Source: a virus
IMG/VR virus record: IMGVR_UViG_3300037297_000342
Reading direction: 5' to 3' (one strand)
Length of the DNA stretch: 18,457 nucleotides
In this document: one piece after another, positions 1 to 18,457 of the stretch
How positions within the stretch are numbered: position 1 is the first letter of the stretch
Layout: each line of letters starts with the position of its first letter
Notes under the pieces: generated by a model
Database searches by the model: none
What the model was told of the DNA's origin: nothing
The model's input: only the letters and a program-made list of their open reading frames with translations
Translations under genes and position numbers: made by a program

Positions 1-2282
1 AGGCCGTCAACGTCGGCGAGGGCCAGGCTTGCCTCGCCGGGGTTCCCGGCGCAGGCAAGACCGGCACCATCGTGGCGCGTGTCGCCAGGATGGTCGCCGA
101 CGGCCTCGACCCCGAGTACATCCTCTGCATGACGTTCACCCGAGCGGCGGCGCAAGAGATGAACGAGAGGCTCAAGCAGCTCGGCATCGTCGGTGCGCGG
201 GTGGGCACCATCCACTCCGTGTGCCGGCAGATCATCGCCGCCGACACGCATCTGCTCGAGGAGTTCGACCTCGACGAGAAGAACAGGCTGCCGATGGAGC
301 TGAAGAAGACCCTCGGCGACCTGAGGAAGAAAAAGAAGATCCCCAACGCCGGGGTGGACCTCGAGGGCGTGTCCCGGTACGTCGAGGCCTGCAAAGCCAA
401 GGGCCTCTGCTACATCTACTCCGACCCCTTTGGCCTGAACATGCGGGCCGAGGAGTTCTTGCTGCGCCAGGCCGAGAAGTGGACCATGCTGGCCGGGCTG
501 CCTCGCCAGATCCTGATGGACGTCTACATCGAGCTGGAGCGGCGCCGAGGCATCGCCGGGCTCTACGACTTCAACGACATGCTGCTCTGGTCCTGGATGG
601 TCCTGCTCACCGACGAGGATGCCCGGGAGCGGTGGCGAGGTCGCTGGTCCGTGGTCATCGTCGACGAGGCGCAGGATTCCAACCCCGTGCAGTGGGACAT
701 CGCCCGGTTCCTCGTTGGTCTGAACTCCTGCATGAAGGAGGTCGACGAGCTGCCCATGGCGCCGCGGGTGCGGGACTGCGCGCACAACCTGATGGTCGGC
801 GGGGATCCCTCGCAGTCCATCTACGCCTGGCGCTCGGCCGAGCCCTCGCTGTTCGTCGAGTTCGCCAAGAACAAGAACGTGGATGAGCTGACCTTGCCCA
901 TCAACTACCGCTCCAACCCGATGATCTGCGCCATTGGCACCGGGCTGGTGCAGGGCAAGCCGTGGCACATCACCGGGGAGATCAAGGCAGCCTCGGAGGA
1001 CATGACGACCGACGCCGTGGCCATCGACCGCTACGACGACGCCGCCTCCGAGGCCGAGGGCGTCATCCAGCAATGCGTCGAGATCGCCGAGAGCGGCGAG
1101 GGGCTCAGGTCCTGCGCGGTGCTCTCGCGGCTTCGGGTGGCGCTGGACCTGGCGGAGATCGCCTGCATCTCCCGGCGCATCAAGTACGTCAAGATGGCCA
1201 GCGGCTCGTTCTTCGAGTCGCGAGAGGTGCGGGACATCCTCGCCTACCTACGCGTGGCCTCGGGCTACGACCCCGACGGGCGCTGGGTCGCCCACATCAT
1301 CAACCGTCCGTTCCGCTACATCGGCAAGGGCTTCATCAACAAGTGCTCGGCCGACGCGATGAACCGGGACATCTCGCTGCTCGACGCGATGATCGCCAAC
1401 GAGGATGACCTGAGCTACAGACAGCGCGGCTCCATCGAGGACCTCTACAAGCTGCTGCAGCGTCTGAATCAGATCGCGGCCTGGGCCGAGCAGCGCGAGG
1501 CCTACCACCGCGAGAAGCTGGAGAAGGCCAAGCAGGCGGGCGACCCGCTCGAGGAGTTGCTCAAGCTGAGGGACGAGGTGCCCACCGAGCTGCTGGACAC
1601 CCTGGCCGACGCCCGGGGCGACATCGAAGGCATCGGCATGGGCGGGATGGGGGCACGGCGCCGGGCACGGCGAGCCCGGGAGGAAGCCAACCCGGAGGAC
1701 GTGGCCGAGGAGTTGAACAGCGCCGGGCCGGCGGAGATGATCGCCCTGGTCCTGCGGGAGACCGACTACCTGGAGGAGCTACGCCGGGAGGAGGGCCTGC
1801 TGGGCATGGACGAATCCAAGGCGGCGATGTTGGCGGCGCTGCAGCGCATGGCTCGGTCCTTCAAGACCACGAAGGAGTTCCTGGCCTACGTGGACAAGCT
1901 GACGGTGGCGGTCAAGCAGGCACGCAAGACTGGCCTGAAGGTGCGAGAGGGCTCGAACACGGACGCCCTGGTGCTCTCCACCATCCACCGGGCCAAGGGC
2001 CTGGAGTGGAAGCACGTGTTCCTGATGGACGTGGTGCAGGGCCGACTGCCCAACGCCCGGGCCGAGGACCCGGATGAGGAGCTGCGCCTGTTCTACGTGG
2101 CGATCACCAGGGCCATCAAAACCTGTAGGGTGTCTTACACAATGCCGCCCGAGCCAGAAGACCAGGAAGAGGGGGCAAGCGCCCCCCGCCGCCGGACGGA
2201 ACAGGTGGGCAAGTCGTCTTATATAACTCGGCTGGAGCAAGAAATAGACAAGTTCGCAAGGGGTGTAAGCGAGACCAGATAA
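1..2282 (+). CDS. UvrD/PcrA/Rep-family SF1 DNA helicase, 5'-partial (reading frame runs off the window start; codon phase begins at nt 3)
   Basis: The frame is open from nt 3 and encodes the Walker A sequence 'LAGVPGAGKTGT' before the first Met at 72. Helicase motifs are present: II 'VVIVDEAQDSNPVQW', III 'GGDPSQSIYAWR', V 'STIHRAKGLEWKHVF', VI 'LFYVAITRA'. Stop codon TAA at 2280-2282. Confidence 0.9.
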   Translation, partial: AVNVGEGQACLAGVPGAGKTGTIVARVARMVADGLDPEYILCMTFTRAAAQEMNERLKQLGIVGARVGTIHSVCRQIIAADTHLLEEFDLDEKNRLPMELKKTLGDLRKKKKIPNAGVDLEGVSRYVEACKAKGLCYIYSDPFGLNMRAEEFLLRQAEKWTMLAGLPRQILMDVYIELERRRGIAGLYDFNDMLLWSWMVLLTDEDARERWRGRWSVVIVDEAQDSNPVQWDIARFLVGLNSCMKEVDELPMAPRVRDCAHNLMVGGDPSQSIYAWRSAEPSLFVEFAKNKNVDELTLPINYRSNPMICAIGTGLVQGKPWHITGEIKAASEDMTTDAVAIDRYDDAASEAEGVIQQCVEIAESGEGLRSCAVLSRLRVALDLAEIACISRRIKYVKMASGSFFESREVRDILAYLRVASGYDPDGRWVAHIINRPFRYIGKGFINKCSADAMNRDISLLDAMIANEDDLSYRQRGSIEDLYKLLQRLNQIAAWAEQREAYHREKLEKAKQAGDPLEELLKLRDEVPTELLDTLADARGDIEGIGMGGMGARRRARRAREEANPEDVAEELNSAGPAEMIALVLRETDYLEELRREEGLLGMDESKAAMLAALQRMARSFKTTKEFLAYVDKLTVAVKQARKTGLKVREGSNTDALVLSTIHRAKGLEWKHVFLMDVVQGRLPNARAEDPDEELRLFYVAITRAIKTCRVSYTMPPEPEDQEEGASAPRRRTEQVGKSSYITRLEQEIDKFARGVSETR

Positions 2283-2423
2283 TCATGTACTTTTTCGTTG
2301 GAAGCAAATCTCCAGGGCCTCGCTTGCGGAGACTCGTAACAAGTGAGCGGAATCATGACTGATCCTGCAAGAAAAATCGTTACGCATCGGGCAATTCCTC
2401 TCTCTATGGATAAAGGAAAGACC

Positions 2424-2891
2424 ATGGGCGTAAGAGAACAGCCAACGGTGGGCCTCGGTCCACCCAAGGTCACCATCGGCTCAGCGATCCGCGGCTGGGC
2501 CGCCCTGGTGCTGGCCGTGACCAGCAAGACCCGGGTCTCTCACATCGACCTGCTGCGCCACGAGGGCCGGTCGAGCAAAGAGCTGGCAGACGCCCGGCGC
2601 CTGCTGGTCTGGGCCTTCCTGGAGGTGGTAGACGTCGACGACGACATGGCCATCGCCTGGGTCGAGCAGTGCGTGGCCCTGGGCCGGCGCAGCATCATGG
2701 ACGGCCTGAAGGGCGACCCGCCGGAGGAGCTGGAGGAGGTCGTGGTGACCTACAACCGGCTCATGCGGGAGATGGGAGACGAGGACGTTCGAGAGGCCGT
2801 GGCAGCCGGCCTGCTGGGCGAGCGCAAGCCACGAGCCCGGGTGTGGCCGCGGGGCTTCCTGCGGCGCCTGGGGCTCACTGAGCAGGAATGA
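2424..2891 (+). CDS. hypothetical protein (in-frame alternative starts at GTG 2343, ATG 2355 and ATG 2403)
   Basis: High GC3 from about 2440 onward. Best SD (AAGGAAAG at 2413-2420) sits 6 nt before ATG 2424. The upstream alternative starts lie in an AT-richer stretch with no SD. No recognisable domain. Confidence 0.45.
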   Translation: MGVREQPTVGLGPPKVTIGSAIRGWAALVLAVTSKTRVSHIDLLRHEGRSSKELADARRLLVWAFLEVVDVDDDMAIAWVEQCVALGRRSIMDGLKGDPPEELEEVVVTYNRLMREMGDEDVREAVAAGLLGERKPRARVWPRGFLRRLGLTEQE

Positions 2892-3150
2892 GCGTCAGGG
2901 CGGGGCCCTTCGCCAGGTCCCTCGCCCGCACCCACTGCGGCTGGTCCAGCTGGGCCATGAAGAGCTCCAGCAACGCCCGGGCCAGTGGGATTCCCGGGGC
3001 GGCCTCCACCGACAGGCAGGCCTCGAAATCATCTGGCAGCTGATGTTTGGAACGGAGCGCGTTGATGCGCTCAGTGCAGAACCTGTGGAAGGATGGGTCC
3101 CGACGTGCCTCCAACAGGGCGTACTCGACTTGAGTCTGATGTGTCAGCAT
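2875..3150 (-). CDS. hypothetical small protein (very uncertain; the ORF extends to 3177 but would then overlap the upstream ATPase gene by about 107 nt)
   Basis: A minus-strand ORF with high GC3 fills the 179-nt gap between convergent genes. No SD, no domain. Could be an artefact. Confidence 0.2.
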   Translation of the reverse strand: MLTHQTQVEYALLEARRDPSFHRFCTERINALRSKHQLPDDFEACLSVEAAPGIPLARALLELFMAQLDQPQWVRARDLAKGPALTLIPAQ

Positions 3151-4318
3151 TTGGTTCAGGTAGCTCGGGCACCACAACGTGCTCTTGCAGCTCCTCCTCG
3201 AGAATTGCTTCCTCCTCTTTTACCATGTATTCCGCGAGGTCGACAAGGCTGATCTTCTTCAAGGCCTGCCACGCCGGGACCATGCGTGTGCGGGAGCCGT
3301 CGGGACCGAAGGGCTTCGGCAGCTCTGCATTCTTGTCGGCCAAGCCTTCTTCCTCCAAGGCCATCAGGGCCTGCAGTATCTTCTCGGGGCGAACGCCGAG
3401 AGTCGCAGCGACGTCCTGGTTGGTCATCGGGACCGTCGCGTCGCGCAGCACCTTGTAGCAGGCATGCTTCCAGTATTCGAGCACGACGCCGGAGTGGTCC
3501 TTGTCGTTATAGAAAGCAAAGGTGACCTGCTTCAGCTCGTCGTCGTTGCGTGGGACAGCCGAGAACACATGCCCCTTCTTCCCGTTGCGCTGCTTGAGAC
3601 TCTCGACGGTGACGATCTCCGTCTCGCCGGAGGGGAGCCCGAGCTTCTTCTTCCAGGTCTTGACGTGGAGCACAGCGTCGGCCCAGCCGTACCAAGCCGA
3701 AGAGCCGCGGGGCGTGGGGTCCTTGCCCTTCGTCTCGTGGTGAATGATGATGAACGAGGTCTGGTACTCGTCGACCATCCGGTCTACTGCCCGACGGAGA
3801 GCCTTGGTCTCCTTCGACGAGTTCTCGTCGCCGCTGAAGAACGAGTCGAGGGGGTCGAGCACGACCACGATGGGCTCGATGGTCTTGATGACTTGCTCAA
3901 GCTCCTCGGTGTCGAGGGCATCGTCGAGGCAGAAGGGCTGCTGGCAGAAGTAGAGGGGAAGCTCAGCCGGGTTGACCGCATGGGCTCTGGCGTGAGCGAG
4001 GAGCCGGTCCTTGTTGTCGAAGATGGACCCCTCCGTGGAGTTGAGCAGGACCGGCCCGAACTTGTTGACCGTAAACTGCCGCAAAAGCATGCGTTCGGCG
4101 CTCAGGGCCACACAGAGGTCGAAGATTATGGTTGACTTGTACGTGCCCCCCTGGCCAAATACTAAGGTTCGGCCCGCTCGGGGGATCATGTTTTCAACGA
4201 TCCAGCGGTCCGGGTCGTCCTTGAGCGCCAGCAAATCCTTAACGGTGTAAATCTGGTGGGACCTGCGGGCCAAGTTGCCTCCTGTCTCTACCGTAGAAGT
4301 TGCTGTGCGGTGCGTCAA
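3071..4318 (-). CDS. AAA_25/RepA-like (DnaB-C-terminal-like) RecA-fold ATPase with C-terminal winged-helix domain; probable replicative helicase/loader-type protein
   Basis: 'DLLALKDDPDRWIVENMIPRAGRTLVFGQGGTYKSTIIFDLCVALS' (P-loop), 'IVVVLDPLDSF' (Walker B), 'IIIHHETKG'. The C-terminal 'MTNQDVAATLGVRPEKILQALMALEEEGL' is wHTH-like. TTG start at 4316-4318, with a weak GGTGA SD. Confidence 0.8.
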   Translation of the reverse strand: MTHRTATSTVETGGNLARRSHQIYTVKDLLALKDDPDRWIVENMIPRAGRTLVFGQGGTYKSTIIFDLCVALSAERMLLRQFTVNKFGPVLLNSTEGSIFDNKDRLLAHARAHAVNPAELPLYFCQQPFCLDDALDTEELEQVIKTIEPIVVVLDPLDSFFSGDENSSKETKALRRAVDRMVDEYQTSFIIIHHETKGKDPTPRGSSAWYGWADAVLHVKTWKKKLGLPSGETEIVTVESLKQRNGKKGHVFSAVPRNDDELKQVTFAFYNDKDHSGVVLEYWKHACYKVLRDATVPMTNQDVAATLGVRPEKILQALMALEEEGLADKNAELPKPFGPDGSRTRMVPAWQALKKISLVDLAEYMVKEEEAILEEELQEHVVVPELPEPNADTSDSSRVRPVGGTSGPILPQVLH

Positions 4319-4632
4319 GGAATCACCGGATCCGTTGGGCTCCGGCGATGGTTGACCCTTCTACCACGGCGAAGATCTTCGGCGCAACAATTTTGTGAGA
4401 TTCTTGTGAGGTCTCAGGGATTTCTGAGAGATCTTGCTCCCTTGTGAAATAGTTATTGACAAGGGAGATCCAACTGAGGTATTGGTGCTGTTCGATGCAC
4501 TCGGTCACCCTCCAAGATCCGCTGGAGGGCTGCGTTCTATCGTGGCCCACAAGATGGCCAGGACTCTGCAAGCTGGAGGCCTGCCCACCCGAGCGGTTTG
4601 ACAGCCTGCGCCGGATCCCTGGGGTCCGGCCC
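4319..4632. promoter_or_regulatory. Divergent intergenic control region between the - strand ATPase gene and the + strand SNF2 gene; candidate promoter/operator/origin
   Basis: Perfect 9-bp inverted repeat ctcccttgt(4437-4445)/acaagggag(4459-4467), spacer 13 nt. TTGACA hexamer at 4456-4461. TTGTGAG direct repeats at 4393 and 4404, and TTGTGAA at 4442. 7-bp inverted repeat ccctcca(4508-4514)/tggaggg(4523-4529). Confidence 0.4.
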
Positions 4633-6318
4633 ATGGAGAACAAGAAGAAGCCAGAGGAGACAGGTTGGTACGTGCCGCAGTCGCTCCTCGACATGGGCCT
4701 GTTGCCAGCCAACCTTGAGGACTACGATCCCGAGCCGAACGACAGGACACCGTCGGGCTTGAAGCTCCGTCGGTATCAGGCTCGCACGGTGACCTTCCTT
4801 CGTCAGACGACCACGATGCGTGAGGGTAATCTGCTGTGGGCGGACCCCGGCCTCGGCAAGACTGTCTCCTCGCTGCAAGCCAACTGGCTCGACGGCTACC
4901 TGCAGCGCCCCGGGCTCATCGTCGGACCGAACATCGCCAAGGGCGTTTGGTGCGACGACGATTCCGACGCCAAGGTGCACTACAACCTGACGGTGTTGTC
5001 CCTGGAGGGGATGAAGAACATTGACCCGGGGTTCCTCGAGCACCACAACTGCTTCTTCTGCCACTACGAGATCCTGCAGGCGTGGCAGCCGTGGATATTC
5101 GCCACGCTCAAGCCTGCCTGGATGATTCTCGACGAGAGCCACTTCCTGATCCACCAGAAAGCCCAGCGCTCCAAGGCAGCACGGCAGCTCGCCCTGTGCA
5201 ACACCATCGAGCGACGCTTCTGCCTCACGGGCACAGCCATCCCCAACGAGAGGCTGGACCTGTGGAACCAGGTGGCGACCTGCCAGCCCCGACAGTGGGG
5301 CCCCTCGCACCACGACTTCGGCGTTCGCTACTGCGGCGGCCAGCGCATGGCCCCCGAGGATGGCGGCCACTGGACCTATGAGGGTGAGAGCAACACCGAC
5401 GAGCTTCGCGCCAGGCTGGCCGGCACGGTGCTGCGCTACACGACCGAGGAAGTCGGCGACGAGCTGCCTCCGATGGAGCGCCACGTCATCGAGGCTGAGG
5501 GCATCGAGGAGCACCTGCTCGACGACTACTCGCTGGCTCAGCGCGACACCATCGGCTACCTCAAGCTCAAAGGCAAGATTCCCGACGAGGCGGCCACGAT
5601 CACGCTCGGCAACACGACCATCAAGCTGTCGAAGAATGACCGCAAGCCGGGCGCCGCGCGACTGGTCTGCCTGACGACGCTGATCGGCATCCTGTCGGAG
5701 ATGAAGCAGGCCGCCGCGATCAAGGCTGTCATCTCCATCCTCGGCCAACACAACCGACTCGTCGTGTTCACCTGGCGACGGAAGACGGCAGAGTATATAT
5801 ACGACAAGATCGCCGGCATGGTTGCCTCCGGGGTGAAGATCTCCGGCAAGAGCCCGATGGTCTACGGGCCGGTCCACGGCGAGATGGACATGAAGGAGCG
5901 CAAGGCGCTCGCCAAGGAGTTCGCCAAGGACGAGTGCAGCATCTACATCGCCACGATGGGCTCGGCCGGCACCTCCATCAACACCCTGTCGGCAGCCTCG
6001 GCCTGCTTGCTGGTGGACCTGCACTGGAACACCTCACAGCTGCGCCAGGCCGAGAAGCGGGTGCACCGCGATGGCTGCACCGCGGAGAAGGTCGACATCT
6101 ACTACCTGGTGGTCAGGCAGACGGTGGACGATCTCTTCATCGAGAAGCTGGAGCAGAAGGCCAGGGAGGCGATGAAGATTGCCCCACGGGACGAGAGTGA
6201 CCTGTCGCTGGTCCGCGACTTGACACCTGAGAAGGCCTCGGGCGAGTTCGATTTCGAGCTGCTGTGTGCGAGGCTGATGGACTACGACGCAGAATGGGAA
6301 GAAGGAGTTATGGCATGA
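4633..6318 (+). CDS. SNF2-family (DEAD/DEAH-like) helicase
   Basis: 'LRRYQARTV' Q-motif region, 'LLWADPGLGKTVSSL' (motif I), 'MILDESHFL' (motif II, DExH), 'LTGTAIPNERLDLWNQV' (SNF2 motif III), helicase-C region with 'QAEKRVHRDG' (motif VI). Start taken at ATG 4633 (MENKKK...). The in-frame TTG at 4456 lies inside the operator-like repeat and encodes a W/C-rich peptide. Confidence 0.85.
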   Translation: MENKKKPEETGWYVPQSLLDMGLLPANLEDYDPEPNDRTPSGLKLRRYQARTVTFLRQTTTMREGNLLWADPGLGKTVSSLQANWLDGYLQRPGLIVGPNIAKGVWCDDDSDAKVHYNLTVLSLEGMKNIDPGFLEHHNCFFCHYEILQAWQPWIFATLKPAWMILDESHFLIHQKAQRSKAARQLALCNTIERRFCLTGTAIPNERLDLWNQVATCQPRQWGPSHHDFGVRYCGGQRMAPEDGGHWTYEGESNTDELRARLAGTVLRYTTEEVGDELPPMERHVIEAEGIEEHLLDDYSLAQRDTIGYLKLKGKIPDEAATITLGNTTIKLSKNDRKPGAARLVCLTTLIGILSEMKQAAAIKAVISILGQHNRLVVFTWRRKTAEYIYDKIAGMVASGVKISGKSPMVYGPVHGEMDMKERKALAKEFAKDECSIYIATMGSAGTSINTLSAASACLLVDLHWNTSQLRQAEKRVHRDGCTAEKVDIYYLVVRQTVDDLFIEKLEQKAREAMKIAPRDESDLSLVRDLTPEKASGEFDFELLCARLMDYDAEWEEGVMA

Positions 6319-6394
6319 ACCGGAGGAGCGCACGCGACCCACCTGGAGCAGAACAGAAACCCATCGACCACCAACGTGAGGAGAGGAGTAGGCC

Positions 6395-7471
6395 ATGACC
6401 CAGCAACCGCCACCGCAACAAGGAATGATCGGCGAGCCCCTGCAGCCAGGGGTGCCGGGTCAGCCAGCCCCGCAAGAAGATGGCGTCATCCCGCAACCTC
6501 CGACACCGGACCAGGCCGCCCAGATGGGCGTCTACGCCGCGTCGCAGGAAGCGCTGGTGGCATCGGGTGTCCAGGCCGTGACGGGGCAGCAGGCGCTGAT
6601 GCAAGCCCAGCAGCAGGCAGCCCCAACGACGCGCATCACGGACCCAGACCTGCACTTCCCGGGTCAGAGCACCGTGAAGCAGGGCGTGACCGTGTTCCTG
6701 TTCGGTTCGGTGGGCACCTGGAAGACGACTTGGGCGGGCCAGTGGCCCAAGCCGCTGTTCCTCTCGGTCGGAGCCGAGGGTGGCGACGACGCCTTGGCCA
6801 TGCTGCCATCGCTGTACGGCGTGGCCGCCCCGCCATCCTTCCACATCACCTCCTCGGAGATGATGTACGAGAAGGTGAACGCCATCAGGGCGAACTACCT
6901 GGCGTGGGACGTCAACACCGTCGTCGTCGACTCGATCACCTACTACGTGGACATGTGGATCGCTCAGCTGATGGCCAAGCGCTACAACGACCCCAAGATC
7001 AAGAAGAAGATCGAGGATGCTGGAGGCATGGCCACCAACATGACGATGCGTGACTGGGGCATCCTGGCCATGCACATCCGCGACCTGGCGATGATGCTCC
7101 ACAACACGGGGCTCAACGTCATCTGGATCGGTCTCGAGAAGGAGGTCAAGGAGTCGGACGGTCAGGGGGGCGGCAGCCGCACCGTCGCAGTCGAGCCCTA
7201 CATCCGAGGCGAGACGGCGCTGAAGCTCCCGGGCATGTGCAAGATGATCATCCACGCCCACAAGGACCTGAAGCCCGACCCGAACGCGATGGGCCGGATG
7301 ATGATTCAGCCGGTCTACTACACCTCACCCAACTGGCTCACGAAGATCGTGCGTCACAAGTACGGCCTGGCATTCCCGGAGGGGAAGCTGGTCGACCCTG
7401 AGCTCGGGGACTACCCGACCTTCAGGGCGCTGTGGAGTCGAATCGGTCAATTCGTCTACGCGACGGCGTGA
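6395..7471 (+). CDS. Sak4-like (AAA_24) RecA-fold recombination ATPase with about 100-aa P/Q-rich N-terminal extension
   Basis: Strong SD GAGGAGAGGAG at 6378-6388. P-loop 'VFLFGSVGTWKTTWAG', Walker B 'VVVDSITYY', 'NVIWIGLEKEV'. Immediately followed by a DUF669-like SSB gene, the typical phage Sak4 module arrangement. Confidence 0.75.
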   Translation: MTQQPPPQQGMIGEPLQPGVPGQPAPQEDGVIPQPPTPDQAAQMGVYAASQEALVASGVQAVTGQQALMQAQQQAAPTTRITDPDLHFPGQSTVKQGVTVFLFGSVGTWKTTWAGQWPKPLFLSVGAEGGDDALAMLPSLYGVAAPPSFHITSSEMMYEKVNAIRANYLAWDVNTVVVDSITYYVDMWIAQLMAKRYNDPKIKKKIEDAGGMATNMTMRDWGILAMHIRDLAMMLHNTGLNVIWIGLEKEVKESDGQGGGSRTVAVEPYIRGETALKLPGMCKMIIHAHKDLKPDPNAMGRMMIQPVYYTSPNWLTKIVRHKYGLAFPEGKLVDPELGDYPTFRALWSRIGQFVYATA

Positions 7472-7523
7472 CCGTTCAATAACCGGAAGTACAACTGCAA
7501 CCGACACTAGAAGGAGAACGACC

Positions 7524-8246
7524 ATGAGTAACGGAGGAGGATTCCTTCCCATCAACCTCAACAACGTGCAGCCGGCCGTCGGGTTCGACTACCCGCCGGG
7601 TCTGTACATGTTCCAGGTCGAGTCGACCGAGATCCGGACCAACAACGATGGCTCCGGGCAGCGTCTGCTCGTCAACAACACCATCGTCATGGGCCCGGGC
7701 CCGTCGACGCAGTTCCAGGGACGGAAGCTGGCCAACAGCTACCAGCTCTCGGAGAAGGGTGCGCCCTTCCTGAAGCGCATGTTCCTGTCCTGCGGCATCA
7801 CCGACGAGTTCATCGCCCAGAACGGCGGGAACGTCCAGGCCGAGTGGCTGCACGGGCGCCAGTACGTGGCCCAGGTCATCAAGCAGGGCACCTACACCAA
7901 CATCACCAACGAGCGTCCGCTCAGCGAGTGGGACGCGGCGGTGAAGCAGGGCGGCGGCAACAGCGGGCAGGTCCAGCAGCCGGGCACCACCCCGGCGGCC
8001 CAGCCCTCCCTGCTCCAGCCGGTCGCGGCCCCCGCCGCCGCCCCGGCGCCCGTGGCCCAGCCGCAGCCGGTCGCGCAGCCCATGGCCCAGCCCATGGCCC
8101 AGCCGCAGATGGCCGCCCCGGTGGCCCAGCCGGCCCCCGTGGCGCAGCCGCAGCTGCCCCAGCCCCAGGCCGCCATGCCGGCCCCGCAGGCCGCCCCGGC
8201 GGGGATCCCCGCCCCGGCGCCCCCTCCGGGCAAGGTGGGCCAGTAG
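7524..8246 (+). CDS. DUF669-like phage ssDNA-binding protein (Sak4 partner) with long P/A/Q-rich C-terminal tail
   Basis: SD AAGGAGA at 7511-7517, 6 nt before the ATG. An N-terminal globular part of about 150 aa is followed by a roughly 90-aa low-complexity tail (PVAQPQPVAQPMAQPMAQPQ...). The assignment rests on position after Sak4 and the domain architecture; I could not run a similarity search. Confidence 0.55.
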   Translation: MSNGGGFLPINLNNVQPAVGFDYPPGLYMFQVESTEIRTNNDGSGQRLLVNNTIVMGPGPSTQFQGRKLANSYQLSEKGAPFLKRMFLSCGITDEFIAQNGGNVQAEWLHGRQYVAQVIKQGTYTNITNERPLSEWDAAVKQGGGNSGQVQQPGTTPAAQPSLLQPVAAPAAAPAPVAQPQPVAQPMAQPMAQPQMAAPVAQPAPVAQPQLPQPQAAMPAPQAAPAGIPAPAPPPGKVGQ

Positions 8247-8265
8247 TAGTCTGACCTGAAGGCAA

Positions 8266-8332
8266 CGACCCGGGGCGGGTCAACAAAGCCACCAAACATA
8301 CATACGAGTGCATCCCGCCCCGGGTCGTTTTT
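8266..8332 (+). terminator. Putative rho-independent terminator: 14-bp perfect GC-rich stem (8266-8279 / 8314-8327), unusually large 34-nt loop, then TTTTT (8328-8332)
   Basis: cgacccggggcggg ... cccgccccgggtcg followed by ttttt, 20 nt after the SSB-like gene stop (8246). Confidence 0.5.
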
Positions 8333-8381
8333 CGATGTGGGCAGACGCTCGGCGTCTGCCTGCAGCGCCAAGGAGGAAGCC

Positions 8382-8879
8382 ATGCTCAAGGGCACCGTCA
8401 TCGTCATCTTCGAGGACGACAAGGATGAAGAGGGCAAGCAGCAGGACATCCGCAAGGGTGCCATCCGGCACTCCATCGACTCGCTGCGAAGCGAGGCGCA
8501 CAAGGAGGCCCTGAAGGCTGACATGGTGGTCTGGGTGGAGCAAGACGGCACCCCGCAGATCATCAAGAGTCGCAACACCAAGGTGCAGGCTCGTCTCGAG
8601 GATCTGCGCAAGCAGATGCAGGAGCACGCCTCGGTCTGCTACGCCCGATCGGCAGGGATGGGCAAGGCGGTGCTCATGGTGCACGGCAAGGAGGAAAAGG
8701 GCATCGAGTTCATCTTCGAGCAGAAGACGGTGCTGCAGGTGACACCCAAGGGCTGCTTCATCGAAGGCAGACCCGTCGACGTGGGCGACATCGAGGAGCA
8801 CGATCAGGCCGTCTACAAGACCTTCAAGCAGTGGCTGCAGAACGCGCCACGACCGGCAGAGACCAATGACCCAGCATGA
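8382..8879 (+). CDS. hypothetical protein
   Basis: SD AGGAGG at 8371-8376. High GC3. 'MLKGTVIVIFEDDKDEEGKQQDIRKG...'. No recognisable domain. Confidence 0.6.
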   Translation: MLKGTVIVIFEDDKDEEGKQQDIRKGAIRHSIDSLRSEAHKEALKADMVVWVEQDGTPQIIKSRNTKVQARLEDLRKQMQEHASVCYARSAGMGKAVLMVHGKEEKGIEFIFEQKTVLQVTPKGCFIEGRPVDVGDIEEHDQAVYKTFKQWLQNAPRPAETNDPA

Positions 8880-9054
8880 AGTGGACAGCAGCCGCATCCG
8901 CGTTTGCGTGCAATGCAAGAACGAGTGGGAGTTCACTGAGAAGGAGGAGCGCTTTCTCCGCGAGAAGTTCGGCGTCGGCTTCAAGGAGCCTCGACGCTGC
9001 ATCCCCTGTCGCAAGGCTAACCGTGAGGCCGAGGACTCCAGAGGCAACCGCTGA
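8866..9054 (+). CDS. small zinc-ribbon protein (CxxC...CxxC)
   Basis: 62 aa. 'CVQCKNEW...(24 aa)...CIPCRK'. Overlaps the upstream gene by 14 nt and the downstream gene by 1 nt (TGATG). Confidence 0.45.
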   Translation: MTQHEVDSSRIRVCVQCKNEWEFTEKEERFLREKFGVGFKEPRRCIPCRKANREAEDSRGNR

Positions 9055-9629
9055 TGCCCATGCAGCTCCCAGGCTTGCAGTACGGCCGGCCTGCGGGCAA
9101 GTACCAACATGGTCTGCTGGCGCAGCCCAACTGCGCCGAGTGCCCCCTGATGATGGACACCAAGGTCTACCCGGACGGCCCGGTGCCGGCGAGGTTGGCC
9201 TTCGTGGGTGAGGAGCCAGGCGACACCGAGATCGCAGAGGGTCGCGGCTTCATCGGTCCCTCCGGGCAGCTGCTCTGGCACCTGGCTGCCCACGTCGGCA
9301 TCGATCGCAGTGAGGTCTGGGTCTCGAACGCGGCGCTGTGCAAGGCGCGCAAGATCTTCCTGTCCAACGGCGCCGTGATCCCTCTGCCGGTGGTCAAGGC
9401 CATGGCGGCGCAGGCGTGTCGGTCGAGGCTGATCAACGAGCTCATCGGAGTGGACCCCGTGGTCATCGTGCCCCTGGGCAACTGGGCACTGTGGGCGCTA
9501 TCAGACATCCCCAAGGCGAGGATCTACGGCTATCGAGGCTCACGTCTCGAGGTGGACCTGAAAATCCTCGCAGACCGAATCGCACGGGGCATGACCCAGG
9601 CGCCCATCCGGCAGGTGCAGAATGCCTAA
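9054..9629 (+). CDS. uracil-DNA glycosylase superfamily, family-4-like (UDG-like) protein
   Basis: Family-4 motif A 'GEEPGDTEIAEGRGFIGPSGQLL'. N-terminal Cys pair 'NCAECPL' plus later Cys residues, consistent with the Fe-S family-4 fold. 191 aa. Confidence 0.7.
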   Translation: MPMQLPGLQYGRPAGKYQHGLLAQPNCAECPLMMDTKVYPDGPVPARLAFVGEEPGDTEIAEGRGFIGPSGQLLWHLAAHVGIDRSEVWVSNAALCKARKIFLSNGAVIPLPVVKAMAAQACRSRLINELIGVDPVVIVPLGNWALWALSDIPKARIYGYRGSRLEVDLKILADRIARGMTQAPIRQVQNA

Positions 9630-9849
9630 GATGCGCCTGATCGCCGTGGAGGAGCCGCAGTTCCGCGACCGCTGGCGCATCGGCATCTCCGGGGCGAACG
9701 GGGGGAATGGGCGTGTGCCAGGCTGGGAGAACGCCAGGTTCTACTCCTACTCGGCCTGCGCCACGGCCATCGACTGGATCGAGAAGTTCGGCGGTTCGTA
9801 TGCCGCCTATCTATCGTGGAAGAAACAACATCGAGGTAAAGGAGAGTAG
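9622..9849 (+). CDS. hypothetical small protein
   Basis: 75 aa. High GC3. Fills the gap between the UDG-like gene and the MVP-like gene. Alternative start at ATG 9631. Confidence 0.4.
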   Translation: MPKMRLIAVEEPQFRDRWRIGISGANGGNGRVPGWENARFYSYSACATAIDWIEKFGGSYAAYLSWKKQHRGKGE

Positions 9850-9853
9850 AGCA

Positions 9854-12424
9854 ATGGAAGAATCGGAGCGCAGAGGCAAGATCCTGGTGGTGCCTCCTGG
9901 CTCGTTCGCCTACGTGTTGGACGAGAACAAGGGCGACATCACCACCTTCGTCGGACCGCAGAAGAAGGACCTGACGGCGCAGGACATCCCGGTCGTCTTC
10001 GACGCCGACGAGGACGAGTTCCGCAGGGTGTCCATGAAGGAGGCCATCATCCCGCTCTACCGGGCCGAGGTGGACTCCTACATCATCCTGGAGAACCCCG
10101 CGGTGAGGGGCGAGCACCCCGTGGAGGGCAAGAGCACCAACGAGGCCGAGCGCCTGCGCCACGGCGTGAAGGAGAACGTCCCCGGGCCGTGCGCCTTTGC
10201 CCTGTGGCCGGGCGAGGTGGCCACCGTGGTGCCGGGGCACCGTCTGCGCCGGAACCAGTACCTCTACGTCCGCATCTACGACGCGGAGGAGGCCAACAAG
10301 AACCCCAACGCCGTCTACGGCGGCCAGGCGCCACCGGTTCGTGAGGGAGAGAACCCCGAGGGCTTCTTCGTCGGCCAGGAGATCAAGATCACGGGCGAGG
10401 ACGTGAGCTTCTACATGCCGCCGACAGGCGCTGAGGTCGTGCCGGTGGACGCGAACAACGAGGAGTACGTCCGCGACGCCGAGACCCTGCAGAAGCTGGA
10501 GTACGCGGTGCTCGTCTCGGACAAGGGCGAGAAGCAGTACTGCTACGGCGAGAGCGTCGTCTACCCCGACCCGTACCAGCACTTCGAGGTGCGCGAGGGC
10601 AAGCGCAAGTTCCGGGCCATCGAGCTCTCGGAGATCTCCGGCGTCTACGTCAAGGTCATCAAGCCCTACGAGGAGAACGGCCACCAGTACAAGGAGGGCG
10701 ACGAGCTCTTCATCACGGGCGCAGAGAAGACCATCTACTTCCCGCGTCCCGAGCACGCCGTCATCAAGTACGGCAAGGAGACCCGCCACTTCGCCGTGGC
10801 CATCCCGCCTGGAGAGGGCCGCTACGTTCTCGACCGGATGAGCGGCGAGATCAAGATCGAGCGGGGCCCCCAGATGCTGCTGGCGGACCCTCGCACCCAC
10901 GTCATCACCAAGCGAGTCCTCACCGACTCCGAGTGCCGGCTGCTCTACCCCGGAAACGACGAGGCCCTCGAGTACAACCGCAGCCTGCGCCGAGCCCTGA
11001 GCACGACCATGGAGGACGCCGACGCCGCCATCTCCGCGGAGATGGTCGCCTCGCTGTCCAACGTCGGCGGCGGCACGGTGGGCCAGGCCATGTACTCCTC
11101 GGCGCTGGCTCCCGACCGGGCCACGGCGATGGGCGACATGCTGCTGAAGTCGCCCTCATCCGAGGTGGTCGGCGACTCCTTCGACCGGAAGGTCAAGCAC
11201 ACCAAGCCGCGCACGGTCATCCTCGACACCAAGTACGAGGGCGTGGTCACGGTCAAGGTCTGGAACGGCTACGCCGTCCAGGTGGTCAACCGGGCCGGGG
11301 AACGGCGCGTGGAGCGCGGCCCCAAGACGGTCCTGCTCGAGTACGACGAGACGCTGGAGAAGCTCTCCCTGTCCACGGGGAAGCCCAAGAACACCGACAA
11401 CAACATCGAGACGGACTACCTCAAGGTCACCGGCAACTATGTGACCGATGTCATCATCGACATGGAGACCGCCGAGATGGTGCCCGTCGAGGCCAAGGTC
11501 AAGTTCAAGGTGGACTTCGAGGGTGACGAGAACGAGTGGTTCAACGTCGACAACTACGTCAAGCTGCTCTACGACCGGGCTCGGTCCATCATCAAGGCGG
11601 CCATCAACAGGACTCCTGTCGGCGTCCTGCGCAACGAGAAGGCAGCGGTCATCCGCGACGCCATCCTGGGCAAGAAGCCCGAGGATGGAAGTGAGCGCAA
11701 GGGCCTGGCCTTCGCCGAGAACTCGATGCGGGTGACGGACGTCGACGTCCTGAGCCTGAAGATCAACGACGAGGAAGTCGCCGGGATGCTGGCCGAGGCC
11801 CAGCGCGCCAGCCTGAAGGGCATGGCCCGGGTGGCCCAGCGCGAGGCCGAGCTGGCGAACCAGACCCGTCTGGAGGAGATCGACCGGTTGCTGGCCGAGG
11901 CGGCCCACATCACGGCCACGCGCAAGCTGGAGCTGCAGGAGCAGCACAAGGACGAGACTCAGAAGGCGCTGATGGCCGAGGAGACCCGCAAGAAGGCCTA
12001 CGAGGAGACCCGGGACGCCCGGGCGCTCGCCGGCCGGGAGCGTCAGCTGGAGCTCGAGGGCAAGGTCCGCGAGGGCCTGCTGGCCGACCACGAGCTCGCG
12101 ATGCAGAAGGCCAGGGAGCAGCAGACCCTGGCGCTGGAGAACCTGAAGGCCCAGGTGCAGGCAGTGATCGACAAGGCCCAGGCCATGGACCCGCACGTCG
12201 CGGTGGCCCTGGAGCGGCTGACGGACGAGGTGTTCCTGCGCGGCATCACCGAGGGTTTCGGGGAGTGGGCGGCAGTCAAGGGTATCGGCTTGGCCGAGGC
12301 GGCCAAACAGGTCCTCGACTTCATGCCTGAGGGCAAGTTCGAGGTGCTCAGGCACATCGGACAGGCCGGGACGAGGAGCGGCAACGGGGAGGGCGAGCCC
12401 CGCGTGCCACGCCGTCACGGCTAG
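9854..12424 (+). CDS. Major Vault Protein (MVP) homologue: MVP repeat domains + SPFH-like shoulder + cap-helix coiled coil
   Basis: SD AAGGAGAG at 9838-9845. N-terminal 'ILVVPPGSFAYVLDENKGDITTFVGPQK' matches MVP repeat 1 '[28 protein letters not shown]'. A second copy 'IPPGEGRYVLDRMSGEIKIERGPQ' occurs. 'VTDVIIDMETAE' matches MVP 'FTDVITIETAD'. 'FAENSMRVTDVDVLSLKINDEEVAGMLAEAQRASL' matches the MVP shoulder '[33 protein letters not shown]'. A coiled-coil stretch of more than 130 aa (ELANQTRLEEIDRLLAEA...KAQVQAVIDKAQ) corresponds to the cap-helix. 857 aa versus about 860-890 aa for eukaryotic MVP. Confidence 0.8.
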   Translation: MEESERRGKILVVPPGSFAYVLDENKGDITTFVGPQKKDLTAQDIPVVFDADEDEFRRVSMKEAIIPLYRAEVDSYIILENPAVRGEHPVEGKSTNEAERLRHGVKENVPGPCAFALWPGEVATVVPGHRLRRNQYLYVRIYDAEEANKNPNAVYGGQAPPVREGENPEGFFVGQEIKITGEDVSFYMPPTGAEVVPVDANNEEYVRDAETLQKLEYAVLVSDKGEKQYCYGESVVYPDPYQHFEVREGKRKFRAIELSEISGVYVKVIKPYEENGHQYKEGDELFITGAEKTIYFPRPEHAVIKYGKETRHFAVAIPPGEGRYVLDRMSGEIKIERGPQMLLADPRTHVITKRVLTDSECRLLYPGNDEALEYNRSLRRALSTTMEDADAAISAEMVASLSNVGGGTVGQAMYSSALAPDRATAMGDMLLKSPSSEVVGDSFDRKVKHTKPRTVILDTKYEGVVTVKVWNGYAVQVVNRAGERRVERGPKTVLLEYDETLEKLSLSTGKPKNTDNNIETDYLKVTGNYVTDVIIDMETAEMVPVEAKVKFKVDFEGDENEWFNVDNYVKLLYDRARSIIKAAINRTPVGVLRNEKAAVIRDAILGKKPEDGSERKGLAFAENSMRVTDVDVLSLKINDEEVAGMLAEAQRASLKGMARVAQREAELANQTRLEEIDRLLAEAAHITATRKLELQEQHKDETQKALMAEETRKKAYEETRDARALAGRERQLELEGKVREGLLADHELAMQKAREQQTLALENLKAQVQAVIDKAQAMDPHVAVALERLTDEVFLRGITEGFGEWAAVKGIGLAEAAKQVLDFMPEGKFEVLRHIGQAGTRSGNGEGEPRVPRRHG

Positions 12425-12430
12425 CAGCAC

Positions 12431-12463
12431 GGGCCGGCGGGCCAGTTGCTGGTCCGCCGGCCC
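12431..12463 (+). terminator. GC-rich hairpin immediately after the MVP-like stop (about 13/14-bp stem gggccggcgggcca / tggtccgccggccc, 4-nt loop), no U-tract; possible intrinsic terminator or mRNA-stabilising 3' stem-loop
   Basis: Seen in sequence 7 nt after the TAG at 12422-12424. Confidence 0.4.
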
Positions 12464-12479
12464 ACTGGAGATACAGACG

Positions 12480-12707
12480 ATGAACGTGCACATGCTGATC
12501 GAACAGCTGCAACGGTACGACAAGAACATGGAGGTGGGCGTCCAGCTCCGCGTGAGCAAGGAGCCCGAGGAGTTCGTCGCTGGCCGGGTGACCGGATGCT
12601 CCCAGATCCAGGACATCGATGGGCAGAAGACCCACGTCGTGCTGGTCTGCGAAGGTAAGTATCCAGTGAAGCGCACCGAGCGCTCGACAGGTTTGGAGCG
12701 CAGGTAG
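12480..12707 (+). CDS. hypothetical protein
   Basis: 75 aa. GGAGA SD-like element upstream. High GC3. Its stop overlaps the next start. Confidence 0.45.
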   Translation: MNVHMLIEQLQRYDKNMEVGVQLRVSKEPEEFVAGRVTGCSQIQDIDGQKTHVVLVCEGKYPVKRTERSTGLERR

Positions 12708-13150
12708 TGGCCTTCACCTGTCCAAAGTGCGGCATGACCTCGCACCATCCGAAGGATGAGGAGTTCGGCTACTGCGGCAACTGCCACGAGTTCACCGGGC
12801 GCAAGCCGCAGCCCTTGCGCATCGTGGACTATTTCCACCTCATGCACCCATCGGTGCCACGTGAGACCTGGGAGCAGATGCGCAAGCTGGCCGAGACACT
12901 CAAGGGCCTGGCCGAGGAGTGGGCGGCCAAGGGCGGTAGGTTCATCTGGCCGCACGAGCTGCCTGACCCGCCGCCCACCGTCACGCTGACTCCATACTTC
13001 GCGAACCCCGGGGGCATCACGATGCCCCGGGCGACGCTGGAGGAGGCTGCCGAGCTGCGCTTCGTCACCGACAAGGGCCGCCTCGGCACCGCGGTGGAGG
13101 TCATGATCGACCAGATGCTACCGAAGGAGTTCGAGCCAGACGAGGAGTGA
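12707..13150 (+). CDS. zinc-ribbon domain protein (CPKCG...HH...YCGNCHEF)
   Basis: 'MAFTCPKCGMTSHHPKDEEFGYCGNCHEF' is an N-terminal C4/C2HC zinc ribbon. 147 aa. Its stop overlaps the polymerase start. Confidence 0.55.
   Translation: MAFTCPKCGMTSHHPKDEEFGYCGNCHEFTGRKPQPLRIVDYFHLMHPSVPRETWEQMRKLAETLKGLAEEWAAKGGRFIWPHELPDPPPTVTLTPYFANPGGITMPRATLEEAAELRFVTDKGRLGTAVEVMIDQMLPKEFEPDEE

Positions 13151-18457: not shown

Follow-up and report, generated by a model that had tools for sequence, protein, structure and literature searches.

A likely sigma-70-type promoter with a predicted leaderless SNF2 mRNA and a conserved pair of direct repeats between divergent helicase genes of an uncultivated phage

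Back-to-back sigma-70-type promoters, one of which gives a leaderless transcript, are known from phage lambda in the form of PRM and the leaderless cI mRNA. The Pho box, the site of winged-helix regulators of the OmpR/PhoB type, consists of two 7-bp direct repeats separated by a 4-bp gap, with a period of 11 bp. The iterons of plasmid origins are typically longer, at 17–22 bp, and occur in three or more tandem copies; iteron origins include oriV of RSF1010, which works with RepC and the RepA helicase, and those of the pPS10/F/P1 type, which combine iterons with an inverted-repeat operator. Finally, helicases with a C-terminal winged helix have been proposed to recognize the origin in the cases of phage P4 alpha and pRN1 ORF904 (PMC2777425).

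The locus described here lies in an 18,457-nucleotide stretch of viral DNA (IMG/VR record IMGVR_UViG_3300037297_000342, hereafter the window), which by its gene content and by Pfam and PHROG annotation is a phage replication module. A UvrD-like helicase gene (72–2282) and a gene for a protein without an assigned family (2343–2891) are followed by two divergent genes. The first encodes a 400-residue RepA-like helicase of the AAA_25, RecA-fold type with a C-terminal winged helix-turn-helix (3071–4273, minus strand, start codon TTG 4273; hereafter the ATPase), and the second a 607-residue SNF2-family helicase (4495–6318, plus strand, corrected start; Pfam SNF2-rel_dom and Helicase_C). The module further encodes Sak4-like AAA_24, zinc-ribbon, UDG-like and major-vault-protein-like proteins and a family-A DNA polymerase. 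The rightward operon runs in the order SNF2 helicase, Sak4-like AAA_24, zinc-ribbon and UDG-like genes, and onward to PolA, and the leftward unit consists of two genes, encoding the RepA-like winged-helix helicase and a conserved 84-residue protein.

The public call for the SNF2 gene (P0001) begins at ATG 4633 and yields 561 residues, which is too short. The sequence MRSV.LQDPLEGC opens 15 SNF2 homologues of 595–602 residues and aligns with MHSVTLQDPLEGC in the window (alignment A1), and because the N-termini of these 15 homologues align there, the coding start is placed at ATG 4495 and not at 4633. The start is thereby moved by 138 nt, and a conserved 46-residue N-terminus that the public calls drop is regained. 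The TTG at 4456 simply belongs to the -35 box described below. For the ATPase, alignment with the N-termini of homologues begins at residue 1 of the protein read from TTG 4273, the public gene call agrees with this start, and a ribosome-binding site, AGGAGG, can be read 4 nt upstream (4278–4283, minus strand). The true ATPase/SNF2 spacer comprises 4274–4494, a total of 221 bp with a GC content of 51% compared with 64% window-wide. An earlier sequence-only reading of this DNA had treated 4385–4530 as intergenic, and this holds for 4385–4494; since SNF2 starts at ATG 4495, as the alignment of its homologues indicates, 4495–4530 is coding sequence, including the second of the inverted repeats discussed below. 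A scan of 4100–4800 returned no intrinsic terminator and neither hairpin is followed by a T-run on either strand, no tRNA was found, and Rfam gave nothing at the gathering score, its single weak hit having E = 0.9.

No relatives at the DNA level were found among GenBank phages or among GTDB species genomes. Protein searches and contig look-ups in metagenomes and IMG/VR yielded 15 further independent lineages with 39–82% SNF2 identity to the window, the closest being L004, with 82% identity over the first 80 SNF2 residues. One additional contig was left out of the lineage count because it differs from the window by 1 mismatch in 12.3 kb and so comes from one and the same genome. The divergent ATPase/SNF2 orientation is kept in every lineage whose contig reaches upstream of SNF2. 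Some of the relatives are viral contigs of 111–194 kb that encode an Amidase_2 endolysin and keep the synteny; on these, in the 21-kb stretch that was read, the opposite strand carries only the ATPase gene and a conserved gene of 74–84 codons, and the stretch belongs to a long co-directional gene array. When viral contigs were scanned with the 14-mer AAATAGTTATTGAC, at least 120 matching stretches turned up outside the five known viral relatives.

Anchored on the SNF2 start, the window and all 15 relatives share the pattern TTGAC(A/G/T/C)-N16–18-TA....-N6–10-ATG/GTG. The hexamer TTGACA, which the sequence-only reading had singled out as a consensus promoter element, is indeed present at 4456–4461 (plus strand), and the first five of its bases are found in 16/16 lineages. 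It lies 33 nt from the start codon in the window and about 28–35 nt among the 16 lineages, and the window holds only three copies of TTGACA in its 18.4 kb. By conservation and position it is a real, deeply conserved -35 element, correctly placed before SNF2. The -10-like hexamer, TATTGG (4480–4485, plus strand), follows 18 nt after the -35 box. Its TA is invariant among the lineages, and the final T of the hexamer is missing here as in most of them; for want of a T at the last -10 position of TATTGG, a consensus promoter scanner reported no site here. The dinucleotide TG occurs 2 or 3 nt upstream of the TA in 7/15 lineages, resembling an extended -10 element, and five lineages have TAGGA(C/A) as their -10-like hexamer, which could alternatively be read as a distant AGGA ribosome-binding site. 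The -35 box is immediately preceded by an A/T-rich, UP-element-like block, AAATAGTTA (4447–4455, plus strand), with a putative role in promoter activity, and a block of the form (A)AATAGT(T/A)(A/T/G)TTGAC is common to the window, L004, L002, L021 and L022.

Transcription is predicted to start on the A of ATG 4495 or no more than about 3 nt away, so that the predicted start and the start codon together occupy 4492–4497 (plus strand). There is no Shine-Dalgarno sequence 5–10 nt upstream of SNF2 in the window and none at a functional distance in the other lineages; neighboring genes of the window, among them those of the ATPase and AAA_24, do carry ribosome-binding sites of the form GGAG, GGAGA, AGGAG or AGGAGG. 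The CG before the SNF2 ATG is conserved among the lineages. In L008, L020, L027 and L012 the -10 hexamer ends exactly 6 nt before the start codon, the spacing that textbooks give for a leaderless mRNA; the hexamer is TA(C/A)TCT in the first three, which fits TAnnnT, and TATCCA in L012, without the final T as in the window. The SNF2 mRNA is very probably leaderless, or nearly so, with its 5' end predicted from the position of the promoter elements.

This arrangement resembles lambda PRM and cI in the TTGACA -35 box, the 16–18-nt spacer, the start codon placed where transcription should begin, the missing ribosome-binding site and the presence of a divergent partner promoter in one control region. 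It differs in that the -10 element of the window, like that of most lineages, lacks the final T, and in that the operator triplet of lambda is absent. Unlike those of lambda, the promoters and the start described here are predicted from sequence.

The partner promoter, which would serve the ATPase gene as a mirror image of the first, is predicted at 4290–4318 (minus strand), with a -35 box TTGACG at 4318–4313, a 17-nt spacer and a -10 box TACGGT at 4295–4290. TTGAC(A/G/T) is present at this position in 10/13 lineages, 8 of which also have a TAnnnT-type hexamer after 17–18 nt; in L010 and L022 the -35 box is kept and a clean -10 hexamer is missing. With 137 bp between the two -35 boxes, the promoters are separate, unlike the overlapping PR and PRM of lambda. 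The sequence-only reading, the interval of which spans only the rightward half of the spacer, had overlooked this leftward promoter. Its proposal of a repressor-controlled divergent promoter is borne out with regard to the divergent promoters, both of which are conserved, and fails for the inverted-repeat operator, which is missing in the 11 relatives tested.

Between the two -35 boxes lies the direct repeat TTGTGAG-ATTC-TTGTGAG (4393–4410, plus strand), two 7-bp units with an 11-bp period that form a candidate tandem-binding site. The three TTGTGA(G/A) copies noted previously were found where they had been described, as TTGTGAG at 4393–4399 and 4404–4410, with starts 11 bp apart, and as TTGTGAA at 4442–4448. 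The third of these overlaps the edge of the A/T-rich block at 4447–4455. Degenerate copies lie 18 and 20 bp further on from the pair, the two units of which have their centers about 86 and 97 bp ahead of the predicted SNF2 transcription start. We compared the window with L002, L004, L021 and L022 in a five-lineage alignment (A6); the L004 contig is truncated and contributes only the second TTGTGAG-type repeat. The aligned lineages show no gap anywhere between the repeats and the start codon, and no insertion or deletion alters the distance from the repeats to the -35 box. The repeat positions are kept as TTG.GA.A followed by (T)TG(Y)GAG, with the GA at 4408–4409 invariant. Over these five lineages, few in number and of shared ancestry, conservation is 0.97 in the -35 box, 0.85 in the A/T block and 0.79 in the repeat pair, compared with 0.54 in the promoter spacer and 0.57 and 0.63 in the segments that flank the repeats. 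The sister lineages L003 and L023 have ATG(C/T)GAA-N4-AGGCGAG within a fully conserved 34-nt block, and the adjoining bases vary.

Judged from these alignments, the repeat pair looks like a real cis element in a fixed helical phase. As an island of conservation that five lineages keep at an unchanged spacing from the -35 box, it probably serves as a site for a binding protein. The Pho box has the identical geometry of 7 bp, 4 bp and 7 bp, head to tail and one helical turn apart. TTGTGAG is, however, not a Pho-box sequence, and the pair lies about 86–97 bp upstream of the predicted start instead of replacing the -35 box.

Taken together, we consider it likely that 4385–4494 contains the upstream region and the core of a sigma-70-type promoter for the rightward replication/recombination operon, with a leaderless SNF2 mRNA. 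RNA polymerase would read the -35 box TTGACA at 4456–4461 and the weak -10-like TATTGG at 4480–4485, 18 nt downstream, probably assisted by the A/T-rich block at 4447–4455. Transcription would begin at, or within about 3 nt of, ATG 4495, and the resulting SNF2 mRNA would therefore be leaderless and translated without a ribosome-binding site. The canonical promoter lying back to back with it (TTGACG 4318–4313, N17, TACGGT 4295–4290) would drive the leftward two-gene unit. The most likely role of TTGTGAG-N4-TTGTGAG, which lies between the two -35 boxes, is that of a head-to-tail protein-binding site on one face of the helix, and the bound protein would tune one or both promoters, the candidates being the winged helix of the neighboring helicase and a host regulator. 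As a regulatory feature this is ordinary, one more instance of a familiar element from a phage clade about which little has been learned.

The locus could also contain nothing functional beyond the two promoters, the repeats and a palindrome at 4367–4384 (see below) having arisen by chance in an AT-richer spacer and their conservation reflecting ancestry. Tests confined to the window were all negative or borderline, as this explanation would have it. TTGTGAR is not enriched, with 3 copies observed in the window against 2.5 expected, all three of them in this region, and in the 221-bp spacer TTGTGA-type 7-mers number 4 copies (up to one mismatch, both strands) compared with a mean shuffle maximum of 5.3. 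A k-mer test over the inter-promoter regions of 12 lineages placed GTGAGA(A) and GCGAGAA near the top and yet not above resampled sequences, and the small repeats in the spacer differ lineage by lineage. What chance does not readily account for is that conservation of the repeat pair clearly exceeds that of the adjoining sequence, in the five lineages and again in L003/L023, and that the distance from the pair to the -35 box is free of insertions and deletions. GYGAR pentamers also reach 21 per kb in the inter-promoter regions, about double the 10 per kb of the whole loci, although this motif was picked after the data had been seen. On balance we regard an explanation by chance as somewhat unlikely.

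A different reading places control of the SNF2 promoter in an inverted repeat on its -35 box, CTCCCTTGT(GAA) N7–13 (TTG)ACAAGGGAG (4437–4467), to which a dimeric repressor would bind over 9–12 bp and so shut the promoter off in this phage. The perfect 9-bp inverted repeat that had been reported with its right arm over TTGACA was recovered, the arms being CTCCCTTGT at 4437–4445 and ACAAGGGAG at 4459–4467, and with one mismatch allowed it is 12 nt long. It is locally very stable (folded as DNA, z = -3.35, 0/200 shuffles); arms of a dyad that overlap the -35 hexamer constitute a classical site for steric repression, and the half-site, CTTGTGA / CTTGTCA, resembles the direct repeats upstream. Iteron plasmids pair an operator with iterons in a comparable manner. 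Against this, the same 50-nt segment folded from 11 relatives gave z values of -1.25 to +1.6, and the dyad is missing in all 11, including L004, which has no hairpin and keeps the TTGACA arm alone; as an element of the whole family it was rejected for this reason. Of this segment only the TTGACA arm is conserved, together with the block AAATAGTTA just before it; the outer arms lie in poorly conserved columns. Perfect 9-bp inverted repeats with loops of 3–30 nt number 6 in the window against 2.9 ± 1.8 expected, so about three such repeats per window would arise by chance, and by our own arithmetic the chance of one landing in this spacer is roughly 3–4%. There is no further copy of the half-site pair in the whole 18.4 kb, the half-sites are 22 bp apart center to center, which is unusually wide for a simple dimer, and no repressor gene was found, the small neighboring proteins being without Pfam or PHROG matches. 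The inverted repeat may serve this phage alone as an operator or may have arisen by chance, and repression through it by a dimeric protein is in our estimation unlikely.

The remaining alternative, that this is an iteron-containing origin, draws on the protein encoded next to it. The ATPase matches Pfam AAA_25 with E = 6.7e-29, and a profile of 31 of its homologues matches the RSF1010 RepA helicase, with residues 254–320 matching MarR-family regulators. An AlphaFold model (pLDDT 86.9) has a RecA-fold core and a winged helix at about residues 260–337, made up of helices 260–278, 285–292 and 300–308 and a β-hairpin wing at 312–337, and the top Foldseek matches are the RSF1010 RepA helicase (1nlf, 1g8y), followed by KaiC, DnaB and RadA. 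The recognition helix (VR.EK) and the wing (GSRTR) are conserved across lineages, and the helix barely varies. The ATPase also has a Crp-like helix-turn-helix hit, and the PDB matches point to the MarR family. With the recognition helix of Crp and its TGTGA-reading residues as the standard of an alignment made by eye, a Crp-like domain as the reader of the TGTGA motif was rejected, those residues being absent. The earlier identification of the flanking gene product as RepA-like is thus upheld, its fold being that of RSF1010 RepA with an added winged helix; as evidence for an origin it is circumstantial.

According to the origin reading, the TTGTGAG units act as short iterons for the RepA-like helicase, which would bind them through its C-terminal winged helix and load itself at the AT-rich spacer, perhaps aided by transcription from both promoters. 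It is not an absurd reading, since a helicase with a C-terminal winged helix is the very arrangement proposed to recognize the origin in P4 alpha and pRN1 ORF904 (PMC2777425). In these proteins, as in that of the window, a hexameric helicase of replicative type carries a C-terminal winged helix by which short repeats beside its own gene could be recognized; P4 alpha and ORF904 are, however, superfamily-3 helicases fused to a primase, whereas the helicase of the window is a RecA-fold RepA/AAA_25 protein with no primase domain, the winged helix of which is nearest to MarR. Apart from the RSF1010 RepA hexameric-helicase fold of the neighbor, its confidently modeled winged helix and the conserved recognition helix and wing, the reading gains from the positional conservation of the repeat pair, from a drop in spacer GC to 35–45% over about 80 bp, and from the location of the spacer at the sole strand-switch point in a long co-directional gene array. 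Like iteron plasmid origins, the locus has an adjoining RepA-like helicase gene, direct repeats and an inverted repeat that shares their half-site and covers a promoter. It departs from them in having two 7-bp copies, and in that the inverted repeat is not conserved and lies on the promoter of the neighboring gene, not on that of the putative initiator.

In unit length, copy number and tandem arrangement the repeats do not qualify as iterons: the 7-bp unit occurs in just two good copies, the others being degenerate, Tandem Repeats Finder detected no tandem array in the region, and the copy number is not above that of shuffled sequences. The spacer has no extended AT-rich unwinding element, and the DnaA-box pattern gives two one-mismatch matches over the -35 block and is not enriched in the window. 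GC skew is uninformative with regard to an origin because the direction of transcription switches at the same spot. With everything that is strongly conserved accounted for by the two promoters, we consider it improbable that the repeats are iterons of this kind, and likewise improbable that the spacer is the origin of an uncultivated clade of large phages at which a stand-alone RepA-type helicase recognizes the repeat pair of 11-bp period by its own winged helix and loads itself. Were the origin reading true, the system would comprise a one-protein initiator-helicase with flanking divergent promoters that provide transcriptional activation, analogous to P4 alpha and pRN1 ORF904 on a different helicase superfamily.

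The sigma-70-type promoter reading supplies a promoter model (TTGACA-N16–18-TA, leaderless) for large environmental phages known only from metagenomes, with contigs of up to about 194 kb, and this model can help to predict early operons. It also offers a hint at the host, which would have a sigma-70-like housekeeping factor and be tolerant of leaderless mRNAs. The DNA of interest is narrowed to the 18-bp site at 4393–4410, for which the helicase's winged helix is the one candidate domain.

The second inverted repeat of the sequence-only reading, CCCTCCA (4508–4514) N8 TGGAGGG (4523–4529), is present at 4508–4529 (plus strand) and falls within SNF2 codons 5–12, where it encodes T-L-Q-D-P-L-E-G; a regulatory role is not borne out, the segment being coding and without structural conservation over 15 lineages. 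Several relatives have short inverted repeats at the same place, in pairing registers that differ among lineages, and L004 breaks 3/7 of the pairs by synonymous changes. In a gapless alignment of the 15 lineages, 67.6–70% of the cells pair, a level matched by 120/500 and 36/500 shuffles; covariation across these lineages is not significant, and RNAalifold returned 0 consensus pairs. A conserved 5' mRNA hairpin was rejected on the basis of the differing registers, the shuffle-level pairing and the RNAalifold result, and the complementarity is attributed to the conserved Leu (CTC) and Glu-Gly (GAG GGN) codons.

Two further small symmetric elements that the sequence-only reading had overlooked lie in the spacer. 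The first is the palindrome CGGCGAAGATCTTCGGCG (4367–4384), composed of CGGCGAAGA and TCTTCGGCG, in which 8/9 positions pair and which is not conserved at the aligned position in L002. The second, read from the sequence and too short for statistics, is TCTCAG N6 CTGAGA (4412–4429), the sequence of which is not conserved in the five-lineage alignment. Each lineage has its own small repeats in the spacer.

Across the whole window, sites matching TTGTGAG with at most one mismatch are rarer than expected (19 sites versus 41 ± 6, the expected count being taken from dinucleotide shuffles), and the plus strand of 4393–4448 holds four of these 19. In L008 and L020, related viruses that belong to a more distant sub-lineage, the region between the leftward ATPase promoter and the rightward SNF2 promoter carries direct repeats of a different sequence, CTGTAT N14 CTGTAT, in place of TTGTGAG upstream of the SNF2 promoter. 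Upstream repeats may thus be a recurring theme whose sequences are lineage-specific. Within the promoter itself, a semi-conserved TCCA(A/G)CTG-like motif is found between the -35 and -10 elements in several lineages, lying in the spacer at 4462–4479 in the window and the corresponding spacers of L003, L005, L010 and L023; in L005, AGATCCAG(T/C)TG flanks the -35 box on either side.

Homologues place the start of the SNF2 gene at ATG 4495, so the public gene calls, which begin at 4633 (561 aa), omit a conserved 46-residue N-terminus (DPLEGC...PTRWPG...CP) encoded by 4495–4632, in which Cys, Pro and Gly residues are near-invariant. On the other side of the promoter region, the 3' end of the ATPase gene is overlapped by a conserved minus-strand gene of 74–84 aa (2875–3129 in the window, also present in L003, L006, L019, L022 and L023), by about 59 nt in the window and by 41–62 nt in the four relatives checked. 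Together with the ATPase gene it forms the sole minus-strand unit within a 21-kb stretch read from the co-directional arrays on viral contigs of 162–194 kb. In several relatives the replication genes are split by inteins or LAGLIDADG homing endonucleases, namely SNF2 in L004 and L009–L011, both ATPase and UvrD in L006, and UvrD in L019; the window copies of these genes contain no inteins.

Between the UDG-like gene and PolA the window carries a plus-strand gene (9707–12424, 905 aa) with Pfam Vault_3 and MVP_shoulder domains, the product of which resembles eukaryotic major vault protein chains 4hl8 and 6bp7 over residues 511–833 (E ~1e-9). As the gene is absent from the corresponding place in L002, L019 and L023, it looks like a lineage-specific insertion into the phage replication module. 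A GC-rich hairpin with a 15-bp stem (12431–12463) lies 7 nt past its stop codon; having no T-run, it is not a canonical intrinsic terminator.

The 240-aa protein encoded at 7524–8246 has a low-complexity, P/Q/A-rich C-terminal tail, noted at 7800–8250 of the window. Tandem repeats of 12 nt and 18 nt at 8064–8150 code for this tail, and the GC content there reaches 0.83.

Follow-up and report, generated by a model that had tools for sequence, protein, structure and literature searches.

We analysed a window of 18,457 nucleotides from a virus (IMG/VR record IMGVR_UViG_3300037297_000342), the plus strand of which carries two neighbouring genes. ORF A (positions 6395–7471) encodes a Sak4-like AAA_24 ATPase with a RecA fold, 358 amino acids in length, and ORF B (7524–8246), which starts 52 nt downstream of ORF A, encodes a divergent SSB-like protein of the DUF669 superfamily with a length of 240 amino acids. 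Both open reading frames are present as given in a preliminary description of this DNA, each preceded by a good match to a Shine–Dalgarno sequence (GGAGAGGAG 5′ of the ATG at 6395 and GAAGGAG 5′ of the ATG at 7524). The described pairing of a Sak4-like ATPase with a following DUF669-type SSB-like protein is also confirmed, and ORF B directly follows an AAA_24 gene in 11 of 11 related loci for which upstream sequence was included. On phage contigs of 97–194 kb in length, the gene order is constant: PDDEXK, UvrD, x, AAA_25 (on the minus strand), SNF2, AAA_24, ORF B, UDG and PolA. ORF B is the sole recognisable SSB candidate of this replication module.

Beyond the 3′ end of ORF B (8264–8332, plus strand), a perfect stem of 16 bp (8264–8279 paired with 8314–8329) is followed by a U-run and is likely to be a transcription terminator. 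The predicted RNA hairpin folds at −39.1 kcal/mol (z = −4.5; none of 200 shuffled sequences was equally stable) and was missed by a simple scan because its loop is 34 nt in length.

Searches of GenBank phages gave no match to the whole window by megablast, and none by tblastn to ORF A at E ≤ 1e-10 or to ORF B at E ≤ 1e-3. Two scans of GTDB genomes recovered no relatives, so no sequenced species carries the element as a prophage. Narrower queries for related loci returned five hits in IMG/VR (four distinct loci) and two metagenome loci, a set that is too small for a large paired analysis. The best explanation of the locus is that ORF A and ORF B form a single-strand-annealing/SSB module in the replication–recombination region of a phage that is large, uncultured and high in GC.

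Sak4/SSB pairs are candidate tools for recombineering, and both phage satellites and anti-phage defence systems target them; loading of the annealase is known to be switched by the SSB tip. An ssb gene adjoins about 80% of sak4 genes (PMC5928155), and the pairing of Sak4 with a DUF669-type SSB, together with its dependence on the SSB tip, is already published for phage HK620. In that phage, Sak4 (HkaL) and SSB_HK620 (HkaK, DUF669-type) have the same gene order as ORF A and ORF B, an AAA_24 ATPase made up of the RecA core only and then a non-canonical OB-type SSB (Hutinet et al. 2018, PMC5928155). Annealing by HK620 Sak4 is ATP-dependent, is stimulated by the adjacent SSB and requires the last 6 SSB residues (PMC5928155). 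In sequence, the HK620 pair resembles ORF A and ORF B at a level close to noise.

A Sak4-like ATPase with an altered P-loop

ORF A is an AAA_24/Sak4-like RecA-fold ATPase. Residues 98–302 match Pfam AAA_24 (PF13479) with an E value of 3e-14 and a score of 53.7 bits, where the cut-off is 27, and the protein matches PHROG 124, ‘Sak4-like ssDNA annealing protein’, at 1.4e-24. The AF2 model (pLDDT of 85) has its top Foldseek matches in the PDB among RAD51 paralogues, RecA and RAD51 (1.6e-7 to 1e-5), and consists of a RecA/Rad51 core without RecA's C-terminal DNA-binding domain or the N-terminal one of Rad51; outside the core there is just a disordered N-terminal extension, with no extra folded domain predicted. 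ATP-dependent ssDNA binding and single-strand annealing are its putative activities. Alignment of the ORF A clade profile with the single HK620 Sak4 sequence by hhalign was weak and not significant (E value of 0.007, probability of 5%).

The core that is conserved across the family starts at the motif DPDLHFPG (6641–6664), in which D83, P89 and G90 are nearly invariant among 65 sequences. It contains a deviant Walker A motif, GSVGTWKTT (6704–6730), in which Trp takes the place of the P-loop Gly that precedes the Lys, so that the canonical GxxxxGK[ST] pattern is broken while its Lys and Thr are kept. Across the 65 clade sequences G104, G107, K110 and T111 are invariant, and G is absent from position 109 (0 of 65), which holds W, I, R, M, L or Q. 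HK620 Sak4, by contrast, has the canonical GESGTGKS in a protein of 226 amino acids that lacks an N-terminal extension. The Walker B-like motif TVVVDS (6917–6934; T175, D179 and S180 invariant) is a hydrophobic strand that ends in Asp, and the acidic residue E128 is invariant as well. To judge from this alignment, the clade-wide alteration of the P-loop to the GxxGxWKT type is a new point. That E128, the Walker B Asp and both the Lys and the Thr of the P-loop are invariant suggests that nucleotide binding is retained, and the Trp, Ile or Arg before the P-loop Lys could weaken or abolish ATPase activity; an alteration that extends across the clade raises the question of whether such RecA-core proteins still require ATP.

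The same invariant residues, the strong PHROG match and the upstream PDDEXK nuclease and UvrD helicase, which would give an annealase the ssDNA ends it requires, all argue against ORF A being a degenerate or regulatory RecA-fold subunit (compare Rad51 paralogues with altered P-loops) or an accessory or loader ATPase of the replisome, in which case ORF B would be a plain replicative SSB. We consider this very unlikely, even though the P-loop Gly is replaced in every clade member, RAD51 paralogues are among the top structural matches, ORF A is very weakly similar to the characterised HK620 Sak4 and the module lies in a replication cluster and not in a lambda-style recombination operon.

An SSB-like protein with a proline-rich tail

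The OB-like globular domain of ORF B spans residues 1–142 (7524–7949). The preliminary description had named the protein a DUF669-like SSB; a direct match to Pfam DUF669 is absent, and the tie to that family is an indirect one, made by a profile search and fold matches. In the Pfam search the full protein had no match at E ≤ 0.01, including to the canonical SSB family PF00436, and the domain alone had none even at E ≤ 10; the validated HK620 SSB likewise lacks a match at E ≤ 0.01 in the same release. A profile search with the domain recovered 184 representatives, and PF05037 (DUF669) was matched by 56 of the 143 that were scanned (17 of 57 in the closer set and 39 of 86 in the more distant set; best E value of 7.3e-15). 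Comparison of alignments A2 and A5 by hhalign, which addresses the link between ORF B and DUF669, gave a probability of 99.9%. Fold matches in BFVD are to phage ‘DUF669 domain-containing’ and ‘single stranded DNA binding’ proteins (E values of 1e-8 to 1e-6), and there is a weak match to PHROG 6015, ‘SSB’ (2.7e-4). The predicted fold is the highly evolved OB-like fold of DUF669 members, and ORF B shares both this fold and its genomic role with the DUF669 (PF05037)/N4-type SSBs (Kazlauskas et al. 2016, PMC4889955).

Profile searches of PDB sequences with A1 and A5 found no SSB and brought up nothing but low-complexity noise (for example, Ala/Pro linkers of E2 acyltransferases), and the hhalign comparison of the ORF B clade with the single HK620 SSB sequence was not significant (E value of 0.085). 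PrgE of the conjugative plasmid pCF10 (PDB 8S4S; PMC11137577) is 13% identical to ORF B; unlike ORF B, this plasmid-conjugation protein (128 amino acids in the crystal chain) has no long disordered C-terminal linker, no Pro-rich tip and no AAA_24 partner. The conserved aromatic residues Y23, Y28, F82, W108, Y124 and W136 are candidates for base stacking, and the fold and genomic context suggest that ORF B binds ssDNA.

The C-terminal P/Q/A tail, described at first as about 90 amino acids in length, is present and runs for around 95 amino acids, from about residue 143/146 to residue 240. It is 72% P+A+Q with a net charge of +1, and its AF2 pLDDT of 43–68 is consistent with disorder. Every relative of the clade has such a tail, and its length varies between 55 and 151 amino acids, in agreement with the length variability that had been anticipated. 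Close to the domain lies a conserved linear motif, AAQPSLLQPV (7995–8024), of which P(S/A)(L/M)LQP is kept across 31 homologues with P161 nearly invariant; a motif of the PSLLQP type occurs in all related loci but L004, the displayed tail sequence of which stops short of it. The xAQP-type repeat block that follows (residues 175–215; 8046–8168) is a variable linker with a TRF array and 27-nt direct repeats. A 12-nt direct repeat reported at about 8082–8105 exists, with coordinates that were off by about 3 nt: TRF places 2.4 copies of period 12 at 8076–8104 (100% match), enclosed by a looser period-12 array of 5.6 copies (8064–8133). The tail closes with the C-terminal tip AGIPAPAPPPGKVGQ (8199–8243), for which the consensus among relatives is G(I/M)PAPxPPPGxVGQ; P231 and P234 are invariant, and P225, G227, P233 and G236 are nearly so. 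In the nearest relative, P0001 (92% identical), the domain is 96% and the tail 76% identical, a 9-amino-acid indel (PVAQPMAQP) falls exactly within the repeat block, and both motifs are unchanged. The tail evolves rapidly through repeat indels around two fixed motifs, PSLLQP and the C-terminal tip.

This three-part architecture resembles that of E. coli SSB, in which an OB domain is followed by a G/Q/P-rich IDL of 56 amino acids and the acidic tip DDDIPF. In both proteins the linker is of low complexity and its length evolves fast, and the conserved terminal peptide of E. coli SSB is an interaction hub, while cooperativity and phase separation are driven by the E. coli linker (10.1101/797431, PMC7145534). 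E. coli SSB belongs to another OB family, and its tip is acidic whereas that of ORF B is not. DUF669 proteins have been proposed as SSBs with acidic C-terminal tails (PMC4889955), in contrast to the uncharged, Pro-rich tails and tips of the ORF B clade; AGIPAPAPPPGKVGQ contains no acidic residue. The HK620 SSB (195 amino acids) has a short polar tail that ends in NDYPPF, where ORF B has its repeat linker and a neutral end, PAPAPPPGKVGQ. Among 174 superfamily relatives, 93 tips are Pro-rich and 15 have acidic ends. As far as sequence comparison goes, ORF B is built like an SSB, from fold through disordered linker to interaction tip, except that the tip is neutral polyproline and not acidic, and this non-acidic tip chemistry of the clade seems to be a second new point.

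Low-complexity extensions of the two proteins

The N-terminal extension of ORF A comprises two parts. Residues 1–49 (6395–6541) are Q/P/G-rich, of low complexity and predicted to be disordered (pLDDT of 50–61 over residues 1–50), and differ among homologues in both length and sequence. Residues 50–72 (6542–6610) form a semi-conserved motif, SQEALVASGVQAVTGQQALMQAQ, which is common to the long-extension subclade in the form Q(E/G)ALVxxGxxxVxGxQAL and has a pLDDT of 68–85, with a helix predicted at residues 64–73. The extension is 53% Q+P+A. It had been described as about 100 amino acids in length; its existence stands, and its length is closer to 80 because the conserved core starts at D83. The extension is 35 amino acids or shorter in 37 of 58 scorable relatives and is patchy on the core tree, spread across at least 5 lineages; relative P0035 repeats the ORF A start, MTQQPPP. 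Across these relatives, in most of which it is short or absent, it appears to be optional.

Two trivial origins of the low-complexity regions were ruled out. That they are non-coding or in the wrong frame is excluded by the ribosome-binding sites, the GC3 (0.99 for the ORF B tail in the annotated frame), the conserved starts and the motifs that homologues keep within both extensions. A genome-wide composition bias is excluded by a scan of the 19 ORFs of the window: sustained stretches with at least 60% P/Q/A occur just in ORF A and ORF B, and one further ORF has a single borderline 30-amino-acid stretch.

The preliminary description had regarded the extensions as a matching and unusual feature of two interacting proteins. 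Neither part holds: the ORF B tail occurs throughout its clade with conserved motifs whereas the ORF A extension is optional, and a long disordered linker is the norm for an SSB. The lengths of the two are not significantly correlated (Spearman 0.39, p = 0.12, n = 17). Locus L004 combines a 12-amino-acid ORF A extension with a 145-amino-acid tail, and the extension is about 6 amino acids in L008 and L012, which still have a long-tailed ORF B. A matched, co-evolving pair is not supported by these comparisons, and the idea that had made the pair look unusual falls with it.

For the same reasons, we think it unlikely that the two P/Q/A-rich extensions are jointly sticky, recruiting each other or forming a shared condensate on ssDNA. 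Their compositions (Q/P/A/G/V) are similar, no other sustained segment of the window is of this type and E. coli SSB undergoes phase separation through its disordered linker (10.1101/797431; PMC12143593), but most relatives with a long-tailed ORF B have a short ORF A extension or none, and conservation in the tail concerns two short motifs and not its overall make-up, a pattern that indicates specific docking.

Proposed recruitment of the ATPase by the SSB tip

Our preferred reading, to which we assign a probability of roughly 55%, is that ORF B is a phage SSB whose C-terminal tip recruits ORF A within an annealing module. The DUF669-type OB-like domain would coat ssDNA, and the disordered, repeat-built P/A/Q-rich linker would present two docking motifs: PSLLQP, which lies close to the domain, and the C-terminal G(I/M)PAPxPPPGxVGQ. 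We infer that the tip would bring ORF A to ssDNA that is coated with SSB, and might do the same for other replisome proteins. Such a contact would parallel the recruitment of HK620 Sak4 by the last six residues of its SSB, with a neutral polyproline tip in place of an acidic/aromatic one; the HK620 tip is needed for both recruitment and annealing, and that of ORF B is strongly conserved too. Linker length would change through replication slippage and, we propose, is free to do so because selection acts on flexibility and composition only. The ORF A extension would be an optional add-on of some lineages, a disordered Q/P-rich leader plus a semi-ordered motif of roughly 23 amino acids that may pack against the ATPase core or, as RecA/Rad51 polymerisation motifs do, against an adjacent protomer.

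Tip type and ATPase type shift together. At all nine loci with a Pro-tip SSB and a readable partner P-loop, the SSB adjoins a Sak4-like protein with the deviant G..G[TS][WMIR]KT, whereas the partner ATPases of the acidic-tip relative P0189 (…SEFDDVPF) and of HK620 (…NDYPPF) have the canonical GxxGxGK[TS]; this link comes from two deep clades and thus counts as about one evolutionary event. We tentatively suggest, at clearly less than even odds, that the G(I/M)PAPxPPPGxVGQ tip with PSLLQP is an undescribed, non-acidic SSB interaction peptide that has taken the place of the acidic SSB-Ct across a large, uncultured DUF669 clade (at least 93 clusters at 50% identity) and that co-evolved with the Trp/Ile/Arg P-loop subclade of Sak4. 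If so, the handshake between SSB and recombinase would be rewired, possibly with altered nucleotide dependence, and would offer a clean peptide–protein pair for testing; replacement of the near-universal acidic SSB-Ct in function would widen the repertoire of SSB–partner recognition. Otherwise, the locus is an orderly case of the familiar fold, linker and tip design in an unsampled high-GC phage lineage.

The joint shift also weighs against the possibility that the Pro-rich tip docks elsewhere, on the phage polymerase or helicases, on its own OB domain (autoinhibition) or on a host protein such as RNA polymerase. PolA, UDG, SNF2 and the AAA_25 helicase, each of which may be what the tip really binds, are co-encoded as constantly as AAA_24. 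The SSB of phage N4 activates late transcription via host RNA polymerase. That SSB falls in the DUF669-related group (PMC4889955), and binding to many partners is a general property of SSB tips (PMC10164576, PMC7145534). The sole experimental precedent for a DUF669 SSB, however, is the tip-dependent stimulation of an adjacent Sak4 (PMC5928155), and we judge docking elsewhere to be a minority possibility, with perhaps one chance in a handful. Docking of the tip on ORF A and on another partner are not mutually exclusive.

The replication and recombination cluster

The window (GC content of 64%) matches Logan contig SRR12668987_20601, and the interval compared, 6395–8246, is base-for-base identical in that contig and in a contig from SRR12150540. 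It is a phage-type replication and recombination cluster encoded mainly on the plus strand, with genes for a UvrD-like helicase (72–2282, start truncated by the window edge), an SNF2 helicase (4456–6318), ORF A (6395–7471) and ORF B (7524–8246), each of these two with a good ribosome-binding site, then a treble-clef zinc finger ORF, UDG (9054–9629), a major-vault-protein-like ORF (9707–12424) and a family A DNA polymerase (PolA, 13147–15153). Related loci lie on phage contigs of 97–194 kb, on which terminase and anti-CBASS genes are found as well, and keep a constant order: PDDEXK nuclease, UvrD, small ORF, AAA_25 (minus strand), SNF2, AAA_24, ORF B, UDG and PolA. Searches of GenBank phages and of GTDB genomes returned no relatives.

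The sole minus-strand gene of the cluster (3071–4318) encodes a RecA-fold ATPase (AAA_25, 6.7e-29) and, at the C-terminus, shows a weak match to a Crp-like HTH (5.7e-5, under the gathering score). Its place and orientation are kept in all related phage loci, and it could be a replicative helicase or initiator. ORF B is followed by a hairpin (8264–8332) with a perfect 16-bp GC-rich stem (8264–8279 and 8314–8329), a 34-nt loop and then a U-run; RNA folding gives −39 kcal/mol (z −4.5), and the element has the appearance of a terminator whose loop is unusually large. The vault-like ORF, for which one gene call (L001:11377-13947) corresponds to 9854–12424 and 856 aa, matches Pfam MVP_shoulder (1.4e-15) and Vault_3 (8.2e-10), and a PHROG search with it returned no match. 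This phage alone has it in the interval from UDG to PolA, and it is absent from the syntenic loci L003–L006; the first phage MVPs were reported from gut phages in a 2023 preprint (10.1101/2023.11.10.566534).

A Sak4-like ATPase and a DUF669-type SSB-like protein

The preliminary description, of a Sak4-like ATPase and an SSB that both bear P/Q/A-rich extensions, is borne out by the family matches of ORF A, by composition and by the tail of ORF B. ORF A matches Pfam AAA_24 well over threshold and PHROG 124, ‘Sak4-like ssDNA annealing protein’; the structures nearest to its AF2 model (pLDDT 85) are RAD51 paralogues, RecA and RAD51. A less likely rival reading, in which ORF A is a non-annealing RecA paralogue, draws on these structural neighbours and is opposed by the PHROG annotation. 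The conserved core opens with DPDLHFPG (aa 83–90) and contains a Walker A motif (6704–6730, plus strand, aa 104–112) that is deviant throughout the clade: all 65 aligned relatives have the unusual P-loop G-x-x-G-[TS]-[W/I/R/M/L/Q]-K-T-[TS], and none of the 65 retains the Gly that almost universally precedes the P-loop Lys. K110, T111, E128 and the Walker B residue D179 are invariant or nearly so in the same alignment. One homologue of 608 aa, P0098, has additional PF13392 (HNH_3) and PF14890 (Intein_splicing) domains, pointing to an intein insertion close to the P-loop.

The globular domain of ORF B is confidently predicted (pLDDT >90 across aa 20–140). The direct DUF669 assignment anticipated for it was not recovered: a Pfam scan gave no match, even with the domain alone at E ≤ 10, and the PHROG matches were weak (phrog_2300, function unknown, 4.9e-5; phrog_6015, ‘SSB’, 2.7e-4). 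ORF B is instead placed in the DUF669 SSB superfamily by fold matches and a profile search. Foldseek against BFVD found 95 phage proteins at E ≤ 1e-3, several of them named ‘DUF669 domain-containing protein’ or ‘single stranded DNA binding protein’; a profile of the ORF B domain, run against 1.84 billion representatives, retrieved 184 proteins, and 56 of the 143 scanned match PF05037 DUF669 (best E 7e-15). According to an earlier proposal, DUF669 proteins are SSBs with an evolved OB fold (PMC4889955), and experiments have established SSB function for the DUF669-type protein encoded by phage HK620 (PMC5928155). As this protein, too, lacks a DUF669 match at E ≤ 0.01 in the present Pfam release, failure of the direct test does not disqualify ORF B.

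Tail, tip and N-terminal extension

ORF B has the standard SSB layout of a DNA-binding fold, an intrinsically disordered linker and a terminal interaction peptide; it departs from that design only in its tip, which is neutral and Pro-rich in place of acidic. The tail (about 95 aa after the domain, 72% P+A+Q, almost uncharged, pLDDT 43–68) is made of xAQP-type 4-aa units. Its GC3 is 0.99 in the annotated frame, and no other ORF in the window was found to have a sustained P/Q/A-rich stretch. The underlying DNA is a period-12 array (8064–8133) with 2.4 perfect copies at 8076–8104, so the 12-nt direct repeat reported earlier is present, although its coordinates were offset by 3 nt.

All 31 close homologues, which are metagenomic and without annotation, have the tail, and the suspected variability in its length is evident among them (55–151 aa). 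Their alignment shows a conserved P(S/A)(L/M)LQP motif about 20 residues past the domain, an unalignable P/Q/A/M-rich middle of variable length and a strongly conserved C-terminal tip, G(I/M/L/F)PAPxPPPGxVGQ, in which P231 and P234 are invariant. Relative to the nearest homologue, P0001, identity is 96% in the domain and 76% in the tail, with a 9-aa indel (PVAQPMAQP) that falls exactly within the repeat block and leaves both motifs unaffected. Among 174 superfamily proteins sampled, 93 have a long P/Q/A tail and Pro-rich tip, 37 have short tails and 15 are acidic at the end; one such end, …SEFDDVPF, is almost identical to the bacterial SSB-Ct.

The N-terminal extension of ORF A is likewise present, but its Q/P/A/G-rich segment covers about 80 aa before the core rather than 100. 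Of 72 homologues, 58 allowed the segment N-terminal to the DPDL motif to be scored; it is ≤35 aa in 37 and 50–93 aa in 21. The short forms are genuine: in L004, L008, L010 and L012 the core match starts only 5–15 codons after the upstream stop. In a neighbour-joining tree of the core, the long extensions are spread over at least five distinct lineages. In the AF2 model aa 1–49 look disordered, and aa 50–72 carry a semi-conserved motif, Q(E/G)ALVxxGxxxVxGxQAL (pLDDT 68–85, helix at aa 64–73), that is common to the extensions of the subclade of ORF A.

Proposed pairing of the tip with the ATPase

ORF B directly follows AAA_24 in all 11 loci that have upstream sequence. The two extensions had been proposed as a matched pair, a view that does not hold because their lengths show no significant correlation across 17 same-contig pairs (rho 0.39, p 0.12); L004 combines a 12-aa extension with a 145-aa tail. 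The same result counts against joint condensation through both extensions, a less likely rival for which there is a precedent in published work on disordered, length-variable SSB linkers and linker-driven phase separation (10.1101/797431, PMC7145534, PMC12143593).

The type of tip tracks the P-loop. A more distant Pro-tip SSB (P0150) adjoins an AAA_24 protein with GSPGSWKT, an acidic-tip DUF669 protein (P0189) adjoins one with the canonical GHPGAGKT, and in HK620 the SSB tip NDYPPF is partnered by a Sak4 with GESGTGKS. The pattern is consistent with the SSB tip and its ATPase partner having co-evolved, although it amounts in effect to one deep split between two clades. In HK620, annealing by Sak4 is enhanced by the neighbouring SSB, whose last six residues Sak4 requires in order to bind SSB-coated ssDNA (PMC5928155). 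In the mechanism that this analogy makes most likely, ORF B would coat ssDNA, probably supplied by the upstream nuclease and helicase genes or by replication; the flexible linker would present the Pro-rich tip; and the tip would recruit ORF A, which would anneal complementary strands in the service of repair or of recombination-dependent replication. Less probably, the tip binds another partner, a reading to be set against the HK620 precedent and the joint change of tip type and P-loop. We propose that slippage is tolerated in the linker, where only flexibility and composition would count. More speculatively, the motif in the N-terminal extension of ORF A may pack against the ATPase core or a neighbouring protomer.

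Earlier papers already describe the Sak4 and SSB gene pair, its reliance on the SSB tip and the link between DUF669 and SSBs (PMC2896510, PMC5928155, PMC4889955). Apparently undescribed in the literature found are a large DUF669-type SSB clade whose tail bears a PSLLQP motif and ends in a neutral polyproline tip, the pairing of that clade with Sak4 proteins of a subclade lacking the P-loop Gly, and the optional ORF A extension with a conserved motif.

Related contigs also carry Acb2/Tad1-hairpin and Acb5 anti-CBASS/anti-Thoeris sponge genes (L004:14654-14872, L005:16395-16622 and L021:1604-1819) near the AAA_24 gene, and in L021 immediately upstream of it. In L015, which encodes a distant Pro-tip relative of ORF B (P0163), UDG is directly followed by PTPS and GTP cyclohydrolase I/QueF-like genes (2451–3330), hallmarks of 7-deazaguanine DNA modification pathways.
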